The position numbers were made by a program, and so were the translations under genes. 64,000 nucleotides of DNA, taken from assembly GCA_951406725.2 (NCBI GenBank), contig OX597831.1:31806001-31870000 (forward strand). Direction: 5' to 3'. This DNA comes from Octopus vulgaris. Lineage: Eukaryota. Of this stretch, positions 1-64,000 are shown in pieces (position 1 is the first letter of the stretch; each line of letters starts with the position of its first letter). A model generated the notes under the pieces. It was not told where the DNA came from and searched no databases. It was given only the letters and a program-made list of their open reading frames with translations.

Positions 1-1269
1 TTTTAGGGCTCAGATCAATATTATCTACTGCTGGTAAACAGCTCAACTTAAATATCTTGTGGGTATAAAATATATACACATAGATATGTGTATGTATGTA
101 TGTATGTATGTATGAATCTATGAGTGTTTGTAAGGTTGTGTTTGAATGCATGACACACACGTGTGTATGTGTGTGATATTTTCCCAATGTGCCCTATTCC
201 ATTTCTTAGAATATATACATATCATTTCTTAGATATATACATATCAAGAGTTATATTTAGAAAGATGCACATGAAACTTCTTCAGTTACCCTTTGTTCTT
301 CGAAATAGGATGTCGTGAGGAGAGTCTATGTCCGAAACGTCAAAGCAATTACCTCTTTCCATTTCTCTGAACGGTAAACTAATATTTTGATTGTGAACTT
401 ATCCGTATCTTCTTTTTTTCTTTTTGTATTTTCTTTTAGTTTACACCGCACGCGCGAATGTGTTGGACCCAATCCGTAATCCGGTTTAAATCCTCACCTC
501 CACCCACCATTGTGGTCCTTAGGAGCCTTTCGCGAAGCGTCCATTTTGTTGCAAGCTCTCGGGTCACGTTTATGGACTTGTCTGAGAATGACATCTTGCA
601 GCAGTCTCGAAAACCTGAGAGAGTCTTCAGTTCTGCCCTTCGTTCTCTTAATGAAAACAGAAGAAAACCATTATTCTGAGTAATATTCGTTTCAAATACA
701 AGGAGAAGACCAGGAATTTTAAAGGCGGCATTAGTTGATTAAATCAACCCCAGTATTTAACTGGTACTTTATTTTATCAACCCCAGAGGGATGACCTCCG
801 CAACAATCGAATTCAGGGCGTAAAGAGATGGAAGAAATGCGATTCTGCTAACGCACCGCACCCTGTTCTCATTGACAATGGTTTTTGATTTAGACACAAG
901 ACCAGCAGATTTTTGAGATGGTTAGCCAATACCATCGACCCTAGTACTTAGACTAGGGATTTATGTTACCTCTGTTCCCAGTAATAATCCTTTCTACTAA
1001 AGGCACAGGGCCTGAAATTTTGGGGGAGGGGAATAGTCGATTACATCGACCCCAGTGATTCACTGGTATTTGATTTATCGACCTTGAAAGGATCAAATGA
1101 AAAGTTGACCTCGGCGAAATTTGATCTCAAAACGTAGCGGCAGGTGAAATACCACTAAGCTAAGTGAAGGCAGCATGTTCTGTGTCTATCTCGTTAACTT
1201 CTTGGAGATTTTAGGTAAAATTATACTAATGTGTCCATCTATTTTAATTTAATTAAATTCTATGTCTTT

Positions 1270-1357
1270 ATGCAGCTGAAGATTGCTCTGCATTTAAATT
1301 GATGTAATGATTGCATTGCTCAATTAAATGGAGTTGCTTGCAACGATCGTGCTGCAT
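1270..1357 (+). ncRNA. Decayed type I hammerhead with long stem II
   Basis: ATGCAG/CTGCAT stem I, CTGAAGA, imperfect long stem II (CATTTAAATTGA/TCAATTAAATG), palindromic ACGATCGT stem III. However GAAA reads GCAA and the triplet is GUG. Confidence 0.5.
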
Positions 1358-1477
1358 TACCTCTGGATATCCTTGTTGCTTATTTTGATTTTAATCACCT
1401 TATTTTGAAATTGTATGGATAATACCGTACTAAATTCTGGTGCCTCAACTTAAGTACCATATTCATCTGAATCTAAA

Positions 1478-1543
<66 letters not shown>

Positions 1544-1637
1544 CATACATACATACATATGTTTGCACATATATATGTACATATATATATATATACATAT
1601 ATATGTATATAATATATACATATACATCTATATGTAC

Positions 1638-1689
<52 letters not shown>

Positions 1690-1691
<2 letters not shown>

Positions 1692-2107
1692 ATTCTACGA
1701 AATTTTTTGCCACCCTATATTGATTAATTATGAATTTTCTGGTTAATTCCGTAATGGAATCGGCGGCTTATATTTGCTGCCGATAAATTTGGCGCGAGTG
1801 TGATGATTTGAAAATTTTAGGTCAGATATTGCCGAGACAGAGATAGAAGTGCCTCGTGCAAATATCTGCTCCGATCTGGCTGTTCTTACTGACGAATCTA
1901 TCGGTCTATGGAAGACTAGCTTGATTTAATTTAATCAGGTTAGTTTACCATTAAACAATAGATGAAACGGTGCATCGTATAAGGAACTACAGGGTAAATG
2001 TTTTTTTAATTTTCTCCTGGTTTGCGGAATTAATGTTGTTTTGCGGTTGAAGCTTTAGCTGTTATTTCTAGTGGGTGAATGGCCTATTATGGCCGTTCCT
2101 TGATTTT
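1690..2107 (+). mobile_element. Non-coding hammerhead-bearing insert (Penelope-like pLTR or retrozyme-type) between duplicated microsatellite blocks
   Basis: Contains the 1883-1985 hammerhead and is flanked by two near-identical compound microsatellite blocks 590 bp apart. Confidence 0.5.
1883..1985 (+). ncRNA. Type I hammerhead ribozyme with extended stem II (intact core)
   Basis: Stem I TTCTTA(1883-88)/TAAGGA(1980-85); CTGACGA (1889-95); stem II closed by ATCTAT(1896-1901)/ATAGAT(1958-63), with inner helix AGACTAGCTTGATT/AATCAGGTTAGTTT; GAAA (1964-67); near-palindromic stem III CGGTGCATCG; GUA triplet with predicted cleavage after 1979. Confidence 0.8.
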
Positions 2108-2231
2108 GATATATATATATATATATATACATACATACATACATACATATGTTTGCACATATATATGTACATATATATATATATACATATATATGTATAT
2201 AATATATACATATACATCTATATGTACATAA

Positions 2232-2271
<40 letters not shown>

Positions 2272-2828
2272 GCATATATACATACATATATGTACGTACC
2301 TACATCTACATGTATATATACTTGCATATATGGGTACAGGACACCAAAAAAACGTCGAACACAATGAGAAACGAAAACATAAACACAAAACCAAGGAACT
2401 GGACATTTTTCTTAAACAACGAAAAAATAGAGTACAGGACAAATAACATAAGGAAAATTCCCCTTCTTCAGTCACCATGGTTTCATCTACTCCGCGTTTC
2501 GAAGGTGAAGGCGAGACGCAACTTCAGCTGAAACATTCCTTCCCGCGAAAAGCAAATTAAATAAAATTTGAGATTTTTCTGCGGAGGGGTAAAAATGGTA
2601 ACAAAAACAGGACAGTAACGACAGTACAAAATATAAACAGTAAAAGACAGGACAAGGAGAATAACAGTAACACAGACAAGAAGGGTTGTTAAGCCAAACG
2701 AGATAAAATATTACGAACGCTATTTTTGAGAACGGCAATGGAGCCACAGAAAATGCCGTCTACACTCGGGTGAAGCAAGTCTTCATCAGCTGCATTTACC
2801 TAGACAAAATTTCAAATGTTGCCACATC

Positions 2829-2847
2829 AATTTCAGTACACACATGA

Positions 2848-2900
<53 letters not shown>

Positions 2901-2902
2901 CA

Positions 2903-2982
<80 letters not shown>

Positions 2983-3231
2983 AATAAAAAATGGAGTTAA
3001 CGCAGGTTTAAACAAGTATTTTTTCTTTCTACATATGTTTCAAAAATTCCACTGATACTTATTCAAAAGAATAAAAGGTATAAACAATGCAATCTTCTCT
3101 TCGGGAAAGTGAAAAAACGAAACTTGTCTATACGACATTTTAGCAAAAAATGATGGATTCGTATTGCGATAGACAGAACGCTATTAATATTGTTTATCCG
3201 TGTTAATTGTTAACAAGGTAAAATACACTCA

Positions 3232-3285
<54 letters not shown>
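2829..3285. repeat. (AT)n/(ATAC)n microsatellite cluster
   Basis: Direct reading. Confidence 0.9.
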
Positions 3286-3359
3286 AGTAATAGAAATGAA
3301 ATATATATATACATAGTGAAAGTATTAATATTTTCACAATTAAAACTGAAAGTATTATC

Positions 3360-3582
3360 TCACATTACAATAGAGGTTTTTGTTTCACTTTTGACACGTA
3401 TTACTGAAATAGAGTGAGAGATAAGATATTGCTCCAGGCTTGCATTAGGCAAGGATCTGAAAATTCTTTTGGCCCATGACGCTGCATGGACCCTAAGTAA
3501 GGCATGTGTAAAATTTGAATGAAATCGGTTGAGTAAGTTCTTTAGTTTTAGTGATGCACGCAGACAGACAGACAGACAGACA

Positions 3583-3622
<40 letters not shown>

Positions 3623-3658
3623 CGCACGCACACATTCTCAGTTGTATACATATAGATG
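3360..3658 (+). mobile_element. DINE-1/Helentron-associated-like non-autonomous element
   Basis: AAATTTGAATGAAATCGGTTGAGTA core followed by a (CAGA)n(CA)n microsatellite and a TATAGAT end; architecture recalled from Helentron-associated elements. Confidence 0.5.
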
Positions 3659-4133
3659 GCAAAAAGACATGAAAGGCAAAATTCTACGTCACACTTAAAA
3701 AGCAAGGTTTTGTAACGAAAATAAAATCTCTTCATATTATATAGAATGATAACAATATCATTACAATAAATAACAAACAACCTCTAGCGAATTAATCCCA
3801 GCTAGAAACATAGCTGAAACCAGCCACCTATGTGGTATACGGCCATCAGTATAAATATGGAAGACGTGAAGTTGTTGGAAATATTTGTTACATAGGTCAT
3901 GCTAGCAGCGCACTTTGCAGTAGGTCAATTATGCAACATTAATCGGAAATAAAATATTATTTCACAAACGCACGATCTAACAAAACAATAATATAAAACT
4001 ACTAAATAGCAAAATGCTTGGAGTACAGAAGACAACTAGCAATGACTGTCGATACTAAAATAGACACACCCCAACATATACATATATATATAAACATATG
4101 TATGTGTGTGTGCATTGACACATACACACTTCT

Positions 4134-4188
4134 ATGTATGTATGTATGTATGTATGTATGTATGTATGTATGTATGTATGTATGTATG

Positions 4189-4217
<29 letters not shown>
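4134..4217. repeat. (TATG)n microsatellite
   Basis: Direct reading. Confidence 0.95.
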
Positions 4218-4220
<3 letters not shown>

Positions 4221-4639
4221 GCAATGAATAGAGAATACATTGTAACGTTTCCATTAATATCATTGCTGCAATCACCTCGCTTGTCACAGTAACCCAAGAG
4301 CAGCAAGAAAGAGCAGAAACAAGTTATCGCTGTTTGCTCAACATCCGTCATTTTAAGGCTGGACATCCTGATATTAAAATACTTGAAAATTAACTAAGAA
4401 CCAAATACTCGGAGAAAAATAAATCTGTCAAATTGTCTCCACTAGAAACGTGGGGCGCCTTCACAGCAATACATCAACTCCTTCCGTCGTCATCGCTTCT
4501 TGAAAAGAAAAAAGGAAAAAGAAAAAGAACACTACTTTCAAAACAGATTTGGAAATCAAGAGAGAAAGGAGAGACCAACTGTGTCTTACAGGAAATGTTA
4601 GATAAAGAATAAACATTTACAAATTTATTCAAACACCGA

Positions 4640-4910
4640 CTGAAGAGTTGTTTGCACTGTACAGATTATCATTGTGATATCCTCTGCCTACAAGAAACCC
4701 CACCGTGGACCAAACAACCCTCGCTCTATTGTGGAATGTATTACTACTCTCATAGAAAGACCACACCAGAAATACAGAAACATCATTCTAGCGAAAACTG
4801 GGATAACCACCGAATTAGCACCAAAGAATGAGAAAACTAATTAAGTCCTAACCGTTGAACTCTGAAAGTTTACCATCAATCCAGGTTATAAACCAACTTC
4901 TATGCACCTA
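4640..4910 (+). mobile_element. Decayed LINE apurinic-type endonuclease fragment
   Basis: Frameshifted translation gives CDILCLQET.HRG, ERPHQKY and VLTVEL*KFTINPGYKP, which resemble non-LTR APE motifs (D-I-L-C-L-Q-E-T; (V/I)YxP). Confidence 0.65.
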
Positions 4911-5112
4911 GAAATGCCTGAAACACCATCATCTACGAAGCCGAAGATCGTGATTTCAATAGCCATGGCATGAAATGGGAGTAACACTAACGATAACTGT
5001 AATATAATAGACCTAGTTTCCATATAGCAGTTTTCTCTGAGGAGACGAGAGTCGCAACATCTGGCCATGCTGTATGAAGAAAAGGAGCATCATTTTCTAC
5101 GATGACTCGGTC

Positions 5113-5145
<33 letters not shown>

Positions 5146-5239
5146 ATTGATGTGTTCATTTCGAAGGTGTCAGTATTTGAATGCATGTGTGCGTGTAAGT
5201 GGGAATGTGAGCAATCATGTGTGGGGTGTGTGTACGTGC

Positions 5240-5242
<3 letters not shown>

Positions 5243-5311
<69 letters not shown>
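5243..5311. repeat. (TG)n microsatellite
   Basis: Direct reading. Confidence 0.95.
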
Positions 5312-5313
<2 letters not shown>

Positions 5314-5814
5314 ACGCGGGCACAAGTGTATATAAATGTAAATGTAAACATCTCTGCGTACCATTCAAAATACAGAACTAAAAAAAAAAAAAAATTCAGC
5401 CCAGCATCCATCCAGTGTTGTCGAGTTTTTTGTGAAAGAGGAAAATATAACAATGAAATAGAAAAATAGACGAAAAGAAAGGTGTGTGAAAGGGAGGGGG
5501 GGTGAAATAAGGAAAAAGAGAAAAGAGAAAAAGAATGGGTGGGTGGGTGGGTGGGGGGAACGAAAGATGTAATTGAAGGGTCGAAGGAAGAAGAAGAAGA
5601 AAAAACGTAAATTGTGAGATAAGTTAATTCTTTTCCTGTTGCCTTTCCGTCATCGTCAATTTGACTCCAGCGACTCCACCGCCACCACCACCACCACCTC
5701 TACACCTTCTCTATCTCTTTTCTTCTCTCTCCACGCTAACTCGATATTTTTCTTTCTTTCCGTATTTTATTTTGCGCCGATCTCAACCATCCGTTATCGC
5801 CTTCTTTCCGTGCT

Positions 5815-5871
<57 letters not shown>

Positions 5872-5912
5872 CATTTGTGTCCCTTCTCCAACTCTGTCGA
5901 TCTATATACTGT

Positions 5913-5946
<34 letters not shown>

Positions 5947-6978
5947 CGCTCATTCTTTGAACCTTTTTTTTTCTCGAGTTTTCAGTTTATCTAACAAGCC
6001 TTTCTTTTCTTCTCTCGCTGTCTAAACTACCCTATATCTACCCCGTCTGTCTTTTCCTCTCTTGTACGAACACACACACACACACATACACGCACACATG
6101 AACGTACAAACCTAATTATCTAATCTACTTTGTGCATGTATATATATATATATATATATATATTCATCCCTCTATCAATATGTGCCCCTGTGTGTGAGTG
6201 TGAATGAATTTGTGTGCGTCTGTGTGTGTGTGTATCTGTGTGATGTCTGTGTAATGTTTGTGTTAGGTGTGTGTGTGTGTGTGTGTGATGTCTGAGTTTG
6301 TGTGTACCCTTCCTCTGTTGCATTTCACACTATTTTTCTTTTCATGATTGACTGAGCGAAAGGGGGTTCGCCCTTTCTCTACCATTAACCTACACCCCCC
6401 AGCCTCATACCTCCCCCACATCATTTCCACATAAATGGTTCCAGCCCCACACACCCCATCTTTATCTCTCTCTGATTTATTTTATCGTTTTTTTTTTATC
6501 TGTTCGCTTAATTTTATCTCATTCTTCCTATCCCTCCACTTCCTCCACCCCCTACGTCTCCTTCTTGCAATCCCCTTCAGCTCTGTCTATCTTCCTCTTA
6601 TCCATCCAACTCGTTCCTTCCCACATCATTTACCGTTCATACTACCCCCCTCATCCCACTACCCGTCTGGTATTTTTTTTTCTTTGTTGTTTGTTATTTT
6701 CTCCATGCTATTATTGTTTTATGTTCTGGTCCCGTTGACACAGTCGATGTCTCTCACTCGCACCATCTTCATATTCTTCAAGAAAATGAAGCTGTTCTGA
6801 TATTTGTTTTGTCTCTACCCCCACCTCACCATACACTACCTAACCTGCAATTAGGGACCTCTTGAAGATTGGTTTATGTGCCAGAAACGTAACACAAATC
6901 AAAAGCCCCAATTCTTTTCTGTGACGTCACAATTTTAACCATTCCTTGAACTTGATGCCCTGCACCAATATCGGAACC

Positions 6979-7034
<56 letters not shown>

Positions 7035-7044
7035 TAATAATAAT

Positions 7045-7480
7045 AACCCTTTCTGCTATAGGCACAACGACTGAAATTTTATGGGGGCAAGGCTATTCGA
7101 TGACAGTGACCCCAATGCTCAACTGGTATTTATTTTATCGATCCCGAAAGGATTATAGGCAAAGTCGACATCGACGGAATTTGAACTCAGAACGTGAAAA
7201 CGGACGAAATATCGCTAAGCATTTTGTCCGGCAGGCTAGCGATTCTGCCAGTTTACCGCCTTAATAATAATGCTTTCAAATTTTGGCACAAGGCCAGCAA
7301 TTTCAAGGGAGGGAGTAAGTCGATTACGTCGACCTCAGTATTAAACTGGTACTTATTTTATCGACCCCGAAAGGATGAAAGGCAAAGTCAACTTTGGTGA
7401 AATTTGAACTCAGAATGTAAAGATTTGGGACAAAAACTACAAATCATTTTTTTCAGCGCTCTCACAATTGCCGGCTCGTC
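7045..7480 (-). mobile_element. Two tandem SINE B-related copies with alternative tails
   Basis: Same head and core, but tails read GTGCCTATAGCAGAAAGGG(TTA)n or GTGCCAAAATTTGAAAGCA(TTA)n. Similar clusters at about 690-1160, 9240-9650 and 28215-28520. Confidence 0.8.
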
Positions 7481-7799
7481 TGTTTTCAAATCTGATCAAC
7501 TTGAAAATAATGAAAACGGGCCAGCGAGAGTGCCTCTATCTGATCGCTTATTCTGCTAGATAAAGCAGGTAAATATCGTTGAAATCACATTTACAGTGGA
7601 CAATGTGACCCCGAAAGTACTTGGAAGAAAATGATTGGATGGCCACGACTGGAATGTCTTTCGATAATAGATATCTGCTCGATCAGTACTGACCAGAGGC
7701 TAAACAACAACAAACATCAGTATTAGGAGAGGGGGCTTTACCTGGTATTGTCAGCAAGTGTTATGAAGAGGTCAAGGAAAACAACTTAGCAGTTCTCTT

Positions 7800-9090
7800 A
7801 ATGTTTATCGTTTGCAAAGAAACCTTTGATTTTATTGGGTTGGGGAGAGATCAAGATCTGTAAAAACGTACGGAACCCTACCACGTGACCTCCGTTCTTT
7901 TGGGGCACAACACTACCATAGCGCGGACGATTACATTGAATGATGAAACAGAAAAGTTTGAGCCCTAGACAGGAGTCCTGCAAGGTGACGCGTTGGTGCC
8001 AGCCATCTTCATCAAGGTTGTAGGCTACGTCCTCTGGGGAGCAGATAATGAAGAACTGGACTTCGTTATTACACAAAGGAAACCAAGATGGGTGAGTTCA
8101 GTGGCATGTAACCTGAACTTTATCAAAGACATTGCTTTGTTTTCGGACAAAATCTTAAACGTTCATTCTTTTCAGTCCAGAATATAAACCGAATATAACC
8201 AAGCAGAATTATACTTCGATGCTAAGAAGACGAAATACAATATCTACGATATAGCTGACCATTACGCTTCTGAAAACTGTTGAAGGTGCCCTGCTCAAGC
8301 GGGTTTCTTACTTAAAGTACCTCAGATCATTTGTAGTGGGTTCAGAGACAGAGACAATATCTTGCTGAGCGTAACCCTGGAGTGGCAACCACACAATGAG
8401 ATGAAAAATATCTAAACCTCCAGCTTTTCGAGTCAATTCAAAAGAATCTTCAAAACGTTAATTAAAATCCTTCTTTTGGATGTGAAATTTGAATCTTCAT
8501 AAAAAGTCTGTGGCCAAGTTCGACAGCGATTGCTATACTTGGATGCTCCAGAAGGCCTTCGTCATTTGCTTTTTTTCTTTTACTGCAGCTAGATACAGAC
8601 TGTAAGCAATGAACAACTTTATAGTGACCTCCCCCATAATGAAACTCATTAGAATTGGTAATATCGTCTCACCAAAAACTGACATTGGGTTTCGATTGAG
8701 CTACTTCGTCATCACCAATATCTATGAATTACAAATTGCACTTAGTTCGAGCACAATGGCAGGTTTAGATATTTTTCCTCTCATTGTGTGGTTGCCACTC
8801 CAGGGTTACGCTCGCCAAGATATTGTCTCTGTCTCTGAACCCACTACAAATGATCTGAGGTACTTTGAGTAAGAGACCCGCTTGAGCAGGGCACTTTCAA
8901 CAGTTTTCAGAAGCTTAATGGTCAGCTATATCGTAGATAACAACAGAGCAAGAAGTTCCCCAGCCAAATCATAATCTGGAAGCCAACCTACGAGAAAATG
9001 AACCGTGGATGCCGTCCTTCCTAACCATGAAGGACAGCAGTACTGTGACTGATTAAATAGGGAAATTGATGATGGAAAGGGACAAGGAGT
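7800..9090 (+). mobile_element. Decayed, internally rearranged RTE-clade LINE
   Basis: GVLQGDALVPAIFIKVVGYVL (~7971) and NLNFIKDIALFSD are degenerate GVxQGD and DFADDIAL motifs; C-terminal IIWKPTYEKMNRGCRP at ~8970. Confidence 0.8.
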
Positions 9091-9959
9091 AAACCTGCCA
9101 TTGTGCTCGAACTAAGTGCAATTTGTAATTCATAGATATTGGTGATGACAACGACGATATGATGACGAAGTAGCACAATCGAAACCCAATGTCAGTTTTT
9201 GGTGAGACGATATTACCAATTCTAATGAGTTTCAATTCTGGCAGAATGCCAGCAATCCTAAGGGAAAGTGGTTAGTCGATTACTTTGATAGTGGTACTTG
9301 ACTGGTACTTTATTTTACCGACCTCCAAACGATAAAAGGCTAAGTCAGCTTCGGCAGAATTTGAACTCAGAACGTAAAGAGTTAGAAGAAATACTGTGAA
9401 GCATTTTTATAGTTTCCCGGTGCTCTAACGATTCTGCCAATCTGTCACCTTACCAATGATAATGATAATAATGGTTTCAAATTTTGGCACAAGGCCAGCA
9501 ATTTCAACTTGGTATTAATTTTATCGACCTGAGAGGATGAAAGGCAAAGTCGACTTCGGTGGAATTTGAACTCAGAACGTAAAGCCGGAAGAAATGCCGC
9601 AAATCACTTTCTCCGGCGTGCTGAAGATTCTGCTGGCTCGCTGCCTTAATAATACTTTCTAACATAAGCAGGGAACAAGGCTTGAAATTTGCGGCGAGGA
9701 GAACAGCTGACTGTAACATCGAATTTAGCACTTTGACAAGTGGTTTCGGAATAACCCTGGTTTCTTTGAGAGGTTTGAGCATATCTTTAAAATCTTTTGG
9801 GGGGTAACAGGAATGATATGTTGATGTTGTGGCATTCATGCCGTTGTCAAAAACATCAGTGGGGTGACAGGGAGGGGGAAAGGAGAGATTCAATGAAGGG
9901 CTGTAAGAGCAATTTACAGGTGAGTCGGCTTTCTGGAAAAGTTGCATCTCGTTCTTCGC

Positions 9960-10269
9960 TCACCACCACCACCATCACCACCAACCACCACCACCACCAC
10001 TACCACCACCACCACCACCACCACCACCACCACTGTCGTCATTTTCCTCAGCTTCACTATTTTATGCACAACGAGAATGCACCTTGGATTTAATTAACTC
10101 AAACCCACACACTCACTCACTCACAGCTCTTTTGCATGTACATGAATCAGTCATTCAGAGAAACACACACCGAACACATACTGTAACACATACTGTAACA
10201 CACACATACATACATACTATAAGGCACACAGACATACTGTAACGCGCACACACATACACATACTATGAG

Positions 10270-10301
<32 letters not shown>

Positions 10302-10753
10302 TATAACACTATAAGGCGCACCCTGTAACACATACACACATAACGCACACACACACACACACACTAACATACACGTACTAAAACATGCACGCAGACTCGA
10401 GATTGAAACTAAGAATGTGACTTTTACTTTCGCACATTCATCTTCTTTCATTCACTCATCTCTTCTCCTCCCGTTTATTTTCCATCACCACCACCACCAC
10501 CACCACCATCATCACCATCGCCACTACCACTTACACTATATTCCATCTCTATTACCCCACCACCCATTTCCACCATCTCCATCGTCGGCTCTACCGCCAC
10601 CACCACCACCTTCCATCACTGTCACAAGTACCGGCATCTCAACCACCGCCGCCACCACCACCACCACCACCACCAGCGACAACAACAGCACCATCATCAT
10701 CTCTACTACCACCACCGTCATCTTCATCATATCCACCACCACCACCATCACCA

Positions 10754-10798
<45 letters not shown>

Positions 10799-11074
10799 AA
10801 CCTATTTCTTTACTACCCACAAGGGGCTAAACATAGAGGGGACAAACAAGGACAGACATAGGTATTAAGTCGATTACATCGACCCCAATGCGTAACTGGT
10901 ACTTAATTTATCGACCCCCGAAAGGATGAAAGGTAAAGTCGACCTCGGCGGAATTTGAACTCACAACGTAACGGCAGACGACGAAATACCGCTAAGCATT
11001 TCAACAGCACCATCATCTCTACTACCACCACCACCACCACCACCTACACCACCACCACCTACACCACCACCACC

Positions 11075-11140
<66 letters not shown>

Positions 11141-11160
11141 TACTACTACTACTACTACAA
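9960..11160. repeat. (CAC)n/(TAC)n/(CA)n low-complexity region
   Basis: Direct reading; source of the poly-H/T/L/S ORFs. Confidence 0.9.
10801..11001 (-). mobile_element. SINE family B (5' truncated)
   Basis: Reverse complement of the 21225 consensus. Confidence 0.88.
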
Positions 11161-13079
11161 CCGTCATGTTTAAACCGGCCGCTCTGAGATGTCAGACATT
11201 CAGTCAGGCAGAGTCGAGAGCGAAACAACTGTGGCCTGCTGATGATCAACAACAACAACAACAACAACATCGTGCGTGAAAGTAGATGTATATGCATGTA
11301 TGTATATGTTTGAGTGTGTGGTGTGCTTGAGTTTGTTTGATTGTGTGTGTAAGTGCATGTATATATATGTGCATGCATGACTAATTTACCCGGCATCGTC
11401 GTTATAAATGCCATCGATATTGTAATTAATATTTATTGTTATTGATGTTTGATATTCCTTCGTGTCTCAAGCACAGCAGCAAACAACAACAACAACAACA
11501 ATCCACAGGAAAATAAAAGAACAACCAACCAAAACGGAGTAACTAACATATCTTTTGTATATTGACGCAAGAATCCAGGAGTACCTGAAAACTAGCAGAA
11601 CAATCACAAAATATACAACAGCAGCGAATTGCACAAATCGTGTCAACAAGGGAGATTTTTACGTGGTTTACTTGTTGGCCTGCTAAAAAAATAGCAGTCA
11701 AATCTTCTTTAAATCACGCTCCACCAACTAAAAATTTATAAAAGAAAATATACTTCGCATTGGATAAAGTGATACTAAATACATTGAATATGGCAGGGAA
11801 ATGCCTGGATGGTACCCTCTGAGTTGATCCTAGCCGCCTTGGGGTTAAACACTAGTAACTATTAACCATAAAAAGAAAAAAAAAAAAGGAAGTATTATCT
11901 ACAGACAGTCATTAATTTATGTCAATATAATCAACACATACACTGGCTTAATTACACTCATTCATTAAATATCCTACTGTTGTGTTTTTTGTTTGCAAAC
12001 CAGTTACAAAAACAAGTAAATACTACATTTATAACGAATATTTGAAAAAAAAATATTGAAACAGCATCAGAGTAATAAACAGAACAGAAAAGTACTGCAC
12101 ACACACTCGCTAAAGCAATAACAATCCCCACGCGCTCACCGGCCGCACCCTGTCCGCCCTGTTAATCCATTCTGTATGGAGTTTTACCATATCGAAGAAG
12201 TGAAAAAAAAAAGTTTTGTGTCTCCTCAAGTGAACGTCCGAAAGAATAGATGCTGAGTAAACGTGATGGATTTCCAGCTTGACTCTACTTGAATCCCACT
12301 CATAAACAAACATATATATACATCAAATTATATGTATATGTATACACAAGCATATCTATACATCTGTATATATTTCAAGAGCAATCATTGTTAGTTATAT
12401 ACGGATATATTCGTTCAGACGAGTCAGTAGTATTCACATCTACGTTCAACGCTATATACAGACATACACGCGCACACTTGCATGCGTGTAAGAAGACGAA
12501 TTCTTGCGGTATACAACAAACACGTGCTAAAGTAGTACACATATCAACTATATAGTACACACACAAATACACACATCAGTGTGTCCACAAGTTAAGAGAA
12601 AATATATTGGTAGATTTAGGATGTTATGTCTAATGTCTACAAGCAAACAATAAAACAGAATATTCTCAAGAAATATACGCAGGATAGACCAACATACGCA
12701 CGTTTATCTACCCATATTATAAACACTCACAAATGTAGGCTACCTCAACATACACGCACAAATGTATGTATAATATATATATATAGGATACCCCAGAATT
12801 AACACATATTAGCACACAAAAATGTAGGATATCCCAACATATAAAACTATATGTTATATATGTATATATATACACACACACAACCCAACACATGTATGAA
12901 ATCTTGGTTGCCGACCTTCCCCCAGCATTTATATATATATATCAGTACAGGCGATCCTCGAAGACAGCAATCACAACAGCAACAACACTCCACCTTCATG
13001 AGACAAAAAACAACAACAACAACAGCAACACCACTACAACCGTCTAACACACCCTAGCAGCCCCTTTTCACCGATCCCT

Positions 13080-13231
13080 TATAAAAACAAACAAACAAAA
13101 AACACACCTCTTCCTCCCCAGAAAAAAAAAAAAAAACTCCCCACTAACCGCGTCAATCTCTCCTCCTTCGCCATCCATCCTTTCCCCCGCCACATCCTTA
13201 CCATTCTTTCTTTGAAACGAAACTAGCAACA
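13080..13231 (+). promoter_or_regulatory. Probable 5' UTR/proximal promoter of the integrin alpha gene
   Basis: Non-repetitive, C/pyrimidine-rich stretch immediately upstream of the ATG (context GCAACAATGG, A at -3 and G at +4). Positional inference only. Confidence 0.35.
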
Positions 13232-13425
13232 ATGGTTGCAGAGGGGGCTTCTTGCCGGTCTACAGCTTTAGTTATTCCGTTGTTGCTGTTGTCAATCTTT
13301 GTGCCGTCGGCTTTCACGTTCAACATCGACACAAGAAATGTTTTTATCGTATCGGGGCCCAACGGATCTTATTTCGGATATTCTTTGGCTTTTTACCAAC
13401 ATCCACAGCAACAAGAAAATCCCAA
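13232..13425 (+). CDS. Integrin alpha subunit, first coding exon (signal peptide plus start of the beta-propeller)
   Basis: Translation MVAEGASCRSTALVIPLLLLSIFVPSAFT|FNIDTRNVFIVSGPNGSYFGYSLAFY. The hydrophobic signal peptide is followed by the integrin-alpha mature N-terminus FN(L/I)D and the GPxGSYFGYS motif of the first propeller repeat. It ends at a canonical donor AA|GTAAGT (13426-13431, phase 2), just before the expected LLVGAP. Confidence 0.88.
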
Positions 13426-13601
13426 GTAAGTAATTCGCTTTCTCGTTCTCAACTTCACTCTCTCTCTCTCTCTGCTTCACTTTCTCTCTTTCGCTGCTTC
13501 ACTTTCTCTCTCTCTCTCTCAGCTTGTCTTTCTTTCTCTTCTACTTTCTCTATTATCCGTCTCTGTTTCTTTCACTCCTCTCTTTCCTTTTATCACCCTA
13601 T

Positions 13602-14006
13602 ACTCTTTTACTTGTTTCAGTCATTTGACTGCGGCCATGCTGGAGCACCGCCTTTAGTCGAACAAATCGATCCCGGGACTTATTCTTTTGTAAGCCCAGT
13701 ACTTATTCTATCGGTCTCTTTTGCCGAACCGCTAAGTAACGGGGACATAAACACACCAGCATCGGTTGTCAAGCAATGCTAGGGGGACAAACACACACAC
13801 ACACACACAAACATATACATATATATATATATACATATATACGACAGGCTTCTTTCAGTTTCCGTCTACCAAATCCACTCACAAGGCATTGGTCGGCCCG
13901 GGGCTATAGCAGAAGACACTTGCCCAAGATGCCACGCAGTGGGACTGAACCCAGAACCATGTGGTTGGTTAGCAAGCTACTTACCACACAGCCACTCCTG
14001 CGCCTA
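13602..14006 (-). mobile_element. tRNA-derived SINE, family A (full length)
   Basis: Reverse complement of the 16541 copy: A box TGGCTGTGTGG, B box GGTTCAGTCCC, CORE-like TTGGGCAAGTG, internal (AT)n/(GT)n and (TAAAAGAG) tail. Confidence 0.92.
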
Positions 14007-14303
14007 TTAATATTTTTACTTTCTATATTTTATTTTTACAATTATTGATGTTCACGTTTTTTTTGTAATGTTTCTTTGGTCTTCTTTAATTTTCTTTTTG
14101 TATTACGTATCTTTGCTTCTTTAAATTTCCCTACCTATCCATCCACCCGATCCACCTGTCAATCCATCCACCTACATCCAATCCTTCTCTCCACCTGTCT
14201 GTCGTACCAACAATCTCTGTCAATATCTGTTTATCTCTCTATCATCAATACAGCCATATCCAGCCAGTCAACCGTCCCTCCATCTATCCACCTGTCCCTC
14301 TCT

Positions 14304-14304
<1 letters not shown>

Positions 14305-14361
<57 letters not shown>

Positions 14362-14402
14362 GTCTATCTATCTATCTATCTGTCTGTCTGTCTGTATGTC
14401 TG

Positions 14403-14473
<71 letters not shown>

Positions 14474-14528
14474 GTCTGTCTGTCTGTCTATCTTTCTACC
14501 TACCTACCTGTCTATCTATCTATCTATC
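14305..14528. repeat. (TATC)n/(TGTC)n microsatellite
   Basis: Direct reading. Confidence 0.95.
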
Positions 14529-16540
14529 TTTTTTTATTAAAAAAAATTTTTTTTTGTTCTTTTTTCCTTTTACGATCCCTTTTGATCGAAAACCTACGCC
14601 ACCTTTTTTTTTGTTTCTTTTGTTTTTTGTTTTTTTCATCCCTTAAAAGAAAAGCTCTACCTTGTAACTTGTCCCATCTGTGTGCACCCCTGTGTGGCCA
14701 ATAAAGAAACTTATCTCTCTCTCTATCTATCTATCTACCTATCTATCCAGCCAGCCAGCCATCCCTCCATCTACCCACCCGTCTCTCTGTCCTTCCATCT
14801 ATCTATCTGTTACTCCACTCGTCCAGTCTATCTTAGCCACCCATCTGTCCATTCATCCTTGCAGTCATCATCAAACTGATAATCCACGTCCATTTATCTA
14901 TCCACCCCCTCTTATCCCCTGATAATCTCTCATCACTTACCTATCAATCTTAAATCACTACTACTACTAATACTACTACTACTACTACTATTACCACTAC
15001 CACTACTACTATTAAGGTCAGTAGAATGCCAACCTCTGTGGTTCTGAGTTCAAATTCCGTCAATGTCAGCCCTATGTTTTATTCCTACGTGGTCAATATA
15101 ATTAAATAAACCTTCTAAGTTAATTTTTCTGAGTTCAAACTTCCCGAGGTCAACCTTGTTTTATTCTTCTGTGATCAAGACAAGGAAATAAATAAGACCT
15201 CCAGTCATCTAAGCACGAATGTCGACTTAAACCGGCTTTAATATATCCTCCAGCTGAACACTCGATGGCCTTGTCGAGTAAAAGTTGTAAAGCAATTTAC
15301 TCTTTATTCTTTAATCATTAACAATCTATCCTATTTCCTGCTTCACTGTCCAAACAATAAAATTATATTTCATGCGGACCACTTATAACATAACAAGCCA
15401 TTATTTTATTCCCACTTAAACCCGGCAAAATGCAAATTATATTTATGTGTAAGGTTGTGTGTGTTGATGTTATTAACGAGATGTATGGGTTGTCAACTCG
15501 CTGTGTTTGACTATGAACATGTTAGATAATGGGACAGAGGAGTGAATTGAATGTACCGGTCCAACCCACATGTTATCATCAAACCAACAAAAAGACTTCT
15601 ATGACTCAACGTCAGCCAGGTGGACCCATCCAATGACAGGAAGGAGATGCTTAAAAAAAGGCTCGGTTTTCCTCTACTTTTCAGCTGCCGATTGGAGTGA
15701 TTGACAACGTCTTGTCCCATTTTCCCAGCCATAGCCTCTCGGACCTTAATGTCATCCTTGTTTCTAATAACCAATTTCTGTCATTGGATCCATCACTGGT
15801 CCCTACTAAAGTTTTGGCAGTCCCCCACAAGTTTTCTGTGTAGTTACTTCATGTATTATATAATTATATAACGTAACGGTGGTTATGGGTACACTGAGAT
15901 GAAAAAAGACGGTATGGTCATGGCTGGAAAGCTTTTGATCTTAAGTTTGTTCGATCAGAATTGATCTGAGGATAAACAATACAGATAGCTTTATTGGTGA
16001 TCTTTGAATAAAGGGGTTTGCTTTCACTTTGTAAAATTACAGCCAGTATTATCTCGTTTCGCGGCCGGTGGCCAATGACCTGGGGTTAAACAACAATTAA
16101 TGTCTGTATGTAATGAGTCTGTGGTGAAGGGACCAAGCAACTTCCAGGCAGATTTCAAAAAAGATTTTCCCATGTTTACCTTCAAATTGCGCACCCCTAC
16201 CACTCAGCAATCTTAACCGAGGATCCACTCTTGTATGTAGCAGATATATGGTTAATCTGGAAGGGTATAGGTCTGGTGCGTGAGAGAGAGAGAGAGAGGG
16301 GGGGGTACAATTGTGGACAAGAGGTAGTACTAAATTGGTGAATGGGTCCTTGCTAATCAGCTAAATGGCTTTCGTTTAAATGAAACCTAGGATTGTGAGG
16401 AAAGGTGTGGTGGTGTGGTTTCGGCAGCTTTCCAGGTATGGTATACGAGCAGTTTTTTGATTTTGTTTTTTTTCTTCTCCATGCTGAGAAGGGACAAGAT
16501 CAGGAAACGTTTTGTGTATATGAACAGTTTAGAAACTGTT

Positions 16541-16703
16541 AGGCGCAGGAGTGACTGTGTGGTAAGTAGCTTGCTTACCAACCACATAGTTCCGGGTTCA
16601 GTCTTACTGCGTGGCACCTTGGGCAAGTGTCTTCTACTATAGCCTCGGGCCGACCAATGCCTTGTGAGTGGATTTGGTAGACGGAAACTGAAAGAAGCCT
16701 GTC

Positions 16704-16761
<58 letters not shown>

Positions 16762-16980
16762 ATATGTTTGTGTGTCTGTGTTTGTCCCCCTAGCATTGCT
16801 TGACAACCGATGCTGGTGTGTTTATGTCCCCGCCACTTAGCGGTTCGGCAAAAGAGACCGATAGTATAAGTACTGGGGCTTACAAAGAATAAGTCCCGGG
16901 GTCGATTTGCTCGACTAAAGGCGGTGCTCCAGCATGGCCGCAGTCAAATGACTGAAACAAGTAAAAAAGAGAAAAAAGAG
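16541..16980 (+). mobile_element. SINE family A (full length)
   Basis: AGGCGCAGGAGTG...GGTTCAGTC...CCTTGGGCAAGTG...GGCGGTGCTCCAGCATGGCCGCAGTCAAATGACTGAAACAAGT; near-identical to other copies. Confidence 0.92.
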
Positions 16981-17231
16981 AGAAAGAGTAAACTCTATAA
17001 TGCTGTTATCGCATATCAACGTAAGTTTGTAAACCCGTGGGGGGAGAGAACGGTTCGTACATAGAACAGAATCACTTTCCAAAAGACGCACGACGTGACA
17101 ATATATGAAACACATCTCAGACAAGTTCCCATCGTATATAAAAAAAAGTTTCTTTGTAAAAATTAGTAATTTTTGTATGGGGTGAGGAGGGTCGGATGTT
17201 TGTCTGTTTTTCTTTCTGGTAGTAAAAGGTA

Positions 17232-17648
17232 TACTCTTTTACTCTCTTTTACTATTTTACATGTTTCAGTCATTTGACTGCGGCCATGCTGGAGCACCGC
17301 CTTTAATCGAGCAACTCGACCCTGGGACTTATTCTTTTGTAAGCCCAGTACTTATTCTATCGGTCTCTTTTGCCGAACCGCTAAGTAACGGGGACATAAA
17401 CACACCAGCATCGGTTGTCAAGCAATGTTAGGGGGACAAACACAGACACACAAACACACACACGCATATATATATACATATATACGACGGGCTTCTTTCA
17501 GTTTCCGTCTACCAAATCCACTCACAAGGCTTTGGTTGGCCCGAGGCTATAGTAGAAGACACTTGTCCAAAGTGCCACGCAGTGGGACTGAACCCGGAAC
17601 CATGTGGTTGGTAAACAAGCTACTTACCACACAGCCACTCCTGCGCCT
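17232..17648 (-). mobile_element. SINE family A (full length)
   Basis: Near-identical reverse-complement copy, tail-to-tail with the 16541 copy. Confidence 0.92.
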
Positions 17649-17871
17649 ATTACAGAATCTGCGCTTGTACAGAATTCGATAGTTTTTAGCCGGTGTTTGT
17701 GAATAGAGTGATTGCCTGTAAAGTAATTGAAACCCGTGTGCTCATGAAAGGGGCTTGGATGTCATACCCTACTGAGCGGGGTTTACAAGATCGCTGACGT
17801 TGAAACTTTACACGTCTGATGAGTGAGGTGTCTAGGGTTACCTGTGGAGCACGCATGCTAAGATGGTTGTG

Positions 17872-17915
<44 letters not shown>

Positions 17916-18158
17916 TTAGAAATTACAACAAACACGTCATAATGTACATGCCCGCACTTTCGAGTACAACAGAATCTAAAGGAAGTGTGCCGGCGAGGGC
18001 CTGGCCTAAGCATGCTGCAATGCTGATACGAAACGCAACGTGCAAACATACAGGCGTCATAAAGAAGAACGTTTTGCAACCACGTGGTTCCAGATTCTGT
18101 CCTATCACGTGGCATCTTGGGCAAGTATCTTCTACCGTAGCCCCAGGTGGAGCAATAC

Positions 18159-18407
18159 GGTACTAGTAGCGTAGACTGGACCCGGTTTGCGCAGACGCGC
18201 GTCCGTGCTAGCCAGACGTAGGCAGTCGATCCTACGAGCTGACTGGCGCATGCACGATATATACTTGTATCGATATATACTTATCGATACAAATATATAT
18301 CGTATATATCGTGCATGCGCCAGTCAGCTCGTAGGATCGACTGCCTACGTCTGGCTAGCACGGACGCGCGTCTGCGCAAACCGGGTCCAGTCTACGCTAC
18401 TAGTACC
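18159..18407. mobile_element. Foldback MITE, Mutator (MULE)-like
   Basis: Perfect 106-bp inverted arms (18159-18264 / 18302-18407), GG...CC termini and a 9-bp TSD GAGCAATAC (18150-58 / 18408-16). It interrupts a SINE copy. Confidence 0.9.
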
Positions 18408-20035
18408 GAGCAATACCTTGTGAGTGGAATTTGACTGAAACTCTGTGTGTGTGTATGTCTTTCACTTTCACAGGTATATATCGGCCAAAGCCGTAAACAT
18501 CAAAGAAAAGCCAACGCTGTTTGAATGAAGTTCTCTTTTGTTCAGCACCGAGTAAGAAAAACCCCCAGTCGCATCAAGAACTAAACCATTGCTTTCGCCG
18601 AAGTTTTCATAGTATAGGAAAAGCAGGTCACCGATCGGTTCAGTTGATAAGGAGTGTCCACTGAGAAGAGAGAAATAATGAAGGTGGTGAACGAGGTGCT
18701 TATTTCCATCATGTTTGAAATGTTGTGATGGGTGAGAGAGAGAGAGTAAATAGCTTAGTAAATAACATGAGTTAGCTCTGAAGCGGACTTGTTTGAAAAT
18801 CCTGGAAGCGACATCGTTGTGATTGGCCACACACTTTAGTGGAGCGAAATGCCGGACGAGGTTTACTCGCTTCTATGAAATGTGAAACTGAGAAAAGGAT
18901 TTTAGGAGGAGTTTGGTTGTATGCACTTGGAAACAACACAGCAAATATCGTGGTTTAGCTTCAGGTGATCCCTGACCGAACAGATCTATAATCGAAGACG
19001 TTTCCCGTCGTGGCCATCACATTTTATTCAGTCATACCAGTGACTGCATTATTCCAAGTTTATTTTCTATATGGAGACAGTCGGAGCGGGGAAAGAGAGA
19101 TTCGGTTGCTATTTCTAATAGTCTGGAGATTCCTTTATCTGCAGGAATACCACTTCAAGTGCTCTCTCTTCGATGAAGAAGAACAAGCACTAGGATTCTA
19201 CAAAGTTAATACAAAAAAAAAAGCTCTTTAGAAAGGAATGATTTTGCTTTACTTGTGGTTGTCTGCGAAGCAGTGGTTAACCAAATACCTCTCTAAGTGG
19301 CGATGGGTGTTGTAAGCCTGTTTATTCGCCAGGTGGTGTAAGCGTATTATCTCAACAACGCGGGAGGCATCAGTTTGTGTAGAACGTGAAAAGATCTGAT
19401 CAAGGTCACAACTGAATAACATATTCGTCACACTCTGTTGGTTTAAACGAGAGAAAATTGAAAACAATACAAAATTCAAATAGATTTTGTTGTGGGCCCT
19501 AATTATCTCGATGATGAAATAACAAATAACTTTTTAAATTATGTGGAAAAATAGAAGAATATATGGACAGCTTCATAAGATCATCTTTTCTCGCTTTATA
19601 CCCTCTTCATTTAATCTTATTCTCTTTAAAAAGTCATTTATTAATCATCATTCATTACTTGCTGTGCTGTGTCACGCACAGTCTACGATGTGTAAATGAT
19701 CCGTAATATTTAATTTAGTTATCTTAAACATCGGTCTGTACTTAGCTCTTCTCTGGGTTTCGTGCCAGAAACTTCGGGACTACACATTACATTCATGCTA
19801 AGGAGCTATCCAGCCATGACCATCCTGTCATTTTAGGACTATTCAATATTACTGCATTGTTTCATGCGTTCTTTTCGTTTTTGAGATAATAGAAAGTGAT
19901 TTAAAGAAGATTTGGATGCGATTTCTGGTAGGTCGAGTGACCGACCGTCTAAAAACTTGAGATGGTATCAAAAAGTTCCCGGACTAGTTATGTTTAATAT
20001 AAAAAATGGCATTCCTTCGATATAACTCGACAAAT

Positions 20036-20445
20036 AGGCGCAGGAGTGGCTGTGTGGTAAGTAGCTTGCTAACCAACCACATGGTTCCGGGTTCAGTCCC
20101 ACTGCGTGGCATCTTGGGCAAGTGTCTTCTGCTATAGCCCCGGGCCGACCCATGCCTTGTGAGTGGATTTGGTAGACGGAAACTGAAAGAAGCCTGTCGT
20201 ATATATGTATATATATATAAGTGTGTGTATATGTTTGTGTGTCTGTGTTTTTCCCCCTAGCATTGCTTGACAACCGATGCTGGTGTGTTTACGTCCCCGT
20301 CACTTAGCGGTTCGGCAAAAGAGACCGATAGAATAAGTACTGGGCTTACAAAGAATAAGTCCCGGGGTCGATTATCTCGACTAAAGGCGGTGCTCCAGCA
20401 TGGCCGCAGTCAAATGACTGAAACAAGTAAAAGAGTAAGAGTAAA
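20036..20445 (+). mobile_element. SINE family A (full length)
   Basis: Same consensus as above. Confidence 0.92.
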
Positions 20446-20689
20446 ATCAAAACATTTCACTTCAGGTATTTCCATGGGTTGTGGGGTATAGATATAACGA
20501 AATTATGCCAGCAATGTCTCATTTTAAACTCGAAGAAAAAAAAGCCTTGCATATTTGTTCTTACCTGTTTCATGTGTGTATGTAAAAATCCGCAAATTTC
20601 CAAGCAGAAAACAGAATCGAAAACTGTCATTTGCTTCCACGGGAATACCCGAAGTGAAATGTTTTGATTTTGTCGAGTTATATCGAAAG

Positions 20690-20905
20690 AATGCCTCAAA
20701 AAAAATAATTCATTTACACAAGTTTTAACACCATCGCCTTCGAAATAATCACCTTGCACAACAATACACTGGTTCCAGTGTTCGTGTCACTTTTGGAATC
20801 CGGTCCGGAGGTCGTTTTCCGTGAGAGAGTCGAGGACCTTCTGCGATTCGCTCTGGATCTAGACAACGGTGCTAAAATGGCAACTTTTGAGCTGCATTTT
20901 CATCT
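20690..20905. mobile_element. Mariner-like remnant
   Basis: Minus strand reads WNQCIVVQGDYFEGD, typical of mariner transposase C-termini; a possible TIR remnant GGTATCAAAAAGTTCCCGGACT lies at ~19964. Confidence 0.5.
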
Positions 20906-21086
20906 CGCATCTATGTATGCATGCATGCATGCATGCGCGCGTGTAGGTTTATACGCGCGTTTGTGTGCCTGTCTATACACGTGCACGTGCATGAGAAAGA
21001 GAGAGAGAGAGAACCTTTTTGAAGTTCTTAATGAAAACCGGTTACAAAGGAAACAAGGTTATCTTAATTAACATCCGACAGTTATA

Positions 21087-21123
<37 letters not shown>

Positions 21124-21224
21124 ATGTTTGTATGCCTGCATGAATATATAGACGTGTCAAAGGTGTGTATAACAATATGTAGTTAGTACTTGTGTATGTA
21201 GTATCTGTTGGATACAAATGTTGA

Positions 21225-21455
21225 GGGCGGCGAGCTGGCAGAAACGTTAACACGCCGGGCGAAATGCGTAGCCGTATTTCGTCTGCCGTTACGTTCTGAG
21301 TTCAAATTCCGCCGAGGTCGACTTTGCCTTTCATCCTTTCGGGGTCGATAAATTAAGTACCAGTTACGCACTGGGGTCGATGTAATCGACTTAATCCGTT
21401 TGTCTGACCTTGTTTGTCCCCTCTGTGTTTAGCCCCTTGTGGGCAGTAAAGAGAT
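21225..21455 (+). mobile_element. tRNA-derived SINE, family B (full length)
   Basis: GGCGGCGAGCTGGCAGAA head, B box GAGTTCAAATTCC, central GCCTTTCATCCTTTCGGGGTCGATAAATTAAGTACCAG; near-identical to 25836-26065. Confidence 0.9.
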
Positions 21456-22234
21456 ATATATATATACTGTGTGGTATACTTACACAAACGGACATCATCT
21501 GTGTGTGTGTGTACACTCTATGTCTATATACTATGTTAAACGTACTATATTGTCGGCCACTCCCATCACCTAACCCAGAAAGTTCCCAAACTGTTTCGCG
21601 CTGCCCATCAGCACCACAAACGTTGACAAGCAAATTCAAAACAACACTATTTCACAAATAAAACTTAACCTAATTAACCCATTATTTGGGTGGGTGGGGG
21701 AGGGTGATAGATCCATCGCCCCCCTTTTTACCCACCCTATTATTGCCCCACATCTCTTCAATGCCTCTCTTGATTTTTCTGCCGCCCACTTTGGGAACCA
21801 CCGACGGTCGGTAAGGTTAAGACAATACCATAATCTTATTCATCAATGACACTTCAGCTGTGTATCTGTGTGTACCGAGTAAACTATCGGCTCCTTCCCC
21901 CCCCCCTCCGCCTGATTGCATGCAGAATGGAATGAGACGCGATTAGTTTCACCGATCATTACCAGTTCATCAGAACTGTTTTTCTTGATCCCATCTACAA
22001 ATATTAAAACGAGCAAAAAGCGAAGGCTATTCCAGCTGTTCTAAGCATTTAAAAAAAAAAGTAGCTGTAAACCAACGATCTTTCCCTTTCTCTTTCTGTT
22101 TCTACAAATGACATGAACACAGTAAAGAGTGAATGAGTGAGAGAGGGGGGGGGGAGACGCTAAACAATGTTTATTAAAGGTATGCAGCATATACATCTAT
22201 TTAGAGACACTATATATATATATATATATGTATG

Positions 22235-22271
<37 letters not shown>

Positions 22272-22274
<3 letters not shown>

Positions 22275-22675
22275 CTCTTTTACTTTTTTATTTGTTTCAG
22301 TCATTTGACTGCGGCTATGCTGGAGCACTGCCTTTAGTCGAACAAATCGACCCCAGGACTTATTCTTTGTAAGCCTAGTACTTATTCTATCGGTCTCTTT
22401 TGCCGAACCGCTAAGTTACGGGGACATAAACACACCAGCATCGGTTGTCAAGCGATGGTAGAGGGACAAATATAGACACACACATGCATATATATATATA
22501 TATATATATATATACACGACAGGCTTCTTTCAGTTTCCGTTTACCAAATCCACTCACAAGGCTTTGGTCGGCAGAAGCTATAGTAGAAGATACTTGCCCA
22601 AGCTGCCACGCAGTGGGACTGAGGGTTAGGGTTATGTGATTGGTAAGCAAGCTACTTACCGCACAGCCACTCCTG
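22272..22675 (-). mobile_element. SINE family A
   Basis: Same consensus, reverse strand. Confidence 0.9.
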
Positions 22676-22723
22676 TCTTTTATTATTTTACTGGTTTCAG
22701 TCATTTGACTGCGGCCATGCTGG

Positions 22724-24096
22724 AGGGTGGCCCAAAAGTAGGTTTAGAGTTATCACGTAGGCACTTTAAACTTCTTTAAAACATTTTATTACATTTAAAT
22801 TTCTATCTTACAAACTTAGATATGTTTCGATCAAAGATTGGTCCAGGCCATGTCTAACTCAATAGCACCACCTGATAGGATTATCTAAATCCTGTTTAAA
22901 TCAAGTTTTGTTTATGGTCCATTCAAGTAGTGAGTTCTTGTTGAGTGAGTTGTATCCAGGTATGAGTGGCTTATCCGGTATTCCTTGAAGAAATCTGTCC
23001 AGACTCCGTTTAAAGATGATGGGATCCTTTTCCTCTTTGATCTCTTTCGGGACAATGTTAAACAGGGCATGGCCTGTTGAGGAAAAGAAATTATGTCGCA
23101 GTGTACCTATCTGCTGTGATCCTGAATTGGGCAGGGGACGTATGGCCCGTGGTCCCAGACTTGGATGAACTTTGAAACTAATGTTCAGGTCGTTTGGGCA
23201 ATGCTGGCGGTATATTCTCCACATCGTACAAATGATGTACCGCTCGCGACGGCGCTGGAGAGAGTAGAGTTTCAAGGCTTTAAGGCGGTCCCAATAATCG
23301 ATTTTGCGATGCCTTCAATTCGTTAAGTGAGTGCCCTCTGGGGTGATTCAATCCTCGAGATGTTTTGTTTTGTATGGGAAGACCACAAGGGGCAGCAGTA
23401 TTCCAGGTGTGGCCATACAAAGGAGGAGAAAAGTGGAATGATGATACCTTGTTCTCTGGACCGGAAGGTTCTTAAGATCCAGGAGCTCATCCTACGAGCT
23501 ATATCGACTTTATTGTTGGTGTGGGCACTCCAACTGAAATTGTTATCAACAATTACACCCCGGTCTCTGATATTATAAGATGCTGTGAGCGGTTCCCCCA
23601 GAAGGAAGAGTGTATGGCTGTTTTAGTATAGTCTTTCCTCCAAAATGCATCAGCTCAAATTTTCCCTCGTTCAGTTGCATTTTGTTTTTGTCTGCCCATT
23701 GACTCACAGCATATAGATCAGACTAGAGTTGAGTTCGGTCTTCTTCATTGATGATTTTCTGGAGCTTAGTGTCATCAGCAAATATTTTCACTTTGCAGTG
23801 ATTTACGACGCTGGAAAGGTTATTTATGTAAATTATAAAGAGGAGCGGGCACAAGACAGTCCCCTAAGGGACACCACTGGTGACTTTTGTTGGGCTTGAG
23901 TGGACCCCATCGACTACAACATGTTGTGTTCTATTCGCCAGGAGATACTTAATCCTGAAAAGGGAATTTGACAAAATTAACTAAATTAGCATTGAATAAT
24001 GGTTTCATATGCTTTTTATAATTAAGATCTAAACTGTTAATATATGAAAGCGAAAGAGACTGTTGAATAACTGTAAACCTACTTTTGGGCCACCCT
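22724..24096. mobile_element. Tc1/mariner-type non-autonomous element carrying a nested LINE fragment
   Basis: TIRs AGGGTGGCCCAAAAGTAGGTTTA (from 22724) / TAAACCTACTTTTGGGCCACCCT (to 24096), followed by a TA run on the right. Confidence 0.75.
22812..23955 (-). mobile_element. 5'-truncated CR1/L2-group LINE (RT pseudogene plus 3' UTR)
   Basis: Minus strand translates to SGVP*GTVLCPLLFIIYINNL...IFADDTKL (RT motifs, with an in-frame stop) and the C-terminal LYSLQRRRERY...LFNIVPKEIK...LDRFLQGIPD. Confidence 0.92.
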
Positions 24097-24119
24097 ATAT
24101 ATATATATATATCTTCATC

Positions 24120-25032
24120 TTTTATCTTTACTTGTTTCAGTCATTTGACTGCGGCCATGCTAGGGCACTGCTTTGAAGGGTTTTAATTGAATGAATCAAC
24201 CCCAGGAGTAAGCCTAGCATTTATTCTATCGGTCTCTTTTGTCGAGTGTAAACACTCCAGCACTACCAGTCAAGTGGTGGTGGTTGGGGGGGGGGCACAT
24301 ACACACACACACATATATATATGACGGGCTTCTTTAAGTTTTCGTCTACCAAATAGACCCACAAGGTTTTGGTCGGTCCGAGACTATGGTGGAAGTGGTA
24401 GAAGACACTTGCCCAAGGTATCACGCAATGGGATTAAACCCAGAACCGTATGGTTGGGAAGCAAGCTTCTTACTACACCACCCCACACACATATTTATAA
24501 TCTTTTATTCTTTTACTTGTTTCAATAATTACACTGTGGCCATGCTGGAGCACCGCCTTAAAGGGTTTTAGTCGAAGAAATCGACCCCAGGACTTTTTCT
24601 TTGAAAGCCTAGTATTTAGTCTAGGTGCCTTTTGTCGAACAGTTACGGGGACGTAAACACACTAACATCGGTTGTCAATCGATAGCGGTGGGGACACAGA
24701 TACAAGGACACACACACACACACACCAATTTTGACCCTCCGCAAAATCCCAAATTTTATTTAATTTGCTTTGCGGGCGCAACTGATTTATCGAAGTCGTA
24801 TCTTGTCGTGAATTGCTCGAAATACGAATAAGAAAAACAGCCAACTGATGAAGGGTCGTTCTTTATGTTGCTTGTCTTCTTTTCCATTTGTTTCTTTTGT
24901 TGTTCGCAAAAAAAGTTCATATTCGATGTATTCGTATTTCATGTTTTCGTATTTTATGTTTACATTCTGTGACGTCCTCTGCCCACATATGCATATGTAA
25001 GTACATATACGTCTGTTGTATATATGCATATA

Positions 25033-25071
<39 letters not shown>

Positions 25072-25219
25072 CATACATACATACACGACTGGCTTCTTTC
25101 AGTTTCCGTCTACCAAATCTACTCACAAGGCATTGGTCGGCTCGAGGTTGCAGTAGAAAGCACTCGCCCAAAGTGCCACGCAGTGGGACCGAACCCGGAA
25201 CCATGTGGTTGGGAAGCAA
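24120..25219 (-). mobile_element. Two diverged SINE A copies, the second split by an unrelated insert (~24725-25020)
   Basis: Copy 1 at ~24120-24480; copy 2 has its 3' half at 24503-24720 and its 5' half at 25085-25219. Confidence 0.75.
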
Positions 25220-25395
25220 ATATATTCATTGAAGTCTCTTGAGAGGAATTCTAGAGAAGAGCACAAAGTTTATTTCGGATCCCTTTCCTAAAATATCAAT
25301 GCTAGATTTCAATATTTGTAAATATGTGCTCCTAAGAATATCCCGGGCCTGGCTACGATGTACACCCTGTTTTCCACCCCACCGCCTCGCATCAG

Positions 25396-25501
<106 letters not shown>

Positions 25502-25835
25502 AATTGTATGTTCCGCACACTTAAGACTGCAAGTGGTCTGACACACTTATTGCAAATTTAATTACCTCTAATCTGAAATGACCAAATTTGTATGACACCA
25601 TTACATTAGGGTCTCACAAACATAAATATATAATTAATATGGCGTGTTGAAAACCTCACAATACAGGGCGTCGAAAAACTGAGATTATTTATACAGTGAG
25701 TAGATAAAATCTTCTTGTAAGTTTGTTTAAAATCTACTGAAATGGTTTTTAAAAAAGAACGAGAGCGGTGCTTTCCCCTCCTCGTTTACTGAGATAGATG
25801 GTCGTCATTTGTTGGTGGGTTTGCAACAGAAACGA

Positions 25836-26065
25836 GGCGGCGAGCTGGCAGAAACGTTAGCACGCCGGGCGAAATGCGTTGCCGTATTTCGTCTGCCGTT
25901 ACGTTCCGAGTTCAAATTCCGCCAAGGTCGACTTTGCCTTTCATCCTTCCGGGGTCGATAAATTAAGTACCAGTTACGCACTGGGGTCGATGTAATCGAC
26001 TTAATCCCTTTGTCTGTCCTTGTTTGTCTCCTCTGTGTTTAGCCCCTTGTGGGTAGTAAAGAAAT
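25836..26065 (+). mobile_element. SINE family B (full length)
   Basis: Near-identical to 21225-21455. Confidence 0.9.
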
Positions 26066-26180
26066 ATATATGTGATCGCTCGACAAGCTAAATATATCAA
26101 CCAAGTCATCCTCACCACACTACCGTTCTAAATAAAAATAAATAAAAGGAAAAGAGAACAGAATAAATAATGTATTTTAA

Positions 26181-26495
26181 CAGTGCATCTCAAACTTTCT
26201 GGTGTGGGGTACCGGCAGTTTTTCTTTTCCAAGGTGCCAGGGACCGGTAATATTTCTTAGCAATATCAATTTATACAGAAAACAATATATGTTATGAATA
26301 TAATAAAAGTTGGCAATTTTTTGCATCGTATATTTATTTTGTAAACAAATAATACAATATTTCATAAGCTGATAAGTTGTTTACTGTAGTGTATAAGGCA
26401 AAATTACTGGAATTATGCTAGTTTCTTTGTTTTCTGGAAACTCGCCACGTACCGGCAGCTGATGGCTCGCGGGCCGGTCACATCGAATAGCACTG
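26181..26495. mobile_element. Older hAT (Charlie-like) MITE
   Basis: CAGTGC...GCACTG termini with repeated subterminal (T/G)ACCGG motifs; TSD not conserved. Confidence 0.5.
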
Positions 26496-26588
26496 GTCTA
26501 AAATCTCGCTGGTGGGGAATAAATGCCACGAATGGAATGTCTTTGATCACAAACCTGTTCAATAAGGGTGAGCATCAACAGTAACAAC

Positions 26589-26744
26589 CACTAGCGTAGC
26601 TAGAGTGTATGCCGCCTGGGGCGACCCTTCCGTTTGCCGCCCCGGACCCTACAAAAAACACGTATTGTCTACAGCAATAGCCTACAACAGGATGAAAAGT
26701 GCCGCCCGGGGAGGGCACCCCTCCCCCCACCAGCTACGCTAGTG
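26589..26744. mobile_element. hAT-type MITE
   Basis: 13-bp TIR CACTAGCGTAGCT / AGCTACGCTAGTG and a perfect 8-bp TSD GTAACAAC (26581-88 / 26745-52). Confidence 0.85.
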
Positions 26745-26937
26745 GTAACAACACCAACAAGAATAGCTGGAGTTAGAAGTTTAGGGTTGAAATCTCACAG
26801 CGAATTCGTTGCGGAGTGAAAAATGTTTGTTTCACAGCTAGGTCGTGTTAACTGAACGAGGATAGCAACACTGTTCTCTCTATCTCTCTGTGTTCAACGG
26901 TGCATGTAAGCTATTTGCAATGTACTAAAAAATGCTT

Positions 26938-26974
<37 letters not shown>

Positions 26975-27189
26975 TAGTTATTAGATATATTAATGCTGGA
27001 CCGAGGCTGTTAGTCAATGTTGGGCCATTATGTAAATCTATGTGCGTTGCTTTTTTAGGGGGGGGGGTAAGTAGCTCTACTGGATTTTCGACAATTTGGA
27101 AGATAGATGTACGTGGTCTCTGATGACTCCTAAGAAAACCAAACTGCCGAGAGCTTTATGGCCTAATAAAGAATTATAAGTGAAAGTAT

Positions 27190-27490
27190 AGCTATGTGGT
27201 TAAGTAACTCGTGGCATCTTGGGCAAGTGTCTTCTATCAAAGCCCTGTAAGTAGATTATGGCGACGGAAACTGAAAGAAGCCTGTCGTGTGTGTGTCTGC
27301 TTGACAACTGGTGCTGGTGTGTTTACGTCCCCGTAACTTAACAGCTCGGCAAGACACCGATAGAATAAGTATTAGGCTAAAATAAAAAAAGTCCTGGGGA
27401 CGATTTGTTTGACTAAAACCCTTCTTCAAGGCGGCGCCCCAGCATGGCCACAGTCAAATGCCTGAATCAAGTAAAAGATAAAAGATAAAT
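27190..27490 (+). mobile_element. Diverged SINE A with deletions
   Basis: CTTGGGCAAGTGTCTTCTA...GACGGAAACTGAAAGAAGCC...CCAGCATGGCCACAGTC. Confidence 0.8.
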
Positions 27491-28984
27491 TTTAACAAAA
27501 TATTCTGTCGACTCCGGTTGAGAACTGCTGATGTACGCACAAACATGTTTGTGTGCGCGCGTGTACATTCGCGCGTCGTTCCTTCAGATTTCAAAATTTC
27601 AATTAGTCGTCGCGTCCCATAGTTTCTTGTATCAAGTTTTCCTTTTTCTTCCTCGTATAACACATATTCATTCATACATGTACAGCCGTCAATGAATGTT
27701 ACAAAATTCTTCAGCTACCAACAACAAAAACAACCGAACTGAAGCCATAAAAAGTATTTCCAAAACCTACAATTACAGATTTCAGAAATACACCACATGG
27801 TTCTGCTTTAAGAAGACTATTAACACACACAAATCTTATTTCCTCTTTCTCTCTTTCTCTCTCCCTTATTATCATTATCTTTCTGTTTCTCTCTCCCTTT
27901 CGTCCTCCTCCTCCACCTCATTATCATCACTACCATCAACACCTTTACCTGCCGTGCTAATCAACCTAGTATTTTTTCAGGATGGTTAGGGAAAAAACCA
28001 CGCGGGTACGTAGTTGGGTTATGACTGGGTGGATTTCGTGGGTGTGACGTATATGTGATAATGATAACCGTTCTGCCAGAGTGAGAATGCGATGAAAGCG
28101 GGGCGTGGTGGTGGTGGTGGTGGGGTAAAGTAATAATTGTGATGACGTCAGAGTAATATTGAAGCTACGTGAAGGAACCAGAAGCACAACAGCAGCAACA
28201 GTAAGAACAATAATAATCCTTTCTAGTAAAGGCACAAGGCCTGAAATTTTGGAGGAGGGGCAGTCGATTAGATCGACCCAGTACGCTACAGGTACTTAAT
28301 TTATCGACTACGAAAGGATGAAAGGCAAAGTCGAGCTCGGAGCAATAATAATAATAATAACCCTTTCTACTGTAAGCACAAGGTATGAAATTTTGGGGAA
28401 GGGGACTAGTCGATCACGTCGACCCCAGTGTTTGACTGGTACTTAATTTATAGACCCTGAAAGGATGAAAGGCAAAGTCAGTGGAATTTGAATTCAGGAT
28501 ATAAAGAGCCGAAAGAAATAATAATGCTTTCTTAGGGTGATAAAGAATTATATCACGGGATTAGATAAAAAAACATGCAAAATAATTTAGAAATGATAAA
28601 ATCGAAAACATATTTAAAAATGTAGAGAAAAATTCTCGAAAAGAGTGGAAACCTTCAAAGATTTCTTGTGGAAACCCCACAAAACATAATTCTCAGGCAA
28701 AATCTATGCGACAGAATGTATGAAAAGATTGTGTCTTTTGAATTACGAATACAATCCACCTACTAGGCTTCAATGCAGTTTCCATCAACCCAATTTCACT
28801 CACAAGGTGTGGACCGCCCCCAGGTTCTGGAAAATGACGCTTGTCTAAGATTCCACGCCGTGGGGTTGAACCCGGCATCTCGCAGTCGAGATATATTTTT
28901 AACAGAAAACCATAATATAACATTTACTGACATTATGAATTATTTAGTCACATGAGCGCCATTTCGACAGATAACTTCAAAAAC

Positions 28985-29750
28985 CCTATTAGTCATGGAA
29001 TCTGTCAATTTCTTAATAGTACCAGGTTGGACTGCATCTGCTGCAGTTTTGATGGTCGCCCATAAGACATCTTTCGACGTAAATTGGCGTCCTCGGGCAT
29101 AAACATCTTGTTTAATGATGGATCAAAGACCTTCAATAGGATTGAGATATGAAGATGCTTGCGGCCTTACCATCAACTTTTCACCTTGTAGAATGTTTGG
29201 GTGGTCCTAGAAGAGTGGGAGGGGGTGTTCTCAAGCACGAATACGAGATTCCTTAGAAGTGACAGCAGTATGTCATCTAGCCTGGGATCCATCCAAGACC
29301 TCCTTCAGGAGATTGCGTGACTGGGCCAACAAGTATGTCCCTAATGATACCGGCTCACAACATGACTCCTCCACCCTGTTGTTGACGTCGTAAATGTTGG
29401 TGACGCTCATCGCCAAAACAGACCGAACCATTTGCCCAACCGTCAAGGGTCGCCCTGATTTCCTCAGTGAACAGAACACAGCCCATGTCTAACGTTATGT
29501 ACTTTTGGGCCCATTGAAGCCTCAAACTCCTGTGGAGAGACAGTATCAGAGGTTCACGCACGGAAGCCATGGTTCCGAGGATGCGGTTTCTGATGGTTTT
29601 CGGCACATGAAGAAATCCGTAGGCTGTGAAAATGGTTTTGCATGTTTGTCCATGTTTCCCACGTAACTTGCTGCCAATATTCCTTAAATCCCAACTGTCA
29701 CAGTCTTGGAGGTCCCACAATCGGATCGTTTCTTCCTTGGCGCTCATGTG
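28985..29750 (-). mobile_element. Tc1-like transposase pseudogene
   Basis: PL...HRSLRLQWAQKY...VLFTEEIRATLDG...RRQQQGGGVML and PQASSYLNPIEGL*SIIKQ (degenerate FTDE and SPDLNPIE motifs). Confidence 0.85.
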
Positions 29751-30209
29751 GCTAAATAATTCATTATGTCAATAAATATTATATTATTATGGGTTTCTGT
29801 TCAATATATTCTCAACGTATGCTTAATATCTATCATTACCCTTCATTTTCTCAATAAAAAATGTCTAGATGGGCTATTTTCATTCAAAAGCTATTAACAT
29901 ATTTCACCCCAAAACCGAAGAATCTGAAATAAAAAAGGAAGAACGTTACACAGAATAATGAAAACATAACAATGGTGTTGCCATAGTGTGCAAACCAGCT
30001 GGGAAAAGTTTTTATCAAAATCGATTCAGAGAAAACCAAGAAATCCTTAATTTCACTCCTAAGCTATTAGCGTGGTTCTGGGTGAGCATTTAAAAAGAGG
30101 CAAGTGATGACGATTTGTCACTCATGTAGAGGAGAAACGGTTACAGCTTCATCCATAGCTATCTAACCACCTAACTATATGCATACACAGGTATTTATTT
30201 TATTGGTAC

Positions 30210-30515
30210 TCCGTCGTTTACGACGAGTGTTCCAGTTACTTCCATCAAAGGAAACAATTAACGTGCAAGTGGCTGAGCACTCCACAGATAAACGTACCCT
30301 TAACATAGATAGTTACCAGGGAGATTCAGTGTGACACAGGATGTGATAAGGCTGGACATTTGAATTACAGGTACAACTCATTTTTACCAGCTGAGTGGAG
30401 TGGAGCAACATGAAAGAAAGTGTTTTGCGCAAGGAGACAACGCGTCGCCAGTATCGAACTCACGTATTTACGATCGTGAGCCGAATGCACTAACCACTGA
30501 GCCACGTGCCTTCAC
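30210..30515 (-). mobile_element. tRNA-derived SINE, third family
   Basis: Minus strand GTGAAGGCACGTGGCTCAGTGGTTAG (A box)...GAGTTCGATACT (B box)...CCACTCAGCTGGTAAAAATGAG; related remnant at ~56680-56835. Confidence 0.75.
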
Positions 30516-32453
30516 GCAGCCGTACATCGGAGAAAGATGGAGGACGCGACAGTAAACGACCCGTGGACACATCGACGGCTCTAATCACTGCCACCTGCTC
30601 TGAAATGGCCCAGTCCATCTAGCCTCAAGCAGATACTATAATGTAGGAACAACTCGCCACTAATAACCCTCGTTACGGTACAATAGGAATGGTATGTTAG
30701 CTTGGAGCATTGAATTCAACTCTCATATATCTGAAGCAGCAACACCAATACTTACCCACAAACTGAAATCATTCAAACGTCTTCATTCTGCCTTTCGACC
30801 AGACTCGGGACTATCTGACGACACGCATACGTACACAAGACAAACGACAAACAGGTACACACACACACACCAAACTGATCTAACTAATGTATACGTTTAT
30901 AGAGCAGTATTTAATTCCGTCTCTCTATGCTCTGAGTTTGAATCTCGCCAATGAGAGCTTGTCTCTCAAGCTCTCTATCTTTCTAGTCAATAAAATAAAC
31001 GTCGTTTACATACGAGTGTCGATATAATCGCATGTTCTCCCCATTCACCCAAGGCTCGTTAAAAACGCTTATTACGCGTGGGGAGAGGGGAGTTGGGGGT
31101 TGACCATGAATGAACGGATCGGAGGAGTGCTGAAACGAAAAGGGGCTGTTTAGTCAGGTTCCTTTATAGTCTGAATTTAAATCCTGTCGAAGTCTTTGTT
31201 ATCTTATCCTTTCCAGATTGACAAAAATAACCAGTCACGTACTGGATTAAGATAATCTTGACTTTGTGCTTATCTCAGGAATCATTGTTACTCGTATTTA
31301 TTGCTTACCACCCAACACATACACAATCGCCGCTAACAGAATAGATTCTGCGTAAACCCCTTCCATACCGATTTGTAATTTGCCCTTTTAATTTGTCCCC
31401 TCACCAGTCACCCTTATGGCAAAATAAATTTACTGTTGTGGCGAGTTGGTAGAATAGTTAGAGCGTCGGGGGAAAAAAGCTTTACAATGTTTCTTCCGAT
31501 TTACATTCTGAGTTCGGATCCTTTCAGTTTCGCTGCCAAGTTTCGAAAATTCAAAGTTTATTGAAAATTTTAAAATTTAGTACACTAATGTAGCTTTCCA
31601 AACTGAATCTCAGGAGATATTCCCCACCCCCACCATTTTAAAAAAAATTATAGAGGTTTAAAGTTTGATCATTTTCACCCAATCAGAAAACAGGATTTGA
31701 AAGCTGTTCGTGACAGCACGTGTTATTAACTGTAAACAAATGAAATACAGGCGAAGTTCTGCTTTTACGCACGCCATATAACTCCTCATAACTTTTTTAT
31801 TTTTTAGAGTTTTCAGAAACTTCTTGCAAATTTGTATTCTATACACGAGAATTCATACGATTATGCAAAAAAAAAAAAAGTGAGTGTCTATTCAAAGCCT
31901 ATTTAGCTGTTATTCTTAGCACTTCTCAACACAAGCTCAATGAATAGAATATATTTGTCAACACGTGCTTCCTCGCAGAGTTCTCGTGCTTGACTTGTTA
32001 CTATGAAAACAAGCATGAATGTGTCCGTAGATTACGATTGACTAGAATTTCACAAAATTTGCAAATTTTAAAATCTATTAACTCTTTATTTATTGATTTA
32101 TGGCGAAAATGAATTTCAAGGCATTGATTAGCATTAAAAAAAAAACAAAAAAAAAAACTATATCATTACACCGAATATGAAATCACTACGAACAGAAATT
32201 GAAGAGATTGAACATTGGCAGTCAAACAGAAAAGATCCGTGAGTTCAAATCTCGCTGAAATCAACTTTGCCTTTCATTCGTCCCGGGTCGATAAAGTAAA
32301 GTACCAGTCATGTACTCTCAAATATGCTGATCCTGTGTCTCAACCAGAAATCATTATTATTGTAGACTGGTCAGGTATGGGGGTACTAATTCGGTAACTT
32401 CACCTACAGCCTTCATTTGCTGTATCTTGGCGTAAACATCTTGTAGTAGCAGT

Positions 32454-32491
<38 letters not shown>

Positions 32492-34720
32492 CCAATTTTT
32501 TTTGAATCCTAGCGATGACATTTCAAAGACACTGATAGCATTTTATTACGGAAGTATACTGTATAAGGTGCGTTACATGTTGCAGAAGTACGTACACCAG
32601 TTAGCTCATACTTTTAGGAAGCTGTGATGAATTGGACGGGAAATAGGAGGAATTCTAGCACAAGAAAGTTGGCTTGGTTTGGCTTGGCTTGATTCACTTT
32701 CCATCCGCTTGTTAACCTACCCCTACATCCACTACCCCCATCAGTTCTCTCACACCCATCAACTTCTTCCTCTCTCATTCACACACACACACACATATAT
32801 GAGGGGGTGGGGCATCTCTTTATTCATCTCTTGTCTTATCCTTTCACACGTTCACAGAAATAAATTACATCTATATAAAGACTTCCCGTTATAATTGCGG
32901 AATGTTATTCCACGGCAGATGATACATACATACGATCTCTAAATAGTCTGAGCAAATTGAACAAAGGTCACAAAATCTTGGAATCGGAGAATTGCGAAGA
33001 AAAATAGATTCGATCGATCGAACTCACCACTGTGCAAAAGCAACAAAAACACGAGTTTTCTTCGCATCACCACTACCATCATCATCATCATTATTACCAC
33101 CACCACCACCACCGTCATCATCCATTAGTTTTGATCTCGTTAACACAGGATATATGTACCATTCCTATATTCTTCAAGATCTTACGATTCTAGCCGATAT
33201 GAAGAAATATTCTGTTTAACGTATTCTATTCAAGATGGCAGGAATTCAAATTCTCGGGCAGACATTTTGTTGCGTTTCTGAACAGTTGTATAATTTAATC
33301 TACTTTAACCCCTGTCCATTTAGTTGCCTGGTTGGAATACTAGACAGCAGATCATACACTGCAATCACTGGAACATTGACGAACTGTTTTCTGTCTTTGA
33401 CACTTCCATTGCAACTGTTACGGTCGATGCTCCTGTAGACAACATAACCAGTCTACCACCCGAGTTCAGTCAAAACAACGAAGGGGCCTCTAGTAGTAGT
33501 AGTAGTAGTAGTAGCCAAATTTTTTAAATCCTAGCGATCTGCTAGATATAATAGCTAAATGTTCTCCGAATCACATACCAGAGTCTTAAAGAACAGATTG
33601 GATAAAGTAATTATATCAAAATAAGACATGACGATCACGACTGGAACGCTTACGATCATGGTTTTAGCTCAATCAGGATAGATTTGGTTGGTGGTGGTGG
33701 TGGTGGTGGTGGGGTGGAGTCTTTTGTTATCGCTACGGAATCTCATTCTGCAGATCCAACGAAAGACACTTAGCCAAACCTTTTTCTCATTTCTGCCTGC
33801 GTCACCCGACCCCAAACAGCAAATCCACACAAGTATCAATGACACTGGTTTGGGAACGTCTACAAAGGTCATGGCATTTCACTAGTTTAGGAAGATCTAC
33901 AAAGGTCATGGGATGTGCCCTTTTTTTTACCCCGCTATTTAAATAACAACAACAACACAACTGTATGCTTTAATAAAAGAAAAACGGTATTAGATTCAAA
34001 CTGTAATTTGTTACATCACTCCGTGGTACCTAATTACAGCCAAATCGACTGTTATTACAAAAAAAAAATGAATATTAAACAAAGACTGACAGGAAGCGAC
34101 TTCACGTCTGATACCTTAAGCCATTCGGTTGCACACACTACCTGTAATTGATTCATTCCAATGTATACCTTCGTTTCTGATGCTGTTAACTCTCTGTCAT
34201 TCTATCTTCTACCATTTCTAAATGTCGTCATAATCGATTTATGGACCTTCGGTTAGTTATCGATCTACTGGTACATTAGTAGTTGATCGAACATATATAT
34301 GGCATCGTAGGCGATGCCCCAGAAGTGAAAGAGCAAATAACGTGAAGTGAAGACACGGGTGATTTGAGAGACATTTTTTGTGCACAGAGGTGGCCGGGGA
34401 GGTTTGCGGGTAAGTGAGTGTCCCCGAGTCTCAATTTCTAGTCTGCCAAAAGAATTTTACAACGTATCTTTATCTAACCAGCACTTCTGTTTGACCGAAT
34501 ACATAGGATCTAGAATATTAACCACGCCGAGGTCAACTTTGCCTTTCATCCTTTCGGAGTTGATTAAATAAGTACCAGTTACGCACTGGAATCGATGTAA
34601 TGGACTTAATCCCTTTGTCTGTCTTTGTTTGTCCTCTCTATGTTTAGCCCCCTGTGGGCAATAAAGAAATAAATTTTAACCGCGTTGCACACCGAGTTAT
34701 TTATTTCTTGACTGTATATT

Positions 34721-35130
34721 AGGCGCAGGAGTGGCTGTGTGGTAAGTAGCTTGCTAACCAACCACATGGTACCGGGTTCAGTCCCACTGCGTGGCATCTT
34801 GGGCAAGTGTCTTCTACTATAGCCCCGGGCGGACCAATGCCTTGTGAGTGGATTTGGTAGACGGAAACTGAAAGAAGCCTGTCGTATATATGTATATATA
34901 TATATATATAAGTGTGTGTGTATATGTTTGTGTGTCTGTGTTTGTCCCCCTAGCATTGCTTGACAACCGATGTTGGTGTGTTTACGTCCCCGTCACTTAG
35001 CGGTTCGGCAAAAGAGACCGATAGAATAAGTACTGGGCTTACAAAGAATAAGTCCCGGGGTCGATTTGCTCGACTAAAGGTGGTGCTCCAGCATGGCCGC
35101 AGTCAAATGACTGAAACAAGTAAAAGAGTA
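34721..35130 (+). mobile_element. SINE family A (full length)
   Basis: Same consensus. Confidence 0.92.
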
Positions 35131-36653
35131 TATTAGTCGACATACAACATATATGAAACAATATGAAACAAACACCCACCAAATAGTCACTAGTTTGTAT
35201 AGGAAGCTGTGGTAGGAGACGAGACTATCTACTCTCTAACAAAGAACTTTGATAGAAAAGTTAGTACTTTCATCTCAGTTCGGCAACTGCAATACGTGCA
35301 CATACACACACAGTTATCTGCATACGCATAAGTACTTAAATGTTCACACACACCCACATACGCCCATCTACATATACGTATAGCCACATATGAAGAAAAT
35401 GGGTTTTATAACTAAGACACGCAACACATATATATTTAGCCTAATTAACAATTGAGCCCTAACTCAGCCACCAGCATATTTTGTCCCTTAGTTTCCGGTA
35501 TCTTTTTATTAGTTCATTCATCATACACCTTTAATGCACGCACGCGCACACACACACACATATATGCGCGCGCATTTCCTTGTTAAACCTACGATCTATT
35601 TATATAAATACCTACAAGCCAATTAACCATTTAGAACTAGTCTACCTGCTTATACATAAATAATGTGTGTGTATATAGCAAGCAGGTATGCATACACACA
35701 CACACACACACATATATATACACATACACATACATACATACATCAATAAATACGCACACACACACATACACCATTATCAGCTTTGAGCCAGCTGTTTAAG
35801 GGTTCGTCTATAGATTTCAGTAAAGAGGTAGACGTAGGTGGGGGTCGGGGTGAGGATGAGAGGGTGCCAACGGCGGCGGCGGCGACGACGGTGATGGTGG
35901 TTGGAAGAGTGTATGTTTGTTTATAACACATCTTGGTTTTCTTTCTACCCACTAATCAAGATTACCGAGGCCATCTCATGTGTGTGTGTGTGTGTGTGTG
36001 TCTAGCTTTCCAGCTTCCCCCAACTCTCCCGTCCGTCCGTCTGTTCAAACCCATGGGAGCCGCTGGATGTCATATGTGTGTGTGTGTCTAAACGTTTGTT
36101 TCTAAACGGAACCAAGGTCACACCCTACTCCCCCCCACACACTGTCAGTTAACTTCAATTATCGGCTCTCTTAGTCGCTCCCTATGGTTGTCTCGATAAC
36201 TTTTTTACAAAATACCACCAATCCGCTCTCCCTTCTCTTTCTCTCTCTCTCTCTCACTCACACACACACACACACACACACACAATTGGAATAGACAGTA
36301 GATATCCACCCCCCACCACCACCATACCCCTCTACTTAGCCCTTCAATTTCAGGGATGTTTTACTCCCACTTTCTGTACTTAGTTTGTACGTAGGATAGA
36401 TTTCCTGCTTATGCTTTCGTTGTCGTTGTTGTTGTTGTTGTTATTGGCAACGATGGCGGCAGTGAAATTGGTATGGAATTTGGTGGTGGTGGTGGTGGCA
36501 GCGGTGATAGTCAAGAGGGTAGCGTCGGCGTTGGAAGTGGTGCGGAGGGCAGCGGTGATGGGAACTGGATCTATCCTATTACACGGCACTATCTTTATGG
36601 TGTGTGAATGGATAACATTTCACTTATTAATGTTCGGGAGTAACTGAACTTAC

Positions 36654-36690
<37 letters not shown>

Positions 36691-37019
36691 TACATTCATA
36701 CTTCCGTATGAATGTGTACGTATAGTCTACCTCTTGCGTCTGTGTGTGTGTGTGTTTTTGAGCGCGTGAATGTGCAAGTAGGAGAGAGAGAGAGAGAGAA
36801 AGTGGGGGTTATGTTGTAACACCACACAGCGTATAAATGCCCTCTTATAAGGATATAGATTTCTGGATCTAAAATGATTCTGATTTTATGACTCCTAACA
36901 GAAAACCTGCTGGTTTATGTATCGTTAAGAGGAGTCTTCCACGCAGTCGCTCGACCTATTAGATACAGCGGTCGAATCACCTTTCACATCGCATTCGAAC
37001 ACACACCTTAACATCTTGG

Positions 37020-37219
37020 GACGGGGAGCTGAAAAAGAGGTAATTTCTACTCTACTCGCAATACCAGAGGGCGCACACTCTCCCACCCTGATGTAATCTC
37101 CAGGGATACAGGCATCCAGCAACAGGACCTCCGTCATGCCATGATGGACCGTGAAGTCTGGCGTAGCATGGTAAATTCCATTGTCTCGACCACGGTCGAA
37201 CAATGATGATGATGATGAT
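37020..37219 (+). mobile_element. 3' end of an RTE-clade LINE
   Basis: RGRTLSHPDVISRDTGIQQQDLRHAMMDREVWRSMVNSIVSTTVEQ* followed by a (TGA)n tail. Confidence 0.75.
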
Positions 37220-37356
37220 GGGACGGGGAAATGTCTAAGAGTTAAAAAAAAAAAGCAGAAACGGTTGGAATGTATTTGGTCATGCCTGGTCGATAACACT
37301 GGTCCAGCACATCATTTCGACGAGTCAGATATACATAAATGCATATTATATATATT

Positions 37357-37710
37357 CTTTTATTTGTTTCAGTCTACGGTCATGCCGGAGCATAGCATTT
37401 AGTCGAACAAATCGACCCCAGGACTTATTCTTTGTAAGCCTAGTACTTATTTTATTGGTTTCTTTTGCCGGACCGATAAGATACGGGAACATAAAAACAC
37501 ACCAACATCGGTTGTGAAGCGATGGTGGGAGGGAAAACACCCACCCACACGACGAGCTTCTATCAGTTTCCGTCTACCAAATCCACTCACAAGGCTTTGG
37601 TCGGCCAGAGACTATGGTAGAAGACACTTGCCCAAGGTGCCACGCAGTGGGACTGAACCCGGAACCATGTGGTTGGTAAGAAAGCTACTTACACAGTCAC
37701 TCCTGCGCGC
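37357..37710 (-). mobile_element. SINE family A
   Basis: Same consensus, reverse strand. Confidence 0.85.
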
Positions 37711-37712
37711 GT

Positions 37713-37752
<40 letters not shown>

Positions 37753-40700
37753 CTTCTTGTGTGAGAGCATGAGTATATACGCACACATTCCCCCCACCCC
37801 ACCCCCCAATAAGTGTTGCCACATTGCCAGCGGTTTACGGACGTCACGTCTCCTGTAACCGTTGGTCAGAACACGCAAGCAAAGATGATAACACTTGAGG
37901 GAGTATTATGAAGCTGAGTGGGCAGGGAAACTAATGGTACACACTTTCTGAAGAGTCGTCACACGGCCACAAAACGTCAAGATAACCTTTTGTTTTTTTT
38001 TAGGGTATAAAGCAAATCTACAATTTATAATCAATATAATGTGGACAATTGGCAGAATCGTTGGAGCCTTTGGTTAAATTGTTTTTGGGCAACCATTGCA
38101 GCTCTCTGTTCTGAGGTCGACTTTGGTCAAGATGTCGCACAATGAGACAGAACCTAAAACCATGTGGTTGGGAAGTGAACCTCTTAACCATACAGCCGCA
38201 TGTGTGTGTGTGTGTGGGGGGGGTTATTCAGACATGATCAAATGCTTCAGTCGTGATTATCTCCTCTTTTATTCAAACCCAGTGTATCTAGGACTACATC
38301 ATTAATTGTATGCTTTCTTTTTTAAAGACTGCAGGGTGTGATTTCAAAGTGATCTTGTTGCTATTTTCAGCATGTTCATCAACTACATAGAAGCCCACCC
38401 TCCATTGTGCCTCTGTGTGTGTGCATGTGTGTGTAATGACACAGTGTTCTAGGAGTAGCTCAGGCTTTAATGCAATGTGGTCCAAGTAGAGTTCCATCCA
38501 CCTTTGTTATCTACAATCTTGAGTAGATGTCAAGTGAGAACTCGTTTAATGAAACTCTCCACACAAATCTATCTGAAAATATCAAGTAATTATGTCAACA
38601 GCCTTCACTATCCTTTTCAAAAGTATTACATCATGTCCTTAAGACAAGTGGACTTTTCTTGCTAAGAGACCATCAAATATATGTATGTATAAATATGTAT
38701 ATATTAATTTTTATAAGCAAAATTTGATACAGCTGCAAATTAATTATATTAAAAAAAGCCAATTAGACAAAGACCTTAGGGAAGGAAGTGTGTTGTGTTC
38801 AGTGCTTTTCACTGATTTCAGCTTTTCAAGCACACGTGTTGTAATGTAGAGGTTGTTTTTTCTTGCAGTGGTGGTGAATGTTTCCATAAGGTTGCGTTTT
38901 TGTCTCTTTTTAAGGATTTTTATGTAATTAATTTTTTTTAATTCATGAAAATCTTTCTTCATATGTGTGTGTGTCTGTGTCTGCCTCTGTGTGTGTGTGG
39001 CTGCCTGTGTGTGTGTGTGTGTGTTAGAGATAACTGAATCTCTTTCGAATCCCAACCAACTGCCTTAGAAAAGGAAGGATGATATGGTCCTAGACATACT
39101 GATTAAAAGACAGGATGACCACCTTTGACCAGAGGTCAGATGAATCAGGACCAACCTAGCACTAAACAACAACATGATTCATCAGTAGTGCTCCAGCCTG
39201 GCCTTGACTGTGAGAGCCAAAAAGCTCTATATTTTGGGAGTCACTAGTTGTGTAGTTTCTCATATATAACAAGTCACCTATAATATGGGGCCCTTTTCGA
39301 GACTAACGTCTACAGATTTGGTGTTGATAACAATCTAGACTTTCCAACTAGAATTGAATGAAGGTCCCGGTGGAATCAGAATATATAGTAAATTGTCTGT
39401 GAAATTTACAAAGTATAAAATATCAGTTAATGGCCAATAGTTGGCACTTAAAAGTTAGCTATCATGATATGTATGGGTGGAGCATCACGTTTCTTTGAAC
39501 AAGCATCTCATTTACCTTTGTATCTAAGTTGTAATTAGTTTTTTGTAACAAAGGAGAATAGTGGCTTCTTTTACGGTAATTAAAACTAGTTATGTCTAAA
39601 CCCCTAAAACTGCACCATCAGGCTAGATGTGTATGATCTCTTTCAAGGTTTTTAAACCTCAAATTATTTTTAGATATTTAAAACCATATTTTTTAATAAT
39701 GTATTTCTTTGTCTATTGCTTAGACCAGAGGATAATTAATTCCAGTAATCTACATAAACTTGTAGAATTTGGCTAGAAAAGTACATGTCATTGTGACTGT
39801 ACAAAAACTAAATGAGCACACACTTTGTTTGGTAAATTAGTTGGTTCTAGGAATTCTAATCTCCTTTTAAGAGCAATACACACAATGAATATTGTTGCTT
39901 TTAATTGAAATAAAATATATAATACTTAACCCTTTTGATGCCAACCTCTCTGTTTAACAGTTTAAACAAACTCTAATTATTATATAATTGATAATAAAGC
40001 GATCAGCTTGCAAAATCATTAGCACACGAGGCCAAAATACTTAGCGGCATTTTGTCCATCTTTGCATTCTGAATTCCAATGGCACCACGGTCATCTCTGC
40101 TTTTCATCCTTTTGGGGTTGATATAATCGACTACCCACTTTTCGCAAAATTTCAAGAATTATCAGATAACTAATATTATCAGATAACTAATATTGTGAGA
40201 ATTATCAGATAGCTAATATTGTGAGATTTAGTTGCTCACCACCAGTGTGTGTGTGTGTGTGTGTGACTGATAAAACTAAGGCAGTGAATCAAGTGGTTTA
40301 TGCAGCAGGATGTATATATCATCATCATCATTGTCCATGCTGGCATGGGATTGAACAGTTTGACCAGAGCTGGCAAGCTGGAGAGCTGTACCAGGCTCCA
40401 GTTGTCTGATTTGGCATGGTTTCTACAGCTGGATGCCCTTCCTAATGCCAACCACTTTACTGAATGTGCTGGATGCCTTTTACATGGAACCAGCAAACAG
40501 TGTTTTTGCATGGCATCAGCACAGAACTCTTGCAAATATTTATCTTTTACCTGTTTCAGTCAATTGACTGCAGCCATGCTGGAGCACAACCTAGAAGGAT
40601 CTAGTTAAACAAATTGACTACAGAACTTTTTTTTAAAGCCTGATGCTTACTCTATCAGTCCATTTTTGCCGAGCTGCTAAGTTATGGGGATGTAAATAAA

Positions 40701-41873
40701 TCAAAGCTGGTTGTCAGGCATTTGCCCAAGGTCTGACACAGTGGGACTGAACCCAAGACCATGAGGTTGGGAAGCAAGCTTCTTATCCACACACACACAC
40801 ATACACATACAATGTTATCTGTTTCAAAAAACCAAGGGAAGTGAAAGGTGAAGAATTTAGGTTCTCTACAGAGAAACATGGAATAGTGGTAAAAGGTTTA
40901 AACCAAATCCCCAAGTTGCTAATTCACTGACCCCGGTATGTCTTCATGATTGATTATCTCAAATAACTTTTGGCCACCAGTGACCACAGAATAAAAATAA
41001 ATTTTAAAAAAAAAGAAAATACGCAAAACTGAAAATAGCATTACAGGAAATGTGAAGGTACAGCATTACTGTGGTGGCGGCAGCGACGGTGGTGGTGGTG
41101 GTGATGATGGCAGTGGTGGTAGCAATGATGGTGGTGAGAGTGGTGTGGATTCACATATGACAAGCACATTAAACATTCATTCATCATTGCAGAGTCTTTA
41201 TCTACTTTAATCTATTTATGATCAGATGTTTCTTGAGAGAGGGTGATGGTGGCCTGTGGTTGCAGCTGGCTAATATTCCTATTGCCCACTGGGGAGAGGG
41301 GTGCGTGTGTATGTGAGAAAGAGAGAGAGAGATGGTGTTCTCATTAAATATAAACATTAAAATACTTCTCATGTTTGATCAAAAATTTCAGCAAGAAGAT
41401 GTTCTTCCATCATTAAAAAGTTGCTAGTTTGCTCACACACACACTCCCCTGGTTTCAGTCATTGAATTGAGGTCATACTGGAGCATAGCCTTTGAGGATA
41501 TAATTGGTTTCGAACTCAAGAAAATGAAAGTTGAAGTTAACCTGGAAGAGGTTTCCAGTCAGAACTTCAGGGCCCAGTCAAATCCCACATTGCCCTTTCA
41601 TATGTTCTATTTTGACAAGGTTTCTGTGGCTGAATACCTTTCCTGATGCCAACCAATTTACAGAATGTACTCAGAGCATTTTATAGTGGAACCAGCATTA
41701 GAGAGATTACATTGTCCCTTGAAAGACTAAAAAATTCTCTCTATGTTGTCTGTGTTCACTGTTTGTGCCCAATCTTCAATAAGATCATATCAGTCCACTG
41801 TTTCTTCAAATGATAAAATGTTTATAAAAAAATTGAAATAAATATTTAAAAATATATGTATATATATATATAT

Positions 41874-42215
41874 CATCATCATCGTTTAACGTCCGTTTTC
41901 CATGCTAGCATGGGTTGGACGGTTCGACCGAGGTCTGGGAAGCCAGGAGGCTGCACCAGGCTCCAGTCTGAGCTGGCAGTGTTTCTACAGCTGGATGCCC
42001 TTCCTAATGCCAACTACTCCGTGAGTGTAGTGGGTGCTTTTTACGTGCCACCGGCACAGGTGCCAGGGGAGGCTGGCAACGGCCACGATCGGTTGGTGGT
42101 TTTTACGTGCCACCTACATGGAAGCCAGTCAAGGTGGCGCTGGCATTGGCCACGTACGGATGGTGCCTTTTTGGTGCCAGGGTAGGTTGGCAACGGCCAC
42201 GAATGGTTGGTGCTT
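41874..42215 (-). mobile_element. 3' UTR fragment of the RTE family at 61401-62135
   Basis: CATCATCATCGTTTAACGTCCGTTTTCCATGCT...CTGGATGCCCTTCCTAATGCCAAC is shared with 61401-61570. Confidence 0.8.
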
Positions 42216-42223
42216 ATATATAT

Positions 42224-42413
42224 ATACATGTGTATATTTAGGGCTAAAAAGCCTCTAGGTGGATAGCCATATGCTAGAAGATCACATACGATCTAACTAC
42301 AAAGGAAGAATGTTCTCCAGAGAAAAGTCAGCGAACACCAGAACATAGGCGGCCAAGACAGATAGCATATGGCTATCCACCTAGTGGTTTTAGCCCTAAA
42401 TATACACATGTAT
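42224..42413. repeat. ~50-bp inverted repeat with 86-bp spacer
   Basis: 42224-42276 versus 42363-42413. Confidence 0.85.
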
Positions 42414-42507
42414 TGAAATTTTTTAGATGCTAGGCTACTGGTTTTAAATTGATATTAATTAAATTAATATTCAATTTATCTCCCTCGTTATTTAAATATG
42501 TATATAT

Positions 42508-42919
42508 AGGCGCAGGAGTGGCTTCTGAAGCAGACTGACTTTAAATTTGATTTTATTACTCCATGAAATACTCTTTTACTCTTTACTCTTTTACTTGTTT
42601 CAATCATTTGACTGCGGCCATGCTGGAGCACGCCTTTAGATTTGGTAGACGGAAACTGAAAGAAGCCCGTCGTATATATGTATATATATATGTATATGTG
42701 TGTGTGCGTGTATGTTTGTGTTTGTCCCCCTAGCATTGCTCGACAACCGATGCTGGTGTGTTTATGTCCCCATCACTTAGCGGTTCGGCAAAAGAGACCG
42801 ATAGAATAAGTACTGGGCTCACAAAGAATAAGTCCCGGGGTCGAGTTGCTCGATTAAAGGCGGTGTCCAGCATGGCCGCAGTCAAATGACTGAAACAAGT
42901 AAAAGAGTAAAAAGAGTAT
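42508..42919 (+). mobile_element. Rearranged SINE A
   Basis: Short head, then a copy of the downstream flank, then the inverted 3' tail, then the forward body (see findings). Confidence 0.85.
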
Positions 42920-44872
42920 ATTTATAAATGCCAACACAAAGCATTCTGAAGCAGACTGACTTTAAATTTGATTTTATTACTCCATGAAATATACACCATC
43001 TTTTAAGTTGCTATGGCATCACTGGAGATGTAAAGGACCCTTGACGGGACAATCCTAATCTGGGAAGTTCTTTCTGTTCTTGACTGGTGCTGATTCATTT
43101 GAGTAGATACTAATTCACATCTACTGAAATCCATTTCAGGATATATTTTATTATCCAACTTGGAAATTTAAGAATTAATACTGATCATGACATTGTATTT
43201 TACCATGTGCAGTGTATTCTCATAAAAGATTAAACCATGACATATCTGGTGCAGTGGATCTAAATAGTGGTCTGCTCAGATCTTTTGATTGGTCACCCCT
43301 ATAATACTGGTCTATGTGAACCAAGCCAATTAGGGTCTGTACAGCAACAGCTTTAATATTGGTGTGATCCAGTCTATAGAAAAAAGAAAAAAAATTCGGA
43401 ACTCACACAGTTCATGTTCTCATGTTCATACGGTTGTAAAACTATAATCACATTATCCAGGTGTAGTGCATCTAGGATTATATTATTCAATATGTCCTTC
43501 CTGTTTTAAAGCAAATGTGTTTTGAGTGACCATATAGAATCTGTTTATGTGTGTCAGTGTAAATATATGTCTAAATGTGTCTAGGATTACATTATCCTAA
43601 TCATTTTTTAATGGTAGGATCTAAGTGAGATTTGGTTGCTATTTTTAGCATCTTGATCGACCACAAAGAGGCAGATGTAGCAGTGTTGTAGTTGATGATG
43701 TTTCATCAGTTACTATAAATGAGACTTGATTCAGCAAGCTTATGATGAAAGGCATCCAGTCATGGCCATCCTGTTTTTTTTGTCAGTCATAATGTGTACA
43801 GGACTACATTATCCAATGTGTTTTTTAAGGATGGTAAGGTATGATTTGAGGTAAACTTGGCTGGTACTTTTAGCAGATCAACATAGAAGCCCCCTCATAC
43901 TTGGTACTGTTCTTGCTAACTCACTTCCTACTTTTATTTTCAATTCTGTAATTCTAGAATGACTAATTCAAATTGACTTCTTGCATTGGTATGTATGAGT
44001 GTAGGCATGTGTGTGTGTGTGTGTCTGTGTATCCTTCCCAGATTCAGAAGAGCAAGAAAATGAGATTGTATGACATTCATGCCTATCTCTTGGAAATTCA
44101 AAACCATGCCTTGATGGCATTCCCTACACAAAGAATGTAGAATTAATGAATCTAGTGTGTGATAGAATTTTGCAACTCCTTGTTCTTTCTTGAACTAAAA
44201 ATATAAAGAATAAGTATAAATATAAAAACCCAACCTAAAAATATCATAGAAGGCAGTTTGACCACAGATTTGAGATTTCTGAGAAATCAAGGATGGGTAA
44301 ATTCCTTAATGTTCCTTTTAAAAATAGGAAACAAGAACAACTACCACTGCCACCACTACCACCACCACTAAGAATTTCCTTTCCACCATCTGGAGAGATA
44401 ATTATTTTTACAGGTCACTCTCCCCCACCTTCATTTCTATGAGTTTCATTCAAATTGACATCTACATTTTTTGGTCTTTTAGCCAATAAAAATGAATGCC
44501 ACCAGAATGGCCATCCTTACTTAGTGACCTCTCTCAGTACACATGAGACTGGACAGCTGGTGCCAGTGCCAAGGGAGGTGGTGTAAGTAACAACAATGAC
44601 CTTTTGCAAGACTTTCAAAATGGGTGTAGACTGGAGTTCTGGTTGATCAGCTTCTTAGATTCCTATTATGGTGAATGGTCAGAAGACATGGAGGCTGCAT
44701 TTGAAAATAGATAATAATCCTTTATCTTTTACTGGCTTGTTTCAGTTTCTGTCTACCAAATCTACTCACAAGGTGTCACACTATGGAACTGAACCATGTT
44801 GGGAAGCAAGTTTCTTACCACACAGCCATGCCTACACACACACACTAGTTAATTTAAAGTTAACATATTTCA

Positions 44873-46975
44873 TGTAACTAACATTAAAATGCTAACCAGA
44901 TATAATCATGCAATGAATAAAGAAGTCTTATTTATCGGTTACTCTATTATTTAGTAAGTCCAAGAGAATTATTTCTAAATAGCTTTTCAATGCTGCTTTC
45001 ATTGAATATATTTTTTATATCCAGGAGTTGGATAAATAATTTAAGGAAGCAGTGGGGAAGGTCAGTTTAATAGAGATGTGTCAGTCCACTTCTAGTCACA
45101 TGAGGGTGGTTGGAATTCTTCCACAACATCTCTTTTTAGAATTAGTCTCTCCTAACTTCTCTCTTTTGAAAATTAAACTCCGCTCAGAGTTTTAATATCT
45201 CTTACACTTAGGGTTCAATTCCAGTGTTTCTGTTCTTTTCAATTTTCTGGTGTTGTTTGGGTGTTGGTACCTCAAATGTGTCATACAAATACTTCCATGG
45301 GGATTTCATTTCTCATCACTCTTTTTTCCGTGAATCTTTTTTTAAGTTGGTTAATATGTCTTTTTATGTTCAACATTTTTTCCTTTTACCAGGAATAACA
45401 CTCCCACCTTTCTTTTCCATATCTATAGGTTTAAAAAAAATTTTGTCACCTAACTTGAAGAATTTTGAAGTATTTATGTTGTTCGCTTTTTTTCTATTTT
45501 TACTTGATATCATTTTATCAAAAGTGGATCTGATCTTTCTAGCAAACATCAATTCTGTGGGTGACATTCCAGATGGGGTATTGGATTAAGTGTTACTTGA
45601 TACACTCTTAGTGCTCTCTTGAAAGTGTCAACAAAATGCTCCGTGTGTCCATTTGAGCTCAGATGATAGGACAGAGTGGTGACATGTTTGATAACAAACA
45701 TTTTACAAAATTTTCTGAACTCATCTGAAGTAAACTGAGTTCCATTAACAGACACAATGGTATCAGGAATACCATATCTCGCAAACAATTTGTGTAAAAA
45801 ACTGTAACTGCAGATGTCAGCTTTATACACTTATGCACTTTGGGCCACTTTGAAAAACTGTCCAACACAACAAGGTAATATGAACTCTTAAGAGGACCCG
45901 CATAATCAACATGCAGTCTGGACCATGGAATATCTATTTTTGGCCACAGTTGCCATTTAGTGGTACATATTTTTGCAGCTAGGGCACACCCTCTGCATGC
46001 TTTCACCATTTCTTCAATGTCACACTCCATTGTTGCCAATATACATAACTTCTCATTAATCATTTCATTCTAGAAATCCCTGGGTGACCAATGTGAAATT
46101 CCTTTAGTAATTGATTCTGTAGTGTGGCTGGCACTATGACTCTGTGCATACACCAATGCATTGCCACACACTGAGAATGGGTTTGCATTTGTGTTGCACA
46201 TATTTTTATTTCTTTTAGCCGTCAACATTTCTTTCATTATCGTTTTTGGATTTCAATTTTATACCTTGTAAACTAACTGGCAGTTCACGAATGACATTAC
46301 ACAAAATATTTTGCATTTCATTTTCCACTTGCAAAGCAGCAATCACAGTATCTTCAAATGATTCCATATTTTTTAAAATTAGTCTTCACAGACAATCAGC
46401 GTGACCCAATTTCTTGGAGGGTATATACTCCATCTTGAAATCATAGTTTAATAATATCATACCCTAGCATTGCAACCTATTAGCAGTATGGGTAGGGATT
46501 CCTTTCTTTGACCCAAATATTGATAATAATGGATGATGATCAGTCTGTAGTCAAAAGCTTCTACTGTGTAAAAATCTGTGAAATTTTCTCACAGCCAAAA
46601 TAACTGTCCATCCAATTTTTACATTCTTTTTTGAAGATTTCTCTGTATCTTTGAAAATATGCAGAGAAGGTGATCCCTTCCTCTGATTTATAACAGAATT
46701 CTTCAATTGAATTTGCTATGCTGTCTAGCAAGTAAGAACCCGCAGTATTTTCCGACTTCTTCAACTTTAATTCCAGCAACTGTTGATTTTGTTGTTGTTG
46801 CAACTGCACCACAGAGGCCAACAAGTTCTCCATGTTAAAACGATATTTTTCTTTGGTTTTATATCAAAAAAAAAAAAAAAAAGAAAAAATTCGAAATGTC
46901 CAACACAAGCTTCAAACAACTCAGTATTGTTGTCTTTCTCCAATACCACCAGGTATTGTTGTCTTTCTCCAACTA
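44873..46975 (-). mobile_element. Decayed, internally deleted Gypsy/Ty3 LTR retrotransposon
   Basis: Gag-like MENLL...IANSIEEFCYKSEEGITFSAYFQRY (46561-46833); RNase H end LLNYDFKMEYIP...GHAD (~46400-46470); integrase CRGC...PWSRLHVDYAGP...VLDSFSKWP, LFARYGIPDTIVSVNGTQFTS and SSNGHTEHFVDTFK. A purine tract followed by TGTTGT at 45128 marks the probable 3' LTR start; the LTR far end is approximate. Confidence 0.9.
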
Positions 46976-47104
46976 AGAGGTAAATTTAGATTTATTGACA
47001 AGTTGTTTACATACATCATTCAATCCATCACTGCTTATTTAAATTCATGCCATCAGTTATTTCCTTTGCCACATTTTTTGTTTTTGTATCATTATTTCAT
47101 TATG

Positions 47105-47500
47105 TGCAGGCATGGCTGTGTAGTAAGTAGTTTGCTTCCCAACCATATGGTTCTGGGTTCAGTCTCTGCGTAGCACCTGGAGCAAGCATCTTCTATTATA
47201 GCCCTGGGTCAACCAAAGCCTTGTGAATCGATTTGGTTGATAGAAACTGAAAAAAGCTCATTGTGTGTATGCACGTGTCTTTATATGTGTGTTTGTTCCC
47301 CACAACCATTTGACAACCGCTGTTGGTTTGTTTACGTTCCTGTAACTTAGTGATTCAGCAAAAGTGACCATTAGAATAAGTACTAGGCTTAAAACAAAAT
47401 AAGTCCTGGGGTTGATTTGTTTGACCAAAAACCATTCAAGGCGGTGCCCCAGCATGGCCAAATCCAAATGATTGAAACAAGTAAAAGAATAAAAGATAAA
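47105..47500 (+). mobile_element. Diverged SINE A
   Basis: Same consensus with many CpG-to-TpG/CpA changes; similar old copies at about 40540-40790, 49255-49460 and 50570-50890. Confidence 0.85.
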
Positions 47501-47684
47501 AAGCATCTTTTTTGGGTGGGGTGGGGGTGGAATAATAAAATAATTTTTTCTTTTGTAAGACTACAAACCTTCCACTTCCTTAGACTTAAGCAGTAAAACA
47601 ACAGCAATACACATGTCTCTGCTTTCTTTTTAAATTCTACTTCTTCTCCCCCATCACCATAATCACCACCACCACCACAACTAC

Positions 47685-47730
<46 letters not shown>

Positions 47731-48686
47731 TCCATCATCATTATCACACATGCCATCCTTGTCATCACCAGAGAACAACTGCAATAACAACCATACCACA
47801 GCCACACTACATATTACTTTACCTTCTTGCTTTCAGTATCTACATGGGTTGCTGTGTGTATACACAATGAAAACAGAATAAGCATACATATATATATATA
47901 TACATGTATGTGCATATATATGTGTATGTATGTGTGAGTATGTACATATATATATATATGTATGTATGTATGTATACACACACACACACATAGTATGTAT
48001 ATATCTCCTCTAGATGTGAGCGTGTGTGAGCTGGGGGTTGGCGTTTGTATAAAGAAAACATGACTAAACTGTTAGGAAATAGCTAAGGATTTGCTCGGTG
48101 ACAATTCCCTACAACAACCGCCACCAATGATGTTTATATATGACTCTCTCCAACACTGTTCCCTGCCAAATGACTCTGGTTTTAAATATTTCTACAAGAC
48201 TTTTCCGGAATATTTACCTACTCCTCTTTCACCACCATCACCACTTATCCAGTGTCCACTCCTTATACGTTTTGGTCCCTACTGTTTTCTGTTTACAGAG
48301 GATAGCTAACTCCATAGCTTCCTCTGCCACTCCTGCCGACTGCATGCAAGATTCTACACACTCAGCTTAGGGAAACAAATATTTCATACTCACGCGTATG
48401 TGCATGTGTGCGTACATGCATGTGTGTGTTGTCTGCGTGTGTATGGCATACTTTTACTTGTTTCAGTCATAGGAGTGTGGCCATGCTGGGGTACCACCTT
48501 GAAGGGTTTAGTCAAACAAGGAGACACCAACGCTTCATCTTTTTAAAGCCCTATTATTCTATCAGTCTCTTTTGCCAAGTTACAGACTTCCTGTAACTGC
48601 TAAACAAACTAACAACGGCAGTGGGGTATAAGCACAGACACAAAGATACGCGTGCATGCACACACACACACATATATAAAATATAA

Positions 48687-49049
48687 ATGAGTAACAATAG
48701 AGGTACAGGTGTCAATCCATTATGGCTGTTTCTAACGACTCCTTTACTTGATTAATGAAAACATTACATCATTGTAAAGAAACCATTTTCATCAGGTGAA
48801 TTCATGAACTTCAAAATTAGGGACATTCGAAATGATTTAACATAGTTTAAAATTCACAGAGCAAAATCATTTAGAGCGATTCTGCTACTATCTCAGTTGA
48901 CAGAAATCACCTAAATGCTTTTGCTCTGTGGATTTTAAACTATGTTAAATCATTTTGAATGTCCTTTATTCTGAAGTTCATTAATCAATTAAAGTAATCG
49001 TTAGAAACGGCCATAATGGATTGACACCTGTACCTCTATTGTTACTCAT
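48687..49049. repeat. Imperfect 363-bp foldback
   Basis: ATGAGTAACAATAGAGGTACAGGTGTCAATCCATTATGG matches the reverse complement of the right end; inner arms also pair; about 50 extra bases on the left arm. Confidence 0.85.
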
Positions 49050-50000
49050 CATCATAATCATTATTTAATGTCAGTTGTCCATGCTGACATGGGTTGGCAC
49101 ATTGGAAGGCTGCACTAGGATCCAGTATGATTTGGCATGGTTTACTACGGCTGGATGCCCTTCCTAATGCCAACCACTCCGAGAGGGTAATGGGTGCTTT
49201 TACGTGCCGCTGGCATAGGTGCCATTTGCATGACACCAGTATCTGCCACAACTTTGTGCTTGTCCCCACCCCATCATCGCTTGACAACCAATGTTGGTGT
49301 GTTATATGTCCCCAAAACTTAGCAATTTGGCAAAAGAGACTGATAGAATAAGTACTAGGCTTACAAAGAATAAGTCCTGGGGTTGATTTCTTCAATTAAA
49401 GGTGGTACTCCAGCATGGCCGCAGCCAAATGACTGCAACATGTGAAAGAGTAAAAGAGTATACATACAATTGTCTTTGAAAAAAAGCAAATCCACTTACA
49501 AGGCTTTAAAAGAAGATATTTGTCCAAGGTGTCACCTGGAATCATGTGGTCAAGAAGTTAACTTCTTACCACACAGCCACTCCTGAATCAATGGATATTC
49601 AGTTTCAAATCAGTGTGGCTATGTGTGTCTGTATAAATGTAAACCTCATGCACATGATACCAATTTGGCTGTGTGGTCAAGAATGTTTACTTCCCAACCA
49701 CATGGTTTTGGGTTCAGTCTCATTGCAGATTCATTTGTTTTATGTTTATTTTCCATGCTAGCATGGATTGGACAAAATATGTATTGCAGCATTATCGTGC
49801 GTGCGTGTGTGTGTGTGTGTGTGTGTGTGTAAGAATACATACACACTATATGGGAAGAGTATGAATAAACACACATGCAGATACAAACACACACATACAT
49901 ACATCACAGGATTTCATAACAAAGAATTGTTTTTACAGTTTCGTTTGTGACATTGGTTTCTGTCTTATTGTTACAAACACAAGGAAGGCTTTAACAGATA

Positions 50001-50018
50001 AGTAGTAGCAGCAGCAGC

Positions 50019-50075
<57 letters not shown>

Positions 50076-50098
50076 TGTAGTAGTAGTAGTAGTAGTAG
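50001..50098. repeat. (AGC)n(AGT)n microsatellite
   Basis: Direct reading. Confidence 0.95.
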
Positions 50099-51024
50099 TG
50101 TTTGTGGAGCACAGGAAGGTCAGTGAAACATATTTATTTTTATAAAAAAACGGTTTGTTTCCCCATTTCCATATACACACTACCGACTTATCTATTTAAG
50201 CCTTCAGTGTTGCTTGCAACAAAGAGATAATGAAAGTCGAAGTCATTATTCTGGCATTTAGTATTGTTCATTCTAATACCAACCCACTCATGACCTCCTG
50301 TCATTTTATGATACAAACCTCTTGTTTTAAAGTAATCTGAATTAAAACCTTCCATCAGAATCTTATTGTAATTTTATGGTCTAAACGCCAGATTAATAAT
50401 GATGAAATTATTTTACTAAATTCTTGATTATTTTCAAAAACAATTGAAACAAAGGATGTGTATTTCTATAGAAATCTGATAACAAAAGGGTTAACGGATC
50501 TGTTTTGTTCATGGAGAAACCAATTTATTGTTCCACCACTCACTTTCTAAAATGGCTATCAGAACATGGAGGTGCAAGCATAGCTATGTGGTTAACAAAT
50601 TTTGCTTGGCAACCATCAGATTTGGCTTCAGTCCCATTGTGTAGCGACTTGGATATGTCTTCCACTACGGCCTCAGACTGACCAATGCCTTGGTGAATGA
50701 ATTTGGTACAAGGAAGACCATTTGAGTGTGTGTGTGTTTTTACACTCTTGTAACCTAGCAGCCTAGCAAAAAGATATCAATAGAGTAAAAGAACACTTAA
50801 AACAAGCACTAAGGTTGATTTTTAATTGACTAAACCTTTCAGGTCAGTGGTCCAGCATGGCTGCAATCCAGTGACTGAAGCAAGCAAAAAAAAAAAAAAA
50901 GGTAACATAAATTAATTGTGAAAGGGAAAGGACAATGTCATGACCTTTGCAGGCTCTGCTCCAAGACTGGTGAGATTAATGCTGCCATCATTCAACCTGA
51001 ACATTTGTCAAGAATGGTTTCAAA

Positions 51025-51280
51025 TGTGGTTCTCAACCATTTTTAACTTATGGACCCCTTTCATTTCTGTTTTACTGAGATGGACCCTCATGCACATTTG
51101 ATTTTTTAAAAATCCTATTATATTTTTAGAATTGTTTTTTTATTAGGAACTGTAATTAATAAAAATTGTTAAAATATTTTGTGGATTGTAGAAGTATAAC
51201 CAGTTTAACCACGAAATCTTATGTGGACCCCTAAGGGTCATATAGCTCCCAAGAGCCGTATGGACCCCAGTTGAGAAGCA
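51025..51280 (+). mobile_element. Decayed hAT-like MITE
   Basis: GTGGTTCTCAAC...GTTGAGAAGCA ends with repeated TGGACCC motifs; a related copy lies in the opposite orientation at ~59385-59640. Confidence 0.55.
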
Positions 51281-51419
51281 TTTGCTTGAATGCTTGCAGC
51301 ATCCAGATCAGTTCTGCTCCAGAAATATTTTTTTTTAATTAATTTTTGAATAAAATAGTCACTGGTTCTGGCATTCCAATGGTCTAATCACTGATCAAGT
51401 ACAACCTTGATGGGGAAAG

Positions 51420-51900
51420 TGACAAGGGAATGTATCCAACTCAGTGCAGAACAAATATCATAAGGAACTTTGGTAAAAAAGGCCAAATTTATTATCTTGA
51501 ATTTAGTTTTCATGCCTATCCTCACCCATGGTCATGAATGTCAGGGAATGACCAAAAGAATATGATTGCAAATACAAGTGGATTGCATGGAGCTTCTCCA
51601 AAGAATCTATGGAGTAATCTAACTCAACAGGTAGTGTAGCTGAGAGATCAGGGAGTCTCTTCAGGTTGAGCTGCTAATTCTCTGCATTGAGAGGTCACAG
51701 TTCTTGTACAACAGACGTGATTAGAATGTTGCAAAAAAAAAGTATGGCAAAATGGATTCTTCAAGCCAATCCAACCAGCAGGAAAGCTAGGGGGTAGACC
51801 AAAAATTAAGTGATTGGATTAATATCCATAGTGTCACATGATCATGCTTGGGAATCCTGCCAGAAGGTGTAATAATGGTTGCCTCTGATTAGACCCTAAA
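51420..51900 (+). mobile_element. Decayed RTE (Expander/Rex3-like) LINE fragment
   Basis: ILTHGHEC.GMTKRI*LQIQ...MELLQRIYGV...IRESLQVELLILCIERSQ and a later G-R-P motif; many stops. Confidence 0.7.
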
Positions 51901-53075
51901 GAGTAGGTGCCCCCTAGAAATAGTGGGTGGTGAAAAAGGATTGATTGTACATAAAACACTGTTTTTTTTTTGTCTTTCTTGCTCAGTTATTTCATTCATT
52001 GATAAAAAGTGGCAAAAGATACAAACACACATACATACACAGGGCTTCTATACAGTTTCCATCTATCAAATTCTATTTGTAAGACATTAGTTGACTGAAG
52101 ACTATGTAGAAGACACACTTGCTAAGGATACTTCACAGCGGTATTGAACCGGAAACTGTATGATTGTGAAAGAGTTCTAAACCACACAACCATACCTACT
52201 CCTAATTGCTGTTGTTTCATGGTTATTTGAGTTTTAATGGAGATAAAAGGTGCTGAGTGACAGAATGGCAGAACATCCGACAAAATAGCTTACATCACTT
52301 TACATTCTGAGTTGAAATCCCACTTCAATCACCTCTGCCTTTTATCCTTTTGAGGTCAATAAAATAAATATTTTTCCAAATTTTGGTACAAAGCTAGCAA
52401 TTGGGGAGGGGGTAGTTGATTATATTGATTCCAGTACTTGACCGGTACTTTATTTTATTGATCACAAAAAGATGAAAAGCTAAGTCAACCTCAGTGATAT
52501 TTAGCATTCAGATTACTTTATCCAGTTTAATACTTATTTATTCACATTGTTTTGAATTAATCATGGCTTATCTCATCGCTTCAAGATTTCAGTGATGTCA
52601 TTTGTTTTAATTTTAGAATGACATTGTAGGGTAGGTTAGAAAGGCTGGATCTAGTCAGTTTGACCCTAAAACAGGTCAAATATTTTGGCCAGATATGGTC
52701 GGTTTAAATGGTAAAAGGCCTGAAAAAATGGAGTGAAGCATTTTGTCCGAAATGCTAATGATTTGCCAGTTTACTGTCTTGACTAAGTATTAATGTATAA
52801 GTACTGAGGTGAATATTATTATGTATAACCATAAATGGGATGCTTCAGCATGACTGCAATCCAGTGACTGAGACCAGTAAAAAAACAAAACAAGGTATGC
52901 TGTTCTAAATTTGGAACATTCCAATATCCTAAGATTTAGGGAGAAGAGTGGGTTTGTTGAAGGAAATTTTGGTGCTGCAGAGAAACATCTGCACTCGACT
53001 GCCCCCACCCCTACCCCCATTCCTTCAGTTATTTGTATCTTTACCATTTCTGATTCCAGGAAATGGTTATTGGCA

Positions 53076-53117
<42 letters not shown>

Positions 53118-54755
53118 GATGTAAATGAGCATATGATGGAGCCACTATGTGGTCAACTAACCTACTAGAAAGAGCACACAAATTTCCTTAAAATCACATC
53201 TAGCCATCTTTGAAGGAAGGTAAAATATATAGAGAGATATTGTAGTTATAGATGTACTATGTCTGAAAAGAAGATGGGATTGTCATGGCTGGAATGCCTT
53301 TGATCATAAATCTCTTTAATCAGGGCTAATTTGAGGTTAAACCACAAAATACATCAAATACATTATAATAACAAATAAACAAAAATTAACTCTTCCCCTC
53401 TGAAAAACTTTAAATATTTGTCCCATCTGTGTAAACATGTTTCGACAACTAAACTTCCCTTAAATTTGATCTACAAGCCAAGGTTTACATTACTCATATC
53501 CATGTTGTCTCTAACTCTCCTGCTGTTTTCATTTTCTTAAATCCCTTTACAATCATAATTAAGCTGATGCATCAAATCTGATATGTTTCTCTGGGACTCT
53601 CAGAGGGGAAATTTCTAGGTGCATCATATGGTTATTCATGACCAAAGGGGATCTTTATCCCTTATATTTTCTACATCATATATGGTACATTACTATTTGA
53701 TTGTTGTTACTTAACCCTTGGTCAAGGGTCAAAAATATTCAGCTAACAAGTACAAAGACCAGAGAATTCTTATGAGTACAGAACTCAATTCCTGTGATTG
53801 TAAGCTGTAAAGGAATCTCTTATTCCCATGTTGACTTCACCTAAAGAACTATGGTGTGTATGTGTTTATTTTGTTTCAATCATCACAGCCAAGGCTAAGC
53901 AGGAGCACCACCTTTAAAATACTATGTATTAAATTTCCATTTGATATACATCTCTCTCTCTCTTCAGTAAACATAATTCATTCTGCTTCAGAGTGATCCT
54001 CATTCCATCTTTTTAAAATGATTTGTCCAAGGAAGAGGGACAGTTTCCATTACCTTCAGGAGTTGTTCCCGAAAGTGTAAAGCTGAGAGTAAATGTGGGA
54101 AATTAAGGAGATTCCAGGAGATTGCAATTCAGAAGGAAGGATTGGTAATCTCTAAAGTTGATAGTTCACTGTTGTAAATAGATGACGGTGGGAGCATTGT
54201 ATTACCACTGTGTTGTTTTTGTAGCCTGCAGTGATAGTATACTGAAGCAGGAGAGGTAAGATACGGGGATTGTTATTATTATTGTGAATGGTTTATACCA
54301 AACAAGCAACACCCTGCTACTCCAAGGTGTTCTGGGAATAATCAGTCAACACACAAGTATTTTAACAGTAAATATAACAGTGAGAATAATAATAAACTAT
54401 TTTCCAATGGTTTTTATTGATGCAACTAACCCCACTGGTTTCAAACAGAATAAAAGCATGACTTAATAGTTTGAAAACTAAACAACAAAACAATATTTCT
54501 TCATGAAAGGATAAAACTAAAACTATATTTTAGCTGCAGATATCATTAGCACAGTTATTGAGTGCCTAGTGCAGTCACTGTTCTCCTTTTCTCTGTTCCT
54601 AATCGAGAAATTGTTAGTACTGTTGCTGAATATCTCTCGTTGTGAGATTTACAAATAGTAATTTTCTAATTTATAGATCAGTGACTAGTTGTCATTTTGA
54701 AAACTATATATTTCAAACAGGAATTTGGCAACGCCACCACTAGCTGAACAATTAC

Positions 54756-54800
54756 TCTGTGCTGATGAAGAGAAATAACCCGGAAATCGTGATACACAGA
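54756..54800 (+). ncRNA. Minimal type I hammerhead-like motif
   Basis: TCTGTG-CTGATGA-AGAGAAATAACCCG-GAAA-TCGTGA-TA-CACAGA. Perfect 6-bp stem I, extended by AACAAT/ATTGTT, AGCT/AGCT and CCACT/AGTGG; AUA triplet; stem II weak. Confidence 0.65.
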
Positions 54801-55239
54801 TATTGTTTTGAGCTGAGTGGGGTGCTAGATTCCCTTGTTTGAAAAATGTAAGGACACAGATCATGTCATATAGCCAGCTGGAGACGATGTCTCCTGGGGC
54901 TAAATTACAGCAACATTTGTCCTAAACCAGGACTGCCATGTTATGTTGGCAAACAACCTTTACTCCAAAGTACTGTTGCTGAGTATCTCTCGTTGTGAGA
55001 TTTACAAATAGAAATTTTCTAAATTCTTAGTATTTCATAACAATTCCAAACTATTTATTTAATTGAGGTTCATGTCTCATTGCACAAAAAATGTTTAGCA
55101 TGAGGATAGAGGAAATGTCAAGGGGAGTGGTCACAATTACTGTTGTTCTAAAATGCATGAGCGTATTAGCATTATAAAATGAAACTATATTAACTATAAT
55201 TCACCTATAATTCAATAGTTTACTTTATATATATATATA

Positions 55240-55590
55240 GGTGCAGGCGTGGCTGTGTGGTAAGAAGCTTGCTTCCCAACTAAGTTCAGTCCCACTGTGT
55301 AGCACACGGGCCAACCAAAGCCTTGTGAGTGGATCTGGTTGATGGAAACTGAAAGAAGCCTGTCATATATATGTGTGTGTATATATGCTTGTGTGTCTGT
55401 GTTTGTCCCTCCTATCATTGCTTGACAACTGTTGTTGTGTTTATGTCCCCGTAACTTAGTGGTTTAGCAAAAGAGACCGATAGAATATGTACTAGGCTTA
55501 CAAAGAATAAGTTCTGTGGTCAATTTGTTCGACTAAAGGCGATGCTCCAGCATGGCTGCAGTCAAATGACAGAAACAAGTAAAAGAATTT
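55240..55590 (+). mobile_element. Diverged SINE A
   Basis: Same consensus with an internal deletion. Confidence 0.85.
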
Positions 55591-55799
55591 ACACATAATG
55601 CACATTACTGCACTTATTGCCCTTTGCTGCACTTACTGATAACCAACCACAGAAACATCGGTAAAGAATTGTTCAGATTCTCTCCTCTCTTTCTGTTACC
55701 ATAGCATATCTACCTTTCTAAGAACTATTATGGACTTTTGTTTTCCTGTTTTCTCTGTTAAATCATATTTATTCTCACTTCTGTATAATTATTTTATAA

Positions 55800-56197
55800 A
55801 TGCCAAGAACTGGGTGCCACTGCATAGTGCCAAGGACTCCAAATTTGCCATCAAGATGTAGGACAAGATACTGTGATAGCCTGGGCTTCAGAGGCCCACA
55901 GCTCTTCAATATCCTCCCGAAGGACCTGAGAGACCTGCATGGGGTGGATGCAGATGTCTTTAAAATAAAACTGGATCTCTTCCTGTCAGGTGTCTCAGAT
56001 GAACCAACTTCATGGCAGAAGGTGTAGATGAGGGCAGCTGCATCGAACTCTCTCATGCACCAAATGGCAATTGCTAAAAAGCATTCGTGAAGTAAAATCA
56101 TGTAGCAACACCAAATGGTGTTGCCCCAGCATGGCCACAACCCGTGAGCTGAAACTAAATAGGATAAAATAAAAAAGATAAATAAAAATAAAATAAA
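55800..56197 (+). mobile_element. 3' end of a CR1/L2-group LINE
   Basis: SLGFRGPQLFNILPKDLRDL...FKIKLDLFLSGVSDEP, then a 3' UTR and (TAAAA)n tail; AAATGCCA occurs on both sides (possible TSD). Confidence 0.85.
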
Positions 56198-57094
56198 ATG
56201 CCATTTACTGCCTGCCCATCTTCTTTCTCACAATTGTCTGCAAAAGCCTACAACCAAAACAGTGACCTTTACCAATTACGGATGTCTTTATTTATATACA
56301 TACATCATTCATTGTGTTCTCCCCTGTCGCAAATGACAGGTGACAGCTCTGCAATTTTATGCAGAACAACTTGCACAGATAATTAGTTTATAGTGACCAA
56401 ATATTTGTGCTTGTTCCCCATGTGCTGGGTGCTTTTATTGTGTCAGTGGAATGATAAAAGCACTCAGCACACACTGTAAAGTGGTTGGCATTAGGATGGG
56501 CACCCAGCTGTAGAATCCAAGCCAAATCAAACTGGAACTTGGTGCAACTCTCCTGCTCGCCAGTTCTACTCAAACTGTCCAATCCATACCAGTATGGACA
56601 ATGGATATTGGTGGATAATGATGATGATGATGATGATGACAATTCCTTCCATCAAATAAACATTACCTGTACAGGTGCACAAGTGTGCCACACGTCAGAT
56701 GTCAAGGTGATAACAGGGTAATGTAAATTGAAGTGTTTTGCTCAACAACATAACACATCATCCAATCCAGGATTTGAAACCACAATCTTGCATTCACGAG
56801 AGTGCATCACCATCTACTAGGCCCTGCATTTTCACTTACATTATGTGTGTGTGTGTACAGGCATAGCTGTTATGTATGGATAAGAGGTTTTCTTCCCAAC
56901 TGTGGTTTTAGGTTCAAGTCCCACAGCATGATACCATTGGCAAGCATCTTTTATTGTAACTCCAAACCAACCAAGGCTTCAAATGGGTTTCATTAATGGA
57001 AACTGGAGGAAGCTCATCGTAATATGTGTAACCTGATAGTTGTAAACATGTGTCAAAAAAGAACAACTAATGTTGTTCCTTTCCAATCTCTCAT

Positions 57095-57470
57095 AAGAAG
57101 CTTGCTTCCCAGCCACATGGTTCTGGGTTCAGTCCCACTACATGGCACCTTGGGCAAGTGTCTTCTGCTATAGCCTCAGGCTGACCAAAGCCTTGTGAGT
57201 GGATTTGGTAGACGGAAACTGAAAGCCTGTCGTATATATATATATATATATGTATTTGTGTGTCTGTGTTTGTCCCCATCCCCATCACTTGACAACTGAT
57301 GCTGGCGTGTTTACAACTCCGTAACTTAGTGGTTCAACAAAAGAAACTGATCGAATAAGTACTAGGCTTACAAAGAATAAGTTCTGAGGTAGATTTTTTG
57401 AAGTAAAACCCTTTAAGGTAGTGCTCCAACATGGCCACAGTCAAATGGCTGAAACAAATAAAAGAATAAA
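57095..57470 (+). mobile_element. Diverged SINE A (5' end clipped)
   Basis: Same consensus. Confidence 0.85.
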
Positions 57471-57993
57471 ACCATGTCTGGCCATTGGCGGCGGGGTATT
57501 ACTTTGCTTGGAAACGGTGAAGGTTGGGGACAGGAAGAGCGTCTGGCCATAGAGAAACTGCTTCAGTGAATTCTGTCTGGACTGTGTTAGCATGAAAAAG
57601 TGAATTTTAAAATGATGGTTGTCTTTGGTCGGTCTGAAAGCAGGACTCTGGTGTAACTTTAGACTGTGATGGGCTAGAACAATCTTTAGAACTGTGCAAA
57701 AATAAATAAATAAATAATAGTAATAGTAATGACGATGATAATGATGATGATACTGCAAATTAGATTTATCTAAAACGTTAAAGAAAGAACTGAGAAGTAT
57801 TTCAAAGTCTGCCATTTGATTTCATTCTGCTTCTGAAAGATTTGATGGATTTTGCAAAGATATTGAATCAATGTTTCTACATCTTTTACATAAAGAGATA
57901 TAAATAGTCATGGAATAGAACAATGCGTGCAGGTGTGTACGTATGTACATGGAAAACGATGTTAAACGATGATGCTGACAATGATGATGATGA

Positions 57994-58031
<38 letters not shown>

Positions 58032-58034
<3 letters not shown>

Positions 58035-58093
58035 TGGTGCTATTAAGTTAGACATGGCTTGGACCAATCTTTGGTCGAAACATATCTAAGTTT
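58032..58093 (+). mobile_element. 62-bp 3'-terminal fragment of the same LINE family as 22812-23955
   Basis: AGGTGGTGCTATTAAGTTAGACATGGCTTGGACCAATCTTTGGTCGAAACATATCTAAGTTT closely matches the reverse complement of 22812-22873. Confidence 0.85.
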
Positions 58094-58098
58094 TATAT

Positions 58099-58168
<70 letters not shown>

Positions 58169-58248
58169 ATGTATGTATATGTATATATATGTATATATTT
58201 ATATATATATACATATATATATGTATATATGTATATATATATATACAT

Positions 58249-58305
<57 letters not shown>

Positions 58306-58390
58306 CATACATACATATATATAGACAGACACACACATATGAGGATGTGTGTATATATATCTATACCTGTGTGTGTGTGTGCATACATGC
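58094..58390. repeat. Compound (AT)n/(AC)n microsatellite
   Basis: Direct reading. Confidence 0.95.
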
Positions 58391-59384
58391 ATGCTTATAA
58401 TGTAAACAAATTTGGTAGCTATTGCAGTAGCTCCAACTTAAAATTTTCTCAGCTGATGTTTTTACTATCAACAATTGGAAGACTTACATAAGATAATTAT
58501 TGGCAAAGCAGTACCAAAGATGAAGTACTAAATCTCTTTCAGCACAGCATTCACCAAAGTCTACAAGAAATGGTAGAGGCATTATAAAATAGATTGAAAA
58601 ATATCTCCAGGATTCTGTCAGAGATTTGAGCTATTTGTATCTAGGTCTACCAAATCTCCCTCCCCCTCTCTCTCTCTCTCTGTACGTTTGGATATACATG
58701 TATGTAAATCTGTGTGTGTGTATATCTGTACATCCTATAGTGATTTCAGTTTAAATTTATTTAGCAAAGCCTACAATTCTGTTTTCTCAATTGGAACCTA
58801 ACAACTGTTATTTAGAAATGTCTGAAACGTTTATCTAGGTGGTATAGTTGTTAACTTGTGGTAGGTAACAACATTGAGTTACAGCAGACAGTAAATATTT
58901 AACTGATCTAATGAGTCTGTAATCCTGCTTCTTGGATCCCCCACCGAGTGGAAACCTATTTGGGGTCCCACTTCCCTTTATCACACCTTGGTCCCTTCCC
59001 TCCCCACTGCTATGTTCCAACTGCAATACACTAACTGGTGAACAATGGGCATTTATACAAGGTTCACAGATAAAAGAAAAGATACCCCGGGCAAAAGAGC
59101 AAAAGCCTCAAAGTAACAACTTTATGCTAATGCAACATCAAGTTAATGTAAGAAACCAGGTCAGTAATTTGGATACATTTAATTTATCTTGATAAGGGTT
59201 TTTATTCAATTATTCTTGATCTTGTCAGCAGGAATACCATGGCAACTGAGCTATGCACGGATGCACACACACACACACACATGCGTGCAAATGCACAGAA
59301 TTACCTCACTCTCAATAAATATTTACATCATGTACTGAGGGCATTTTCTTTCATTTGGAAATATAAACATACCATCATATAAGC

Positions 59385-59640
59385 TAGTGGTTCTCAGCCG
59401 GAGTCCCCATGGCCCTTAGGAGAGTCTAGATAAGATTTTGTTGTTAAAATTTATCTGCAATAAATTGGTTATACTTGTGTAATACACGAAATGTTTTAAT
59501 TTTTTTTATACAATTTCTAATAATATTTAATGTTAAAAGTATAACAGGAATTTTTGTAAACATGGAATGGCTAGGAAGGGCCATTTGAGTGAAATAGGAA
59601 TCAAAGGGTTCCATAGGGAACAAAATGGGTGAGAAACATA
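59385..59640 (-). mobile_element. Decayed hAT-like MITE, same family as 51025-51280
   Basis: AGTGGTTCTCAGCC start and GGGTTCCATAG...TGAGAAACA end; resembles the reverse complement of the 51 kb copy. Confidence 0.5.
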
Positions 59641-59687
59641 TATAAACCACATATATCATGTATTATTTTTCCAGTTTACTTTATGAA

Positions 59688-59732
<45 letters not shown>

Positions 59733-60669
59733 TATGATCATCACATTAATGTCTGTTTTTCTATGGGTCAGACAGAATTTGTTGAAGTAGATTTTCTATG
59801 GTCCAATGCTCGTTCTGTTGCCAACCCTCACCTGTTTCCACGTAAGGTAACTTTTGCCCATGGTCACACATGTTTTCACAGAAGGTGAGAAAATGAAGGG
59901 CTCTGCTTGTATGATGGTGATATTCGTTAACAACTATCACATGATGTGAAGACAAAGAAACACAAACACAGATACATATTCACACAACAGGCTTCTTTCA
60001 GTTTCCATCTATGAAATCCATTGACAAGGCCTCGGCTGGTCTGGAATTATAGTAGTAGACATTTGCCCAGGGTGTCATGCAGTGGAGTTGAACACAAAAC
60101 TATGTGGCTGAGAAGAAAACTTCTTACCACACATCTACATCTGCACACACACACACACACACACCATCAGTTAATGTCTGATTACCATGCTGGCATGGGA
60201 TAGATGGTTTGACAGGAGCTGGTAAGGCTGGGCACTGCACCAGGGTCTGTTGTCTGTCCTGGCATGGTTTCTATGACTGGATGCCCTTCCTAATGCCAAC
60301 CACTTTACAGACTGTACTCGGTGCTTTTTACATGGCACCAGCATCAACACATGCACACAAAAGGAAATTGCAGTGTTTTTGCTTTTATACATTGTCCCCT
60401 TAGCTTCTAGTCTTTGGGAAGCTGTCAATGATCGCAGGACCAGTCTCTGAACAGATACAATTTGGGCACCAGTGTATCTTCCAGGTAGCTGTAGAAACTT
60501 CCAAATCAATCATATAGATTTTATCACTATAATCAGCAAAGCTTTTGGATCAAGAAAGAACCAGCTAGGAAGAAACTTATAATGACCATCCAAGTTTTCC
60601 CAGAGTTGTGTGGTTTGTTATCATCATCTTTGAGGCCCATCAAGAGCCTCTCCTGAGCCAATGAATCAT

Positions 60670-60905
60670 TCATCATCATCATCGTTTAACGTCTGATTTC
60701 CATGCCGGCATGGGTTGGACAGTTTGACTGAGGATTGGCAAGCCGGGAGGCTACACCAGACTCCAATCTGATCTGGCAAGTTTTCTACAGCTGGATGCCC
60801 TTCCTAATGCTAACCACTCTAAGAATGTAGTGGGTGCTTTTAATGTGCCACCAGCATGGGAGCCAGTCAGGTGGCACTGGCATGAATGGTGCTTTTTACA
60901 TGCCA
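60670..60905 (-). mobile_element. 3' UTR fragment of the same RTE family
   Basis: Same tail and CTACAGCTGGATGCCCTTCCTAATGC motif. Confidence 0.8.
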
Positions 60906-61400
60906 TTGAAATAAAATATATCTCAAGGCACACACAAAGACATAAAGAATAGCATGCTATTGTCTATAGCTTTATGTGTGTGCTTTAAGATATGCTATAC
61001 CAAAAAAACAAGAATTATTTTTTAATTCTCTCGAAAGTAAAATTATGGCATCAAGGCTTATTCTTTACAGGTGCTAGTGCCACATAAAATGCATTTGTGC
61101 CAGTGCTGAGTAAACGCACCCATGCCAGTGGCACACAAGAAGCACCCAGTGCCTCTGTAAAGTGGTTGACATTGTGAAGGGCATCCAGTCATAGAAACCA
61201 TGCCACAACAGACATTTGGAGTTTGGACAGCTTCCTGGCTGGATCAACCAAAGAAAGCCTTGTGGGTGGATTTGTTAGACAAACTGAAAGAACAGAAGTA
61301 ATACATTTCTAAATCTCTCAGAGAGATTTATGCAGTAGTAGCATGATAAAGTGATAGTATGTTGTCAACTTAATGTGACAGTCCCATGAAAAGGAAGAAT

Positions 61401-62135
61401 CATCATCATCTTCATCATTATTGTTTAACGTCCGCTTTCCATGCTGGCATGGGTTGGACAGTTTGACTGAGGACTGGCGAGTCAGATGGCTGCACCAGGC
61501 TCCAATCTGATCTGGCAGAGTTTCTACAGCTGGATACTCTTCCTAACGCCAACCACTCTGAGAGTGTAGTGGATGCTTTTACACACCACCAGCACAAGGG
61601 CCAGTCTAGCAGAATTGGCAACAACCTCGTTCGAATGTTGTTTTTCACGTGTCACCAGCACAAGTGCCAGTAAGGTGACGCTGATAACAATCACACACGA
61701 ATGGTGCTTTTTACGTGCCACAGGCAACGATCATGCTCGGATGGTGCTCTTAGTGTTCCACTAGCATGGATGCAAGTCATGCGGTGCTGTCATTGGCCAC
61801 ATCAGTGAATTTGATTTCGATTTCACTTGCCTCAACAGGTCTTCGCAAGCAGAGTTTAGTGTCCAATGAAAGAAAGGTACGCATAAGTGGGCTGGTTACA
61901 CCCACTGGCATAGGCCATGGTTTATGGTCTCACTTGACTTGTCGGGTCTTCTCAAGAACAGCATATTTCCAAAGGTCTTGGTCACTAGTTATTGCCTTGG
62001 TGAGGCCTAATATTTGAAGGTCGTGTTTCACCACCTCATCCCAGGTATTTCTGGGTCTACCTCTTCCACAGGTTCTCTCAACTGCTAGGGTGAGACACTT
62101 TTTTACACAGCTATCCTCATCCATTCTCACCACAT
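61401..62135 (-). mobile_element. 3' end of an RTE LINE (ORF C-terminus, long 3' UTR, (GAT)n tail)
   Basis: ORF 61930-62133 reads VRMDEDSCVKKC...GRGRPRNTWDEVVKHDL. The same 3' UTR recurs without the ORF at about 40320-40500, 41874-42215, 49050-49250, 56420-56640, 60165-60345 and 60670-60905. Confidence 0.88.
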
Positions 62136-62262
62136 GCTACTGTTGGACATTACACATTTCCTATGTCCTTATATTTCTATTTTCAAAAATCAGTGAATGC
62201 ATTTCACTTGAAATATATGTTTACAAAGACAGATAGGCATCAACAGCTAGCAAGCCATGCTA

Positions 62263-62307
62263 CTCCAGACTGATGATGAGCAATGACTCTGAAACTCGAC
62301 TCTGAAG
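62263..62307 (+). ncRNA. Decayed minimal hammerhead-like motif
   Basis: CTCCAGA-CTGATGA-TGAGCAATGACTCT-GAAAC-TC-GAC-TCTGAAG. Stem I has one mismatch and the conserved U before the cleavage site reads A. Confidence 0.4.
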
Positions 62308-62720
62308 GCTGGCTTTGCCAGGTGGAGGTGCTTAGCTTCACTTTGAAAACATAAGGTCACAGGAAATGTGTCAAGTCCAACAGGAAATGGTGTTTCCTAG
62401 GGCTAAATAACAGTAGCATTCTTCCCTTTCATGGGACTGTCACATTAATTTGACAACATGCTATCACTTCAAACTGAAAGAAGCCTGTCATGTGTGTGTG
62501 TGTGTGTGTGTGTGTTATAAAATGTGATAATTGTAAATGATTGTCACTGTCATACAAGCAGTGTCATTCATTTTCAATATTCTGCAAGAACATCTCTGGC
62601 CATGGAGAAATATTTCCCTACTTGGAAATGGGCTGGTGACAAGAAGGGCATCCAGCAAGAGAAAATCTGCCTCAAACTCCCTTCAACCCATGCAAACATA
62701 GGAAAGTGGACATTAAAACG

Positions 62721-62788
<68 letters not shown>

Positions 62789-62881
62789 TGCATGCACACA
62801 CACAAACACACACACCACCTGAGTGTGTGTGAAGACACTGAAAGTTCAACTCCTTAAACTTGTCATAAGTTGTTTTATTGT

Positions 62882-63130
62882 TTAACCCTTTCTGCATTTA
62901 GATTATACTGTCAAGTGTAATCCTTATTTATTCACATTGCTCTGAATCATTAAAATATCAAAGCTATGAAATAATAGAGGATTACCTCTATTATTTCATA
63001 GCTTTGAGATTTTAATGATGAGATTGTTTATTTTTAGAATGACATTGTAAGGTGGGTGTGAGAGACAAGATCTGGCCAGTTTGAACATTAAAGAGATACG
63101 GCTGATTTAAATTGCTTCCTTTAAATCCTT
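62882..63130 (+). mobile_element. piggyBac-like MITE remnant
   Basis: Starts TTAA|CCCTTT; body shared with 52500-52720. Another TTAA-bounded end (AAAGGG|TTAA) lies at ~50490. Confidence 0.5.
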
Positions 63131-64000
63131 TTAAATAGATGTAAACACACATGAGGATGGTGTAAAGCATTGAGGAGTGTATATGGCAATGAAGTAATAC
63201 CATTGCTAGAGTATTTAGCTGCATTCCTTTATGTTTTAGGTTAAAAGTTCATTAGATCAGGATTGTTTTTTTAAATTTTATCTCTATGTCAATAAAATAC
63301 CAGTAATATATTGGGTGCACATCTTCTTTCTAAGTATCTGTGTTGATACAATTAACATAGAGATCCTATATATTTAATTTGTTAAACTACATTCTGTTAA
63401 GAAGGCCAGCTGTAGTTCACCAAACAAGTCTATGTGCTGAAACTCGATCTGCTAGACACAGCTACCAAATCAAACCTCAAATTACTCCCTGCTTTCTTGA
63501 AAACATAGAAAGACATGGGATAATGTATTCTTAGATAGGAAATACTCTAGAGAAGACAAGAATGCCTTCAATCGAAGATGTATTCTGTCACAGCCAACCT
63601 GGGGTTAAACAGTAATAACAGGCACCTCAACCAATTTCCCATAAAACAAGAAAACTGAAAACTGGAGTTGACAAACAACCCCTTCCTTTCCTGGCCATCA
63701 CTTCCAGCATAGTGTGACATTGGAGGCGGAAATATATTCACATGAATGGTGATGATGATGATGATGATAGTGGTTGTAGTGATGGAGTTGATGATGTCAA
63801 TAATAACAAAAACAATAACAACAGTTATAATAATATTAGGTGCATGGCGTATTAAAGTGTTTAGCTGCTGTAAAGCCAGACATCTGATAAAATTTTCTCA
63901 TATTGGGTTTCTGGAATTTAGATCGGAAGAAGATTACACACACACACACAGAGGGAGGGAGAGAAGAAGAAAGAGAGAGGGGGAAGGAGGGAGCTAGGGT

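Follow-up and report, generated by a model that had tools for sequence, protein, structure and literature searches.

How did a short unit with a hammerhead ribozyme between two direct repeats come to lie in an intron of an octopus gene, and what kind of template and enzyme brought it there? In the preliminary description, the stretch from 54616 to 55022 was read as a monomer plus an overlap, copied from a circular or multimeric RNA. We investigated this stretch in a window of 64,000 nucleotides of Octopus vulgaris DNA, which is the whole stretch that was analysed and to which all positions refer (Table 1). It is a decayed copy of a high-copy, non-coding Octopus hammerhead repeat, which is likely a non-autonomous non-LTR retrozyme moved by Penelope-like enzymes.

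Table 1. Features of the hammerhead unit, its insertion site, its relatives and the host gene in the 64-kb window.
Feature	Position	Strand	Evidence
First coding exon of the Octopus integrin alpha gene	13232..13425	+	Translation matches residues 1-65 of P0003 exactly
Left copy of the likely target-site duplication (AAATTGTTAGTA)	54608..54619	+	11/12 identical to 55021-55032
First 54-bp block, putative Penelope-like 'tail' segment of the monomer	54616..54669	+	Depth at family level; joined head to tail in other copies
Body of the 353-nt monomer, non-coding	54670..54968	+	Six-frame translation; 72% identical to copy B (205/286 aligned bases)
Predicted long rod extending helix I	54705..54850	+	Folding; copy B gives a similar rod
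Type I hammerhead	54756..54800	+	6-bp helix I, 3-bp helix II over a 1x1 mismatch, 2-bp helix III
Second 54-bp block	54969..55022	+	Block end is a preferred family 3' end; 63 (X1) and 49 (X13) contigs
Right copy of the likely target-site duplication (AAATTCTTAGTA)	55021..55032	+	11/12 identical to 54608-54619
Copy C, 5'-truncated, B-like 3' end followed by a block-like stretch	61294..61404	-	nhmmer E 1.1e-8 with B
Inverted piece of the copy B interior (~62352-62383) at the 5' end of B	62140..62171	-	nhmmer self-match E 3.4e-9
Copy B, diverged relative with a hammerhead at 62264-62306	62174..62471	+	nhmmer E 3.8e-17; fold z -3.8

The terminal direct repeats of the 353-bp unit, already recognized in the preliminary description, were recovered by blastn (E 6e-20) at a spacing of 353. 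They are identical at 52 of 54 positions, the two mismatches being at 54630/54983 and 54659/55012. The monomer has a G+C content of 38.5% and stop codons in all six frames; no coding potential was found in the unit, the longest frame of which (78 aa, minus strand) has no Pfam match.

The type I hammerhead proposed earlier for this unit was found with its core intact (CUGAUGA at 54762-54768 and GAAA at 54783-54786). Helix I (54756-54761/54795-54800) is formed by Watson-Crick pairs at all six positions, helix II (54770-54781) carries a loop of 6 nt (AAAUAA) and an unpaired A-G at its base, and helix III (54786-54793) is near-palindromic, with 2 bp closing a CGUG loop. Cleavage is predicted after A54794. 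The hammerhead descriptor matched once in the 64-kb window, and a stricter descriptor, which also gave one match in the window, was matched by 2 of 5000 dinucleotide shuffles of the unit. A whole-window Rfam search at gathering score gave no matches, and one of 54300-55300 at E ≤ 10 gave four weak and unrelated matches, with no hammerhead among them. An extension of helix I had been described with a length of about 25 nt; the extension itself is borne out by folding, and its predicted length is greater, with about 50 nt on each side of the rod. The fold of the linear monomer gave a z of -5.4, with 0 of 100 shuffles as stable, and that of the circular monomer a z of -5.2 to -6.1, with 0 of 60 shuffles as stable.

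The locus was compared with public short-read contigs at 80% likeness, in four of 24 runs (X1, X13, X4 and X17). X1 and X13 are DNA runs, with 9,922 and 7,504 contigs matched, respectively; X4 and X17 were taken as RNA by guess, and X4 covers both flanks too. Contigs carry no information on expression level, strand or circularity, and a head-to-tail junction is present in the DNA as well. Over most of the unit, the block included, the summed contig depth was 1e5-1e6 in X1 and X13, a value which stands for 'very many copies' and not for a copy number, and short-read contigs collapse tandem repeats. The flanks had a depth of 40-55 on both sides in X1 and of 51 on the left side in X13. Relative to the left flank, the depth was about 5,000-fold (X1) and 8,600-fold (X13) within the block at 54620-54649, 5,700-fold and 3,500-fold at the ribozyme, and 32,000-fold and 28,000-fold at 54920-54949. 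The depth over 54860-54950, about 3-8 times that at the ribozyme, is confounded by the local alignment of the studied copy, which has indels near 54818 and 54842.

In other copies of the family, 54616 is preceded by the 3' end of the unit itself (40 contigs in X13, with an agreement of 0.72, and 6 in X17). Joints lead back to the start of the body or of the block, from 54953 to 54616 in both X1 and X13, from 55006 to 54692 and from 55021 to 54690, and the block and the ribozyme are linked in single contig pieces (54616-54836 and 54627-54784). The preliminary description had raised the possibility that the 54 bp might be missing from other copies; the block is as high-copy as the body and is joined to it on both sides. 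Being present at family-level depth and joined to the body in other copies, the 54 bp are family DNA and not a plain target duplication. Since other copies join the end of the body to the block and the block to the start of the body, the insertion is 1.15 monomers joined head to tail.

The 3' ends of the family are not spread evenly over the unit. Among the 24 of 843 loose ends listed, they lie at 54669, the equivalent of 55022, in 63 (X1) and 49 (X13) contigs, at 54964 in 44 and 46 contigs, and at 54953 in 37 contigs. Beyond these three ends the contigs continue for a median of 188-255 letters of AT-rich sequence with an agreement of 0.41-0.47, and these long continuations of low agreement were therefore taken as unrelated flanks. 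Within the same 24 loose ends, the preferred family 3' ends flank the block at a distance of about 54-58 nt from each other, and the studied copy has its 3' end at 55022. Other loose ends, at 54843, 54864, 54904 and 54925, continue into a family-like consensus and mark local divergence of the studied copy. The copying of a monomer plus an overlap from a circular or multimeric RNA is thus supported, but not the free circular permutation which had been considered with it, as the 3' ends cluster at two or three sites.

Strand inversions account for 8 of the 15 joints listed (84 in total), each of them in a single contig and at scattered places. The clustered 3' ends, together with the 5' truncations and the inversions, match the hallmarks of Penelope elements (PMC8557442) and the tail delimited by two start sites that is described in PMC11167929. 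By analogy, the 54-bp block would be the 'tail' of the family, as it lies between two preferred end sites. Among the 32 of 18,944 contig pieces listed, no contig had two hammerheads on the same strand. In one X1 contig of 589 bases, 54616-54806 and 54690-54925 lie on opposite strands and are separated by 160 bases, which places two hammerhead regions in a head-to-head inverted arrangement. A scan of metagenomes with the ribozyme motif and a scan of viral contigs both gave no matches. Metagenome matches to the motif of the 3' part, at three loci, were taken as chance, their homology ending within 25-36 bases.

The contigs also show what the ribozyme of the family looks like. In the four runs, 76-95% of the depth at 54771 is G and 58-95% of that at 54790 is C; the studied copy departs from this family majority at both positions, the first in helix II and the second in the helix III palindrome. 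With the majority letters helix II is paired and the 8-base palindrome of helix III is perfect; at 54782 the family has G or A. None of the departures from the studied copy lies in the hammerhead core among the 40 of 109 listed. The loss of the core from the consensus, a possibility raised at the outset, was thus not seen, and the family majority keeps or even improves the hammerhead.

According to PMC4209133, a short palindromic helix III marks hammerheads that cut as dimers, and a 2-bp helix III is reported to require a second copy nearby. Copy B, itself broken and at a distance of 7.5 kb, is the nearest same-strand partner of the studied hammerhead. Within helix II of the studied copy the central pair is A-C; the catalytic fold of this copy has +2.1 kcal/mol as compared with -6.5 kcal/mol for the local minimum, and at least 16 of its 407 places differ from the X1 majority. 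Therefore, the mismatched helix II, the lack of a near intact partner, the disfavoured catalytic fold and these departures together indicate, at the level of sequence, that the studied copy is decayed and its ribozyme probably impaired or inert.

Two further members of the family, copies B and C, were found in the window. Copy B is apparently shorter by two helix III bases, including the U before the cut site, and its ribozyme is likely dead. When helix I of the studied copy (A) is compared with that of B, four of the six pairs are changed on both sides and all four still pair, one is unchanged and one is broken in B. The two bases at the bottom of helix II do not pair in either copy (A-G in A, U-U in B), and both copies have a loop of 6 nt and a UAC bulge 5' of helix I. 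In the fold of the A/B alignment, 14 of 50 predicted pairs are changed on both sides, a count which is based on a two-sequence alignment whose gap at helix III is misplaced, and which is supportive only. The compensatory changes in helix I, a covariation between two copies, and the majority letters suggest selection on the ribozyme of the family.

Copy B aligns to the body; against the block it scores 17, which does not exceed the scores of shuffled sequences. At its 5' end B has an internal piece of itself in inverted orientation, and its 3' end adjoins a different repeat; B is therefore uninformative on whether the block is a target duplication. Copy C, about 770 bp from B and in the opposite orientation, is identical to the 3' end of B at 49 of 52 bases, and the block-like stretch that follows was matched by 1 of 5000 shuffles for the first repeat and by 7 of 5000 for the second. 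This stretch of copy C forms a hairpin. The match of copy B to the body without the block is what would be predicted if a 299-bp element were simply bordered by a 54-bp target duplication of unique intron sequence, and such a duplication was the initial reading of the repeats. It is, however, ruled out for practical purposes by the family-level depth of the block, by its joins to the body on both sides in other copies and by the block-like stretch of copy C, while the ends of B are explained by the inversion and the repeat junction.

Copies B (sense, 62470-62490) and C (antisense, ~61250-61293) adjoin one short stretch, AAACTGAAAGAA, with which 55345-55390 can be compared. The abundant repeat that holds AAACTGAAAGAA beside both copies is presumably SINE-like, and the shared neighbour may reflect a target preference or chance. 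The (-) strand frame at 61933-62136, beside the inverted piece of B, resembles what we take to be the C-terminal end of a LINE ORF; Pfam gave no match for this frame. A weak nhmmer match at 36062-36167 was rejected as a family copy, its alignment being without the hammerhead core, and a further nhmmer match lies near 41850. At 46564-46863 (-), a stop-to-stop frame of 100 aa with a DUF7083 match (E 2.4e-6) is probably a transposon remnant.

The ends of the studied insertion refine the monomer-plus-overlap reading, in that the two 54-bp repeats are enclosed by a separate, likely target-site duplication. A flanking duplication of this length was reached by 3 of 3000 random AT-rich junction pairs. 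Its length is given as 10-12 bp, as both X4 and a single X13 contig have C at 55022. The last four bases of the left duplication overlap the first four of the element (54616-54619), a 5' microhomology. No empty-site joint was present among the 15 of 84 joints listed. In organism E (run X13), the left flank differs at 16 of 326 bases and runs on into the block, and the insertion is therefore likely older than the split from organism E. The right flank of X13 is without cover at 55040-55219, where a deletion, divergence or filtering is possible.

These junctions also bear on whether the 54-bp repeat could stem from a re-insertion into an older tail fragment, or from a local duplication of the block at the DNA level. 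The 5' end of the studied copy falls exactly at the inner preferred end site, joints occur one base before 54616 in several contigs, and the terminal repeat of a Penelope element can be a substrate of its own endonuclease (PMC11167929). Nevertheless, a single 10-12 bp duplication surrounds both blocks, the 4-base microhomology accounts for the 5' end, and the continuity from block to body is present in other copies, so that we regard either origin as quite unlikely.

The host gene is identified by its first coding exon. P0003 is the integrin alpha-4 of Octopus vulgaris, and the PDB matches of the exon are integrin alpha chains. A GT donor follows exon 1 directly, at 13426, and no later exon of P0003 was found within the 64-kb window; the unit therefore lies in intron 1 in the sense orientation. 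A sense orientation in an integrin intron had been suggested in the preliminary description. Intron 1 is at least 50 kb long, with exon 2 outside the window. On the (+) strand, 360 bp upstream of the element, 31 bases at 54225-54255 between a pyrimidine-rich AG and GTAAG have the look of a small exon; none of the 7-residue pieces of P0003 mapped there.

A ribozyme kept by the host to cut and regulate the integrin pre-mRNA could be imagined from the sense orientation in intron 1, the intact core residues and the left junction shared with organism E across a flank with 16 of 326 bases different. The studied copy is, however, one among very many dispersed copies; its catalytic fold is disfavoured, its departures from the X1 majority, at least 16 in 407, extend to helices II and III, and hammerheads with a helix III of 2 bp reportedly depend on a second copy close by (PMC4209133). 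Such a role in the host is thus very improbable.

By its testable features, the octopus family, known here from DNA, is an animal non-LTR retrozyme as described by Cervera & de la Pena (2020, PMC7229834), where circles and cleavage are shown for mussel, coral and axolotl. In common with these elements, it has a non-coding monomer within 150-450 bp and a G+C content under 45-50%, a canonical type I hammerhead with a short palindromic helix III, a self-paired fold, many copies, a head-to-tail junction and a target duplication of more than 4 bp. The canonical shape was defined by a 6-bp helix I, a 4-bp helix II and a helix III of 1-2 bp with a palindromic loop. The octopus monomer of 353 nt compares with 350-390 bp in mussel and 330/350 bp in axolotl, and its mismatch at the base of helix II (U-U in B, A-G or A-A in family A) parallels the U-U of the axolotl HHR_Amex2. 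In contrast to the animal non-LTR retrozymes of PMC7229834, the octopus copies seen appear mostly dispersed and 5'-truncated, with fixed 3' ends.

A 2026 preprint (Li, Clavereau & Pollet, 10.64898/2026.07.22.740005) argues that non-LTR retrozymes derive, as non-autonomous elements, from Penelope elements and their pLTRs. It proposes the same origin and the same helper as we do here, and in Xenopus it describes both dispersed monomers and intronic copies as common. Its evidence is vertebrate co-occurrence and pLTR phylogeny, with no mollusc among its four invertebrates, whereas the octopus evidence comes from insertion junctions, an analysis of which was not found in the parts of the preprint consulted. 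There, 'active' refers to arrays with two or more hammerheads, which the octopus locus is not, and eight of nine tested dimers did not cut.

The octopus insertions resemble Penelope-like elements in their partial tandem structure, in the optional 3' extension between preferred ends and in the 5' truncation (PMC11167929, PMC8557442, PMC3846280, PMC4209133), as well as in the inverted 5' pieces, the AT-rich target, the short duplication, the 5' microhomology and the hammerhead. In Penelope elements, an optional tail of 30-40 bp, 5' truncation, partial tandems and inverted 5' pieces are standard (PMC8557442), and the tail of the anole element is the stretch between two internal start sites of reverse transcription (PMC11167929); the octopus extension, of 54-58 bp, is longer than these tails. 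Target duplications of 8-10 bp are found for rotifer Penelopes (PMC3846280). The octopus hammerhead differs from the minimal motif in being canonical, with one extra base before GAAA relative to the minimal consensus (PMC4209133).

Could the unit then be the shed pseudo-LTR of a still autonomous Penelope, with the tail at both ends, instead of a member of a self-standing retrozyme family? The tail-like 3' ends, the inversions and the 5' truncation would suit it, an AUG lies within the hammerhead core at 54765, as in the anole element (PMC11167929), and vertebrate retrozymes are placed as sister to pLTRs (10.64898/2026.07.22.740005). On the other hand, the frame from 54765 stops after 25 codons in the studied copy, and past the block the contigs re-enter the start of the body or unrelated sequence (agreement 0.41-0.42) with no common ORF. 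The canonical 6-bp helix I with a short helix II also contrasts with the helix II of 7-8 bp in the minimal pLTR motif of schistosomes (PMC4209133). We therefore consider a shed pseudo-LTR unlikely, and retain the self-standing family of non-autonomous retrozymes.

As compared with an autonomous Penelope, the octopus unit is without an RT/GIY-YIG ORF, and both of its flanks are at single-copy depth in X1. Schistosoma alpha, reportedly a set of short, non-coding, dispersed SINE-like hammerhead repeats, is likened to the octopus family by description only. The same holds for the non-autonomous Chlamys elements such as MRC1 (PMC8557442), which are short, non-coding and of Penelope type; the Chlamys/Naiad group is without canonical hammerheads in that source, unlike the octopus repeat. 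A plant LTR retrozyme carries a type III hammerhead inside each LTR of 300-400 bp and makes a 4-bp target duplication (PMC5680766). This class was ruled out, since the single hammerhead of the octopus unit is of type I and lies outside the 54-bp repeats, and the duplication measures 10-12 bp.

Considering the studied insertion as a retrozyme moved by Penelope-like enzymes, we propose the following course of events. Head-to-tail copies would be transcribed, and two of their hammerheads would dimerize by way of the palindromic helix III, with cleavage following the position of A54794; the monomers might then be circularized by ligation. A nick in AT-rich DNA, made by a Penelope endonuclease, would be followed by copying with the Penelope reverse transcriptase from either of two internal sites about 54-58 nt apart. 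For the studied copy, the start would be at the outer site, 55022, and copying would proceed across the cut position and beyond one full unit; its 5' end would be joined to the target by the microhomology of four bases (54616-54619). Since the insertion, the studied copy has lost pairing in helices II and III.

As the copy is longer than one unit and continuous across the cut position, the template was presumably not a cut linear monomer. A ligated circle and an uncut multimer, which DNA cannot separate, appear about equally probable, and the later collapse of a longer tandem insert would have the same appearance. For the anole Penelope element, uncut RNA is the main substrate in vitro and ribozyme cutting is unnecessary for insertion (PMC11167929), so that the insertion could do without a circle. 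Of the Octopus vulgaris genome, 6.83% is taken up by Penelope-like elements, 31 families of which are called recently active (PMC13282606); candidate helpers therefore exist in this species.

The class to which the repeat belongs is known, and the octopus family extends animal non-LTR retrozymes to cephalopods. The main text of PMC7229834 names no cephalopod, and our literature search, which left most subscription papers outside, found no paper on octopus or cephalopod hammerhead repeats. In the available text and supplement of the 2026 repeat annotation of Octopus vulgaris (PMC13282606), ribozymes are not mentioned, and the family may already stand in repeat libraries as Penelope, SINE or 'unknown'.

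The studied locus is ordinary and decayed, and the value of the family lies in the handle that it gives on which enzymes and which template move animal retrozymes. Penelope elements have been called 'a strong candidate' for this role (PMC7229834), with the mechanism of retrozyme mobilisation remaining to be worked out (10.64898/2026.07.22.740005). Here, a retrozyme-shaped family present in many copies combines Penelope-type ends, i.e. a tail, 5' truncation, inversions and a 10-12 bp duplication, with a length of more than one unit, which makes it a cheap, large-sample test of how animal retrozymes move. It is possible, and we put this forward tentatively, that thousands of Octopus insertions derive from a retrozyme expressed as an abundant RNA circle, on which a Penelope reverse transcriptase began at two fixed start sites and in some cases went on for more than one turn. 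If this is true, the junctions would be a direct, genome-wide record of Penelope enzymes moving animal retrozymes through circular templates, a link which has so far been argued from co-occurrence and phylogeny.
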